A stretch of DNA of 64,000 nt, taken from positions 915,333 through 979,332 of the forward strand of contig JAHDYR010000007.1 in the NCBI GenBank assembly GCA_019828565.1. The letters are read 5' to 3'. Under the pieces are notes generated by a model. That model was not told where the DNA came from. It did no database searches and saw only the letters and a program-made list of their open reading frames with translations. Below are positions 1-64,000 of the stretch, piece after piece. The stretch is from Carpediemonas membranifera BICM (lineage: Eukaryota; Protista; Fornicata). Within the stretch, counting starts at the first letter, position 1; every line of letters begins with the position of its first letter. The position numbers and the translations under genes were made by a program.

Positions 1-270
1 AGGAAGCAGGAGCTTGTGATCAGGAAATACCGCAGCCGTCTCGTCCGCTGGTTCGAAGACATGCAATACGATCCGATGGATGAGATCCCCGATGCGGAGA
101 TGGATGACGCTGATGTGGGATTCGACGAGGAGGAAAGCAAGGAGGTTCCTCGCCCCGCCGCCCAGTCCAAGACCAATCTCGCCCGCAAGGCCGTGGACGC
201 AGAGCCACAGGTCCCAGGTGCGGACTCTGTGAAGCGGGCGAAGGTCGAGGATGAGCCAATCAAAGGATGA
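1..270 (+). CDS. 3' end of a hypothetical protein running in from the window edge
   Basis: Open frame from the edge to TGA 268-270; acidic low-complexity C-terminus; codon usage like neighbouring genes. Confidence 0.55.
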   Translation, partial: RKQELVIRKYRSRLVRWFEDMQYDPMDEIPDAEMDDADVGFDEEESKEVPRPAAQSKTNLARKAVDAEPQVPGADSVKRAKVEDEPIKG

Positions 271-344
271 ACGGACCCGACCGCCAAACTGACCGGCGAG
301 TTGTGGGGATAAAATGGAGCACTGCTCGAGACAACTGGCTCAGG

Positions 345-425
345 GTCTATACTCCTCTGCAGTTTATCCCGGGGGGTTGACAGCTTAAGCCTTTCCTTTA
401 CATGAATCCCCTGTATAAACGCTCT
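345..425 (+). repeat. Short 3'-terminal remnant of the RLE retroelement family
   Basis: CCTCTGCAGTTTATCCCGGGGGGTTGACAGCTTAAG..CTTTACATGAATCC..TAAAC matches the ORF end and 3'UTR of the minus-strand element at ~19830-19900 (PLQFIPGG vs PLEFIPGG). Confidence 0.7.
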
Positions 426-657
426 ATAGTGGCAAAGTTCATTCCCAGTCGCTGGTGGCATAAAACTGCGCAAACAGCTTCCCCGATCGTTTGTCCCTGA
501 ATACGACACCCAGGCCCTCTTACTGCACAGATAGTGGTACTCGCTGCCTCCTTTGGTTTCCTCTGTGTTCATACACGCAGCATTGGACAGTCCAGACGTT
601 ACATTTTTTCATCCAGCCATATTTTTTTTCGTCGTAAAAAAGATAGCCAAGAAGAAC

Positions 658-1080
658 ATGTCCAAGCGTGGTCGTGGTGGTGCTGTTGGTAACAAGCTTC
701 GTCTTACCGTTGGTCTTCCCACTGGTGCGGTTATCAACTGCTGTGATAACTCCGGTGCCAAGAACCTGTATATCATTGCCGTCTATGGTGTCCAGGGCCG
801 CCTTAACCGCTACCCCGCCGCTTCTGTTGGCTCCTTCGCCATTGCTACCGTCAAGAAGGGCAAGCCCGATCTCCGCAAGAAGATCCACCCCATCGTTGTC
901 GTCCGTCAGCGCAAGCCTTGGCGCCGCCAGGATGGTGTCTTCATCTATTTCGAGGACAACGCTGGCGTGATCGTCAACAACAGAGGTGAGCTCAAGGGTT
1001 CCACTGTTGCCGGGCCTATCGCCAAGGAGTGTGCCGATCTCTGGCCCCGTGTGGCCTCTGCCGCTGGCACCATCGTCTAA
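658..1080 (+). CDS. RPL23: 60S ribosomal protein L23 (uL14)
   Basis: [37 protein letters not shown]; first ATG at 658. Confidence 0.97.
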
Positions 1081-1486
1081 ATGAGTACGAGGCTTATCGA
1101 TTATTGAAGTGTCGTGATCCTAGGTCGTGGGAGGGTGTGTGAGCCCTGCGACACTTACAGTCGCCCGCAACGTGCAGGTGCTTCTTGCATGGGGGACCGA
1201 AAAGTTGTTCTACGCAGATTTGGACTCGACCCAAGGCATTTTACGGAGTTTCACTCGATCCATCGCATAGCTCAGTGTGCAGCAGTCCTCACGCACTCTC
1301 ACCAACCCGGCCAAGACAGAGCCAACTATGCCAGCCCTTGACCTTGGACCAGATGGTCGTGCTACGAGCAAATGCTCGCACTCCGAGTGTCTTGGCTTCT
1401 GTCTCTCGTTCCTTCTGGATTTCTCAAACCGATTCTTGCAAAAAAAAATGGGGCGAGAATTTCGGACAATTCCCGAACGAACGACA

Positions 1487-2005
1487 ATGGCGACAAGATC
1501 CTCATTCGCTGGCGATTATTCCCGCCTCACTAGAAATCCCCGCAAGCGTGCTTCCCGCCCTGAGCTTACGGATGAGCAGAAGCAGGAAGTTAAGGAGGCT
1601 TTTGACCTTTTCGATACAGATAAGAGCGGTAGCATCGATTACCACGAATTGAAGGTTGCGATGCGTGCTCTTGGCTTCGAGGTCAAGAAGGAGGAGGTTC
1701 AGCGCCTCATGACTGAATACGACCGCACTGGGAGCGGTGAAATTGACTTTGATAGCTTTGTTGAGATCATGACCGCCAAGATTGCCGATCGGGACCCTCG
1801 CGAGGAGATGCTCAAGGCATTCCGCCTCTTTGACGACGACAGCACCGGCCGCATCACCCTCAAGAATCTCAAGCGCGTTGCGAAAGAACTTGGGGAGAAC
1901 ATGACTGATGATGAGCTTCAGGCTATGGTCGATGAGTTCGACCGTGATGGCAGCGGCGACATCAACCAGGAAGAGTTCCTTGCAATCATGCAGAGCTCAT
2001 ACTAG
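1487..2005 (+). CDS. CETN: Centrin (four EF-hands)
   Basis: [40 protein letters not shown]; start at 1487 chosen (1448 also possible). Confidence 0.93.
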
Positions 2006-2288
2006 GCGGCGCGGCTGATACTTGTAAATGAATACCCAGTTTGAATTAAGGAAGCTAGGAAAGAGTTGGTTACCTGGTATGCCACTTGTTTGGTTTGACT
2101 TCGCGGTGTCCATCGGCCATCGACAGTCAGACAGACGGCTCTTTGTGCCTGGTTGTAAAACGAGCAGGTTTAGGCGGGTACACTGACAGAGCTACCTGCA
2201 TCATGACGTACCCAACCCCAACTCGGGTTCTGGACGATGACTCGATACAACTTTCGTCACAACGAAACAACCAAAACAAGTGATTGAG

Positions 2289-3035
2289 ATGAAGGTTACC
2301 GAGTACCGCCTCCCCATGCCATTCACCCCCGAGCAGTATCAGATCGGGCAGCTTTACATGTGCTCTCGCGCCTCTGCTGAGGACAGCACAGGTGATGACG
2401 GCATCGAATTCGTCGAGAACAAGCCTCTCACCAAGGATGGACGCTCCGGTCAGTACACGAAGAAGATATTCCACATCACGACATATCTTCCTAAGTGGAT
2501 GCAGGCTGTGATTCCCAAGGGTGCCTTCGACGTCATCGAGGAATCCCACAACTGCTTCCCCTTCATCCAGACCTCCTACCACGCCCCGTTCCTCAAGGAG
2601 CGCTTTGAACTCGTCATCACGTCCATGCACGTGGCCGACGACGACTGCAAGCAGGACAACCCTCTCGGCATGCCTGCCGAGGACCTCAAGCTTCGTGAAA
2701 TTGACGTGATCGACATTGTTAACGACGAGCTGACCGGCAAGGACTACGAGCCCGAGTTCGACCCCACCACGCAGGCCACTCCCCTTGGCCCCAAGTGGCG
2801 CGAGGAGCGGGAGCCCATCATGACGGCGTACAAGAGCCTCAAGGTCAAGCTCGCCATCTTTGGCATCCAGGGCAAGGCTGAGAAGTTCATTGCTTCGACT
2901 GTCCGCACCGTTTTCCTGAAGTACCACCGTAAGTGCTACGCCTGGTACCCCGAGTGGAAGGACCTCACCATCGAGGACATCAGAAAGTTCGAGGTTGAGG
3001 CTGCTTCTAAGCTGAAGGAGCTCCACTCAAAGTAA
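2289..3035 (+). CDS. Phosphatidylinositol transfer protein (class I/II PITP)
   Basis: EYRLPMPFTPEQYQIGQLY, GQYTKKIFH, MTAYK, HRKCYAWYPEWKDLTIEDIR. Confidence 0.92.
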   Translation: MKVTEYRLPMPFTPEQYQIGQLYMCSRASAEDSTGDDGIEFVENKPLTKDGRSGQYTKKIFHITTYLPKWMQAVIPKGAFDVIEESHNCFPFIQTSYHAPFLKERFELVITSMHVADDDCKQDNPLGMPAEDLKLREIDVIDIVNDELTGKDYEPEFDPTTQATPLGPKWREEREPIMTAYKSLKVKLAIFGIQGKAEKFIASTVRTVFLKYHRKCYAWYPEWKDLTIEDIRKFEVEAASKLKELHSK

Positions 3036-3700
3036 AGTGTCGATTTACGGGCCAGTCATCCTCAGTTGTTTGTTAAACTGTGATAAACACGTAAATCTGC
3101 GGACGTGCCATGAGTTCAGACACCAGGGCCGGGAACAAGGCTGGCCGGACCCGCATCAGTCCCAGTGCTAAGTGTGTCAGTCCCAGTGCTGGGCTAGAGG
3201 GCACCTGGCAATCGCATCCAAATGACGATGACGATGAGTTTTGAGAAGCGCCCTGTTCTATCGATGCATTCCTTGATGGGCCGGATCGGCGAGGTCCTCA
3301 GGATAGAGTTGTCGCTGACCCTGCACCAGGGGTTGAGGTGCTTGGGCGGGATGAGAGGTGTGGAGTGGGAATCTCAGCCAGATCACAGAGTCTTGTCGAA
3401 CGAGAGAAAAGCGCTCAACAATAAATCATCAGTTTATAATGCCTGGACATGAATCTATGGGTTTTACATGCAGACGTGTGCCATTTATGGTCGGGAGTTG
3501 AAGCTCGACTTGGGTTGACTCGGTCAGCGTCATACCAGTCGAGGAGACGGCTCAATCATCACACAGACAGTGCATAGCTGTTCCTCTGACCTCTACTGGG
3601 CCGGGAGGAGAGCATCACATGTCATTCACCCTCAGCTGCGGGGGAAAATGAAGTGATCAATCGCTCTTGTCATCGTCAAAACAAAGTCGGCTGAAACACA

Positions 3701-4462
3701 ATGTTTAGGAACCAGTACGATTCGTTTGTACTTTCTTATGTCCTCACGCAGTGATGTAACCACTTATAGTCCCCAAGGACGTCTTCATCAAGTAGAATAT
3801 GCTATGGAGTCTCAAAAGCTCGGAAGCGTCATTACAGGCGTCCGTTCGAACACACATGTTGTCCTTGCTGCCATCAAACGCTCATCTGGACCCCTTTGCT
3901 CGTACCACGAGAAGATCTTCGATGTCGACTCTCACTGCGGCATTGCTCTCGCCGGCCTCGCCGCTGATGGCCGCGGTCTCTGCCGCTATCTCCGCAGAGA
4001 GGCCATGGACCACCAGTACGTGTACAACAGCGAGGTCCCTATCGAGCGCCTCGTCCTCGGCCTGGCGGATAGTATGTACCCCGCCTTTCCCCTCACACAG
4101 AGTCCCAGCAGCGCACACAGATCGAGGGCAGCAGGCCCTACGGTGTCTCCCTCATCGTTGGCGGCCATGACCGTACAGGCCCGCGTCTCTTCCAGACGTG
4201 CCCGAGCGGCAATTGCTATGAGTACTACGCCTGCGCCCTTGGCCAGCGCGCCCAGTCCGCTATGTCCTTCTTCGACCGCAACAAGGAGAAGATCGCGGAG
4301 TCCACCGAGGCTGAGCTCGTCCGCCTGGCTTTCGATGCCCTCCGCACAACCCTGAGCGAGGACGGTGACCTCACTCCCGCCAGCATCTCGGTCGCCATCG
4401 CCGGCGCTGATGGGTTCAAGAAGCTGTCAGATGAAGAGGTGCTGGCTTTCTTCCAAGGGTAA
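3701..4462 (+). CDS. PSMA1: 20S proteasome alpha subunit (alpha6/PSMA1); introns 3724-3751 and 4072-4100
   Basis: Splicing two GT-AG introns gives [25 protein letters not shown]...DKSQQRTQ..RPYGVSL. Confidence 0.93.
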
Positions 4463-4620
4463 ATCAGTAGCATAGTTCGAATCATGAAGAAAACTGAGCT
4501 GCAACTTGGTCACAGCACTAGTTGTTGGCGTTAGATGGTGTATGACGGCCGGGTTGATCGCTTGTACTCATTTATGTGTTGTACATTGCCTCATGTATTC
4601 CATGGGCAAGCGACGCAACC

Positions 4621-7332
4621 ATGGCGACTGTTGTCGTTCCTAATGAGATCATAGACCTCATAGACTATGGAATCGCTTCAAATCAGCGCTCAGTGTTCGT
4701 AGTAGTGGGAGCTAAAGCCGAAACGCAGATCCAGCGCATGTACGCTCTATATACGAAGCAAAAGGGCGCTGCCCGCCGTGGAACAGTCCGTGGCGCCCGC
4801 GAGATCCTCTGGTGCTACCTGGATTCCAATCCCATCAGCCGTTTCTCCGTTCAGCTGCGTCGCAACATCAAAAAGAAGCGCTTCCGTGCCGAGCAATCCG
4901 CGGACGATGCCTCTCTGTCCACCTTCCTCGCCCAGAACCACATTGAGTTCATGAAATACTCAGACATGAAACGTACAGAGGGCAAGACGTACGAGATGCT
5001 CGTCCTCTCAAGCTTTGACTCCATTTCCCCCGACACTCTTGCTCGGGCCGTCGAGACCGTGACCGGCGGCGGTATCATATTCATCGCACTGGATAAGATG
5101 ACTGCCCTCCGCCAGCTCGAGGACCTTGTCAACGGCCCGGGACCCGAGCCTGTGGGTCATGCGACCGAGCTCAAAGACAGGTACAGCTCTAGGTTCACAC
5201 GGTCATTGCTAGCCTGCCCCACAGCAGCATTTATCACGGACGAGTGGTCTGTACTGAGTGGGGTCAGACCGCTGGTGGTACCAGATGCTACAGCTTCAAT
5301 TGAGGCCGCGTCGAAGAGGAGGAACGCTCTCACCGCAATCAAGGCGGCCCAGCAGGTTGAGAGCATGTCAGCGCTGCTGTGCGGTCTATGTGCAACCCCC
5401 TGCCAGGCAAGAGCCGTGACTGGAGCCATCGCAGCTTTGGGCTGGGATGACGACGACGAGAAGGGGACGGAGATGGAAGGGAAGGACAAGAAGAAGAAGG
5501 CTAAGGCCAAGCACCCCCGCCTGTGCCTCGCCGGGCCTCGGGGCAGAGGCAAGGGGGTCGCCCTCGGCCTCCTCTCCGCCGCTGCTGTGAAGCGCGGCCT
5601 CGGCTTCGTCGCAATCACCGCACCCAGCCCTGCTGCTGTCCAGACAGCGCTTCTGTTCGCCAAGAAGGGCCTTGAGGCGCTAGGCTACGCTGAGCACACC
5701 AACTTTACTGCAACTGTCGAGGGTACTATCGTCACTGGGCTCGCCGTCTCCGCTGGTACTGCCCAGACTGTCGCCTTCGTGCCTGCCGACAAGGCGGGTC
5801 GGGTCGACGCCGAGCTCGTACTCGTGGCTGAAGCCGCCTCGATCCCCCAAATTTCTAGGACCTCGGTGCTATCCTCCGATGCCCCTCTCATCGCCACCAT
5901 GACGACAGCAGGATACCATACAGCCGGGTCGACCCACGTTTCATCCACTATGCAGTTTATGGGCCCTACCGTCTTTGAACTGCAGACCCCCGCCCGGTTC
6001 AACGAGGGCGACGGGGCTGAGCGGTGGGTCAGTAAGTTGCTGGCTCTGGAAGGGCCAGTAGTGGCCGCGGCCAAGGCTGAGCTTACCCCTGACCAGTGCT
6101 CTTTGTTCGAAGTGAATCTTGACACTCTTCTCAAGGCAGCAGACCGTCCCAACTCTGTCACTGAGGTCGCCCTAGCCACTGTAATGGGCCTTCTCCGCTC
6201 CTACGACCTGACCATATGCCCCACGGACGTGCAGCAGCTGGCAGATGGGCCCACGGAGCGACTATTCATCCTAGTCGACCCCCGTTCGTTCAAAAAGACC
6301 TTGACTGTACCTGTAGCAATCAGAGTCAGCCTGGAGGGCGCCATACGCCGCGGATACCGGTCGACCATGCTCTCTGACAACAAGGCAGACAATGACGAGT
6401 CTGTGCCGTACCAGGTCGGGTCGACTTACCGTGAAATGGCGGACGGCTTCAGCCTGCTCTCCGGGGCCAGGGTGCTTCGACTAGCCTCTACCCCCGGGTT
6501 CGAAGGCTTTGAGAAGAGGGCAGTGGACCAACTCATCGCCTTTTACAGCGGCGACTTGAAGTGCGAAGTCAGGCCCGAGTCGGCCGAGCTTCTCTCACCC
6601 TGCTCCGCCATCGAGCCAGAGGATATCAGCTGGGTAGCTGCCACCACAGACGCTACGGAGCCCGACCTCTGCTTCTGGAGAGAGGCCGGACTCAAGCCGG
6701 TCTTCCTCACACCTCTCCCGCAGTCGACCGGAGTCCATGGAGTCACCATGATCGCCCAGGTTGGGTCCGGGGCGGTGCAGTGGGCGGAGAAAATCGCGGT
6801 AGAGTTCAGACACAGGCTGGCGGCAACACTGGCCACACCCGTGTTGAGACAGCTCCCCTTGGAGACGGTATACCGGCTGATGGACATGCCGGAGTCCCTA
6901 AAGTGCGCAGAACCAATCAAAAGAGCGGATTTGATTGCGCACTTTACCCCAGGCGGAGATGCTACTGACTTTGGCCGTGACATCGCCCGGCTCCGGTCCT
7001 ACACGGCCGAGCTCGTCCACAGCTACCAGTCCGTCGCGGATCTCGTCCCCCAAGCTGCATCTCTTGCCACATGCGGGCGGTTGACCCTCGACCTCGGCCC
7101 CGAGCCTCACACGATGTGCTGTGTTCTTGTTGCACTGGGTCTGCAGCAGCACGACTTCGAGGACGCGGCCCAGCTGGTGGTCGGCCTTCGTGCGCCCAAG
7201 ACGCGGCCTGAGGAGCGCGTCTCTGTACTTCGTTCGAAGGCAAAGGCTATGGTGAAAATGTTGGTGGACGGGCTTGACGAGGAGACCCGCAAGGCGGCTG
7301 CGACTGCCCCTGAGAAGCGGGCGTGTGAATAA
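4621..7332 (+). CDS. Divergent NAT10/Kre33-like RNA cytidine acetyltransferase homolog
   Basis: QRSVFVVVG, ILWCY, LARAVETVTGGGII, GPRGRGKGVALGL, RFNEGDGAERWVSKLL, LSGARVLRLA; catalytic motifs altered. Confidence 0.85.
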   Translation: MATVVVPNEIIDLIDYGIASNQRSVFVVVGAKAETQIQRMYALYTKQKGAARRGTVRGAREILWCYLDSNPISRFSVQLRRNIKKKRFRAEQSADDASLSTFLAQNHIEFMKYSDMKRTEGKTYEMLVLSSFDSISPDTLARAVETVTGGGIIFIALDKMTALRQLEDLVNGPGPEPVGHATELKDRYSSRFTRSLLACPTAAFITDEWSVLSGVRPLVVPDATASIEAASKRRNALTAIKAAQQVESMSALLCGLCATPCQARAVTGAIAALGWDDDDEKGTEMEGKDKKKKAKAKHPRLCLAGPRGRGKGVALGLLSAAAVKRGLGFVAITAPSPAAVQTALLFAKKGLEALGYAEHTNFTATVEGTIVTGLAVSAGTAQTVAFVPADKAGRVDAELVLVAEAASIPQISRTSVLSSDAPLIATMTTAGYHTAGSTHVSSTMQFMGPTVFELQTPARFNEGDGAERWVSKLLALEGPVVAAAKAELTPDQCSLFEVNLDTLLKAADRPNSVTEVALATVMGLLRSYDLTICPTDVQQLADGPTERLFILVDPRSFKKTLTVPVAIRVSLEGAIRRGYRSTMLSDNKADNDESVPYQVGSTYREMADGFSLLSGARVLRLASTPGFEGFEKRAVDQLIAFYSGDLKCEVRPESAELLSPCSAIEPEDISWVAATTDATEPDLCFWREAGLKPVFLTPLPQSTGVHGVTMIAQVGSGAVQWAEKIAVEFRHRLAATLATPVLRQLPLETVYRLMDMPESLKCAEPIKRADLIAHFTPGGDATDFGRDIARLRSYTAELVHSYQSVADLVPQAASLATCGRLTLDLGPEPHTMCCVLVALGLQQHDFEDAAQLVVGLRAPKTRPEERVSVLRSKAKAMVKMLVDGLDEETRKAAATAPEKRACE

Positions 7333-7433
7333 ACAGCGGATAGACGCTGTCTGGGCGATGGATTGGCCCGTTGGTGATTATTTCTGGGAGCTTTGACCGA
7401 TCGAGAAAGACGTTGAGAGACGAATTGCATTCG

Positions 7434-8804
7434 ATGCTTTCGGCCCTTACTCAGTCCTTTACTGCCTCTACGCTATTCTCCCGGACTCTGTCCGCGATGA
7501 TGACGGACGCCTCCTCGAATTCGATCATGAGGGACTACGCCAAGTGCATCTTCTGCGATCGCTGCGTGGATGCGTGCGAGAGCCAATCTCTCAACGTCTA
7601 TGAGGAATCTGACGAGCCCGAGCCCCCGATCACTGTCGGCAACGTCCCTCTCAAGGAGACGAACTGCATCTCCTGCGGCCAGTGCGCCGTTGTTTGCCCT
7701 GTCGACTGCCTCTACGAGAAGGACGCCTCCAAGACAGTCCTCGAGACCCTCAAGAACAAGAACGGCAAGATCTGTGTCGCTGTAACCGCTCCCTCCGTCC
7801 GCGTCGGCATCTCCGAGGAGGCCGGCCTTCCCGCGGGCACCGACTCGACCGGCCAGATGGTCGCCGCCCTCAAGGCATTCGGATTCGACTATGTTTTTGA
7901 CACCAACACTGCCGCCGACCTCACGATCATGGAGGAGGGCACCGAGCTGCTCTCCCGGCTGGGCCAGGGCACGATGTTTACTAGCTGCTGCCCCGGCTGG
8001 GTCAACATGGCCGAGAAGGTCTACCCGGAGCTCATCCCCAACCTCTCCTCCTGCCGCTCGCCCCAAGGCATGGCTGGCTCTCTTGTACGCCACAAGTTTA
8101 GCCAGGTGCTCGGTGTCAAGCCCGAGGACATTTACCTCGTCTCGTTCATGCCTTGTACCGCCAAGAAGGACGAGATCAAGCGCGAGCAGCTCTCCGACGA
8201 CATCGATGAGGTATGCACCGTTCGCGAGTTCGGCCGCATGCTCACAGCTGACAAGGTCGACCTCAAGGCCCTCCCGGCAGCAGACTTTGACGAATTCTTC
8301 GGCGAGTCGACCGGCGGCGCCGACATCTTCGGTGCGTCCGGCGGCGTGATGGAGGCTGCTCTCCGCTTCGCTCACGAGGCTGTCACTGGCAAGCCCGCCC
8401 CCAACGTTGAGTTTGACGGAGCCGTCCGCCCTGGAAAGGCCGGCATCAAGGAGGCGACGGTGGCACTCGACGGCAAGGAGCTGAAGGTCGCGGTCGTCAG
8501 CGGCGGCGACAACATCGCCAAGCTCATCAAGCGCATCAAGGCCGGTGAGAAGTTCGACTTTGTTGAAGTCATGGCCTGCCCCGGCGGCTGTGTCGGCGGC
8601 GGCGGGATGCCCAAGGGCAAGGCCTTCAAGAAGAACGTTCCGAAGCGGGCCGAGGGCCTCTACAGCATCGACAGGTCCAAGGGCCACCGCAAGTCCCAGG
8701 AGAACGACACGCTCCATCGGCTGTACGCGTCCATGCTTGGTGGCGCCCCCGGCAGCCACGAGGCGCACGAGCTGCTCCACACCACCTACCGCACCCAGAA
8801 CTGA
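7434..8804 (+). CDS. hydA: [FeFe]-hydrogenase (group A, 2x[4Fe-4S] plus H-cluster) with putative organelle-targeting leader
   Basis: CIFCDRC and CISCGQC ferredoxin motifs; H-cluster motifs TSCCPGW, MPCTAKKDE, EVMACPGGCVGGGG. Confidence 0.96.
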   Translation: MLSALTQSFTASTLFSRTLSAMMTDASSNSIMRDYAKCIFCDRCVDACESQSLNVYEESDEPEPPITVGNVPLKETNCISCGQCAVVCPVDCLYEKDASKTVLETLKNKNGKICVAVTAPSVRVGISEEAGLPAGTDSTGQMVAALKAFGFDYVFDTNTAADLTIMEEGTELLSRLGQGTMFTSCCPGWVNMAEKVYPELIPNLSSCRSPQGMAGSLVRHKFSQVLGVKPEDIYLVSFMPCTAKKDEIKREQLSDDIDEVCTVREFGRMLTADKVDLKALPAADFDEFFGESTGGADIFGASGGVMEAALRFAHEAVTGKPAPNVEFDGAVRPGKAGIKEATVALDGKELKVAVVSGGDNIAKLIKRIKAGEKFDFVEVMACPGGCVGGGGMPKGKAFKKNVPKRAEGLYSIDRSKGHRKSQENDTLHRLYASMLGGAPGSHEAHELLHTTYRTQN

Positions 8805-9225
8805 GGTGTCGGCCTGTAAACTGTTATTTAATCGCCTGATTCATCGGAAGAAGCGACTGATGGTGGAAGGGGTCAGTGAGGTTGAGTCCGTGCCTATCGG
8901 AGGTCCAGCAGGGTCATCGTGGTTGGGTCCACGGTCGCCTCGTCTCAATCACCGGGCGCTATCCTACTGCAGGGTGACTGCGTTACAGCTCCCTCCCAGG
9001 TCCCAGGTCGCATGGCCCTCTCCGATGACGGCATCACAGTGGACTCGTGCCATGTCTGGGGGCCAGGGCCGGGGTGAGGGTCCGCGCTGACCGGGCTGAT
9101 GATGGGGCGAGGGCCGCAGTCAGGAGAGTGCTTGAAGACGCTGGCGTGCACGACTGCACGGTGGAGGTCGTATACGCCGGATTGTGTCAGGTTTCAGTTC
9201 TTAATTAATCTGCGCAATACGAGAC

Positions 9226-9663
9226 ATGAGCAAGACGAGAGCAAGAAGATTGTGCTTACAATCCGTCTTATTCGCTCATTAGCGCATAGAAACATCCGTC
9301 TTCTTGTCCTTCGTCAAGTACCCCAGGACATCACTGTTTCAGCTCTCTTCGACTTGATCTTCGCCAGTTTGTCCCCTCCTGAATGATATACGTCTTATAC
9401 AGCCATTTCCTTGGACCCTAAGTTCAAGATCTTCGCTGCCATGAAGCCTAAGGCCGACACCCTCAATCTCCCGGCCGCAGTCCCACAAGACGCAGAACCT
9501 CGCCATCAACATCTGCGATGACGAGGAGCTCGTTCTCGACTCCTCCAAGAAGCTCAGCGACTACAAGATCGGGTCTGAGACCGAGCTCTCGCTCTTCCTC
9601 TGGTCCGAGTACGAGGAGTTCTGCCGCAACCCAGACGCCCAGCGCGCGTCGTTTGGACACTGA
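9226..9663 (+). CDS. UPF0538/C2orf76-like protein; intron 9367-9402; two apparent frameshifts (~9230, ~9468)
   Basis: LTIRLIRSLAHRNIR and HKTQNLAINICDDEELVL..IGSETELSLF..YEEFCRNP resemble UPF0538. Confidence 0.7.
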
Positions 9664-9917
9664 ATAGAGGCGTAGGCATCTGTTTGGAGTTGTTCGAGTA
9701 AAGTTCCCTGTCAGATTGAACATGCATGAATCTTAAAATTGGGGGTCGACCATTCAACAAGCTTGAGACAGTGGCGTCCATGGATGAGTCGATGGGGGTC
9801 TTCTATACGGTAAGATTAGTACTGTGATATCTTCTCATTGGTGAGAGGGTGAGCCTAATGACAAGCTGTTGGTTTGTACAAAACTGCGGAGTTTTTTTTC
9901 ATGCATACAGAGCTTAA

Positions 9918-12074
9918 ATGGCCGATATCGACGCCCGCGTGGAGGAATTGCTCGCAAAGGAGTCATTTGAAGATCAAGTTGTGATTGACGAAGAAAAGCT
10001 GCTCGGTGAGCCCCTCGCCGTCCTCGATGAGTCATTTGCTTCCATCGTGTACGTTACCGGCCTCCCCGTGACTGCTCAGGCCAAGTGCGATAAGCTTTGC
10101 GTTGTTGCTCTTAAGCGTATAGCTGCTCTCATGCGCAAGCCCTTCAAGCCCGTCTTTTACGACATGCCCATCAACCCAGAGTCTGGCTCCTCGTTTGGCT
10201 ATCTCTTCATCGAGTGTGCTGACAAGGAGGAGGCTGAGGAGCTCATCGAGGCCGTAGACGGCCAGTTCATGATGAAGGACAAGTATCCACTCACCGCCTC
10301 CGCGTATTCCTCTCTCGAAGCCCTCCGCAACATTCCCGACGAATTCGACGCTCAGGCCGTCCGTGACGCCCAGGAGAAGTACCACGAGCCCATTATCGTC
10401 GACGACTGGCTCATGGACGACCGTGCCCGCTCCCAGGCCGCCCTCGTTGTCGGCGACCACCTTGACCTTCAGTGGCACGACACCATCACCGGCTTCGACA
10501 CTGCTACCGACATGCCATTCAACCCGAGCACCCACAAGCTCCACTGGACGAAGAACGGCAGCTTCCTCCTTGCACGGACGGCCGATGCGAAGGTCGCCGA
10601 GCTCCTCGGTGGTGATAACAACGGCGACCTGACGACGCTCATCTCCCACCCCAACATGGCCGGCATGATGACATCCAACACCGAGCGGTACATCGTCACC
10701 GTCTCCACGGGCATGCCAGGCGCCGAGGGCCCCCTCCGCGGCCCCCACATGGCGATATGGGACAAGCTCAACGGCAACAAGCGCATCAAGGTCCTGCCGA
10801 TGTTCGACCTCGACACCAAGGGCAAGTACCCCAGCAACTGCCCCACGCCGCTCCAGTTCTCCCCCTCGGACAAGTTTATCGCCTACGGATACGAGCAGCG
10901 CATCCAGATCTACTCGACCAAGGACCTCCGCAAGCCCGTCCGCGTGCTCCAGCTGCCCGGCCTCGTCGACTTTTCCTGGTCGCCCGCTGACGACTTCCTC
11001 GCAATCTTCCAGGTCGAGGACAACAACCGCCCCGCGAAGGCAAGCATCATCAACGTACCCAAGCTCTGCCGCCAGCTTGTCTCCCGTAATCTGTACGGCG
11101 TCAAGTCGTGCGCCATCACATGGCACCCCCACGGGTACTACTTCGCCACGACGACGGAGCGCGCAGTGCGGAACGGGTCGACGACAAACATTGACATCTT
11201 CAGGGTCAAGAACCCCGCCGTGCCAATCGAGACCCTTGAGTACCGCGAGAAGAAGGTCACAGGCATCGCCTTTGAGCCCCGTGGATTCCGTCTCGCCATT
11301 TCTCTCGGCGAAGAAGTCGAGGCCCGCGCCGCCGCCCTTTCTGGCGAGGACAACGTCGAGCAGCTCATCCAGCCCAAGGCCGTCGACATCTACACCCTGA
11401 CCGACATCAAACAGGGCGCCCTCCGTCGCGAGGTCGAGCTCGCACACCCTGCCCACACCCTTTCCTGGTCCCCCGCCGGCCGCATGCTCGTGCTCCAGTC
11501 CGGCCCCGCCCAGGAATCTGGGGTCAACCGCTGGGTCGACGCCAACAACGGCGAGGTTGTGGCGACCCGCGAGTTCCCTTACATGGACGCCGCCGCCTGG
11601 GACCCCACCGGCCGCACTTACGCCGTCTACACCTCCTACGACCGCATGCCTGACTACGCTGGCGTCGAGATGTTCTCCCACCGTGGCCAGGCCCTCGCTG
11701 CGGACAAGATCAAGAACCTGGTCTCCTTCATGTGGCGGCCCATGCCCGAGTCCGTGCTCACTGAGGAGGATAAGCGCGAGATCAACTACAAGGAGGACGC
11801 CAAGGCGTTCGAGCGGGTTGACACGGCCCTGCGTCTCTCCATGGACGAAGATGAGGCCGCCAAGCGCCGTCTCATCCGTCTCAAGTGGACTGACTGGCAG
11901 AAGGAGTGCCACCAGGCTGTGGCTGACCTCGCTGAGGCGTGGAAGGCAGCAGCCCCCGTCCAGTACGCCCGGATGGTGCACGAGGATGACTTTGTCGAGG
12001 TCGAGATGGAGTTCGCCCGGCAGCGTAGCGAGCTCGAGGATCTCGACAAGGAGGCAGAGGAGAAGGACGAGTAA
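9918..12074 (+). CDS. EIF3B: Translation initiation factor 3 subunit B
   Basis: N-terminal RRM (YVTGLP, FGYLFIE), beta-propeller with WSP repeats, WDPTGR, FMWRP, C-terminal helix. Confidence 0.9.
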   Translation: MADIDARVEELLAKESFEDQVVIDEEKLLGEPLAVLDESFASIVYVTGLPVTAQAKCDKLCVVALKRIAALMRKPFKPVFYDMPINPESGSSFGYLFIECADKEEAEELIEAVDGQFMMKDKYPLTASAYSSLEALRNIPDEFDAQAVRDAQEKYHEPIIVDDWLMDDRARSQAALVVGDHLDLQWHDTITGFDTATDMPFNPSTHKLHWTKNGSFLLARTADAKVAELLGGDNNGDLTTLISHPNMAGMMTSNTERYIVTVSTGMPGAEGPLRGPHMAIWDKLNGNKRIKVLPMFDLDTKGKYPSNCPTPLQFSPSDKFIAYGYEQRIQIYSTKDLRKPVRVLQLPGLVDFSWSPADDFLAIFQVEDNNRPAKASIINVPKLCRQLVSRNLYGVKSCAITWHPHGYYFATTTERAVRNGSTTNIDIFRVKNPAVPIETLEYREKKVTGIAFEPRGFRLAISLGEEVEARAAALSGEDNVEQLIQPKAVDIYTLTDIKQGALRREVELAHPAHTLSWSPAGRMLVLQSGPAQESGVNRWVDANNGEVVATREFPYMDAAAWDPTGRTYAVYTSYDRMPDYAGVEMFSHRGQALAADKIKNLVSFMWRPMPESVLTEEDKREINYKEDAKAFERVDTALRLSMDEDEAAKRRLIRLKWTDWQKECHQAVADLAEAWKAAAPVQYARMVHEDDFVEVEMEFARQRSELEDLDKEAEEKDE

Positions 12075-12154
12075 ACGTTCCGGATTGATTATGGCATGAC
12101 TATTGCCGGTGAGGGCGACCGTTGCCTTATCCTGCGAATTTCTGGAATTCAGAG

Positions 12155-14680
12155 ATGTACAGCACAACCGGGACAATGCCGCGTACTCCGCGGCTCAAAA
12201 CGCCCCGATTCAAAAGTGTTGATGTTTTACCTACTCCTGCTGGGAAGACGGTGAACTTTGCGGCTCTCACCACCTCTACCAAGCAATCTGTACATACTTT
12301 CATGCGCATCCGCCGCTATTTGCCCCATATCGATGCCACTTCGGAGTCTTGCATCGAAAAGCGCGACAATAGGCTATACATTGGTCTGGAAGGGGATGGC
12401 GATAGCCGTACAGCTGTGAAGCCCCAGGCCGTCCTCGCCGACACGTGCACACAGGCCGATGTGTTTGACGAAGTGATGGGCGGTCAGTTCGGCCAGAGCG
12501 GCATCTATCTCTGCTACGGCCTCACCGGCTCGGGAAAGACGCACACGATCTTTGGTGACGAAAATGATGAGGGCCTTCTCTTCCGCGCGATCTCCCGCCT
12601 ATTCGCCAACAGCAACAATCAAATGGGCGACGAGAACTGCCTCCCCGCCATTGAGGTTGAGATTCTTGAGATTTACTGCGAGCACCTCCATGATCTCGTG
12701 GCCAAGGCCCACGCCACCACCAAGGAAGAGCGCGACGCAGCCTCTAGCCTGAAGCTCATGGACAACGGCAAGGGCGGTATCAGTCTGCAGTCAATGTCAA
12801 TCAACGACTGCTATACGGAGACTGACCTCAAGGCCCGCATCAAGCAAGTCATCGGAAAATACCGCGTCGTCGGCTCCAACGGCACCCACGACGGATCCAG
12901 CCGGGGCCATGTAGCTGTCCGCATCAAGGCCACGCAGTCGGGGTCGACCCACAGCCTGACGTTCATGGACCTGGCAGGCTCGGAGGCCATGGACGAGGAT
13001 AGCAAGGCTTCGGACCAGCGTACGAAGGAGGGGAACGCCATTCGCACGTCTCTCACAGCCTTGGGCAAGTTCATGAGGGATATGACTGAGGACACGTCTG
13101 TGGAGACGCTCACTAAGATCCGAAGCGCCAGCAGGGCAAGCCAGCTCACCCGTTTGCTCTATAGATACGTACTCGACGGCGGTGACCTCAATATCATCGG
13201 ATGTATCGCGTTCAGTGCGGCAGACTACCACCGGACGAAGCGCGTCTTCGATTTTATGAAGAACGTCAAGCACGCCAACATCGAGAACATCACGGCCTCC
13301 AAATGCATGACGGCGCGTGCCATGAAGTCCGCCCGCCGCAACACCATCGCCACGACCCCCACTAGGCGAGAAATGCCCACACCCGGACAGACCAAGCGCT
13401 CCAACCTCGAGTTCCAGACGCTCAAAGACCAGTTGGTGCAGGCTAAGAACGAGAAGGCGGCCCTGGAAGCCCAGCTCACTGACGCTACAGCCAAGAAGGA
13501 GGTCCTGTCAAGCGCGTACAGGGAGGTGGCGACAAAGCTGCTCGCTGAAAGACACCAGCACCAGGATAGTTGGTTGCAGTTTAAGGAAGCCACAGCCGAG
13601 GCCGAGGAGACTGTCCGTCACAACTCCCAGATCCACAGCGAACTGACGCACGCCAGAGAGAGGGAAGCGACACTCGCTCGCTCCTTGGAGGCGGAGAGGG
13701 AGCAGATTTCCTTGCTGACGAACCAACTAGCCGCTCTTGAGGAGAACAAGGACACGCTCCTCCAATGGGGCCGGTCGATGCGGTCCACGATCAAGGGCCA
13801 GCGCATGGAGCTCAAGACCCTGGTTACGTCGACCACAGAGGCCCAGGAGCAGGCCCGCCTGGCCGCTGAGCAGGTGGCCGCCATGGAGCGGGAGATGAGG
13901 GAGATGAGGGCGGCCAACGCGTCGCTGCAGAAGCGGCTGACTCGAGCAATGACTGATGTCCCGCCAGCCCCGGACGCCATGGAGATGGAGATCCTCAGGG
14001 CACGCGTTGCAGAGCTCGAAGACGAGCGGAAGGCGATGAAGGAGCGCAACAAGGAGGCCACACCCCAGTCGGCGATGCTGCGGCACTTTAGGCGGGCTGT
14101 TGGCTCGCCGACACCACCTGGGGTCCATGAAAGCAAGGGCGCGTTGCCCCGCAAGGCAGACGCACCCTCTGCTGCGAACACGCCCGTCGCTGTGATGAGG
14201 AAGGAGATTGGTGTCAACAAGGCCGACTCGCCGCCCGCCAAGCCCGTTCCAAAGGCCGCTCGCCGGGCGAAGAGCGAGGTTGTGGAGGCGGCGAACGAGA
14301 TCATGAACGATCTTATGCCGACATCTCCGTTCTCGACCAAGCCGATGAACGTCAAGCGCGGCACGTTGAGCAAGGAGCGCAGGCCGAAGCGGAAGTCCGC
14401 GCGTCTGGCCAACAAGGGCCTTGCTGCGGTGCTCGCAGACTCTGAATCTGAGGCCAGTTCCGACTGGGGAGAGGTTACACCGATGCCTGTCGGCCGGCGT
14501 CCAGCACCCAAGCTCCACAGCACGACGGAGGAAGTCATGGCAATGCAGGCCCATGGGATGCAGAGTCTAGCGAAGCCCGGGGCCTCCGGCATGTCTGAGG
14601 CTGCGAACCAGCTGCTGGAGAGCGAGGGGCCGAAGGGGAGGGCGCGGAGAAAGCCCCGTAACATAGGGCGGCGTTTGTAG
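12155..14680 (+). CDS. Kinesin motor protein with coiled coil and basic tail
   Basis: P-loop GLTGSGKTHT, LEIYCE, SSRGH, DLAGSE, SQLTRLL. Confidence 0.92.
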   Translation: MYSTTGTMPRTPRLKTPRFKSVDVLPTPAGKTVNFAALTTSTKQSVHTFMRIRRYLPHIDATSESCIEKRDNRLYIGLEGDGDSRTAVKPQAVLADTCTQADVFDEVMGGQFGQSGIYLCYGLTGSGKTHTIFGDENDEGLLFRAISRLFANSNNQMGDENCLPAIEVEILEIYCEHLHDLVAKAHATTKEERDAASSLKLMDNGKGGISLQSMSINDCYTETDLKARIKQVIGKYRVVGSNGTHDGSSRGHVAVRIKATQSGSTHSLTFMDLAGSEAMDEDSKASDQRTKEGNAIRTSLTALGKFMRDMTEDTSVETLTKIRSASRASQLTRLLYRYVLDGGDLNIIGCIAFSAADYHRTKRVFDFMKNVKHANIENITASKCMTARAMKSARRNTIATTPTRREMPTPGQTKRSNLEFQTLKDQLVQAKNEKAALEAQLTDATAKKEVLSSAYREVATKLLAERHQHQDSWLQFKEATAEAEETVRHNSQIHSELTHAREREATLARSLEAEREQISLLTNQLAALEENKDTLLQWGRSMRSTIKGQRMELKTLVTSTTEAQEQARLAAEQVAAMEREMREMRAANASLQKRLTRAMTDVPPAPDAMEMEILRARVAELEDERKAMKERNKEATPQSAMLRHFRRAVGSPTPPGVHESKGALPRKADAPSAANTPVAVMRKEIGVNKADSPPAKPVPKAARRAKSEVVEAANEIMNDLMPTSPFSTKPMNVKRGTLSKERRPKRKSARLANKGLAAVLADSESEASSDWGEVTPMPVGRRPAPKLHSTTEEVMAMQAHGMQSLAKPGASGMSEAANQLLESEGPKGRARRKPRNIGRRL

Positions 14681-15669
14681 TGGATACGGACACCCGGTGA
14701 CTAAATTATTATTACGTCGAGTGTGAGGGTCGGCAAGGAGTCCTTGGACTCGCGCCTTTGTCGTCATGTATCATAAATATGTATCATGAGTGGGCAGGGT
14801 CAATACAGGCTGACCTCAGATTGCCCAACAAGGTGCCGCCGCACATGTTTCAACACAGCTGGCTGCGGTATTGCACTCATCAATTGCCGACGCGTACTTC
14901 ATGCTCCCCGTTCAAACAGTTGGTGACATGGTAACGATGGTGAAGGCTGGTCCGTCAGAGCCCATGTCAACCCGGACTCCATCACTCAATTGGTGCGTGA
15001 ATACATGCTTTAGAGCCCATTCCGAAGCTATATCGGCCATCAATTTGGTTGGTGACATGTTCACCTGACTTTCGAAATCCTCCCGAGACTGCGGGTTCGA
15101 AGCTGAGCGATACCGTCACCTCGACAACTACCATCGAATCGCTGTCGCTCTGCCATAAAGCTTGTAGAGCCCTCTAACATCTGGATCCGGGCCATTACCA
15201 GCGGGCGCACACTGGAAGTATGCGTTTGGAGTCGACCCGAACTTCGATTTCGATGGACATCGAACATGACGAGTAGAGGTCGGAGATGGCTGATACTCAC
15301 ATTCTTGCATCAAAATAGATGGTCATACGGGATGGCTGACCCATCTTTAATTTTTAAACTCCCAACCTTAATTTCAGGAGTCGTCGAAAATGACGACTCA
15401 GTTTGACGCAATCCACCCACAGCCCGCACCCACTAGTGTAACCTCAGCTACTAGGCCTGGATAGAGTGCGATTGCCCCACTAACAGCTTTGAACTCAGTG
15501 TCAGCCGTGATCGCGGTCACCAACCGAACTGTTCATCGCCAGCCTGTCCCTGCATTTGCGCTGTAGCGGAGTTGCCTGGAGGTACAGTCAGTGTAGTAGT
15601 GACAGTTTATGCTCACATGGCCCAGGGAGCAAGACTGCGAGAGTGTGCACTTTATGTTCTGCCATCTGT

Positions 15670-16088
15670 GGTATTTAGAGGTTTATGTGGAGGATTCATG
15701 TAAAGGTGACTTAAGCTGTCGACCCCCCTGGGATGAACTCCAGAGGACTGAACAGGTTCAGTCTGACGGCCCACCTGTCGTAGACCAGAAGGGTAGCGGA
15801 CATGAGGGCGTCGGCCATGGTAAGAGCGACGGTTCTGGGCGGGATCTTGGTTCTCGCTCTAGCAGAAACTAGGAATGCGGCAGCTTTGGACGCGCACATT
15901 GGGATGTTGGAGCCATCCGGCCGCGGATTGATCACAGTTGGTTTGACGCGGTAGTGCTTGTACTGTTCCTCCTTGAACTTGACTTCCTTGTCCACCGGCA
16001 TGGTGTTACCGACCGTGACATCGATCACCAGTGGGTATCCGCCTTTCGGGTCCAGGACGAATAGGTCCGCTGTTCTCCGGGTGAGCTT
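15670..16088 (-). mobile_element. RLE retroelement 3' fragment, copy within repeat unit 1
   Basis: Matches 19830-20248. Confidence 0.7.
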
Positions 16089-16760
16089 GCAGAGCTCGAA
16101 GACGAGCGGAAGGCGATGAAGGAGCGCAACAAGGAGGCCACACCCCAGTCGGCGATGCTGCGGCACTTTAGGCGGGCTGTTGGCTCGCCGACACCACCTG
16201 GGGTCCATGAAAGCAAGGGCGCGTTGCCCCGCAAGGCAGACGCACCCTCTGCTGCGAACACGCCCGTCGCTGTGATGAGGAAGGAGATTGGTGTCAACAA
16301 GGCCGACTCGCCGCCCGCCAAGCCCGTTCCAAAGGCCGCTCGCCGGGCGAAGAGCGAGGTTGTGGAGGCGGCGAACGAGATCATGAACGATCTTATGCCG
16401 ACATCTCCGTTCTCGACCAAGCCGATGAACGTCAAGCGCGGCACGTTGAGCAAGGAGCGCAGGCCGAAGCGGAAGTCCGCGCGTCTGGCCAACAAGGGCC
16501 TTGCTGCGGTGCTCGCAGACTCTGAATCTGAGGCCAGTTCCGACTGGGGAGAGGTTACACCGATGCCTGTCGGCCGGCGTCCAGCACCCAAGCTCCACAG
16601 CACGACGGAGGAAGTCATGGCAATGCAGGCCCATGGGATGCAGAGTCTAGCGAAGCCCGGGGCCTCCGGCATGTCTGAGGCTGCGAACCAGCTGCTGGAG
16701 AGCGAGGGGCCGAAGGGGAGGGCGCGGAGAAAGCCCCGTAACATAGGGCGGCGTTTGTAG
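16087..16760 (+). pseudogene. Duplicated kinesin 3' tail (no motor domain)
   Basis: Matches 14007-14680. Confidence 0.85.
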
Positions 16761-17749
16761 TGGATACGGACACCCGGTGACTAAATTATTATTACGTCGA
16801 GTGTGAGGGTCGGCAAGGAGTCCTTGGACTCGCGCCTTTGTCGTCATGTATCATAAATATGTATCATGAGTGGGCAGGGTCAATACAGGCTGACCTCAGA
16901 TTGCCCAACAAGGTGCCGCCGCACATGTTTCAACACAGCTGGCTGCGGTATTGCACTCATCAATTGCCGACGCGTACTTCATGCTCCCCCGTTCAAACAG
17001 TTGGTGACATGGTAACGATGGTGAAGGCTGGTCCGTCAGAGCCCATGTCAACCCGGACTCCATCACTCAATTGGTGCGTGAATACATGCTTTAGAGCCCA
17101 TTCCGAAGCTATATCGGCCATCAATTTGGTTGGTGACATGTTCACCTGACTTTCGAAATCCTCCCGAGACTGCGGGTTCGAAGCTGAGCGATACCGTCAC
17201 CTCGACAACTACCATCGAATCGCTGTCGCTCTGCCATAAAGCTTGTAGAGCCCTCTAACATCTGGATCCGGGCCATTACCAGCGGGCGCACACTGGAAGT
17301 ATGCGTTTGGAGTCGACCCGAACTTCGATTTCGATGGACATCGAACATGACGAGTAGAGGTCGGAGATGGCTGATACTCACATTCTTGCATCAAAATAGA
17401 TGGTCATACGGGATGGCTGACCCATCTTTAATTTTTAAACTCCCAACCTTAATTTCAGGAGTCGTCGAAAATGACGACTCAGTTTGACGCAATCCACCCA
17501 CAGCCCGCACCCACTAGTGTAACCTCAGCTACTAGGCCTGGATAGAGTGCGATTGCCCCACTAACAGCTTTGAACTCAGTGTCAGCCGTGATCGCGGTCA
17601 CCAACCGAACTGTTCATCGCCAGCCTGTCCCTGCATTTGCGCTGTAGCGGAGTTGCCTGGAGGTACAGTCAGTGTAGTAGTGACAGTTTATGCTCACATG
17701 GCCCAGGGAGCAAGACTGCGAGAGTGTGCACTTTATGTTCTGCCATCTG

Positions 17750-18168
17750 TGGTATTTAGAGGTTTATGTGGAGGATTCATGTAAAGGTGACTTAAGCTGT
17801 CGACCCCCTGGGATGAACTCCAGAGGACTGAACAGGTTCAGTCTGACGGCCCACCTGTCGTAGACCAGAAGGGTAGCGGACATGAGGGCGTCGGCCATGG
17901 TAAGAGCGACGGTTCTGGGCGGGATCTTGGTTCTCGCTCTAGCAGAAACTAGGAATGCGGCAGCTTTGGACGCGCACATTGGGATGTTGGAGCCATCCGG
18001 CCGCGGATTGATCACAGTTGGTTTGACGCGGTAGTGCTTGTACTGTTCCTCCTTGAACTTGACTTCCTTGTCCACCGGCATGGTGTTACCGACCGTGACA
18101 TCGATCACCAGTGGGTATCCGCCTTTCGGGTCCAGGACGAATAGGTCCGCTGTTCTCCGGGTGAGCTT
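17750..18168 (-). mobile_element. RLE retroelement 3' fragment, copy within repeat unit 2
   Basis: Matches 19830-20248 except one C lost near 17805. Confidence 0.7.
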
Positions 18169-18840
18169 GCAGAGCTCGAAGACGAGCGGAAGGCGATGAA
18201 GGAGCGCAACAAGGAGGCCACACCCCAGTCGGCGATGCTGCGGCACTTTAGGCGGGCTGTTGGCTCGCCGACACCACCTGGGGTCCATGAAAGCAAGGGC
18301 GCGTTGCCCCGCAAGGCAGACGCACCCTCTGCTGCGAACACGCCCGTCGCTGTGATGAGGAAGGAGATTGGTGTCAACAAGGCCGACTCGCCGCCCGCCA
18401 AGCCCGTTCCAAAGGCCGCTCGCCGGGCGAAGAGCGAGGTTGTGGAGGCGGCGAACGAGATCATGAACGATCTTATGCCGACATCTCCGTTCTCGACCAA
18501 GCCGATGAACGTCAAGCGCGGCACGTTGAGCAAGGAGCGCAGGCCGAAGCGGAAGTCCGCGCGTCTGGCCAACAAGGGCCTTGCTGCGGTGCTCGCAGAC
18601 TCTGAATCTGAGGCCAGTTCCGACTGGGGAGAGGTTACACCGATGCCTGTCGGCCGGCGTCCAGCACCCAAGCTCCACAGCACGACGGAGGAAGTCATGG
18701 CAATGCAGGCCCATGGGATGCAGAGTCTAGCGAAGCCCGGGGCCTCCGGCATGTCTGAGGCTGCGAACCAGCTGCTGGAGAGCGAGGGGCCGAAGGGGAG
18801 GGCGCGGAGAAAGCCCCGTAACATAGGGCGGCGTTTGTAG
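18167..18840 (+). pseudogene. Duplicated kinesin 3' tail (no motor domain)
   Basis: Matches 14007-14680. Confidence 0.85.
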
Positions 18841-19829
18841 TGGATACGGACACCCGGTGACTAAATTATTATTACGTCGAGTGTGAGGGTCGGCAAGGAG
18901 TCCTTGGACTCGCGCCTTTGTCGTCATGTATCATAAATATGTATCATGAGTGGGCAGGGTCAATACAGGCTGACCTCAGATTGCCCAACAAGGTGCCGCC
19001 GCACATGTTTCAACACAGCTGGCTGCGGTATTGCACTCATCAATTGCCGACGCGTACTTCATGCTCCCCGTTCAAACAGTTGGTGACATGGTAACGATGG
19101 TGAAGGCTGGTCCGTCAGAGCCCATGTCAACCCGGACTCCATCACTCAATTGGTGCGTGAATACATGCTTTAGAGCCCATTCCGAAGCTATATCGGCCAT
19201 CAATTTGGTTGGTGACATGTTCACCTGACTTTCGAAATCCTCCCGAGACTGCGGGTTCGAAGCTGAGCGATACCGTCACCTCGACAACTACCATCGAATC
19301 GCTGTCGCTCTGCCATAAAGCTTGTAGAGCCCTCTAACATCTGGATCCGGGCCATTACCAGCGGGCGCACACTGGAAGTATGCGTTTGGAGTCGACCCGA
19401 ACTTCGATTTCGATGGACATCGAACATGACGAGTAGAGGTCGGAGATGGCTGATACTCACATTCTTGCATCAAAATAGATGGTCATACGGGATGGCTGAC
19501 CCATCTTTAATTTTTAAACTCCCAACCTTAATTTCAGGAGTCGTCGAAAATGACGACTCAGTTTGACGCAATCCACCCACAGCCCGCACCCACTAGTGTA
19601 ACCTCAGCTACTAGGCCTGGATAGAGTGCGATTGCCCCACTAACAGCTTTGAACTCAGTGTCAGCCGTGATCGCGGTCACCAACCGAACTGTTCATCGCC
19701 AGCCTGTCCCTGCATTTGCGCTGTAGCGGAGTTGCCTGGAGGTACAGTCAGTGTAGTAGTGACAGTTTATGCTCACATGGCCCAGGGAGCAAGACTGCGA
19801 GAGTGTGCACTTTATGTTCTGCCATCTGT

Positions 19830-20303
19830 GGTATTTAGAGGTTTATGTGGAGGATTCATGTAAAGGTGACTTAAGCTGTCGACCCCCCTGGGATGAACTC
19901 CAGAGGACTGAACAGGTTCAGTCTGACGGCCCACCTGTCGTAGACCAGAAGGGTAGCGGACATGAGGGCGTCGGCCATGGTAAGAGCGACGGTTCTGGGC
20001 GGGATCTTGGTTCTCGCTCTAGCAGAAACTAGGAATGCGGCAGCTTTGGACGCGCACATTGGGATGTTGGAGCCATCCGGCCGCGGATTGATCACAGTTG
20101 GTTTGACGCGGTAGTGCTTGTACTGTTCCTCCTTGAACTTGACTTCCTTGTCCACCGGCATGGTGTTACCGACCGTGACATCGATCACCAGTGGGTATCC
20201 GCCTTTCGGGTCCAGGACGAATAGGTCCGCTGTTCTCCGGGTGAGCTTCTTGGGCGCCGGGGCGTTAAAGTGCACTGCAGGTTCGGTGTTGTCGTTTGTT
20301 GTT
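19830..20303 (-). mobile_element. 5'-truncated non-LTR retrotransposon; restriction-like endonuclease (RLE) C-terminus plus 3'UTR
   Basis: TEPAVHF..RRTADLFVLD..LVIDVTV..KEEQYK fits the RLE pattern EP..RPD..IDVT..K..KY; no reverse transcriptase present; 3' boundary approximate. Confidence 0.72.
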
Positions 20304-20317
20304 TAGACTCAACAATT

Positions 20318-20358
20318 CTAATCCTGCGCAGCACACTACCTCCACTCACCCACTTCAG
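20318..20358 (+). repeat. Direct repeat, left copy (pairs with 21853-21893)
   Basis: 19-nt exact CTAATCCTGCGCAGCACAC, then pyrimidine-rich sequence to CTTCAG; 41 nt in both copies. Confidence 0.8.
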
Positions 20359-20359
20359 C

Positions 20360-21736
20360 CCTCGTCTCACCCTAAGCGAGCTCGACACTGAGGTTGCCGC
20401 CATAGCCGCCGATCATGGCATGTATCATCCCACATACATGCATTGCCCGAGGAGCAGCGGGTGGGTCGCACTGGTACCGTGGCCGAGGCCCTCGTCGGCG
20501 TGCTGTCGTGCGTCACGCGCATGAGTGCTGCAGTGACCAAGCTGGTCACACTCACTCGTGCCGTGAACCTCGAGCTCAGTCAGGCCCTGCCAGAGCCGAG
20601 GCTCATTCCGTTCGTGCCGATGGCCGGTCAGGCCTGGGTTCATGACCATCGAGCGCGGAGTAACAGCGCTCACCCCAGCGATGAAGCGGCGCCTCCGTGT
20701 CTATCGGGATTGGTCAGCGAAGAGCAACTTGACCGACGAGCAGGTTGATAGATACGAGCGTGATCACGGTGACATCACCAAGCTCCGCAGAGTGCTCTCT
20801 GTGAAGACAGACGGGGTCTCTGTTGCTGTGACCGTTTGGGTGGGTCGCGAGAAATACCGTGGCGGTCGGGTGGCTGACCGGCCCACGTACAAAAAGGGTA
20901 GCAGCAACAAGCGGGCTCGGCTCGGTCAGGATGACGCCGAGGCTACTCCTGCCCCGGACATTCAAGCTCTCATGGGCTTCGACCCTGGTGCTCGGTCGCT
21001 GGGCGGCTACACGATCCGCCGCCCAGACGGGCAGAGTGTATCTGGCGTACTCGCTAAGTGTGGCTACACTGCCACCCCCTCTTTCCGCGTGAATATGAGC
21101 GCAGCATCGTTCAAAACGACAAGTCTAGAGGCTCTCAAACAGTCGATTAGGTTTGTCCATGAGAACATCGTTCAGATCATCAACGAGGGGACGAGAAAGT
21201 GTTTCCGCCGTGAGACTTTTGCCAATCACTGTCTGCGCCTGAAGCACTTCGCCCGGGCTGGACGTCAACTCCTGGATGATCTCGGCGGGCGCCCCCCGGA
21301 GCCCATTCACCTCGAAGTCGCGTATGGGGCTGCACTGTTCGGTTCCGCCGGTACTCCCTCCTGTGCTCCGTACCGCCACTTTGCTCGAGCTCTCCCTGGC
21401 ATCATGTTCCGGCACAACGTCGTCGTGAGTGTCACGATGGTCTCGGAATTCCGCACTTCCATCGTGTGCCCATACTGCAAAGCACACTTCAGACGTGTGG
21501 TGCACACACACCGCGCCATGCTCTGCCAGAATCCCGCGTGCGAGGGAGCTCCATGGCGCGTTGAACGGCTACGTCGGCATCCCGAGCAGAGAGACATACT
21601 TCTCAATCTCTCTCACCGAGATAAGAGCGCCAGCGAGAACATCCTTTGGTGCACCTTCGATGCAACTTCAGATCAGATAGAGCAATCTCCTTTCCACTAC
21701 GACTCCCAGAGAGGTGCTCTTCCTCGCTATCATTAA
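20360..21736 (+). mobile_element. Fanzor1-type (TnpB-derived) RNA-guided endonuclease; RuvC-containing ORF 20642-21736, upstream part frameshifted at ~20624
   Basis: RuvC-I GFDPG (D at 20981), VAYGAALF, rearranged RuvC-II SEFRTS (E at 21446), CPYC..CQNPAC zinc finger, RuvC-III HRDKSASENI (D at 21620). Confidence 0.88.
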
Positions 21737-21790
21737 CTTGCTAAGTTGAGCAAGCACGCGCTGCAGCGCGCGTGATATGCAGCGCACGAT
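21737..21790 (+). ncRNA. Candidate omegaRNA scaffold / element right end
   Basis: Hairpin CTTGCT-AAGTTG-AGCAAG (21737-21754), palindrome CGCGCTGCAGCGCG (21757-21770), alternative stem GCGCTGCA/TGCAGCGC (21758-21785), all directly after the Fanzor stop. Confidence 0.4.
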
Positions 21791-21852
21791 TGATAGAGTA
21801 TGATGAACCACACTGCGATCCTGATGCTGCTTGGATCACTGTGTGTTTTGGA

Positions 21853-21893
21853 CTAATCCTGCGCAGCACACCATCCTTCCTTCATTCCTTCAG
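21853..21893 (+). repeat. Direct repeat, right copy (pairs with 20318-20358)
   Basis: Same 19-nt core; ends in CAG immediately before the POP5 ATG. Confidence 0.8.
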
Positions 21894-22310
21894 ATGGTGC
21901 GGCACAAGTATAGATACCTCTATATTGACTATTCTCCCAGGAAGAATGCTGAAACAATGTCCAAAGATGAGGTAGATACTCGTCTTGTGGCGAAACTGCA
22001 TGATGTGGTGCTGCAAAGACATGGAGCACGTGCTAAAGGGCTTACATCCAGGTTTACGAAAGTAGTATACCATTATCCAGCACTTCACGTGTTTATTCTT
22101 CGTATAGCGCATGCATCCATCAGTGAGATGGAGGATTCCCTACGCTACCGCTTCCCCGCCTGTACCGTGATCCATAAGGGCGGCACCATCAGGTCCTGCC
22201 GCAAGAAAGCCATCGAGCACCACAAGGAGATAGTTATCCGCGAGTTTGGCCGAGTCAACGGACCAGCTGTGCTTGGCGAGCAGGTAGCCAATCTCGACGC
22301 GCTCGACTGA
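21894..22310 (+). CDS. POP5: RNase P/MRP subunit Pop5/Rpp14 family
   Basis: MVRHKYRYL N-terminus, FILRI, HKGGTIRSCRK. Confidence 0.8.
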   Translation: MVRHKYRYLYIDYSPRKNAETMSKDEVDTRLVAKLHDVVLQRHGARAKGLTSRFTKVVYHYPALHVFILRIAHASISEMEDSLRYRFPACTVIHKGGTIRSCRKKAIEHHKEIVIREFGRVNGPAVLGEQVANLDALD

Positions 22311-22544
22311 GTGGCAGGGCATGCAAGAGCGTACTACTAGCATACTTTATAAAGGACAAGCCGGGTCCTCAAGCACCTGTTGCTCCCAGACATCGCCGTA
22401 AGTCAGCCGAGCATGACGAGACAGGCTAGACAGTCGACAAGGAGGTAGCGGCAGTGCGTGCTATCATATCAGAAGGTATGGAACGATTTGTCACGGGTCG
22501 CACTTTAACCCGATTACAATTTTCGCAACGACGTCATAATCACA

Positions 22545-23003
22545 ATGAGCGACGATCGCACAAACGAGAAGACCAACGCCGTTTCCTATGGCCTCAAAGT
22601 AACCCCTGAGATCAAGGAGTTGATTGAGGACCTCCGGAAGTCTAATGCCGCGAACAAGGCTGTAGTTTTCACCGTTGACGATCGTTACAACCTTGCCGTG
22701 GAGGAGAACGAAGACGACTGTGAGCCTGAGGATGTTGGCGAGCTTCTCCCACTCACCGAGCCCCGCTTTGTCCTATACTCGTACAAATGGACTCGCGATG
22801 ACGGCCGTGTTCAGTTCCCGCTCATCCTCATCTACTACAAGCCAAGGGAAAGCCACAGCCCTACCATGAATCTTGTGTATTCCTCCTCGATGAACTCTAT
22901 CATGGAGACGTGCAACGTGGCGGGCAAGGTCTTTGACGTCAACCTGGCGGACGAGATCACTGATGACTGGCTGCAGAAGAAGCTCGAGCGGTGCAGCACA
23001 TAA
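22545..23003 (+). CDS. GMF: Glia maturation factor (ADF-H family)
   Basis: LPLTEPRFVLYSYKWTRDDGRVQFPLILIYYKP, ITDDWLQKKL. Confidence 0.9.
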   Translation: MSDDRTNEKTNAVSYGLKVTPEIKELIEDLRKSNAANKAVVFTVDDRYNLAVEENEDDCEPEDVGELLPLTEPRFVLYSYKWTRDDGRVQFPLILIYYKPRESHSPTMNLVYSSSMNSIMETCNVAGKVFDVNLADEITDDWLQKKLERCST

Positions 23004-23210
23004 ATTGCACGGCCGATGCACATTTGTCCCATTTGGTTTGGTTCGGATGTTGGTCTGCTCCCCAGGTGATGAGGGGAGCGGAAATTCGTAGCTCGATCAT
23101 GAGAGTTTATGTGGCTCACACCATAAGCGATGCCAGATTGACTTCCAGATGTCCGGGAACCCTAAACTGCGAAATGAGGCGATTCGTTCCGGTTGATTCT
23201 GAGGTGTTGA

Positions 23211-24338
23211 ATGAAGATTACGAAGAAGTGGCTGAAGAAACTTTGCCAAGAACAGCAATTATATAGTACCCCCAGCTGCAATGAAGTTCTTTATCTTCAC
23301 TACAAAGGAATCGAGAAAATCGAGAATTTGGAGGAGTACGTCAACTTGGCAACACTTTGGCTCGAAGGAAATGCTATTACGACTATAGAGAACCTGGATC
23401 ATCTTGAGAAGTCGCTCCGTTGCCTCTATCTCCAGGAGAACGGCATCGAGACAATCAGCGGCCTTACCAGCCTCAAAGCGCTGGCACAGGTCAATCTGAG
23501 CGACAACCAGATCAAGAGCATCGATCAGGACTCGTTTGCTGGTCTGGATCAGCTTACGAGCGTTCAGCTGTGCCGCAATCGTCTCCAAGACAACTCTGGT
23601 CTGGCCGGACTCGTCGCCGTCCCCAACCTGTCGACTCTAGACCTCACTGGGAACAACATAGCTGACGTCCGCGTGCTGGAGCAGGTGTTTATGAAGATGC
23701 CGAGCCTGAAGGTCCTGATGCTAGTCGGCAATGAAGTCATCAAATCAATGTCAACCATCGGGGTGCCGTACAGATTTACGATGGTGGCGGCACTCGAGAC
23801 GCTCACATACCTTGACGACAAGCCCGTGTTCGATGACGAGCGTCGTGCCGTGTCCGCATGGAAGGCCGCGGGCGGACTCCGCCTGTACCTTGAGAGGGGG
23901 ACCCTCTCTGACGACGAGAAGCGCCAGATCAAGATGGCAGCAGGCGAGGCGATGCGAGTGGAGCGTGAGGCCATCCGGGTCGAGAAGGAGGCCGCGCACC
24001 GCAAGAACATGGATGATTTCGAGCAGATGATCCGGCAGGCCCGCATTGACAAGGGCCTCGACCCAGACGACTGTCCGCTGTTTAGAAAGACCGCGGGGGC
24101 GGGGGAAGAAGAGGCAGACGAGGACATGCCCGGCCTCGAGGACGAGGAGGGCGAGGACGTGGAGACGGGGGAGGAGAGTGCTGCAGCTGGGGTCGAGGCT
24201 GAGGCTGAGGCTGAGGCCGACGAGCCTGAGGTCGGGGAGGCTTCTCCTGAGCCCGCTGAGACTGTGCAGGGCGACACTACGTTCCTGACGACGGCGGAGG
24301 ATGAGGCCAGCGAGGTGGACGTGGACGAGGTGGACTAG
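23211..24338 (+). CDS. DNAAF1: Dynein axonemal assembly factor 1 (ODA7/LRRC50)
   Basis: LYSTPSCNEVLYLHYKGIEKIENLEEY, SDS22-type LRRs, LTYLDDKPVFDDERR. Confidence 0.88.
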   Translation: MKITKKWLKKLCQEQQLYSTPSCNEVLYLHYKGIEKIENLEEYVNLATLWLEGNAITTIENLDHLEKSLRCLYLQENGIETISGLTSLKALAQVNLSDNQIKSIDQDSFAGLDQLTSVQLCRNRLQDNSGLAGLVAVPNLSTLDLTGNNIADVRVLEQVFMKMPSLKVLMLVGNEVIKSMSTIGVPYRFTMVAALETLTYLDDKPVFDDERRAVSAWKAAGGLRLYLERGTLSDDEKRQIKMAAGEAMRVEREAIRVEKEAAHRKNMDDFEQMIRQARIDKGLDPDDCPLFRKTAGAGEEEADEDMPGLEDEEGEDVETGEESAAAGVEAEAEAEADEPEVGEASPEPAETVQGDTTFLTTAEDEASEVDVDEVD

Positions 24339-24562
24339 GCCTCTGTATTTATATTCCATTGCATAAATGCAGCAGATAAACAATGCTGGAATGGGTATTT
24401 GAACAAGATGGGGGAGGAAATGGTCACGACGAGCTTCTTGAGTCTGCCAAACTGAGCATACAGGAACAATGACATGCTGCGACAGGCACAACACCCGCGC
24501 CTTTCATTTCTTTCCAGGATCGACCAGATCGACTCAAAGTCGGGTCGTCAACGACGGCGAGA

Positions 24563-25507
24563 ATGGCGGATACTCCTCAGAAAGAGACTCCAGCCATTGA
24601 AACTGAGGCGGAGGCAGTAACTCATACGGAAGAAGAGAAATATGCCATGATTGAGCGTCAGTTCTCTTCGCAAGTGGAGAAACCAGCCCGCCCTCAGATT
24701 AGCAAGGAAATACTGAAGATCAAGCGCCCTGATCTCGAAGCCGAGGCGTATGAGGGCTTATACAACATCTGGTATCACTCAAGGCCGGGCTTGGACAAGG
24801 AGAAGGACGCTGTGGTGAAGAACGAGTTCCGCTGTGACCCCGCCCGTGACGTTGGCCGAACCCAGGGCGACAAGCTCCGCCCGCCCATCCGCTTCTGTGT
24901 GTTCTTTGCCCGCGGCCAGTGCTGGCGCGGCGAGGCATGCGAGTACCTTCATCGCATCCCCGAGACGCATCACCAGCGCCACATTCCTGAAACGAAGGAT
25001 TGCTTTGGCCGGCCTAGGTTCGGATGGAACCCTTCTTCTGCTGCCAGACTGAAGGAGTGCCGCACCCTCCGCGTGTCGAACCTACCCTCGCATGAGCCGG
25101 GGCTGGATAAGCGACTGAGATACCATTTTGGTTTGTTCGGACAGTTAGTGCAGTTTAATTACATTTCATCCATGAATGTGGCTTTTATAGAGTACAAGAC
25201 CCGCGCCCAGGCCGAGTTCGCGAAGGAGGCGCTGACAGGCAACAACGTTGGAGGGTCTGAGGTTCTTCAGATAAGATACGCCATCGAGCCGAGCAAGAAG
25301 ACACCCATTCACGAGCAGAACGCGGCCGAAGAGCTCAGGGCGGACATCATGGCCGCCATGCCGACCAAGGCGCTCGAAGCACCCGTGGAGGCACTGGAAG
25401 AGGCGGGAAATGCCGTCACGAAAGAGGTGCTTAAGGCGCACATTGCGGAGACGGGGGCAGTGAAGCAGACCCGGAGGAGAGTCAAGCGAGTGACAGACGT
25501 CTTCTAG
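24563..25507 (+). CDS. CWC2: Splicing factor Cwc2/RBM22-like (CCCH zinc finger plus RRM)
   Basis: YNIWY, RCDPARDVGRTQGD, FCVFFARGQCWRGEACEYLHRIP, DCFGR, AEFAKEAL. Confidence 0.88.
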   Translation: MADTPQKETPAIETEAEAVTHTEEEKYAMIERQFSSQVEKPARPQISKEILKIKRPDLEAEAYEGLYNIWYHSRPGLDKEKDAVVKNEFRCDPARDVGRTQGDKLRPPIRFCVFFARGQCWRGEACEYLHRIPETHHQRHIPETKDCFGRPRFGWNPSSAARLKECRTLRVSNLPSHEPGLDKRLRYHFGLFGQLVQFNYISSMNVAFIEYKTRAQAEFAKEALTGNNVGGSEVLQIRYAIEPSKKTPIHEQNAAEELRADIMAAMPTKALEAPVEALEEAGNAVTKEVLKAHIAETGAVKQTRRRVKRVTDVF

Positions 25508-25663
25508 TCCTGTTCTCCTTACGGTGTTGTCAGTAGTCCTCCAGCTGAGAGTGAGCATCACATTGATGTATAGCAGGAACTATTAAGCATGGCATAGGTC
25601 CTCGGCGGCTGGGACCATGTTCATGCGCTCACGTAAATACGTAAAGGGACTTGAAGACACAGG

Positions 25664-26169
25664 ATGGACAAAGAAATACTGAGCGAGAGGATTATTCGAG
25701 TTTCAGAGACATCTATGGGTGGTATGGCTATGGTTGCACTGCTCAACGAGTTTGATAGGCTCTTTGCTGATTCTGGTTTGCCGTTTTCGCATCAACTTAC
25801 CCATATGACAAGAAGGCCCTCTGTGAAGGCATATTGGCCGCTATTTCCGATGTACAGTCAGACGTATGCCACATTCCCTACTCTATTTATCACACAGCTG
25901 GCTGAATCGCTGAACAAGTTTGACGAAACCTCCATACAACAGCAAGTCCTCCTCCAGCAAGCTCACACAGGATCTTTAGTGCCGTCAAGATGATCGAACG
26001 CGATGTAACCAAGACCAGTGAGCAGGTTTCCACCATCAATGACAGCATTGCTGGAGCAGGCCGGGACCTCTCGTACACGGCTGACCTGAGAGAGGCTCAG
26101 ACCATGGCAGCTAACCTGGACAAGGCCGTGGATCTGCTGGGGAAGAAGATGGTCGGCGGACAGCGCTGA
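25664..26169 (+). CDS. Hypothetical helical protein; probable introns (~25776-25808, 25864-25897) and a frameshift
   Basis: GTATG..CACACAG intron-like segment; coherent helical frames on either side; gene model uncertain. Confidence 0.4.
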
Positions 26170-26254
26170 GTGCTTTTATTTGCGCTTGTTGGATATATAC
26201 TATATGCTCATGTAACTCTATAAATCGCGAAAAGAGCAAATCGCAACGATAATA

Positions 26255-27410
26255 ATGGCCACAGGAGAGCCAACTCTGCTTCATCTTGCAGACCATGAAG
26301 GCCATGTCTGCATTTCTGATAGTGAGGAGGGCCCATTCATGTTGACAGCTGATATTGACCTTCTTTCCGACTGCGAGACACCATTTGACGTCATGCGCGA
26401 GCTTCAAGACGTTGATGTGTTCAGCACAGTCTCAGCTATGCTTAAGACGTCGAGAAAGAAGTCCATTGTGCATTCATCTCTCACTACACTGCCCTTTAGC
26501 CCTGCAACCCTCCGGGACTGCTCCCTCTGGATGGAGCACATGCGTCACGCCACCGCTGGGATGATTGCACTCAAGATGCCGGCCCTGTATCCCGTTGTCA
26601 AGGCCCTCAGCCTTGTAGGACTCGACAGCGTTGTCACGAAACCGAGCTCCCTCTTTACCACAAGACCAACATGAATGTCCCAGATTATCCATTTACATAG
26701 ATTACATGGCAGACCACCGCTCTGTATTAACCGAGGACACTATGCCATACCCTCACACTGACGCCCTAGACTTCGAGCTCGAGCTCTGCGCAGTGATCGT
26801 CAAGGAGATCAGAGACGCAACACCTGAGGACGCAGCCGCGGCAATCGGGGGCTTCATCCTCATGAATGACTTCTCATGCCGAGACTCGCAGTTGCCTGAG
26901 ATGCGGGCCGGCCTCGGCATTCCTGCCTCCAAGAACTGCGGCACGGCCCTGGCGAAGACTGTGGCTGTTGGTAAGCCTGGCGCAATCCCAGCTCTAATCG
27001 AGTCAGGTGCAGTTTATGGCCAAGTCGCAGTGAAGTCGGGGAGTGAGACAAGAGCGTATTCTGGCACGTCAGCCGGCATGACCTTTAGTGTTGCCGAGAC
27101 TATCGCGTGCATCTCATCCCATTCCGTTTTGAGAGAAGGCGACGTCATTGGCCTCGGCACCATCCCTGGCTGCTCAGTCCTCGAGACCGACCGAGCCTGG
27201 CTCAAGGTCGGCGACGTCGTGGCCATGGAGACCAAGCCGTGTCTTGGCAGTTTAAGGAATGTTGTGGGTGATCGTGTAGCCGAGGTTGATTGGCGGTATG
27301 AGCCTCTGGCCAAGCAGGGGACGAGGCGGCACTTTATGGCTCTGGTGGTCATCCCGGCGATCATCAACATCATCCTGGCCCTTATTGCGTACAAGGTGAT
27401 CTTTGGGTAA
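26255..27410 (+). CDS. Fumarylacetoacetate hydrolase family protein with C-terminal transmembrane helix; disrupted at ~26640-26700
   Basis: TLRDCSLWMEH, LDFELEL, MNDFSCRDSQ, GDVIGLGT, WLKVGDVV; two frames joined by an apparent indel and a damaged intron. Confidence 0.8.
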
Positions 27411-27553
27411 AGTTTTGACGTTTTGGCCGTGTTCTGTGGCAACGAACGTCTGATACAGACAGTTGTCGACGAAACAACGACTTGGGCAAGAGATCATTCC
27501 CATGTGCTGTCTGTCCCTTTATGCCGAGCCTCTAGCCTTTACGTGAGCAATAA

Positions 27554-28312
27554 ATGGAGATGAGAAAGGAGATACGAGGGTGCGTTCGAAATCAGAAACA
27601 GCAAATGGACGAACCGTTGTATTCCTTCACGGATCCAGTGCAATCACGGCCTGGTATTCCCATATATCTTGGCGAATCATTACAATCCTCTCTCTCTGCA
27701 GAGCGCTTGGCTTTGCTTCTCCAACTTGACATTCTTGCCGGCGCCGGGCTTCAGGACACGCCGCGCTTTGCAAGAATACTAGCTGCGTTCAACAAGCCCG
27801 ATTTTCAGCACCCTCTACCTTTTTCTCATCTGGCCGAACGCATTGCCCGTTCACCCATGGCTGATCGGCCTCCGCTCACATACAGGGGTATGCATCCACC
27901 CACACGCTCACATAGGACTAGTACTAGCCCAAAGCCACTGCAACGCCTGCGTGAGGATAACCAGCCTGCTCCGGGCCGACCTGACAAAGCCCAGCCACAA
28001 ATACATCCCCTACCTCCTCGCTCAGCTCTTCGTACGTGCTTCACTGACCCTGACATGCTTACACAGTCCATACTCGGCAACATGGGGAACGGCGTCCAGG
28101 TCTACCGTGATCGGGTGCAGTCGAAATTTGACGAGATCAAAGCAAAGGCTAACCGGAAAGCGAAGGACGCTGAGACTTGCCAGCTCAGCGAGGAGCAGCG
28201 GAAGTGGATCGAGAACCTACTTCGGGAGATGGATGTACTATGCCGGGCAAGACTGATGTCCACAAAGGAGTATTATCCGATCTTACGGGACTCGGCGCAA
28301 ACAGTGGAATGA
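27554..28312 (+). CDS. Hypothetical protein
   Basis: 252-aa ATG ORF in the gene-array orientation followed by TGTAAA. Confidence 0.55.
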   Translation: MEMRKEIRGCVRNQKQQMDEPLYSFTDPVQSRPGIPIYLGESLQSSLSAERLALLLQLDILAGAGLQDTPRFARILAAFNKPDFQHPLPFSHLAERIARSPMADRPPLTYRGMHPPTRSHRTSTSPKPLQRLREDNQPAPGRPDKAQPQIHPLPPRSALRTCFTDPDMLTQSILGNMGNGVQVYRDRVQSKFDEIKAKANRKAKDAETCQLSEEQRKWIENLLREMDVLCRARLMSTKEYYPILRDSAQTVE

Positions 28313-28460
28313 GTGGCGCGGAGGCTGAAATGTAAACTTTTGTCGTATTCAGGTTGTGGAGATGAGTCTGGTGTCAGGCGGTTGGCATTGTGCTGTGACC
28401 ATTTGCCGACTGTCCGGGTATCCTGCGCGAAAATATTGTCGATTTTTGGTAGTAATCCCT

Positions 28461-29426
28461 ATGCAAGCACTACAGGATGAGTTTGAGCGTGTTCAGGCTC
28501 TTACAATGCAATATATTCGGCCTAGAGATGAGAAATTGCTGAAATTTGCCGAGATTGCTCGCCAGCACGAGCCATTGGGCGACATTGAGCTTCCAATCTC
28601 TCTTTCACAGCTTGATCGGGACTCATTCGTCGCACATACGCCACAACTAGACACTGCTAGTGAGCACTCTCACTGTGAGAGCAGCGTTGTGTCTCTTTCG
28701 CCATCCCCAGCCGTCCCGAAGCTCGAACTCGTCGAGGCCTGCCTCTCCCCCATCCCACACGCCGTGATCGCAGAAACCTCCTTCCGTAATGCATGTGTTG
28801 GCACTCAGCCGGCAGATAAGCTCGATGTAGCCATCAACACCTCCGTGGTTGAGGAGACTGCCCCCATTCTCACAGATGTCGGCACCGGAACCTCCATTGT
28901 CCAGACAAGATCGGCCGCTGTTAGCCCTGTTGCAGGCCCTGAGCTGGCAGACATCGCGCTCAGCCCCATCCCAGTCGCCAAGCCGAGCCCCGTTCGCCTC
29001 GGCTCGGGCAAACAGAGGAAGCACCACCTCGGCGCCCTGAACATATTCAAGAGCAAGCACGCGTCTCCCGCAGCTGCTGAACGGACCCAACCCAACCCAA
29101 CTCCTGAGACGGCCACTGCCACGAAGCCTCAGAAGATGACTCCCGCCGAGTCAACGCCTCAGCCACCCAAGACAAGAACGCCGGTTATACTCTCAGTCAA
29201 GACGCCCGAACAGACCAGCCCCGGCCTGCTGGACGAGATGGACGGCGCGTGGGACGCAACACCCAACCTGCTCCGGCAGCTCAAGACACAGCAGACTCTG
29301 GACACGGAGAGGATCTTCCCCAGCAGGTATGGGATACCCAAGAAGGTGTCGGACTTGTTCGGCAGGCCCGAGTCACACACACTGGACGGCAGGAGACGTA
29401 CTCCTCGGCCTGGACTCAAGAGGTGA
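28461..29426 (+). CDS. Hypothetical Pro/Thr-rich disordered protein
   Basis: Long ORF, first ATG at 28461. Confidence 0.55.
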   Translation: MQALQDEFERVQALTMQYIRPRDEKLLKFAEIARQHEPLGDIELPISLSQLDRDSFVAHTPQLDTASEHSHCESSVVSLSPSPAVPKLELVEACLSPIPHAVIAETSFRNACVGTQPADKLDVAINTSVVEETAPILTDVGTGTSIVQTRSAAVSPVAGPELADIALSPIPVAKPSPVRLGSGKQRKHHLGALNIFKSKHASPAAAERTQPNPTPETATATKPQKMTPAESTPQPPKTRTPVILSVKTPEQTSPGLLDEMDGAWDATPNLLRQLKTQQTLDTERIFPSRYGIPKKVSDLFGRPESHTLDGRRRTPRPGLKR

Positions 29427-29914
29427 GTGTGGTGCAGCGGGTCGCCCTGCATGATGAAATTTGAAAATTAGTGTTGCCACAGATTTAAAACGAGCAATTT
29501 ATTTACAGGCGCGCGAGAGTTCCCACTGAGTGGAGATAATGCTGAAGAAACGCGTGCGGGTCTCGAAAAAGACACCATGAGGTGGACCAAGTTGAGCAGC
29601 AAGATGATGCGGGGGTGGGGCCGTGACCCGGCGCGGGTCTTGCTGCCTGTTTAGTACCTTTAGAAAGACAGTTGGGCACTCAGTTTAAATACTTATGGAA
29701 ACAATTTAAAAATTGGCATGCCTGATTCACCGATATCTCTAATCAAATCGATCAGCAACAGCATTCAGACAATATCCGACTCGGGCATATGCCCAACCGG
29801 GCATTCCTTAGACCTCATGGACTCGCATTCTCATCTTTGGAAGAAGATCGTAAGGTAGATCCGATCCGATTCCCCCAGATCCGTCACGAGGCGTAAAGTG
29901 CTCGCACTCGAAAC

Positions 29915-32164
29915 ATGAGATCTCGCTCGTTATTCCGAGCTGTGCATCTCAATAGCCTCAAACCACCACAACGAGGCTTACCAAATTGTTCGACAGTGCA
30001 GAGGAAGCTAGCACAGCACTTTCCACCGTCTAGTAGTATCATCCATGTTCCCACAAACAATGTAATGTTCAAGGCCTTCAGTCCTTGTGGGAGGTATGTG
30101 ATTGCGTATTCTCTAACCCGTGAGGATGTCCTAGTGTACCGTTTCCTCGGCACCTCGAGACCCGACTCCGTCTCGAGAGAGGATCTCCGCTTCAGCGACA
30201 TGTTCAGGCTTGAGTACACCAAGTGCTTCGTTGGCGAAGGGTGTTTGCTCCGAAAGGACTTTCTTATTTTTTCCCCGGACTACGAGTTCTTTGTGATTGC
30301 TTCAACGTCCCGATCGGCCCACCAGGGATCCAGCTCTGCCGACAACAACCTAGAGTGCCTGCCGTGCTTCAATACCATATGTTTCCGGATCATCAGGCTC
30401 CGAGATGGCCAACAGACAGACAAACTCCGCCTTAGAAACGACTATGTCCAGCTCACATTCAACGCAGGGGTCTCCCTCTACCACAACTTCTTCTCCATCC
30501 TATCGCTGCGCCACCAGGTCATCTCCATCTCCCAGCTCCACCGTGTGGGCGATATGGTGTACTTCAAGCCCCATGTGAAGATCCCCCTCACGACCGCAGC
30601 AATGCTGCAGGCGGCAGACCAGCCGTACCGCGCACCATCCCGCAGAGAAGTGTTTTCCGGCCTATTGCACCAGATCATGGCATATCTCTACCGTCAGCTC
30701 CTAGCAGAACACGAGACCGCCTGTGCCCACACGGCCCAGCTAGACGGGCTCAGAGTGGTCGTGGACGGTGAGGCGGGTCAGTTCCAACCCGACCGCGGCA
30801 TGAGCGAGCTCTTCTCCGTCTTTCACCGCAATAGTGCGAGATTTCGTCGGTTGGTCATGTCGAAAGTCCAGCAGATCTCATATCGCCATATATTGGTCAG
30901 GATCACAGCAATCAAGGATCTGAGAGACAGGGTTGCTTTGAGGAAAGACAGGAATGGCTCACTGTCAATGTTGTTGCTGTACGACTTTCGCAAAGGCGCG
31001 ATAACAGGACTGTACAACGTCAACCATCCATCTGCCGGGGCCTTCGTGTACATGCAGCACGAGTGTCTACTGGCGTCTCTCGCGGTGCACTACCACTCAA
31101 ACTCGTTCACTGCGTACACTAAGGGCAAGGCCCCGATGACTTGCTCCCACCCGATCGCCCACACACTGCCCCTCAAGCCTGAGCGCCACCGCATATTCCA
31201 GCAGTGCACCACTGGGGAGCAGGTCGACCCTGTGCGGCTGGGTCGGCTGGTGGATATGTTCCCCGCGAGCCCGCAGACCGTACAGACGGGACCGTGGGTC
31301 GACCCGCACCTGTACGCCTTCGACGACGGCCAGTGGGGCGGCGTCATGCGCCCTTATCCATTGCCCCAGTCCGCAATCAACGTACTGCCTGTCCCCAGCG
31401 ACGATGACGACGCCCTCCTCCGCCTCCCAGATAGGACCAAGTACGGCGGCCGTCCCCGCCCGCCCGCGGCGATGGACTCTCTGCCTGGCTTCTGGCTCCA
31501 CCCAACGGGGGCCCCCAGCCCGGCCGACCTGCCCCGGACGATGGCAGAGGCCACCCGCAACACGCTGGTCTCCCGGTTCAAGGACGTCTCTGTGTCTTAT
31601 GTGATGCACCCACACCTGCCTGTCGTCGTCTCCGTATTCCACCTGGGCCCCTTCCCCCTCTGCCAGTCGGTCAACTTTTATGCCGGGTGTGCCGTCAGGC
31701 CGGTAAGACCACACAAGCTCGGGTGGTACCGCCGGGAGACCGCCAATGGAGTGACTGCCGCGGTGGGGACCAAGGCGCCAATCATGCGAACTCATAGGGC
31801 GGCGGTCACCCCAGCGCCGGCCTCCCCTTCCCAGGCAAGACTGGCCTACCGCCGCCTCGCCCCAGTCAGCCAGAGGGCGAGGTCATCCGAGGCTGCCGGA
31901 CTAGTCTCACTCTTGGACGGCGGCCAGTCCGACGCCGAGCCCGTCAGTGACTCGAGCGACTCGGACGAGTCGGGCGTCGACCTCCTGGAGATTGAGAACG
32001 GAGAGAATCTCTTCTACGCCCAGGGTGCCCTCTCTGGCGGCGACTCTAGTGACTTTGAGCATGGCGACCCTCGCCCCCTCGGGCCTCTCATCTCCCTGGC
32101 TCCAGCCACCCCGCCCCCGGATGCAGAGGTTGGTGAGACAATGTTTGTCCCTCATCTAGGGTAA
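29915..32164 (+). CDS. DET1: DET1-like (CUL4-DDB1-associated) protein
   Basis: FKAFSPCGRYVIAYS, LRKDFLIF, DYVQLTFNAGVSLYHNFFSILSLRHQVI, PASPQ..PWVDPHLYAFD, MHPHLPVVVS. Confidence 0.75.
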   Translation: MRSRSLFRAVHLNSLKPPQRGLPNCSTVQRKLAQHFPPSSSIIHVPTNNVMFKAFSPCGRYVIAYSLTREDVLVYRFLGTSRPDSVSREDLRFSDMFRLEYTKCFVGEGCLLRKDFLIFSPDYEFFVIASTSRSAHQGSSSADNNLECLPCFNTICFRIIRLRDGQQTDKLRLRNDYVQLTFNAGVSLYHNFFSILSLRHQVISISQLHRVGDMVYFKPHVKIPLTTAAMLQAADQPYRAPSRREVFSGLLHQIMAYLYRQLLAEHETACAHTAQLDGLRVVVDGEAGQFQPDRGMSELFSVFHRNSARFRRLVMSKVQQISYRHILVRITAIKDLRDRVALRKDRNGSLSMLLLYDFRKGAITGLYNVNHPSAGAFVYMQHECLLASLAVHYHSNSFTAYTKGKAPMTCSHPIAHTLPLKPERHRIFQQCTTGEQVDPVRLGRLVDMFPASPQTVQTGPWVDPHLYAFDDGQWGGVMRPYPLPQSAINVLPVPSDDDDALLRLPDRTKYGGRPRPPAAMDSLPGFWLHPTGAPSPADLPRTMAEATRNTLVSRFKDVSVSYVMHPHLPVVVSVFHLGPFPLCQSVNFYAGCAVRPVRPHKLGWYRRETANGVTAAVGTKAPIMRTHRAAVTPAPASPSQARLAYRRLAPVSQRARSSEAAGLVSLLDGGQSDAEPVSDSSDSDESGVDLLEIENGENLFYAQGALSGGDSSDFEHGDPRPLGPLISLAPATPPPDAEVGETMFVPHLG

Positions 32165-32249
32165 TCATTTGATGACTTTAGCACGCTATTATGTTATTAT
32201 CATTGCCAGCGTACTGTTTATACCCGTGGCAGTAAAGGACTTGGCGTTT

Positions 32250-32352
32250 TATAATTCGGGCTGGGAGCGCAGACTCAGGGACGCCATCGCCCAGTGACGG
32301 GGGGTTGACAGCCTAAGCCTTCTTTACATGAACCCCCAGTAAACATCTAAAT
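32250..32352 (+). repeat. Second short 3'-terminal remnant of the RLE retroelement family
   Basis: GGGGGGTTGACAGCCTAAGCCTTCTTTACATGAACCCCCAGTAAACATCTAAA matches 371-425 and the element 3' end. Confidence 0.68.
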
Positions 32353-32622
32353 CTTAAGACGTGAGTAGGAGGGTGACAGGGCAGTGTTGCGCAGTATAAA
32401 CACATTGTTCGACCCTTCATTAGCACAGGGACTGAAGCATTAAAGTGCGGATTGAGCCATGGAAGCCGGTCTACCATTTCTGGATTAATTCATGGTTAAT
32501 GGGCCTCCCGAAGCACGAATGCCTTTTCAGTCACGAAAAGCCGTCTTCTCCTTTGTCGAGTTATACGCAGAGTCTCAGGGTTTGCATTTTTCTAGCGTTC
32601 ATTTCTTACTCTAGGATTCTCC

Positions 32623-33347
32623 GTGGTCAAATACAAGTTCACTGAGAGGAGTATAGCACTACGGTGTAGTGAGTTCCGCCCCAAGAAGTCGAAAAAGGCT
32701 GCTGCTGAGGATTCTAGTGCAAACCGAGGTCGACCGACCCACACGAAATGCGGCTGCAACAGCTGGAAAGTGAACGCTAACATCCAGGCCGACGGGACCT
32801 GGAAGATCTCCGACTCCATCTGCCTGGAGCACGAGAACCACACTCCGACGCCGCTCAAGGTCGACAAGCAAAAGCTCGAGGCACTCCAGAGCGCCACGCA
32901 GCCAGCCCTGGTCAGGCCAGTCACCATGCAGGATATGCCGCTGGTGGAGCTCCGCCGCCCCCCCCCCTGCCCGTGATTCCCCGAAGCATGGACGCCGAGG
33001 TCGTCCACAAGGCGCTGCGGTTCAACGCGCTGTGGGCCAAAGCCATGGCCGCGGCGGTGACTACATGCAAGTCGGGCGAGGACTTCAAGGCACTCGCGTC
33101 CTCGCTTGAGAAGTTCGCGTCCTCGATTCCCATGGCCGAGAAGGTCGCAGAGCCGTCAGATGCCCAGCGGGAGAACAGCACCGGCGCCCGTAAGCGGCGG
33201 GCGGTGGAAACCGAGTCACTCGGCATGGTCGACGGGCTGGGCTCAGAACTGGACGCCCTGGCCTACGGGATGGAGTTGGGGCCCGTGTCGCGGGTACCCA
33301 CGGTGGCGCCGTTCCCCCTGCCCAACCCCAACCTGGAGTACGAGTGA
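32623..33347 (+). pseudogene. FAR1/WRKY-like zinc domain, probable Mutator-type transposase remnant
   Basis: LRC..KCGCNSWKVNA..DGTWKI..LEHENH; no DDE domain; frame break at the C-run near 32960. Confidence 0.55.
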
Positions 33348-33573
33348 GCAGCTATTTATGGTACAGTACAGTTCATTCATATGTAAACGGTTGACCCCTG
33401 ACTTGACCGAGCTGTCTGCCTGCGATTTCATGGCTGAGGTTGTTCTTCTCACCCGAATGAATTGTTGCTCCTTGGTCTTCGCGAAGACGAGAACAGTGGC
33501 AGCATGCAGTTGTGTCTCCGAAGCTTCAACAGTCCCAACAGTCCATGAGCATAGTCATTCCAGAGTGCAGTTT

Positions 33574-35238
33574 ATGGCACAAAAACGTTCCGCAATGCAA
33601 CGCCGCCAAACATTTGGGCTGAGTTCGAGAGCTCGCACGCCTGGAAAGAGACGTACGACTCTTTCTGTGCCAAAATCGGCTGCGAAAGCGCCAAAGACGC
33701 CCTCGAGAACCCGTGGGGGCCCTGATGTCGGCGCCATCATCGAATGGCTTGCGTTTTCGGGGTTTAAGGAGGCTGTATCCGAAGATAGCCTTACAAAATT
33801 CATGCCTACGCTCTGCCGGGCCATCAAGCACGTTGCTCTTGAGCACATTGGTGTGCAGCTCGACAGTGTCGGTGATGGGGATAAGCGAAGCCTCGCGGAG
33901 TTTCGAAAGAACGCCAGCAAGGCCTTCGCCACAGCGATGGAGCTGGGGCTCAAAGAGGACATGAACTACCTGAGCGAGTTCCCCCGGGCAGGGCAGGAGA
34001 TGACCCACCTTCCTGTCGTGCTCAAAAGCTTGAACAACGCATGCCTCACGATGAACGCGCAAGTCGCGGAGCACCAAGAGAGGATCAGGGCGATGCCAGA
34101 GGGCACCGTCATGGATGGCGAGCAGGAGGGCCTGGGTGACGCCGCCCTCGCATGCGCGGGCCTCCCTGTTGACGACCCGAACTCGGAACGCCAGGTCTGC
34201 GCGATGCTTGGCCTCGAGGAGGCAGACCCTCACCGCCAGGAGGTGATCGAGGCCGAGTGCGAGGACATCATCCGCGCTACCAACGAGCTCGTCGAGCAGA
34301 CAGCCTCCAACGAGGCAGAGATCAAGATGCTCCGCGCAGAGCTGGACAAGCTTGCTTCATCTTCTCTGGCGCGCGTTGAAGCGCCCGAGACTCGGCTGGC
34401 AGCCCACAAGAAAGACCTCGAGGACGCAGAGAAGAAGCTGCGGCAGCAGGGCACGAGCGAGCTCGTCAAAGCCAGGGACATCCTCCAGGAGGGGCTTTCC
34501 ACGATCAGAAGCCAGGTGGAGCAGGTCGAGGCGCAGTGCCGCCAGACTGAAGACGCCAAGCGGCAGATCGTCGACTCCCTCAGGGACAACGTCCCCCCGC
34601 AGCTGGCCGGCACCGTCAGCCTGCTCGACGGGACGCTGGCCGAGGTTAAGGCGTGCCGCAAGACGCTTGTTGACTTTGACTCGAGCCTGAAAGCGGAGGC
34701 CGCGACCAAGGCGAAGACCAAGACCGAGCTGGAGCTTAAGGCCGAGAGTGTGAGGGCCGAGGCGGCTTCGATGACGTCAATGGAGGCAGCGCTGGACGAG
34801 GAGATCGAGAGCGTCACGCGAATGATTGAGCTGAAGCAGGATCAGAAGCGCAAGAACGACAAGCGCGAGGTCCAACGCATGCAGGAGGACATCAAGCGCC
34901 AAGAGGGCTTACAGAAGGAGGTCGATGCACTCAGCGCCGAGCTGGCCGACACCAAGATCGAGGCGGCTGAGCAGAAGGAGAAGCTGGAGTCAGAAGCGCG
35001 CGCGATGATTCGGACGATGACTGCCGAGGTCCAGGAAATGATGGAGGCCAGGAGATTCACGAATGAGACCGTCCCCCGCATCCTACAGAAGGAGCTCGAG
35101 ATGCAGAAGAGGATCCGGGAGACCGAAGAGGAGAATCTGCGGAAGGTACGTGTGCTGATGAAGGAGCTCGATCGCAGGAAGGAGCTGACCGAGAAGATCA
35201 GGGCCATCACCGCGCGGGTCAAGGGCCATCAGGGGTGA
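33574..35238 (+). CDS. Coiled-coil protein with basic N-tail; possible divergent Ndc80/Hec1
   Basis: 554 aa: basic tail, helical globular region (IIEWLAFSGFKEAVSEDSL..THLPVVLKSL), ~330 aa coiled coil. Confidence 0.6.
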   Translation: MAQKRSAMQRRQTFGLSSRARTPGKRRTTLSVPKSAAKAPKTPSRTRGGPDVGAIIEWLAFSGFKEAVSEDSLTKFMPTLCRAIKHVALEHIGVQLDSVGDGDKRSLAEFRKNASKAFATAMELGLKEDMNYLSEFPRAGQEMTHLPVVLKSLNNACLTMNAQVAEHQERIRAMPEGTVMDGEQEGLGDAALACAGLPVDDPNSERQVCAMLGLEEADPHRQEVIEAECEDIIRATNELVEQTASNEAEIKMLRAELDKLASSSLARVEAPETRLAAHKKDLEDAEKKLRQQGTSELVKARDILQEGLSTIRSQVEQVEAQCRQTEDAKRQIVDSLRDNVPPQLAGTVSLLDGTLAEVKACRKTLVDFDSSLKAEAATKAKTKTELELKAESVRAEAASMTSMEAALDEEIESVTRMIELKQDQKRKNDKREVQRMQEDIKRQEGLQKEVDALSAELADTKIEAAEQKEKLESEARAMIRTMTAEVQEMMEARRFTNETVPRILQKELEMQKRIRETEEENLRKVRVLMKELDRRKELTEKIRAITARVKGHQG

Positions 35239-35569
35239 CGCGCCATGACTGTAGCATTTAGCATAAATGATAGCTCTTCGCATCAAGCCTGTCGCTCACT
35301 CGACCATGCATTGTCGTTGGGCGGAAGATGATGGGTCCCCCATGTCTCCCCATGCCCTGTGGTTGCTTCAGCTGTACAAGCGCAGATGTGTGGTGCAGAT
35401 TAGCGCAGAAGACTACCCGGATCCAAGGTTTAATCCCTGTTGTATCCTCGACGCCTGATGCGAACTCTGCTTGGGGTTGCCACCGGCTGGAGAGCCAAGA
35501 ATGTATTGCTTGTTTGAAATGTTCAACTTTTTTTCTGTGAAAAAAAACAGAGCTTGCTAGACCAAGGAA

Positions 35570-36077
35570 ATGCCCCACTGCAACGGTTATAGGTTTGTTT
35601 TAGACATCAAAATTGTTATGTAGGCACGGTACGCGCTACATGTTCCGCCAGGGCTTCCGCCAGGCCGGTGTTCCCGCTCCCGCCCGCACTCTTGTGCCCT
35701 ACCGCCTCGGCGACCACGTTGACATCAAGGCCAACGCCGCTGTGCACAAGTCTCTCCCCCACAAGTTCTACCACGGCAAGACCGGCGTCGTCTGGAACGT
35801 TTCCCCCCGCGCCATCGGTGTTGAGGTCAACAAGCGTGTTGGCGGCCGCATCATGAAGAAGCGCATCCACGTCCGCGTTGAGCACATCAAGCTCTCCAAC
35901 CTCAAGGCTGAGATCAAGGCCCGCGCCCGCCGCAACGACGAGCTCAAGGCTGAGGCCAAGAAGACTGGCGTCAAGGTCGAACTCAAGCGCATGCCCGGTG
36001 CTCCCCGCGAGGCCACCTACGTCAAGGGCACTGGCATCATCGACGTCGCTCCTCTTCCCCACATGCCCACTTACTAA
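35570..36077 (+). CDS. RPL21: 60S ribosomal protein L21 (eL21); intron 35593-35623
   Basis: Spliced MPHCNGYRHGTRYMF..PHKFYHGKTG..VRVEHIK. Confidence 0.96.
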
Positions 36078-36261
36078 GCCATAAATGGGTGTAAATTTTG
36101 TGGATCTGTGGAACCTGGTGCAGAGATGGTGAAACAACGATTGATTGAGTGTCACCGAGTGTTTACGAGCTGTCTGCCACGGGTTTCGAGTCAAGCAACT
36201 GATGACACTGTGACAGGAGATCGTGACTGGACTTCTGAGTCACGATGGACACACAGTCGAG

Positions 36262-39220
36262 ATGGTGGAATCAATACCACGCCAACCGTATGTTTCCCAC
36301 GCTCTATTAACACAGAACGTACGTTCATTAATCGAATATAACACAGTAGGACAACGATTAGCGCTGTTTTGTCGAAGGCCGTGACGAATCGTTCACGCAT
36401 CCGTGTAGAACCAGAGAACGATGAAACCTGCGGTCTTCCAGAGCTAGTTAGGTTACTATTACACATAGGAAACGTCATGCCACAGGTTTTCTCCGTCACA
36501 CTGACCGATCCAGCCGTCACGTTGGAATTGGACACAGCTTCAGAGACGAAGTACCGTTGCACTCCCCCGAACGCCAGAGTAGAGCTCATCCTCATGATCT
36601 GGCAGGCCATGACTAGCGCACCCAGGTCTTGCAAGGTCGGAGACTGTATTCGGGCGTTGGATTCGCGAGGGTCGAACTGCGCTGTCTTCTCCCCTGACGG
36701 CAGAGTCGTTGCCGCCTCATTCTTCGACAGAGCGGTAAGAATCCTGGACGCCACCACCGGACGGCTTATACAAACGCTGGCGGGCCATACTGAGGCATGC
36801 TTCCGCCTCGCCTTCGCACCCGACGGCAGGACCCTTGTCACCGGATCACACGACAAAACCGCCAAGCTGTGGAATTTGGAGACGGGCAACTGCGTGCAGA
36901 CCCTCGTCGGGCACACCGACACCGTCTGGAGCGTCGCATTCTCCCCCACGGGCCATGTGTTGGCCACTGGATCAGGGGACAAGACCGTACGCGTGTGGAA
37001 CTCGTCGGACGGACGACTGGTGGCAACGCTGGACTGCACCAACAGCGTTAACGCCGTCAAGTTCTCCCACGACGGCGCGATGCTGGCTGGGATGGAGGCT
37101 GGAGGCCAAGTGACACTGTGGGAGCTGGAATCACTCAGGCCCGTGCGCCAGATGAAGACCAGCGGCGGTATAGAAGTGTCATTCTCTCCTGACGGCAAGA
37201 TGTTTTGCTGTACCGGCTCGTCTATGATCAGTTTTTATGAAACTGAATCCGGTCGTCTCCTCAGGGAGACCGACGCCCACACGGGTAGCATATGGGGCCT
37301 GTCCCACACCCCCGACGGCAAGGTCGTCATCTCGAGCTCCAAGGACGGCACGATCAAGCTCTGGAACACAGCCAGCGGGGCCCTGGCCCAGACGATCAGG
37401 GTCGACTCCGAGATCAGATACACCTCGATGGCACCTAACGCAGGGTCTTTCGTGGCTTCGGGCAAGTTCGGCATCAAGCTCTACAGCCTGCTCGCCGAAC
37501 CGTCCGAGCAGTTTAAGGCAGCATTGAAAGCAGCTGTGGAACAACCGGTTGACTCAACAACCGTACTGACCCTCGTGCCGGACAGCAGGACCGTGTGTGG
37601 GATCACCGAGCTGGCCCCCCTGCTGATGCATGTCGTGGCGTCCAGCGCACTCCCAGGGGGGATGAGTATGGCGCTCACAGAGCTCGAGACGACGGTGACC
37701 ATGGATGAAAGAGGCATGATCGTGACATCAGGGCCCGACCCAGAGGCGTTGGGCAGTCTAGTGGCCTCGTGGAACATGTTCTATCTCCAGGAAGCAGACA
37801 AGGACGCCCAGATCGCGGGGTGGGCGAAGAAGCTCGAGGACGAGCACCGCCAAGCCATGGCCGCGGTTATGGCCGACAGAGACGCGGCCCTGGCCTCCAT
37901 GGAGACGAAGCAGAAGGCGGAGCTGGACTCGGTGAAGGCCGAGCTCGTCAAGTTCTGTGCGGTACATAAGGTGTTCCCCAGCATCGTCCGCGCGATAGAG
38001 GTCAGTGGGCTCATCGCAGGCCACCCCCTACTCACAGCCACCCCGCCCAAGCGGCACAGCATCGTCGTCATGCCCTCGATCCCAGCGCTGTGGGCGAGGG
38101 TGACAGACGCCAAGGAGAACCACCCGGAGCGCCGCATACCAGAGTACGTGAAGGCCATCGCAGAGGCCAGCGATGCTGCGGCCGGGCTCAAGCGCTCGAT
38201 CACCGCCTCCAAGGAGAACTTCTCCGCGGCGACGACCCTCGTCAACGCCGTGAATAGGTTCGAGCGGACGCTTAGCGGTCAGCTGCCATCACTCCAGACG
38301 CTCAGAGAGATCCTGCACGCAGCCCTGGGCGAGGTGTCGAAAGCCCCCGGTGCCCTCAGAGCCGAGCTCCGCGCCATGTTCGCCAACCTCGAGACGATGC
38401 TGCGGCCCGACCTCCAGGCAGCCCTGACTTGGGCGATTGAGACTAGAGGGAGGTCGGTCGACACGTCGAGCGAGACCACACACTTGAACCGGCTCAAGGG
38501 CTTTGTCACGGAGGCGACCACTCATGTAGAGGCGTTCAGGAAGGCGGACGAGATCGTCAGCCAGTGTCGGGCGCTAGGCGACTACCAGCACCTCAAGAGC
38601 TCGATCGCCAACCTCGAAGAGACGGTGGAGTTCTTCAGTCGACCCCGTAAGAACGGCGCAGCCATGTTCAAGGAGGCGAAGGAGGACCTCGAGAAGTCCA
38701 AGGCCAAGCTCGCCAGGATGACCGAGATCCTCAACCAGAGGAACGCCCAGCTCATGGAACTCTGCCCGGAGCTGAAGACCATCACTGCACCTGCGACGAG
38801 TCTGTTCGCGGAACTCAGAAGTCTCGAGCTGGCCCACCTCATGGACCTGCCCGAGATGCGTACCGACCTGGTTTTCAGCGAGTTCAGTGTGGTGTCGACC
38901 GTTAGTGACACTAGGGCGCTGTGCCAGATTGTCAAGAGGAATGGGCGGTCATACTTCGCCAAGACATTCAAGCTCGACACGGAACAGCAGCGAAAGCTCT
39001 GCGACCGCGAGGCGGGCATCCTGTCGCGCATGTCGCACAGCCCCTCTGTGCCCAAGCTGCACTTCGTCCTCGTCAACCTCGCCAGCCAGACCTGCACGGT
39101 GATCATTGAGCACCTCGAACGCCACCTGCGCGACACGACAATCGACTCGCCGGACAGCCTGCGCAGACTGCTCCACGGCCTGCTCACCGCGATCCACGAC
39201 CTGCACAGCGCAGGCGTCTG

Positions 39221-39253
<33 letters not shown>

Positions 39254-41153
39254 GCGCGCTGGACTACCGGTCATTGTTGACTTCGAGACGGCCTCGAACA
39301 TGGACGCCATGAATGCCACGGCCACGGGCACAAAGATAGGAACCCTTGCTTTCAGCGCACCCGAGGAGATAACCGCTCGCAACTCGGGTAAGAAGCTGAG
39401 CCACCGCAAGGCCCAGGCCGCCGACGTCTACCACGCGGGCTTGACGATGCTCGGCGTCATGTCGAAGGACTACGTCGCCTTCTCCCAGAAGCTGGTCGCC
39501 CTCGTCATGGGCGACCTCGGGAGCGCCTCGACCGAGGCAGCCGACAGTCTCTGCACCGCCCTGCTCGACACCGTTGTCGTGCCGGAAGCAATGCGCGAGG
39601 TGCTCTCCGGCATGCTCGCCACCCACCCCGAGGCCCGCTGGTCCGTCCGCCGCGCCCTGGCCGACGTTCTCTTTGCCGCCTCACCCAACGAGCTGGACCC
39701 CGAGTTCGACCTCAACGCGGCAAGCAACCGCTTCTCCACAGCCCATGCCTTTGTTGCCGACATCGACCGAGCCCGCCTGCAGATGTTCAATGAAGACCCC
39801 GTCGACATCATCCTTCATGACAACATCGCCACCAGCGTCGCCAACATCGGGTCATGCGAGGAGGACCTGTTCGCCATCCCCGCGACCCTGTGGGGCGACG
39901 ACTCCGCGGAGGCCCTGCCTGACCTGGTCGCCGAGCTGCCGCATGCCACGGTGGCCCAGGCGGTCGGCGACATGACATTCACCGTGCCCATCTTCCGCGA
40001 AGGCACGCTCGTCTTCACGCCCGACGCCCTCGACATGCCGCTCGACGACCTGCGCCCGGTCCTGCTGGGGCTCGGCCGCGTGCTGCAGCTCATGCTGCTC
40101 GACGGCATCAGGCTGTCCGCGGACATGGTCAGCGACGCCTGGTTTGTCGCGCTGACGGGCGGCCGCATCAACCTTGGAGCGCTGATGCCCATCGTCGATA
40201 AGGCGCTGCAGACTTCTGTTGACCAGGCGAGTGTGGCGTGCCCGATCGACGGATTCAGCGGCGACCTCAAGGCATACGGCGACGAGATCCGGCGGCGGTT
40301 CTCCGATCGCATGCAGATCATCCGCAATGGCATGACGGCGAAGACGCAGTTCCGGGAGAAAGTCGCTGCGCTGACCCCCGCCCAGCTGCGGGCCCTGCTC
40401 GTGCGCCCCAACCCGCTCACGGTCGCCGCCGTGCTCGCCCCGCTGCGCTTCCCCAAGCGCGGCGAGGCCGTAGAGGGAGCCCTCCAGGTCGTGCTTGAGG
40501 ACAACGAGGCGCGTCGCCGCTTCGCCTTCCACATGTTCGGCGGTCAGCTCCCCCAGCCCGACTCGATCGAAGTCATCCTCGACGACAACAACCGCGTGTA
40601 CGCCGACTGTGCCGGCGGTGCCCACCTGCCCCGGGTGACGGACCCGGTTGAGCTGCGCCATATCGTGCTCGACTCGGCCCCCGCGGCAGCAGGCTCGGCG
40701 GCCGACTTCTACGTTATCCCGCGCCGGCGCCACGGCTACTCCCGCGCTGAGATCAAGACGCTGGTCGAGCAGAACGACATCCTGCAGACGTGCCGCCTGG
40801 TCACGCTCGGTAGAGGCGTCGCTGTGGACGTCCCCGTCATCCGCCGCTGCCCCACATGCGGCGAGCTGACCTCGCGCGAGGGCGACCTGGACAGCTGCAA
40901 GATGTCGTACTGTCAGTGCGGCCAGGACTTCTGCCACAAGTGCCTGCTCTGCGTTTCTAACCAGGAAGAGCACATGGCCCACTTCGGCGGCCAGTGCGAG
41001 ATGGCGCCGCGCCAGACAATCGACCTGCCCGAGGGCATTGCCAAGCAGCGCACCGTCACGTGCCCCCACTGCCATCGGTCGGCCACGGTCAGCGCGAACC
41101 GGAGGCAGGTCACCTGCCGCTCTTGCGGCCGTGGGATCTTGGTGAGCCAGTAA
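36262..41153 (+). CDS. WD40 - coiled coil - protein kinase - HECT-like - IBR/RING2 - zinc ribbon protein; 5' intron(s) 36288-36346
   Basis: GH..WN WD repeats; HRDLKPEN, DFE, GTLAFSAPE; RRRFAFHMFGGQLP..ADC..HLP; CPTC..SCKMSYCQCGQDFCHKC. Confidence 0.85.
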
Positions 41154-41372
41154 CTAAAGCCGTCCCGGGTTGGCGACCTTTGATTGTTTATAGCCGTATA
41201 ATTGCCTACATGGTGGTGTCCACTACATACATAAATATCTATGGAATCTCGAGATATGACTCGTGACACAATCTCAGCATCGGCTAGCTTCAACTCGCGC
41301 AAGCAAGCCAGTCCCACAAGGAGTTTAAATCAAGCATTAATCCAGCTGGCTACTACTTTGCTGGCCATATCC

Positions 41373-41672
41373 TCAGCACCGGAGCCGGAGCTCGACGTCC
41401 TGGGCTCGGTCAGTGAGGAAGGCGGCGTTGGTGAGGAGGATGTCCAGCTCGGCGGTGTCGAAGTCCGCAATGATCTTGGAAGAGTGCTCTGTGACGAGTG
41501 TTGCGCTCGTTGCATCAAGTTCCCGCTCATTGTTGGCAATTGAGATGTCCTTGATCAAAGGGATGTTCTTCTCAATGTTTTCACCAACTCTGAAGAGTCC
41601 AACACTTGGTACCTCGTACATGCTCCTCAATCCTTCGTGGATCGCATTCAAACCGGTCTGAAAGCTCGCCAT
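41373..41672 (-). CDS. BORCS8: BORC subunit 8 (MEF2BNB)-like
   Basis: EVPSVGLFRVGENIEKNIPLI resembles the NEPSVALYRLQEHVRRSLP motif; 99 aa. Confidence 0.6.
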   Translation of the reverse strand: MASFQTGLNAIHEGLRSMYEVPSVGLFRVGENIEKNIPLIKDISIANNERELDATSATLVTEHSSKIIADFDTAELDILLTNAAFLTDRAQDVELRLRC

Positions 41673-42469
41673 TGTCGATTCTCATTGGGCCTTGCAATTA
41701 ACATAACCACATGTAATTTATGGTAGACCCCGCCGGAGGGGGTGCAGCCAACGGAGAAGCTAGGTGCTGGAGAGGGCCAGTTCAGCGGGAGGTTATCCTA
41801 GCGGCAGGATTCGCTCAGAGTGTGATGGCCCTTTTCCTTTCACAGAAATGGACAAACTGAAGCTTGAAGGGAATAGTCACACAACACAGTCGAAAACAGC
41901 GGTATTAGTCGCTGTGCAAGCTTCTAAGAATGGTACAGCTGAAAAGAAAAGAAAAGAATGGCACAGAACCATGCGACCAGGCAAAGGGAGTCGCTTTTGA
42001 CACTTATTCGTCCTCATTCCTCCAAATTCTCCAAATTCACCAATACTTCTTCCAAATATCCATTGGAACCTCCAACGGCCTCATTCACATCACAACTCTC
42101 ATCAGCGAGCTGCCCGAGCCCTCGCCTGCCGCCACCAACAGCACCACCGACTTCATCGCCCTCTACAGACTCTTGGTTGAGTGGCGCTACGACGTCCGCA
42201 AGCTCCCCACGACAATATGGGTGTCGCCCTCCGCCCCCTTCTCAAGGCCCTCAACCAGAACAAGGCGGGCGGGGAGATCGTGGCCGGCCATAAGGACGTC
42301 TGTATTAGGCGTTTGACCGGCTTCAGAATGAGAGAATCGCGCATATCATGAAGCACACCCCGACCCGTCGGGCGATGCAGGCTGTTCGTCGACTGCTGCC
42401 ATTTGCAGCGAACAAGTGGCGTGCTACTGACCCTGTACAGGCTCTGATGGCAGGCTAGAGCGGCTGAGA

Positions 42470-43201
42470 ATGGATGTGCAGATTAATGCACCAATATCGA
42501 TGAGCAGCTTGGCTGAGAGATTGGCGCTTCGAGCTGCCAAGATACAGTCGGAGAAAGATGTTAATAATCAAATAACATTCAAAACGTCCACTGATCAGCC
42601 ATATTCTGCTCCAGCGGAGCCAGAACGGCCAGTTTTACCTCGTGTGACCGTTTCAGCCGCTCCAATGACCCGTGCGACCCATAGTGAGAAGAAGCTTGTT
42701 GTCCCAAAGGCCAAAGCAGCAGCGCCGCCGAAACTGACCATCGGCAAGCGCCTCACCCCCAACACCCGCGACCGAGCCTTCCAGCTTGATGTCAAGAAGT
42801 CCGGTGTGAAGAGAACAGCGGCCGGAAAGACCTGGATGGATGAGAAACTTGCTGGCTGGTCAGATACGGAGCGTCGTCTGTTTGTCGGCAACCTCTTGGG
42901 CTCAGCGAAGGATGAGGATCTTGCCCACATGTTCAGGCACTATCCGAGCGTTACAAAAGTGCGCGTTGTGAACGATAAGACGAAGAAGTCCAACTACGGC
43001 TTCGTGTCGTTTGCTGACGAAGCAGACTATCTGAAGGCCTTTACGGAGATGAAGCACAGTCAGGAGTACCCTTATATCATCATACAGCCGTCCAAATGGG
43101 CTGAGAGAAACGTTTCAGTCAGATCAAGGGCAGAGAAGCATGAGTTGGGACAGCTAAGGCACGACATCGAGCGCCACAGCGGTAAGAAGTTCGAGGGTTG
43201 A
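42470..43201 (+). CDS. RBM42: RBM42-like RRM protein
   Basis: RTAAGKTWMDEKLAGW..RLFVGNL..YPSVTKVRVV..YGFVSF..YLKAFTEM. Confidence 0.8.
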   Translation: MDVQINAPISMSSLAERLALRAAKIQSEKDVNNQITFKTSTDQPYSAPAEPERPVLPRVTVSAAPMTRATHSEKKLVVPKAKAAAPPKLTIGKRLTPNTRDRAFQLDVKKSGVKRTAAGKTWMDEKLAGWSDTERRLFVGNLLGSAKDEDLAHMFRHYPSVTKVRVVNDKTKKSNYGFVSFADEADYLKAFTEMKHSQEYPYIIIQPSKWAERNVSVRSRAEKHELGQLRHDIERHSGKKFEG

Positions 43202-43602
43202 CGCTGTTTCTCCAAGGCTCCATAATCTCCCAACCCACAACAGCATAAATACTAGATTACATTCAGATCTACTGAGACGACATGCTAAGGCTGGGTTAAC
43301 CTTGCGCTGGCTGAAAGACCGCTTCAAGTTGCTCGCCTCAGTTCTTCAGTCGAGGCTCTGGGCGTCAGTAGATATCGTCTGAAGGTACGGCTTGCCCTTG
43401 TAGCTGAAGACGCGGCTATACCGCTTCTCGAACACCAGAATCATATCCGAGAGCTGCGCTGAGCCTGTTGAGTTCCTTCTGGAACTCCTGGTGCTGGCGG
43501 TCCTCCTCGAGCAAGCGGGTCGGCTTCGAGTTGAGCTTGATTGAAGGCGTGGTCGAGAACGTGTACGCAGATTATACAAAGCCCCCAAATCACGAAGGAA
43601 CA

Positions 43603-43941
43603 ATGGATCATGAGATTGAGCTTGCCAATGTCGAGGAATGGCTTGTATTGAAGTTTGGTATGGTTCCGAATACCTCTCTTGGGTGGTTCAGGGCCGGTGT
43701 CGGCTTCTATAACAAGAAGCGTTTCACTGACGCCATTGCGTGCTTTAGAAAGGCAATATCTCTTGACAAGAACAACTTTAATGCATACCAGATCCTTGCG
43801 CGTGCCTGCATCGCTACCAACCGGCGTGACGAAGCAATTTCTGCACTGAAAGAGGCAGTGAAGCTGAACTCTCCTGCAGACTGGCAGCTGCTCGTTGAGC
43901 TCACAGAAGGCAGCGCTGCTCCTGAGACAGAACCATTATGA
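43603..43941 (+). CDS. Small TPR protein
   Basis: WFRAGVGFY..AIACFRKAISLD..AYQILA..AISALKEAVKL. Confidence 0.8.
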   Translation: MDHEIELANVEEWLVLKFGMVPNTSLGWFRAGVGFYNKKRFTDAIACFRKAISLDKNNFNAYQILARACIATNRRDEAISALKEAVKLNSPADWQLLVELTEGSAAPETEPL

Positions 43942-45149
43942 TATGAGCACCTGCGTTCATGACCGACTTATGATAAATCCGCAGACCACCGACAGTCAAC
44001 GGAGGTCCTGTTGGATTCGCAGGATGTCTGGGACTGCGCATTTATCGTACAAACCGAGCTCGGCCACCCCAGCGAGGACCTTTGTGCCTTCTGCATTCTC
44101 GCAGCGCTGGCAAATCGTAGTAATCAGATAACGACGGAGCTCAGCAGAGAAATATGGTTTCTTCATGAGCGTCACACAGCGTGCATCCTTCTCAGAGGCC
44201 CGCATGGCTCCGTCGTCACTACCAAGGGCAGAGTGTGTCTGCTCCAGACGATCTTCCTCATGGGCTGGGCGGTGTGGGCAAGACGGTGGTGTTGAACGAA
44301 CTCGACTGCATCGGGTTCACCATGGATGCTGAGCCTCAGATAGGCTTGGCCTGCCCGGGCGAGTCGTTCGACTGACTCGACTTCACATCTCAGATATGAC
44401 TACAACCAGCCATCAAGGGCCGCAAATATACTTTGTGGCCAGGCAAATGTACAGTAACGGTTTACAGGTCTGCGAACGTGTCACTTTTTTTTCTTGCAGA
44501 ATGCGAACCGGCGACCGTTTCTCAAAAGAATGGTCTTCCATGGACTTTAGCGCACTTTCATCTTGTGCATATCATTCATACTCATTCATATTCCTCCTTC
44601 TTCACTCTGTTTCGGTCACTTCACGGTGCCGAACTAAACAACATCAATCAGGTGCGCCGACGGGACCCTGGAGCGGCAACAAGGTAAGTCCGCCACCATC
44701 TAATGATGTCAAAATGCTTAGCTGTGCGCCACGGCGTCTTCGGACCCGTGGTATTGCATTGGCCTCTGGCCCTTGCTGCACACCGGAGAGATCCGCGCCA
44801 CTTTGTTCGGTGCGGAACCCGGTTCCTAGCTAGGAGCGCGCGGGCGGTGTGAGACAGCCGCGCGACATCAGATGGACCTAGGACAGTGAGCCTAGATGAT
44901 ACACTTGGACGACCCAGCAGCTGCTGGCGGTTGGTGAGTGTATGCGGGAGGGCAGCCCGCGGTGTGGAGCCCCCATTGGAGTCATACCCATGGGGGGTCA
45001 TTTTCGTCCGAACTGTCCGAATTGTCAGATTTGCACCCAGCAGCTGAAGCATGCGTCCGACCCTAATATCGTGTCAAAACAGAAGGAGAAGAGGTAACTC
45101 TTGTAAAATGCGAGCAGGAGTGCAACGTTTTTCACACCAGTCGATCATC

Positions 45150-45647
45150 ATGGGCTTTCGCCTTTGGGCTGGGTGTCAAGTTTGGAAGGTCTCTTGTACG
45201 TCTTGGGCCCGCATCACAAAGGCCGTAGTCGCATTCTGGGTGGCTCCCCTCCTACTGCTCTACCGTCCCGAGCCTCTGCTACTCCGCGTCTCGGGTCACG
45301 CGCTCGGCCTCGTCTCCATGCTGGGCGGCCTGCCGGTCCTGCTGCTGACTTCGGCCCTGAACACCCTGCCCGACGCATGTGTGGAACAGCTGGGCGGGCC
45401 CTCGTCCAGATATATACATAGAGCTGCTGCTGTCCTCCCAGGTCCTGGCGATGGTCGACTCCGTGCCAGACTACACCCTGGGCGCCTTCACCGAGCTGTG
45501 GGGGGCCAGTCTCTTCGCCTCTGCGATGGACGCCGTGGGTATCCTATTCACCTCGTGCCAGCTGCTGGAGCCCTCGTTCCACCGCTGCCGCTCGATCGAC
45601 CCATCCCCGCATTGGTCGAAGCCTATGGCCACATAAGCCTCTTTTAG
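45150..45647 (+). CDS. Hypothetical hydrophobic protein, possibly frameshifted
   Basis: Hydrophobic ORFs in overlapping frames. Confidence 0.3.
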   Translation: MGFRLWAGCQVWKVSCTSWARITKAVVAFWVAPLLLLYRPEPLLLRVSGHALGLVSMLGGLPVLLLTSALNTLPDACVEQLGGPSSRYIHRAAAVLPGPGDGRLRARLHPGRLHRAVGGQSLRLCDGRRGYPIHLVPAAGALVPPLPLDRPIPALVEAYGHISLF

Positions 45648-45785
45648 CTTTGAAAAGACGATTGCTGGCCAAGGAGAGGAGCTCTTCCGTATCATTCGGT
45701 GCACATGCTTCATTTATCGTTTACGTTTTGAGTCGATCCAGACCCAAATTGTCAGCCAAGACGAGAAGACAAAAGACGCCGACAA

Positions 45786-47377
45786 ATGGCTGTAGCGACG
45801 CAGGACGTGGACATTACGTTCTTCTCGTCACTAGAACTCGACGGTGTTCATTACTATACCGTCGGCTTCACTCTCATTGGTAGTTTGTACGCATTCAGCC
45901 ACTTTCTCACCAAGTTCTTCTCCTCATTCTCTTTCAATGCATTCTCTACGGCCTTACGCCATGTAACTTCTTCTGCAGCAACATTATACTCCGTTATCTT
46001 GCCCAAGCGCTGACTTCGCTCGGTCTCAACTTCATTGAACGTTACACGAGCGAACTGCCGACATTGCCCGGCACCAGTGGAGCAACGAGAAGTGAACGCA
46101 TGAAGGAACTCGTGAAGCAGAGGAACGCCGCTGCTGGAGCTGCTTTGCTCGTTGTGCTGTGCATTTTCATCACAGCCTTTTACTTCTCCGTCGCAGCCGA
46201 GCTCGCATCAACGAGGAGCTGCGCCCAGGTGCAGACGCTCGGCTCGCTAGACCTGTACGAGCTATCGTCCGGGCTGGACGTTGAGGTGACCATCTATGTC
46301 AACACTGATGACGGCCTCCTCGACAAGGACGCCGCCCGCACTCTTATAGACGCTTGGAACGTTGGAACGAACGTATCCTCGATCTCAGTCGACTACGTCG
46401 CCATCAGCTTCGTGGCAGATTCACACTGGCTCTTGTACTCAGCCGACCCACTCACGCTGCCGCTCAGCGTCCTCCACATTGAGACCATCGACCACGTGAA
46501 GCTCCAGTCCCGCTACCGCGACTACAGCTCGGGCTTCCCCTTCTACAGTGATACTGAGACAACAGCTGAGATCGGTAGACGTGACCTTATGATGATTTCT
46601 CAATCTGATGTCGAGATTCGATCTGATTTCGCGAATATCAGCATGACCATCCCCACCGCGATCGCACAGGTTGTGAGAGACACGTGGGATATGCGCACGG
46701 CGTTCCATCCAGACGTAGAGGGTCTCAAGTTCATGCGGCCCGACCGCGTTCCTCTGTTTGACGTCAACCGCAGCACTCCTCTGCTCGCAGACGCGACGGA
46801 CGCGTTTATTCTTGATTTCGCGCCTAATGAGATTGGTTCTGAGGCCGTGCTTCTCGAGTGCGAGGGCACGATTGAGATCATCATCGGCATCCTTGAGAAG
46901 GGCGCCATCTACCTCGCCCTCTACCCTGTCGTCAAGATCATACTCGAAGCACTCGCCCGCGGCTACCAATGGCTCGTCCCGACGCTCATCATCGGCGTCG
47001 CGGTCTCCAGCTGCCTCATCCCCGTCCCACTCATCTTCGCCCTCTCGTCTGTGGGCTTCTACTACGCCCACACCCACTACCCTCTCACGTCCCAGCTGCT
47101 GTACGACATTATAGCAAGCGGGTCTATTGTCATGATGATCGCCGGCTTCCAGTCCATAATCTGCACGGTACTGTACATCCTCAAGTTTGGTCGTATGGGA
47201 GGCTGGTCACTCATCAAAGAGGCCATGAATCGGCTCAAGGTAGCACGTCTCAGAAGAAGGGAAAGATCGAAGCATCGGCAAGCAGTGATGCAGAGGTCAC
47301 TTGACTCGGCCCGAGACGATCGCCCAAATCCCCTCACAGGGCCGATGGCCCAGCACCAGCAGCCCGATTCAGTGTGA
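45786..47377 (+). CDS. Multi-pass membrane protein with one apparent frameshift near 45945
   Basis: The 45786 ORF joins the open frame leading into 46064-47377 after a 1-nt shift; several transmembrane segments. Confidence 0.6.
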
Positions 47378-47763
47378 GTGATCAGTGGGCCATGGTCCAC
47401 GATCGTTCTTGACTGCTGTTCCGTTTTCAAGGGAAGCAAGGAAAGAGCACCGTACTAAAATGTCAATAGATGTTTATCTTTTTATGTTTGTCCTTCTTCG
47501 AACCTTTGGCTTTGTCTATTGGCGCACCAAACAAAGATCTGCTTCCGTCACCGACACGCCCCGTCGCCATGGCCAGGGTCCTAACACGGTCATTTCGGCG
47601 GGGTACTCCGTGGAAAATGGCTTGTTATTGACATGGATTCGAGAAAGACCGAAGGCAGCCTCGCTTGTAACATCAGTCCAGCCGGGTCGACTCGTATCCG
47701 TGCATTTCATGTTTTGTCAGAAAAGACCATTCGCAACATTCATCGAAACACAATACCCTGACC

Positions 47764-49164
47764 ATGGAAACGAACAGCATCCGCACTCTAGTGCGTGAAA
47801 GGCTGAGAGAAATACGATCTGGAGTTGTGGATGCGGAGAAGAAGGTCAAGCAGGACGTAGAAGCACGCAAGCAGTTCATTGAATTCGTTAATGGCAAGAA
47901 TCGCGAAAGCACAAACGAATTGAGCGTTCAAGACGTCAATGAAGCCAGAAAGCAAGTTGTAGCAAACGCAACGTCCCATTTCCTCCGCATGGCGAACGGT
48001 CTCGACACCCCCCTCAAGGTCGCCCGAGACACTCCTACCCTTCTTCCAGAGGACCAGCCCGAGCACCCGCCCCCGCCCAAGCCCAAGACACTCCACGAGC
48101 TATTCGGGGTCGAGCACCTTGACCATGGACTGCTCCCCGTGGTGTGTGACTACCAGCAGCTCAAGGGCATGGCCGCCACGATGCCCCTGCCCGAGGTTTA
48201 CGAGTACACTGTGGCAGACTATACGGGGCCGTTTACAGTCCAGCCCGAGATGGCGTGGCGGTACGGGTCACTGGTCGAGGAGGTCTCGGACAGACCGCCC
48301 GACGGCACTGAGTTCAAGGCGGGCGAGCTGCGGTTCGATCATGCCCAGGAGGTGCTCGTCCGGTTGATCAGGGAGGAGCAGCGGCTGTTTGAGGCGATGG
48401 TGGCCTCGGCTAGGAAAGCCAGCGAGGCAGAGCAAGTGGAGGCCGAGACGGACGAGGGGACTGAGCCCGCCATGCGCCCTAAGTCTAAGTTCGTCCTCGC
48501 CCTGGATGAGGCGGGGCTCGGCGTCACAACGTTCCCACCCACCCCGCCCAGCCCAGCCTCCTCGGACCTGCTCACGACCGCGGTAAACGCGACATTCGGC
48601 CAGAGTAACAGCCAGCCGACCATGTTTGAGAGGATCTGGCGGCAGTACACGCCGGTTAAGACGCTCAATTTGCCGGAGTCACTCAGCTTCCGGCAGCTGT
48701 TCGAGGCGTACTCCAAGCAGTACCGCGAGGCCGAGTTCGAGTCCAGCGAGGTCGCGGTCCCCGAGGCCAGGCCCCTGGACGGCATCTGGCCCCGCGTGGC
48801 GGCCGTGTGGTCAGCGCTGAGGATGCCGCTGGGGCAGAAGATCGCTATGGTGGCTCCATACATGCACCTGTCGACCGTCACTAAGCTTGAAACTGACCTG
48901 ACACTCTGGGAAGCGGCAGTGGCAACGGTCAAGCGACGGGAGGAGTTGAAGGTCCAGATCGCGACTCTGGAGAAGTCTCTGGGCGTACATACCGGCCGGC
49001 CGATCCTCACCGGGCCCGGGCGGGTCTCCGCACAGGCAGAGTACACGCAGCTCCAGGACCTGTGGGCGAGGCTGACCGAGGAGGTGCGGCGCGAGGCGTG
49101 GAAGCTGGTGGAGGCCGGCGGGGAGTTGACGCTGGACGGGGCGCCGTACCCGACGAAGATCTAG
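47764..49164 (+). CDS. CCDC87-like coiled-coil protein
   Basis: VWSALRMPLGQKIAMVAPY..LWEAAVATVKRRE..GELTLDGAPY resembles the recalled CCDC87 C-terminus. Confidence 0.55.
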   Translation: METNSIRTLVRERLREIRSGVVDAEKKVKQDVEARKQFIEFVNGKNRESTNELSVQDVNEARKQVVANATSHFLRMANGLDTPLKVARDTPTLLPEDQPEHPPPPKPKTLHELFGVEHLDHGLLPVVCDYQQLKGMAATMPLPEVYEYTVADYTGPFTVQPEMAWRYGSLVEEVSDRPPDGTEFKAGELRFDHAQEVLVRLIREEQRLFEAMVASARKASEAEQVEAETDEGTEPAMRPKSKFVLALDEAGLGVTTFPPTPPSPASSDLLTTAVNATFGQSNSQPTMFERIWRQYTPVKTLNLPESLSFRQLFEAYSKQYREAEFESSEVAVPEARPLDGIWPRVAAVWSALRMPLGQKIAMVAPYMHLSTVTKLETDLTLWEAAVATVKRREELKVQIATLEKSLGVHTGRPILTGPGRVSAQAEYTQLQDLWARLTEEVRREAWKLVEAGGELTLDGAPYPTKI

Positions 49165-49402
49165 GGTGGCGCCGCTTGGATCTTCTTCTCTGAGCGAGGT
49201 CCTCGCAGAGCTCCTGAAGTTTCGTGTCGCTGCAGGTCGACAAATATGCAATCATTTGCAGCTGATAGCAGAGCTGTTTAAATCGGGATCATGATTTCGC
49301 GCCCGGCGTCGATGTGACGGATTGACCCGGGTGGGCCGGGTAATCAGATCGGACATTTGATCGGTTTTCTCGGCCTTCAACCAAGTGCCAAAACCCCGAA
49401 AT

Positions 49403-52333
49403 ATGCAGGAGGTTGATGCAAAGATCACTGCTATGCGTGATTTGATGAAACTGAGGGCCCGCCGTGCCCGGAGTGAGAAGAGAAAGGCCTTCCACAACCT
49501 TCTGAGCGAAGTCGGCGAGCATGCGCTTCCAACGGACCAGTATGAGCTTCTTTACACCGACAACCACGGCCAAAAGATGACGAAGAAGGAACGTGCCGAC
49601 CACGAGCGTCGTATCGCTTCCCACCAGCGCGAACAGCTTGGCCTGAACAAACGGGCCCGCACCGACGCCGAACCACCAGCACTCCCCGAGTATCTCTTCG
49701 AGAAGCCGCAGAACGAGCCCCGCGAGATCTCTGAGGAAGACCTGGAAGAATATGAGTCCACGGATTCCGAATCCGACGGCCAGACCGCCCCCGCCGTGCT
49801 GTGGCCCGAGACAGCCCGAGAGCTGAAGCATCCAGAGTGGAATGCCCGCATGGACGCGGTAGAAAGGGATGAGCATGGTCATGCCGTCATTAGCCACGGG
49901 AGGAAGCTCGACTCAGTCAAGCTGGGCGACACCTTCCAGCACAAGCTCCGCGAGGACCTGGAGAAGTACATGATCCCTCGGGACATCGACTCTGAGGCCG
50001 AGCAGGCAAGAATGAAGCTCGACGTTGTGATGGGGGAGACCAACATCACGAGAGCCCTCGACGAGCACGACGTCGTCGTCCTGACCTCGGAAACGGGCTC
50101 AGGCAAGAGCACGCAGGTGCCACAGATCCTGTTCGAGGCAGGCTACGCCGCTAACGGCATGATCGGGGTCACCGAGCCCCGCCGGGTCGCGGCAATCAGT
50201 CTCGCGCGCCGAGTCAAGGCAGAGATGGCTCTATGCACTCAACCCGACCTCGTAGGCCACAGCGTCCGCTTCGACAAGTCCCTCTCCGATCAGACCCGCA
50301 TCCTGTACGCCACCGACGGCGTTGTCCGACAGATGGCGTTGTCGGCCCCGCTGCTCCCCCAGTTCTCCGTAGTGGTAGTGGACGAGGCGCACGAGAGGAC
50401 AGTGATGACTGACACGCTCATAGGCTTCCTCGTTAGAGCCATCCAAGCCCGTAAGGAGGCTGGAATGCCGCACCTTAAGGTCGTGATCATGTCGGCGACC
50501 ATCCAGGAAGAGGTCTTCAAGACGGTGTTCGCAGCACACGGGGCCACCGTGGCATGCGTGTCTATTGTTCCAGCGAAGAACCCACACAAGGTGGTAGTCA
50601 AGCCGCCGGCCACGCTCAACAACGAGAAGCTGAACTTCGGCGATAGCCTAGAGAAGCTCAAGGAGCTCCAGGCGAGGCCCAGAGAGTTCTCGGGGTGGGT
50701 CGCTGATGCAGTGTCAAGTATAGTTGCCAAGAAGGTCAGAGACCGCTCGAGAGGAGCCGATGACCCAACCTACGTGCCCAAGACCATCCTCGCCTTCCTC
50801 CCAGGCCAGGGCGAGATCCTCGAGGCCATCATACTCACTGCCGAGAAACTAGGCGCTGAGGGCGACGAGGGGGCATTTGACGAGACAATGGAGGACTCAG
50901 ACGACGAAACAGAGACACCTACCCCCGCGGGTCGACTCATACGCACGAGACAGGCCAGGGCCGAGCTCCTGCCCCTCTACGGCACCCTGAGGCCGGGCCA
51001 GCAGGACCGGGTGTTCGCCCAGCCTGCCCTCGTCGACGGGGTGGCGGCTGCGAGGGTTGTATTCGCCACCAACATCGCGGAGACGTCTCTTACCATCCCT
51101 GACGTCGACCTTGTAGTCGACTCTGGAGTCGAGAAACGTGCAGTTTTTGACCCACTTTCTGAACGGACTGAACTCAAGCTAGTCAAGATCTCAAGGATGT
51201 CTGTAGAGCAGCGCAAGGGCCGTACTGGCCGCACATGTAACGGTGAGGTCATACACATGTACGCTGACTACCAAATAGACCGTATGGAGCCCGCCCCGCC
51301 CGCCCAGGTCGAGCATTCGTCGCTGCTGGACACCGTGGTGTTGCTCCGAGCTCTCAGGATCCGCCCCGAGGAGTTCGCATTCCCGGGTGGGGTGCCTTCA
51401 GGTCTAGCAGCAGCGAGCGAGACATTAGACAACCTCTTGGCCATTGTCTCACTGGGAAAGAAGGCCTCTGCCCAGTCGGCCGAGGAGAAGGCCAAGGTTA
51501 AGAGAATGAAGCGTGCTGTCGTCAAACGCGTCGCTGCCTTCCCCATCAAGCCGAGAGCAGCCCTGTTCATCTCTGTCGTCGTCAGCTCCATCACCAGAGA
51601 ATCTAACGCCGCCAAGCTCGACTATCTCCGGGCCGCACTCACCCTTGCTGCTGTACTTGCCGTTGACAAGCGCCCAGAGACCTTGTGGTGCGGCGTGTCA
51701 GATTCCAAGCGTGCCGAGTATCTCGCAGCAGGGTTGGTCGACGAGCGGTCAGACCACTTGACAATCGCCCAAATCGTCGAGAGCGCTGCTTCGAACCCCC
51801 ACCCCGCTGATCTTCTCGTGAGAGAGATCCTGAACGTCCGCGCCCAGCTTGTCCGAGTCGCTGTCGACCAGCATGCCGTCGTCTTGCCCAAGCTGGGCGA
51901 AGTGACCGACGACCCTGCCGCACTCGCCCGTGCTCTGGCGCTGACACCCCCGAATAACCTGCTGAAGGATGGTTCGAGAGGATTCAAAGCGATGCTCCGT
52001 GGATTAATATTGTGCACTTTTAGGGACACTGTTGCCGTCCGGGGTAAGAAGACCCAAGCCGACTGGACGTACAGGTTTAGTAGGATCGACGGCCACCGTT
52101 TTGTTCGTATTCACAACAGCTCTCCGCTTGCAGGGCTTGCTAAGGAAAGTGGGGATGCTTTACCCAAGTATGTTACTACTGACCCGACGTCAGTGTTTGC
52201 CCCCAACAAGGCCGTGTTCCTGAACATGGTCACGGTGGTGGACAAGGCGCAGGTGGAGAAGTACTGTGACGCTAGGCTGGTGAAGGCGTTACGGAAGGAG
52301 GTTGGGGTTGACCCCAAGAAGCACCGCGGATAA
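49403..52333 (+). CDS. DHX37: DEAH-box RNA helicase, DHX37/Dhr1-like
   Basis: ETGSGKSTQVPQILFEAGY, TEPRRVAA, DEAHER, SAT, TNIAETSLTIP, QRKGRTGR. Confidence 0.82.
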   Translation: MQEVDAKITAMRDLMKLRARRARSEKRKAFHNLLSEVGEHALPTDQYELLYTDNHGQKMTKKERADHERRIASHQREQLGLNKRARTDAEPPALPEYLFEKPQNEPREISEEDLEEYESTDSESDGQTAPAVLWPETARELKHPEWNARMDAVERDEHGHAVISHGRKLDSVKLGDTFQHKLREDLEKYMIPRDIDSEAEQARMKLDVVMGETNITRALDEHDVVVLTSETGSGKSTQVPQILFEAGYAANGMIGVTEPRRVAAISLARRVKAEMALCTQPDLVGHSVRFDKSLSDQTRILYATDGVVRQMALSAPLLPQFSVVVVDEAHERTVMTDTLIGFLVRAIQARKEAGMPHLKVVIMSATIQEEVFKTVFAAHGATVACVSIVPAKNPHKVVVKPPATLNNEKLNFGDSLEKLKELQARPREFSGWVADAVSSIVAKKVRDRSRGADDPTYVPKTILAFLPGQGEILEAIILTAEKLGAEGDEGAFDETMEDSDDETETPTPAGRLIRTRQARAELLPLYGTLRPGQQDRVFAQPALVDGVAAARVVFATNIAETSLTIPDVDLVVDSGVEKRAVFDPLSERTELKLVKISRMSVEQRKGRTGRTCNGEVIHMYADYQIDRMEPAPPAQVEHSSLLDTVVLLRALRIRPEEFAFPGGVPSGLAAASETLDNLLAIVSLGKKASAQSAEEKAKVKRMKRAVVKRVAAFPIKPRAALFISVVVSSITRESNAAKLDYLRAALTLAAVLAVDKRPETLWCGVSDSKRAEYLAAGLVDERSDHLTIAQIVESAASNPHPADLLVREILNVRAQLVRVAVDQHAVVLPKLGEVTDDPAALARALALTPPNNLLKDGSRGFKAMLRGLILCTFRDTVAVRGKKTQADWTYRFSRIDGHRFVRIHNSSPLAGLAKESGDALPKYVTTDPTSVFAPNKAVFLNMVTVVDKAQVEKYCDARLVKALRKEVGVDPKKHRG

Positions 52334-52459
52334 ATATTTTATCGTTATTCTGGGCATGGCTGTGGCTAGCTTGGAGCGTGGCGGGGTTGTCTGCTTGCTG
52401 GGGTGGCTCAGAGAGCTCTTCGCATCTTAAGAGAAGCGACGCGTCGCCAAAACGTGTTA

Positions 52460-53254
52460 ATGAGCCTCGAAGAGCCGCCAGAACTAACAGCATTGCGCAG
52501 AATGCTGATGAATGAACGCAAGAAGTCGCAAGATTGCTCTCTCGCCCTTCTTCATAAGGAAGACAAGATCAAAGCCCTAGAACGCGAGCTTAACGACGCC
52601 AAGGCTACAATTCATCGCCTCATCGATGAAAACAAGCGCCTTCAAATCAAAGCAGGCATGGCCAGTGCCGTTACCCCATCCCTACCGACGCCCACGTCCT
52701 CCAAGCTCGGCCTTGCCATCCGCAGCGCCCTGTCTCTTTCAGATAAGGCAGCCACCGCCGGCCAGAACCTCACTCCAACCCGCACGAGTCGGTCCAACTC
52801 CACCTCGAGTGCGGCCGACTCACTTATGGGCCGTTCGTTCGAGGACGGTTTAGAGGACGCCATCCGCCCTAGGACGCCCAGGACAAGCCACCCAACCACC
52901 CCTGAGCGAGCAGACAGACTTCTACAGACACCCCCGAGTGCATTTTCGACCTCTGGACCAATCGAACTCCCTTCAGTCGACATCCTCAAAGAACTAATCA
53001 GATCCGAGCTCGTAAGAAACGGCCTCGGGACGCATGCGGCCATGGGAAGCGAGGACTCGGCCGCCCAGGCAGCCCTGCTCTCCCTGGCTGATGATGGGGA
53101 GGACGCCGAGTATGCTTCTGTTGCAGAGGGGCTTGAGCGGAAGATCAAAGCTGGCGCCGTTCATCTCACGCCGAAGCCTGAGGACTGGAAGTACAAGTCC
53201 CCTGTAAGGCGTGTGAAAAAGGCGAAGAAGGGGCCGAGGCAGGGGGCAGATTGA
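52460..53254 (+). CDS. Hypothetical coiled-coil protein
   Basis: N-terminal heptad repeats followed by a Ser/Thr-rich region. Confidence 0.6.
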   Translation: MSLEEPPELTALRRMLMNERKKSQDCSLALLHKEDKIKALERELNDAKATIHRLIDENKRLQIKAGMASAVTPSLPTPTSSKLGLAIRSALSLSDKAATAGQNLTPTRTSRSNSTSSAADSLMGRSFEDGLEDAIRPRTPRTSHPTTPERADRLLQTPPSAFSTSGPIELPSVDILKELIRSELVRNGLGTHAAMGSEDSAAQAALLSLADDGEDAEYASVAEGLERKIKAGAVHLTPKPEDWKYKSPVRRVKKAKKGPRQGAD

Positions 53255-53453
53255 CCTCGGGTGAGCAACAACTACTCCCTCCAGCTCCCTGGCGGCCCAA
53301 CTTAAGGCCAGAAACGCTATGTTAAGAATGATAAGCAGGCATGCAATGTGAGTACATAAACTACTGCTATTGAGAGCTTACCACAGAGATTGGGATGACT
53401 GACCAGCTGTTCGTTGATGACGCATTTTATGTCAAAAAACGCAAGAGCTCAAA

Positions 53454-55556
53454 ATGCTTCAACCAACGGCGGCCGAGATTGCACAAGAGGCACAGAAGAA
53501 GAGACTTGCTAGATTGAATGAGGCATATGTCAAAAGTTCCATTGCACTTTGCAATGGCTCAATATCTGACGTCGTCCGGCTCTACAGCCGCTACACGCTC
53601 ACTGGATCACCACTACTGTACAGCGCCCTTCGATCAGGCATGGATAGACAGCTTTTACTGCATATTAGGCTGGCAAACAAAGCTTCAATGCAGATGCCGA
53701 GAGACACTCCTCGAGACGGAATGCCCTCCGACCCCAGCAACATTTCGAACCTCGGGGCTGTTCACACTCTACTACAGTACGTGAAAGACGCCGGCCGTGC
53801 CCGCTACATCTTCACCTGCCTCCCCCTACCCCAGCGTCGCCAGCAACGGGCCGTCATCGTCCCCACGGGCGACCAGGCCGTCGATGCATGGTGGCGCCAG
53901 GCCTCACATGACCAAAGCAGGGACCCGATACCACCAGCCATGCTGAAGACGAAGAGTGCCCGCCGTGAGGCCGAGGGTGCGTACCAGTCAGTTGTGGACC
54001 AAATCATGCGACTCGACTCGCAAGGACGCAGGGCCAAGGTTGCAGCACTGTCTCAGCAGGTAGAGGGGGCGAAGATGAGCAGGAGGAGGCTGCGTTGGCG
54101 GCGGCACAGGCTCCAACGGCAGGCGATGCGGCTGGGCATGGTCCCGGGGGGGCTGCCGGACGAAAGCGACAGTGAGAGCGAGATTGAGGAGGAAGGACAA
54201 GTGGAGTCCGCTGGGGCCGAGCCATTTGTCACAGTTGAGACCGAGCCGGAGCAAAGCAGGGCTGGGAGTGGGGCACTAGAGGGGGATGAGGATGATGAAA
54301 AGACGGAAGCGGCATCCGAGCAAGCTGAGGCCGATCCATTGGTTACAGTTGCTGGGGTGGGTGCGGAGTCGGGACTGGGCTCTTGCTCGGATGTCTCTTC
54401 ATCCTCCTCTGCGTCATCTCGTCTCTCATCTAGTGGCTCCGTCTCCGTCTCAAACCCAGCAGACCCTGCCCCCGGCGCCGGAGTCCCGCCCATGCTGCCC
54501 GAGCTCGCCCTGCCCCAGAGCCCCATAGCCCCAGCCGACATCGCCCAGACGCTTTCGAGATGGACCGGGACGATGCGTGACATCGCCCGTGCAGCAAACA
54601 CAACACTAGTGCGGCGACTGACAGCTAATCTGTCCGATCACCTCTCAGTGTGGTTCCGGTTCGTGCTCCTAGCTGACCCGGCCGTCGCGCAGAATTATGC
54701 CAGGACGCTGTACGTATCGCCATTCACCCCAGTCATCGAGAACCTCTCAGCCACCGCTATACACTCGACTGTGTTGACCCGACTGGGCGAGTTCGACCCA
54801 GAGTTCGACCCCGAGAACTCAGCCCTCAGCGCAGTGGTCTCCCCTCATATGGTCAGACTCGAGCTACGGCACGGGGACTCGGTCATAGGCCAGTTGGCAG
54901 GTCCTGAGCTAAGACCCAGGTTCAATTTCCCTTTGTCCAAGTTTTTTGCACATCTTCACATGCCTGGGAGCATGATCGTTACCAACGTCACGCGTCTATC
55001 GCTTCTCATAGCCCAGGTTGAGTGTGGGCTTCGAGAGGCTGCCCTCGAGCTTGCCCGAGTCAGCTGGCGTCCGGCCCATGTCGACTCAGACGCAGTGGGT
55101 CGCACGTCCCGGAACAAGGGTCTGAAGACTGTTCGTGTGGCTCTCCATTGGATCCAGCAGTTCGCCCGAGTCCTCCTCGAGACCGTGACTCGAGAGATTT
55201 ATATCAACTCACTTGACCTGGCCCTGGCACGAATCCGGCAGGCGGAGTCTGTGGCAAACATCGACCAGACCTTTGTGGACCTCAGGTCTGAGCTTGACGT
55301 GGTCTACTCCGAGGTAGGGGCGCCAGTACTGCCCCTTCTCATGTCTATAAGGGGACTCACCGGATTGGTCGTAGAATGGGCAAAACTGCACGAGACAGGG
55401 CATGACGGCCAGCTTGTGATGAAGCTTGGAGGTGTTCTTGAGGCCCTGAGGGCCGTGACGACCAAGGCGACTGTGCTTCAGGGTGACGTGGAGGGATGTG
55501 TCCGGATAGCCTGTGTTGACCTCAGCAGAGGGCTGGGGAGGCTGCTGGAGAGCTAG
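53454..55556 (+). CDS. Divergent gamma-tubulin complex component, GCP6-like
   Basis: LRWRRHRL plus acidic insertion, LSDHLSVWFRFVLL, FPLSKFF, LARIRQAESVANID resemble the Spc97/98 C-terminal domain. Confidence 0.5.
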   Translation: MLQPTAAEIAQEAQKKRLARLNEAYVKSSIALCNGSISDVVRLYSRYTLTGSPLLYSALRSGMDRQLLLHIRLANKASMQMPRDTPRDGMPSDPSNISNLGAVHTLLQYVKDAGRARYIFTCLPLPQRRQQRAVIVPTGDQAVDAWWRQASHDQSRDPIPPAMLKTKSARREAEGAYQSVVDQIMRLDSQGRRAKVAALSQQVEGAKMSRRRLRWRRHRLQRQAMRLGMVPGGLPDESDSESEIEEEGQVESAGAEPFVTVETEPEQSRAGSGALEGDEDDEKTEAASEQAEADPLVTVAGVGAESGLGSCSDVSSSSSASSRLSSSGSVSVSNPADPAPGAGVPPMLPELALPQSPIAPADIAQTLSRWTGTMRDIARAANTTLVRRLTANLSDHLSVWFRFVLLADPAVAQNYARTLYVSPFTPVIENLSATAIHSTVLTRLGEFDPEFDPENSALSAVVSPHMVRLELRHGDSVIGQLAGPELRPRFNFPLSKFFAHLHMPGSMIVTNVTRLSLLIAQVECGLREAALELARVSWRPAHVDSDAVGRTSRNKGLKTVRVALHWIQQFARVLLETVTREIYINSLDLALARIRQAESVANIDQTFVDLRSELDVVYSEVGAPVLPLLMSIRGLTGLVVEWAKLHETGHDGQLVMKLGGVLEALRAVTTKATVLQGDVEGCVRIACVDLSRGLGRLLES

Positions 55557-55786
55557 AAATGTATGATTGTTGCCTCTGAATTTTGTAGAGCTGGCGCGTT
55601 GTCAGTTTTAAAAGTGCGCACTTGTTCTTGGTGATCAGAGCGGGAAACCAATGGCGGATGCTTAGAGAGCCTTGTAATGTCCAAGCCCGGTCTCTCTCTT
55701 GATTCCACAAGCAGAAGATTGGTGGAAGATCCTGGCGCGACTTTGCGCAGTTTCGCGCCACAATTCCCAAGCCGCGCGAAAGTGCA

Positions 55787-56494
55787 ATGCCTGTATTCAC
55801 AAGCCTTAGCGGTGAGAAAACCATGCAATCGAAGCTCCTTATCGTTGAGGGCAACATTGGTGCTGGAAAAAGCACCGTTTGCGCTTCCCTCAGCAACACA
55901 CTTGGCTTCCGCATCTTTGAGGAGCCCGTGAAGAGCAATCCGTACCTAGAGGACTTTTATAAGGATCCACACCGCATTGCTCCCATCATGCAGCGCTGGC
56001 TATTCGAGCAGCGCCTCGCTACCTACAAGGAGGCTGTCCAGCACATCGAGGAAACAGGCCAAGGCGTCATCCTCGACAGATCCGTCTTCAGCGACTGGGC
56101 CTTCGCTTACCAATCCCTCGTTGATGGCTTCTTCACCGAGCAGCAATACGAGGAGTACCAGACGATGCGGGAGGTCGCCCTGAGAGGACTTCCCCTCCCC
56201 ACGATGTGCATCTACCTCGACGTCAGCCCCGAGCAGTGTCTCTACCGCATCACACAGCTCCGCAAGCGCGAGTGCGAGGCGGGCATGCCCATTGAATACC
56301 TCAGGGGTCTGGACGCGTCACACGCCATGCTCCTCGATGACCTCGAGAAGGTCGGGATTGAGGTGCTCCGGGTCGACTGGGAATCCTTTGGGGACATCGA
56401 GCCCATTGAGAAAAGCGTGCAGCGGACGCCTCTGAACACCAGGCTCTGGGGTGTTGACCGCGGCCGTGTTCCCCGTACCACGCTGTTCGTGTAG
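55787..56494 (+). CDS. Deoxynucleoside kinase
   Basis: IVEGNIGAGKST, EEPV, LDRSVFSD, IYLDVSPE, RKRECE. Confidence 0.92.
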   Translation: MPVFTSLSGEKTMQSKLLIVEGNIGAGKSTVCASLSNTLGFRIFEEPVKSNPYLEDFYKDPHRIAPIMQRWLFEQRLATYKEAVQHIEETGQGVILDRSVFSDWAFAYQSLVDGFFTEQQYEEYQTMREVALRGLPLPTMCIYLDVSPEQCLYRITQLRKRECEAGMPIEYLRGLDASHAMLLDDLEKVGIEVLRVDWESFGDIEPIEKSVQRTPLNTRLWGVDRGRVPRTTLFV

Positions 56495-56608
56495 ATAGCA
56501 AGCTGATAAATGTATATTATCATTGGTCTGGTTATTCTGCAGATTCCTAGAAATGAACACATCAAATGTGGGCATTTTAAGGTCTTCGACACTGAAAACT
56601 GCAAAGCA

Positions 56609-57497
56609 ATGCAAGTAGATGACGTCGAGATCAGAGACGTATACGCCTCTAATTTAGAGAAAGAGTTTGCTAATATGATCGAAGTTTCGAAGACACATCC
56701 CTTCATAGCGATGGTTTGTACAATTTTTGCCCTTTATGCAGGATACGGAGTTCCCAGGCGCAATTTACCGCCCTCCAAACAATGCCACGTCAATGCAGCT
56801 GTATCAAAACCTCTGTGCGAATGTGAATGACCTGAAAATCATCCAGCTTGGTGTGTCGCTGCACAACTCGGCCGGGCAGCCCGCCACGCCCTGCGGATGC
56901 TGGCAATTCAACTTCAAGTTCGATTTGAACAGTGATCCTCACGACAGACCCTCCATTGAACTCCTCCAGGAGGCTGGGATCGACTTTGACTTGTTCGCCA
57001 AGGACGGCATCGATGTGCTCCGCTTCTCATATCTCCTGATGGGCTCCGGCCTAGTCTGCAACCCCGCAGTGCACTGGATTGCCTTCCATTCGTCGTACGA
57101 CTTCCTGTACCTCACTCGCGTCCTCGTTCACGGAGCCCTGCCCACAACGAACTCCGGCCGGCTCTTTGAGATGCTCCGCGACTACTTCCCCTCATTCTAT
57201 GACGTCAAGCACATCATGCGGGCGGCCAAGAGCTGGTCTGGCGGCCTGGACCGGCTGGCATCGGATATGAACATCCCTCGAGTCGGTCCGACTCACCAGG
57301 CTGGGTCGGACGCGCTGCTGACGGGCAAGGTCTTCTTCTTCATGGCCTGGGACTTGCACGCCGAGCCCCACACCCTCGACAACGTCCTCGGCGTCTACCG
57401 AGGGCACAGCTACGGCCTGCATAGCGTCGGGGATCACGTGCAGACGTTCTACCCGCCCAACAGCATCCAGGGCACACCCGTCCGGCCTATATCATAG
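56609..57497 (+). CDS. CAF1: CCR4-NOT deadenylase Caf1/Pop2; intron 56714-56741
   Basis: Spliced IAM/DTEFPG, IIQLG, WQFNF, FHSSYDF, HQAGSDALLT. Confidence 0.94.
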
Positions 57498-58149
57498 ATC
57501 ACTCGGCCGCACACCCTTGATTGTAAAGCGCAGCTCCAGCAAGCTTTTTTTGGCGATTTACGTTGAATGTATCTTGAGAAATCTGCGTAGAAGAAACAAT
57601 CACGTCGAAAACACATGGGAAATCTTGGTAGTTCTCTCTCTGTTGATCCTAACGCTGGTGGCCCCCCTACTAGCAACGCAATTCGTGTTGAGCCCGTTTT
57701 CGTGAGGCCCGAGCCCTCGGAGATCGAGCCACTCAGAACCGGTGGATTCTAACATCAGTAAAGCAATGCACTGGTAATTGGGGCATTTGTTTGCATCACA
57801 GTTCCACTTTTCTGCCCATTCTGAATGATTGTACGGAGTGTTTTTTCCAGACCTCACATTATTGGCTCAATCTTGACCTAGCGCTGCCGGATTCCCGGCC
57901 AGAACTGGCTCAGATCGGTCGGCCCAGAGCCGATCTCACATCGTGGACTGGCAACAACAGGATCAGCCAGGCGGGGCAACGAGTGTCGGCAAGAAAGTCA
58001 AGGACCGGAAGCGTTTACCGATTGGTGCAAGCCGCAAGGCCCCTCACATATTGTTCGTACCTTAGCTAGCCCAGCCCAACCTGTGGCTCCGTAGTTCATG
58101 GCGCGGTGTTGTCATCGGGCAATCCCCTCCATGATCGATGACATCATGG

Positions 58150-58384
58150 TCTTTGACCAGCTTAGGGCCCGCTTGTTGTTGCAACCCTTCTTGTACGTGG
58201 GCCGGCCAGCCACCCGACCGCCACGGTATTTCTCGCGACCCACCCAAACGGTCACAGCAACAGAGACCCCGTCTGTCTTCACAGAGAGCACTCTGCGGAG
58301 CTTGGTGATGTCACCGTGATCACGCTCGTATCTATCAACCTGCTCAGTGGTCTAGTTCTTAGTTGCTGACCAATTCCGATGACA
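58150..58384 (-). mobile_element. Fanzor fragment corresponding to ~20699-20930
   Basis: Reverse complement nearly identical to 20738-20895, with more diverged edges. Confidence 0.9.
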
Positions 58385-58459
58385 TGCTGCTGGCGCGAAG
58401 AGGCATGAACTTCGCGATCAATACCTTAATCATTTGATGTGTGTCAAACGAAGCGAAAC

Positions 58460-59682
58460 ATGGCAAACCGTGAAGAACTGATCCAGAGCTATTTAGACGC
58501 TACTCGTGATCACGAAGCGGCGTCAGATAGACTGAAGCAAAGTTCGTTGCTCTACACATTCTCATATAGTCAGAAAGGAGAAGAGTGAGCTTGACCGCGA
58601 CTACCAGCTCAGCGAGATGCACATTAACGCCCTCCAAAGTGTTGGGCAACTTATAGGCGAGATCCTCCGCAAGATTGATGACGATCAGTGTTCGTATCAC
58701 CGAGTATTCTCACCCAGACATTGTCAAGGCAACGCACGGGCAAAAGTACCTCGTCAACGCCCGAAAGAAGGTAGAAGCCGAGCTCCTCCGCGAGGGAACC
58801 CGTGTAGCTCTGGATATGCAGACGTACACGATCATGCGGGCACTCCCCCGCGAGGTTGACCCGACAGTTTTCCACATGCTCCACGAGGACCCTGGGGACA
58901 TCCAGTACGACCAGATCGGCGGCCTCGACGAGCAGCTGGAGCAAGTCCGCGAGGTCATCGACCTGCCCCTCTCCGAGCCGGAGTTGTTCAAGAACGTCGG
59001 GATTCGGCCCCCCAAGGGTGTCCTGCTGTACGGCCCGCCGGGCACGGGTAAGACGCTGATAGCCAGGGCACTCGCGCATAACGTCAAGGCCAATTTCCTC
59101 AAGATCGTCGCCTCGTCCATCATTCAGAAGTACATTGGCGAGTCACCACGAATCATCCGAGAGATCTTCGCATACGCCAAGGAGCACGAGCCAGCGATCG
59201 TATTTATCGATGAGATCGACGCCATCGGCGGTCGTCGTCTGAGCGACGGCACATCGACCGACCGCGAGGTCCAGCGCACGCTCATGGAGCTCCTCAACCA
59301 GCTTGACGGCTTCGACGATCTGGGCCAGGTGAAGGTCGTGTTCGCGACCAACCGGCCCGACATCCTCGACCCCGCCCTTCTCCGTCCCGGCCGACTCGAC
59401 CGGAAGATCGAGATCGGGCTCCCCAACGAGGCGGGTCGGAAGCACATCCTGGCCATCCACTCGAGTAAGATGCACCTGGCCCCCGGGATTGACTGGGCGC
59501 CCATCGTCAAGGCCTCCGACGGCTTCAACGGGGCCGATCTCCGCAACGTCTGCACCGAGGCCGGAATGTGCGCCATCCGGGACGAGAGGGGCGTGATCGA
59601 GCAGGGCGACCTACTCAAGGCTGTGCGGAAACTCGGGGACTCCAAGAAGCTGGAGACGGCGCTGAAGTATGAGAAGGTTTAG
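58460..59682 (+). CDS. PSMC6: 26S proteasome ATPase Rpt4; introns 58542-58569 and 58690-58717
   Basis: [55 protein letters not shown]. Confidence 0.94.
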
Positions 59683-59831
59683 GCGATGGGACATAAAATG
59701 CGATGTAGGTACATTTATTGCCGGGTGGGAGAGGCCCAGTATGCCGTCCGAGTCGAGCCTTCATTGGTGACCCTGACCACTTCACGAACTTCACAAAGTC
59801 CTCGATCCCCAAAAGTTCCACCACCCGTACA

Positions 59832-60303
59832 ATGTTCTCAGACAACTCAAAGGTCAGAAAGACGTTTGCGGAGCTAAAAAAAGTCCCCAGTGAAGATGAC
59901 GAGAAGATCATGAAGCCCATTCATCTCAAACTGGGCCGCGGGCTTCAGTTCCAGCACCATCCAGCGCTCAAGGGCTGGCAGAACGGTATGTACACGCTAT
60001 CTTTGCGTATCTCACTCAGAAACAGAGTCTCAGCCAGTGAAGCTGGAGGAAATGAAGGAAGAAATCCGCGGTGAATGCCGCGCCCTCCGCACGGAGTACC
60101 AGGATCTCGTCGACACCGTAGACCACCTCAGAGCCCATGTACTGGGCCAGATTGATTACTTTGACCGGCTCCACGCCTTCGCCGCCCAGTTCCCAGAGAC
60201 CCTGCCCCGTCCCGTGGCCGCGGACAAGTATGATGAGTTCAGGATGCCCGACTCGGACATGGCCCGCGTCCCCGAAAGCATGATGAAGATCACACTGGCC
60301 TAG
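59832..60303 (+). CDS. Hypothetical protein; intron 59986-60019; start uncertain
   Basis: GTATGT..CTCAG intron joins two frames. Confidence 0.55.
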
Positions 60304-60766
60304 GTTTGTCATGGGTGAGGGATGGGGCCCTGTTGGGGCAGCGTGCGATGACGGGTCATGGGTCATGACTCATGGTTGAGACAGCTGCGATCATGCGTAA
60401 GAATGTTATAAAGCTGCAAGCTTCTGTGTGACATGGTTCATGTCTCCTGAACCAGGTTGACAAAGATCGATCGTTCCTGGTGACGAAGTCGGCCGAGAAA
60501 TCGTTGTATCATGCAATACTATGATAATAGCGTGGGGTTCAGACCATTGTAGCAAACTCCATCAATTGTACGACTCTTGATCATGACCTTTACGATCATG
60601 GTCGACGAGGAAATCCCACCAAAAACGTGTTCCTACAGACTAAATACCATTTATGTTCGTGAATACAGGAGAGGAACCGTATGTCTGCCGTAATAGCTGT
60701 ATTCCTCTCACAGTCGCTTCAAGTTGCATAAAAAAAACTGGCATCGAAGGAACGTGCGCTTGAACT

Positions 60767-61238
60767 ATGCCTACTGTTGCTCACAAGTCGCGTAAGCACC
60801 GCGGTCAGGTTTCTGCTGGTCACGGCCGTGTTGGCCGTGCTCGCAAGCATCCCGGCGGTCACGGTAACGCTGGTGGCCTCACTCACCACCGTACTCTCTT
60901 CGATCGGTTCGTTTTCTTGACGATTATACTTACAAAGCTACCACCCCCACTACTTCGGCAAGCTCGGCATGCGCCACCTTCACATGCTCAAGAACCGCGA
61001 TTTCTGCCCTACCGTGAACATTGAGAAGCTTCTCACTCTTGTCCCCGAGGAGGTTCGCGAGAAGGCTCTCGCTGGCACCCCCGAGAACGCTCTCGTTCTT
61101 GACGTTACCCAGCACGGTGCTTTCAAGGTCCTTGGCAAGGGCAACCTTCCCTGCCCCCTTATTGTCCGCGCCCGTTTCTTCTCTCAGCAGGCTGAGCAGA
61201 AGATCCTCGCTGCCGGCGGCCGCTGCGAGATCCTCTAA
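60767..61238 (+). CDS. RPL27A: 60S ribosomal protein L27a (uL15); intron 60907-60937
   Basis: [38 protein letters not shown]. Confidence 0.96.
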
Positions 61239-61559
61239 ACGGATGGCATAAACCCAATGCCCGTCTGGTGCGTAAAGATTTTTGGTGATCAGTTGAGCGA
61301 GCAGAATGGGGTATGGAAGGTTTCTCGGTCAGAACGTCAGCCGTAGTCACAAAGAGCCGCCCAATTGCTGAACTCATTGACTTTCTTTCCTTTACTGCGA
61401 GATTACGGCCAGAATGCTCAGAGGGCGCGACTCCCGCCACCCCGACCTGCACCGACAGCGGGGCAGGCCAGTTGCCCGCCGCTCAATGATCTGGCGCCCA
61501 TGGACCTGTTATATACAGTCGCTTAACGTCGTAAAGAAGAAGATCCAAATCGCGATCTG

Positions 61560-62091
61560 ATGCCCTTCGATCCTGCTACCGTTCCTGTAATCATTGATGC
61601 TGCCAAGGCCGTTGCCAAGGCCGATGCCGCTACTGCTGCTCGTGCCATCTCCGTGCTCGATCTCACCGGCCTGAACGACAACGACACCGATGCTGTCATC
61701 GAGGCTCTTTGCAAGCGTGCTGTCAACACTGCTGGCCACACCGCCGCTGTCTGCGTCTACGCTCCCTTCATCAAGACTCGCGCTGCTCTCGGCGAGAACC
61801 TCGTCAAGATTGCCACCGTGAACTTCCCCGCTGGCGGCAACGACGTCGAGGCCGTCAAGGCCGAGACTGAGGCTACTGTTGCTGACGGCACCGATGAGAT
61901 CGATCTCGTCCTCCCCTACAAGGCCTTCCTTGCCGGCGACATTGCCACATGCGAGACCATGCTCGACGCCACCCGCGCCGCCTGCAGCACCAAGGCCGAC
62001 ATGAAGGTCATCCTTGAGTCCGGCTACTACGACGACCTCGCCAAGGTCTACGATGCCACCCGCCTCTGCATCAAGCACGGCGCCAACTTCG
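61560..62091 (+). pseudogene. deoC: Deoxyribose-phosphate aldolase, truncated immediately before the catalytic-Lys motif
   Basis: LDLTGL, AAVCVY, ATVNFP, DEIDLV, KVILESG, GANF, then homology stops (VKTSTG and the C-terminal third are absent). Confidence 0.88.
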
Positions 62092-62131
62092 CTCTCTTGA
62101 CGAAGTTGGCGCCGTGCTTGATGCAGAGGCG
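62061..62131. repeat. 31-bp perfect inverted repeat (62061-62091 / 62101-62131) with 9-nt spacer
   Basis: CGCCTCTGCATCAAGCACGGCGCCAACTTCG and its reverse complement. Confidence 0.95.
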
Positions 62132-62141
62132 TGTTCAAGAC

Positions 62142-62478
62142 AGACACGCAGGCGCCTCTTCATAGCTGGGGTGAGCACTGTTACTCCGCGCTCGAGGATG
62201 ATGAACCCAGGCCTGACCGGTGCCATCGGCACGAACGGAATGAGCTTCGGCTCTGGCAGGGCCTGACTGAACTCGAGGTTCACGGCACGAGTGAGTGTGA
62301 CCAGCTTGGTCACTGCAGCACTCATGCGCGTGACGCACGACAGCACGCCGACGAGGGCCCCGGCCACGGTACCAGTGCGACCCACCCGCTGCTCCTCGGG
62401 CAATGCATGTATGTGGGATGATACATGCCATGATCGGCGGCTATTGCGACGTACTCAGTGTCGAGCTCGCCTAGGGTG
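62142..62478 (-). mobile_element. Fanzor 5' fragment corresponding to ~20368-20702
   Basis: PEEQRVGRTG..PFVPMAPVRPGFIILERGVTVLTPAMKRRLRV; highly similar to the 20.4-kb copy. Confidence 0.92.
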
Positions 62479-62780
62479 TCGAGAAAATCCTGTCGTACAC
62501 CCAGCCGATCACGGAGGAGCGTACGCACCCGTTCTAACCCAGCACGAAGACTGGTCAGGTACCCGGGTGACGCGCGCGAGAGCTGCTCCAAGGTTGAGGA
62601 CGCTGTTGAAGTTCAGTCGTTGCCGCCAGCGTGTGCGGAGGTGAGATCAGGAAGATCATATCGAATCTTTAGAGGACGGTGATAAATCAAGCTTAGCACT
62701 GCTGGCTGTGGCTGTGATTGTGACCGTCGTTGCCCAAGTTCATGACTTGGTGACGAGTCGACACAGCACCGCCATCACCA

Positions 62781-63230
62781 ATGGCACCCACCGTTTCAGT
62801 AGAGGCAGATGTGCAGACCCGTATGCGCAGAGGAACGCGTGCTATTGGACAAGCCGTCCAGGAAGCTCTCGGACAGGCGTCTGATGGCCAGGTTTTCGCG
62901 AAAGTGACGAAGGACTTTGCTGTGAAGGAACACCGCATCAGAAACACCAATGCACACATCATTGAGCTTGATAACAACACGCAGAAGATCAATCGTCTCT
63001 TGCGAGATCTTGCTGGCGCTGCCCATCACGTCGATGATGCTGCCAACTCTGCCAGGACGGCTCTGAACGACACACTGGGCATGGTTTTCGAACAGGAGCG
63101 TGAAGAGGCATGCGAGGAGCCTACAGGCGCGGATGCACAGCCGCAGGTTGCCGCTGCCGACGACGCAGAGCCCGAGATGGGCGAGCCCGAACATAAGCAC
63201 GAAGAGTCCGCTCCGGAGGGTGCAGAGTAG
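62781..63230 (+). CDS. Small coiled-coil protein with acidic tail
   Basis: 149-aa ATG ORF. Confidence 0.55.
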   Translation: MAPTVSVEADVQTRMRRGTRAIGQAVQEALGQASDGQVFAKVTKDFAVKEHRIRNTNAHIIELDNNTQKINRLLRDLAGAAHHVDDAANSARTALNDTLGMVFEQEREEACEEPTGADAQPQVAAADDAEPEMGEPEHKHEESAPEGAE

Positions 63231-63486
63231 TTAGTATAGGATAGTTGTGGATGGGACAGTAATCATAGTGGCCAGCTATCAGTGTAAAGTTTGTCGCAGT
63301 TGACCCTCCAACGCAAGATCATGTTTCGCACTCGTGTCGCAGCGAGCGGAGGCTAGCTTCGTACATCATGGCAGCTTGATAGAGAGCCGTTCGCTGGCCA
63401 ACAGCCCGACGCGAGTCAATCTGTCGCCACCAATCTCAACCTTTACGTGAGCAGTCAATGCGCAGTTTTGCGTCCATCGAGCTTGG

Positions 63487-64000
63487 ATGGGGCGTAAAGC
63501 ACGTAAGGAAGCACGTCAGGCTGAGCTGGTGAAGGCAGCTGTTGCGGAGGTTACTGTTACGCCTGGTACTACCACTAGTGGTACAGTGGAGGAGCCCGTC
63601 GTCACCGTTGAAGTCCAGCGGAAGCAGCTCCAAGCCGAGGACCCCATCGACACCTCGCTGTCTGTCACAGGAAAGCTTGCCACGAGACCTACGTCGAACG
63701 ACGTCAAGATCACGTCGTACAGCCTCCAGGCCTTTGGCCAGACCTTCGTTGACGACTCTACGCTCGACCTGTCCCGCAGCCGCATCGGTCTGCTCGGCCA
63801 CAACGCATCGGGGTCCACCACGCTGCTCAGGTCTATTGCTGAGCGCGAGATCCCGATCCCAGAGCACCTGGACATCTTTTTCCTTGACCGTGAGGCGCCC
63901 CCCGTCGACATGACGCCCGTGGAGTTCCTGACCGAGGACACCAAGAAGGTCCACGCCGAGCTCGAGGCTGAGGCTAACAAGATTGTGCTCGAGAACCCCA
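63487..64000 (+). CDS. ABCF2: ABCF2/Arb1-like ABC-F ATPase, running off the window end
   Basis: MGRKARK..VTGKL..DVKITSYSLQAFGQ..IGLLGHNASGSTTLL..IAEREIPIPEHLDIFFLDREAPP. Confidence 0.85.
   Translation, partial: MGRKARKEARQAELVKAAVAEVTVTPGTTTSGTVEEPVVTVEVQRKQLQAEDPIDTSLSVTGKLATRPTSNDVKITSYSLQAFGQTFVDDSTLDLSRSRIGLLGHNASGSTTLLRSIAEREIPIPEHLDIFFLDREAPPVDMTPVEFLTEDTKKVHAELEAEANKIVLENP

Follow-up and report, generated by a model that had tools for sequence, protein, structure and literature searches.

The locus and its Fanzor1-type protein

The window, a 64-kb stretch of the Carpediemonas membranifera genome, contains a mobile element copy with a 364-aa ORF that represents the C-terminal half of a 642-aa Fanzor1-type protein of this organism (Table 1), the initial annotation having rightly suspected a metamonad-like host. 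The ORF matches residues 279–642 of the intact protein with 95% identity; the first 278 residues are missing, a truncation not recognised in the initial annotation. The span given there, 20360–21790, does enclose the ORF, while both ends of the element (19827 and 21870) lie outside it. The copy is broken by a deletion of about 860 bp (element nt 64–919) and by two frameshifts (1-bp and 2-bp deletions) ahead of the ORF. It is dead, and the full enzyme cannot be made from it, while a supply of guide RNA may still be possible.

Table 1. Parts of the element copy, related sequences and host features (positions in the window)
Feature	Position	Strand	Remark
Host target motif GCASTTTAWG, promoter-like	19807–19816	+	10 bp before element
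Left target-site duplication (TSD) copy, 5 bp, CCATC	19822–19826	+	
Left end repeat, outer part	19827–19839	+	starts TG; 3' LTR in retro orientation
5'-truncated 3' piece of PD-(D/E)xK (RLE-like) ORF	19840–20301	-	ORF 19871–20275; inserted at TTTAGA within left repeat; family by motif
Left repeat, inner part	20302–20335	+	TTTAGA again, then 30-mer ending CA
Polypurine tract	20336–20356	-	immediately inside left repeat
Internal deletion junction	20367–20368		~860 bp lost: 5' UTR, start codon, most of REC
REC-coding remnant	20368–20641	+	1-bp and 2-bp deletions
Fanzor1 WED-RuvC-zinc finger ORF	20642–21736	+	
Predicted omegaRNA scaffold	21737–21870	+	hairpins 21737–21754 and 21755–21774; terminal stem 21778–21791 paired with ~21855–21868
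Right end repeat, 31 bp	21840–21870	+	10-bp deletion; ends CA; within scaffold
Right TSD copy (21871–21875) and predicted guide region	21871–21890	+	host Pop5/Rpp14 leader, probable ATG 21894; guide position inferred
Related fragment, element nt 1391–1600	58167–58376	-	90% identical to full element
Related fragment, element nt 944–1384	62144–62583	-	93% identical to full element
Extra left end and RLE piece in 2080-bp tandem unit	15667–16088	+	second copy 17748–18168
Related 43-bp repeat (Ty3 LTR type), then purine tract	32385–32427	-	11 bp behind target motif

The two related pieces reported earlier at 58.2 and 62.3 kb are indeed present on the minus strand and are consecutive parts of one copy, with 3.75 kb of host genes (proteasome ATPase, DeoC-like) between them and no element ends nearby. 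Upstream of the ORF, a 2080-bp unit is repeated three times at 14007–20248 with 99.9–100% identity; it comprises a kinesin 3' end, a spacer, the left element end and a partial RLE piece, and its junction is also present in public contigs. Across the window, long host ORFs lie almost all on the plus strand.

All motifs named in the initial annotation are found within the window ORF. FDPG of RuvC-I has its Asp codon at 20981 (D392 of the intact protein), and DPG is kept in three families. The Glu of SEFRTS (codon 21446, E547) stands six residues before the first Cys of the zinc finger, C554; the canonical TnpB position of this residue, 47 aa before the zinc finger, is occupied by the Gly of AYG (codon 21326, Gly 507), and no Glu is present there. 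The zinc finger consists of CxxC at 21467 and CxxxxC at 21524 (C554, C557, C573 and C578), and HRD provides the RuvC-III Asp (codon 21620, D605). The WED domain bears a Fanzor1-type TDG at 334, and the length of the intact protein (locus L009) falls within the Fanzor1 range of about 600–800 aa. According to Yoon et al., the Fanzor fingerprint combines DPG with a Glu placed six residues ahead of the zinc finger, TDG being the mark of Fanzor1 (PMC10711439), and the motif spacing in the ORF agrees with it.

Protein sequence searches returned Carpediemonas proteins alone, with no match to any known Fanzor; Pfam, NCBIfam and PDB sequence searches gave a weak zinc-ribbon match and nothing else, PF07282 matching weakly in six of ten members. 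Metagenome and viral scans revealed no relative, and two pattern matches were rejected as chance. In the ESM Atlas (score 0.98), giant-virus clusters of 600–800 aa with a Cas12f-like TNB domain were matched at TM 0.59–0.64 over residues 9–635. Two AlphaFold models from shallow alignments reached pLDDT 39.6 and 32.1, too poor to show the D-E-D geometry, and Foldseek with the poor model placed Cas12f, SpuFz and GtFz on top with non-significant E-values. The motifs, the relocated Glu, TDG and the ESM Atlas fold match are in line with the Fanzor1-type protein initially proposed, and it is very probable that the protein is a Fanzor1. A 22-member cluster of Carpediemonas Fanzor (P0032) is named ‘cytosine deaminase’ in NCBI, apparently by misannotation.

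A genome search gave 118 matches belonging to two or three families, most of them 90–98% identical (family 1) and a further group at about 50–55%. Because the matches are so many and mostly so alike, a chance origin of the ORF is dismissed, and the recently mobile multi-copy family postulated at the outset is recognised as a young one. In the protein alignment, two further lineages retain the D-E-D triad and the zinc finger. The ORF is intact in one of the 16 copies having the start region; the selection signal is weak (pN/pS 0.56; shared versus private changes, p = 0.13), and private changes (97 non-synonymous, 30 synonymous) look neutral. One Fanzor (L030/P0002) is chimeric, with the N-terminal part of the second family, the RuvC part of family 1 and a crossover near FDPG.

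Element ends, target site and Ty3-type relatives

The family-1 element is about 2.44 kb long, has one long ORF and carries at both ends a 30-bp direct repeat, a motif present in 232 copies in the genome. Once the copies were collected, as had been proposed, the true termini proved to be TG...CA, with end units that are 41-bp direct repeats and an exact 5-bp TSD at 19 of 22 distinct loci, window included. The 30-mer is thus not a long TSD, since the true duplication lies outside it, and a spliced leader was likewise rejected because the 30-mer has 232 copies only and belongs to a TG...CA unit with TSD. The terminal inversion is merely 4 bp, without longer terminal inverted repeats. The left unit is followed by a purine-rich tract on the minus strand (87 copies), which is retained in all 14 deletion derivatives, and solo end units with TSD exist. 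No transposase or integrase is encoded in the element, in agreement with the earlier remark that the window shows no cognate transposase. For the carrier, then called unknown, the choice is now narrower: a shell of integrase type that derives from an LTR.

Only 4 of 19 copies have the same 30-mer on the left and on the right, variant sharing being slightly above independence, and the inner 11 bp of the left and right end units always differ, in a fixed way. After the 5' repeat of family 1, neither a primer-binding site (TGG) nor a palindrome of at least 6 bp was found. Read on the minus strand, both end units have a target-motif-like sequence 8 bp from the unit end, a candidate LTR promoter. 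The right repeat also harbours another short insert family, apparently with an 11-bp duplication, at L008:2728-2783 and L011:2719-2830 (Fanzor orientation).

Most left ends (22 of 24) contain, at TTTAGA, a 28–470 bp 3' piece of a PD-(D/E)xK ORF. These pieces have a constant 3' end and ragged 5' ends, with 20 distinct junctions, two of which are common to different insertions; the shared junctions are simply explained by DNA-level movement. By its motif the piece looks like the tail of a non-LTR retroelement, no named family having been returned and no intact parent ORF found, and both target-primed insertion and template switching would fit. A TnsA-like transposase was rejected in view of the constant 3' end, the ragged 5' ends and the occurrence of the piece away from the element too. 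Pieces of a second RLE-like subtype are present in the window at 353–426 and 32298–32352, the former directly behind a GCASTTTAWG-like motif without an LTR unit.

Insertions are located immediately upstream of host start codons. Of 28 left ends, 26 (one of them inside another copy) have a GCASTTTAWG-like motif that ends 9–11 bp before the element, against a background of 2.4%. Of 31 right flanks, 18 have an ATG ORF on the same strand that is at least 100 aa long and begins within 70 nt (p = 2e-4 versus the most lenient background). Among 34 window genes without an insertion, 5 are likewise preceded by the motif (p = 8e-4; opposite strand, 3 of 34), and the motif is likely a promoter element.

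The origin of the ends is revealed by a 43-bp repeat related to the family-1 end unit. Among the matches listed, this repeat forms at least nine direct pairs 4551–4555 bp apart, and at least eight of the nine hold an RT-RNaseH (PF17919) on the opposite strand, its offset being nearly constant; one of the nine pairs is the 4.55-kb Ty3-type element at G000 C1:1344451-1349004. Since direct pairs enclose RT-RNaseH, the 43-bp unit can be identified as a Ty3-type LTR of very small size. The same repeat, followed by its own purine tract, heads the approximately 53% Fanzor group, and at 15 exact-match sites it stands 11 bp from the identical target motif (control, 0). Solo 43-bp units are nested in or beside family-1 ends (L026, L042, L045 and L018), which suggests that the same target sites are used repeatedly. 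Coordinates alone served to assess the 4.55-kb Ty3 elements, the long copies of RLE and the majority of flanks in other Fanzor families.

The anatomy of the element, its ends, TSD and target motif, and the homology of the ends to Ty3 LTRs are established. From this homology it follows that Fanzor lies antisense in an LTR-derived shell, the left end being the 3' LTR. In two respects the element departs from a non-autonomous Ty3 derivative: its twin LTRs are not identical and it has no primer-binding site. An autonomous Ty3 with the family-1 repeat was not seen among the matches listed, and a tRNA primer site on the Ty3 43-bp repeat was rejected, as no tRNA-type TGG site is present. Canonical twin LTRs are identical, whereas here the repeats differ and the primer site is absent; canonical LTR copying is therefore doubtful.

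Predicted omegaRNA, guide and TAM

The 134–144 nt past the stop codon are predicted to form two hairpins and a long stem closing at the element terminus. The second family (flank of L006) has a matching three-stem layout in different letters, with z of -6.8 on the Fanzor strand versus -2.3 on the other; in family 1 the folding signal is modest and does not depend on strand (z -1.5 to -3.2 versus -3.5). The 3' omegaRNA anticipated in the initial annotation thus takes the shape of an omegaRNA-like predicted fold in two families. Fanzor1 RNAs are known to incorporate the element end in the scaffold (PMC10711439). As the predicted scaffold ends at the element terminus, the guide would consist of the TSD and the host leader that flanks it.

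The target-adjacent motifs (TAMs) of known Fanzor1 are 4–5 AT-rich bases that adjoin the target and include the TSD (PMC13565253). The collected element copies, which were also expected to define a TAM, show no conserved one next to the guide: the TSD and the preceding 5 bp carry at most 0.3 bit, and conservation is found at -20 to -11. Unlike in known Fanzor1, the TSD of the Carpediemonas element is random and cannot serve as TAM; with so little information at the adjacent positions, the TAM must lie at an offset or be relaxed, if one is used at all.

Propagation of the element and comparison with known systems

On balance, it is probable that the element is non-autonomous, with Fanzor1 as its sole gene lying antisense between ends derived from short Ty3/gypsy LTRs, and that it spreads by Ty3 copying in trans together with homing. 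A Ty3-derived shell is supported by the target motif shared by both repeat types, the cross-family chimera, the solo repeats with TSD and the purine tract retained in 14 of 14 derivatives. Reverse transcriptase and integrase of Ty3 would copy the element in trans via a minus-strand RNA. Because the element has a purine tract and no primer site, minus-strand DNA would have to jump in from a helper RNA, a second jump passing through the 30-mer; such a route would account for a left end that is a whole LTR and a right end with only the outer 30 bp. Ty3 integrase would then insert the element 9–11 bp behind the promoter-like motif. The plus-strand transcript would yield both Fanzor and omegaRNA, the right LTR remnant forming the terminal stem and the host flank serving as guide.

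The most likely benefit of Fanzor would be homing: when the host mates, an empty allele would be cut by the RNP and then receive the element through homologous repair. The host is predicted to be haploid, has gamete-fusion genes and lacks NHEJ (PMC8516963), a setting favourable to such homing once mating has occurred; public contigs revealed no empty allele and no sign of expression (the contigs are probably DNA, and X1 and X2 seem to be runs of a single data set). Given the random TSD, the TAM would be expected to be either offset, with the motif 5–15 bp upstream of the protospacer, or relaxed. A more specific version is offered tentatively, namely an RNA-guided homing nuclease on a retrotransposon shell, whose scaffold was rebuilt from the LTR, for which the promoter motif serves as TAM about 5 bp from the protospacer, and which cuts only empty alleles.

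The TG...CA ends and the 5-bp TSD are also compatible with a cut-and-paste DNA transposon, in which an unseen Ginger-like integrase would read the LTR-derived ends and Fanzor would put the excised element back, its role in other Fanzor1 elements. The standard model is one of restorative homing (PMC13565253). Both the nearly independent inheritance of left and right repeats and the RLE junctions common to different insertions accord with a DNA transposon. Such a transposon is nevertheless unlikely: the terminal inverted repeats do not exceed 4 bp, the ends being direct repeats that match the LTRs of RT-bearing elements, the purine tract is always retained, and no such transposase occurs among the best 150 of 716 integrase matches. 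Still less probable is an LTR-derived shell in which Fanzor no longer homes and is either a passenger or, as an RNP, binds the leader of the neighbour gene and changes its transcription. Retention of the D-E-D triad, the zinc finger and the omegaRNA layout across families only 50% alike argues against this, and the 15 of 16 broken ORFs that seem to favour it may include false frameshifts in the repeats of a nanopore assembly; the neutral-looking private changes, guides directed at transcription-start regions and the missing adjacent TAM speak for it.

It would be surprising if the guide were fixed, that is, if the scaffold stopped before the right 30-mer and the latter directed cleavage to the left repeat or to a solo one, downstream of a TTTA TAM. 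TTTA, which is similar to Fanzor1 TAMs, does precede the left repeat (TTTG the right one), and most left ends are altered at this very point. However, in both families the 30-mer takes part in the base pairing of the predicted terminal stem, all full copies would cut themselves, and the RLE junction coincides with the TAM instead of the distal cut site.

Non-autonomous Ty3/gypsy derivatives of the TRIM/LARD type have TG...CA termini, a 5-bp TSD, a purine tract and solo repeats, and depend on a helper. The Carpediemonas element has the same structural features and would also need a helper; it differs in its 41–43 bp repeats, unequal twin ends, lack of a primer site, antisense nuclease cargo and an RNA that uses the LTR. 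LTR elements such as Tf1 and Ty3 integrate at host gene promoters; unlike them, the Carpediemonas element lies at a fixed distance of 9–11 bp from a 10-bp motif and in a single orientation to it. Ginger/TDD DNA transposons (PMC2836005) share the integrase-type TG...CA ends and a short TSD, while the Carpediemonas element has no inverted repeats and no transposase was found for it.

With Fanzor1 systems (SpuFz1, GtFz1, PpFz1 and SfAV Fanzor1; PMC10432273, PMC11423790, PMC10711439), the family has in common DPG, the relocated Glu, TDG, the zinc finger, a length of about 640 aa, a three-stem 3' RNA using the element end (predicted here) and many non-autonomous, truncated copies. It differs from them in the absence of detectable protein sequence similarity, the metamonad host and ends that are direct LTR-type repeats instead of inverted ones. 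Fanzor2/IS607EU has a serine recombinase partner, a dinucleotide crossover and no TSD, whereas the Carpediemonas element has one long ORF and a 5-bp TSD.

By the sequence features tested, this is a new Fanzor1 family, carried by a promoter-targeting shell of LTR origin. We infer a mode of action like that of a non-autonomous Ty3 derivative, with a putative RNA intermediate, a predicted omegaRNA and putative RNA-guided DNA cleavage. No paper joining Fanzor and Carpediemonas was found, and the main Fanzor papers and supplements examined do not name this organism. According to a 2026 review, no Fanzor-encoding retrotransposon is known (PMC13565253), and the Carpediemonas family would be a counter-example. 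The range of Fanzor1 is widened to Metamonada, by a protein whose link to the known ones is missed by sequence searches. The random TSD leads to a sharp prediction of an offset or relaxed TAM, which is relevant to editing tools, and the family would indicate plain allelic homing as the selective force.
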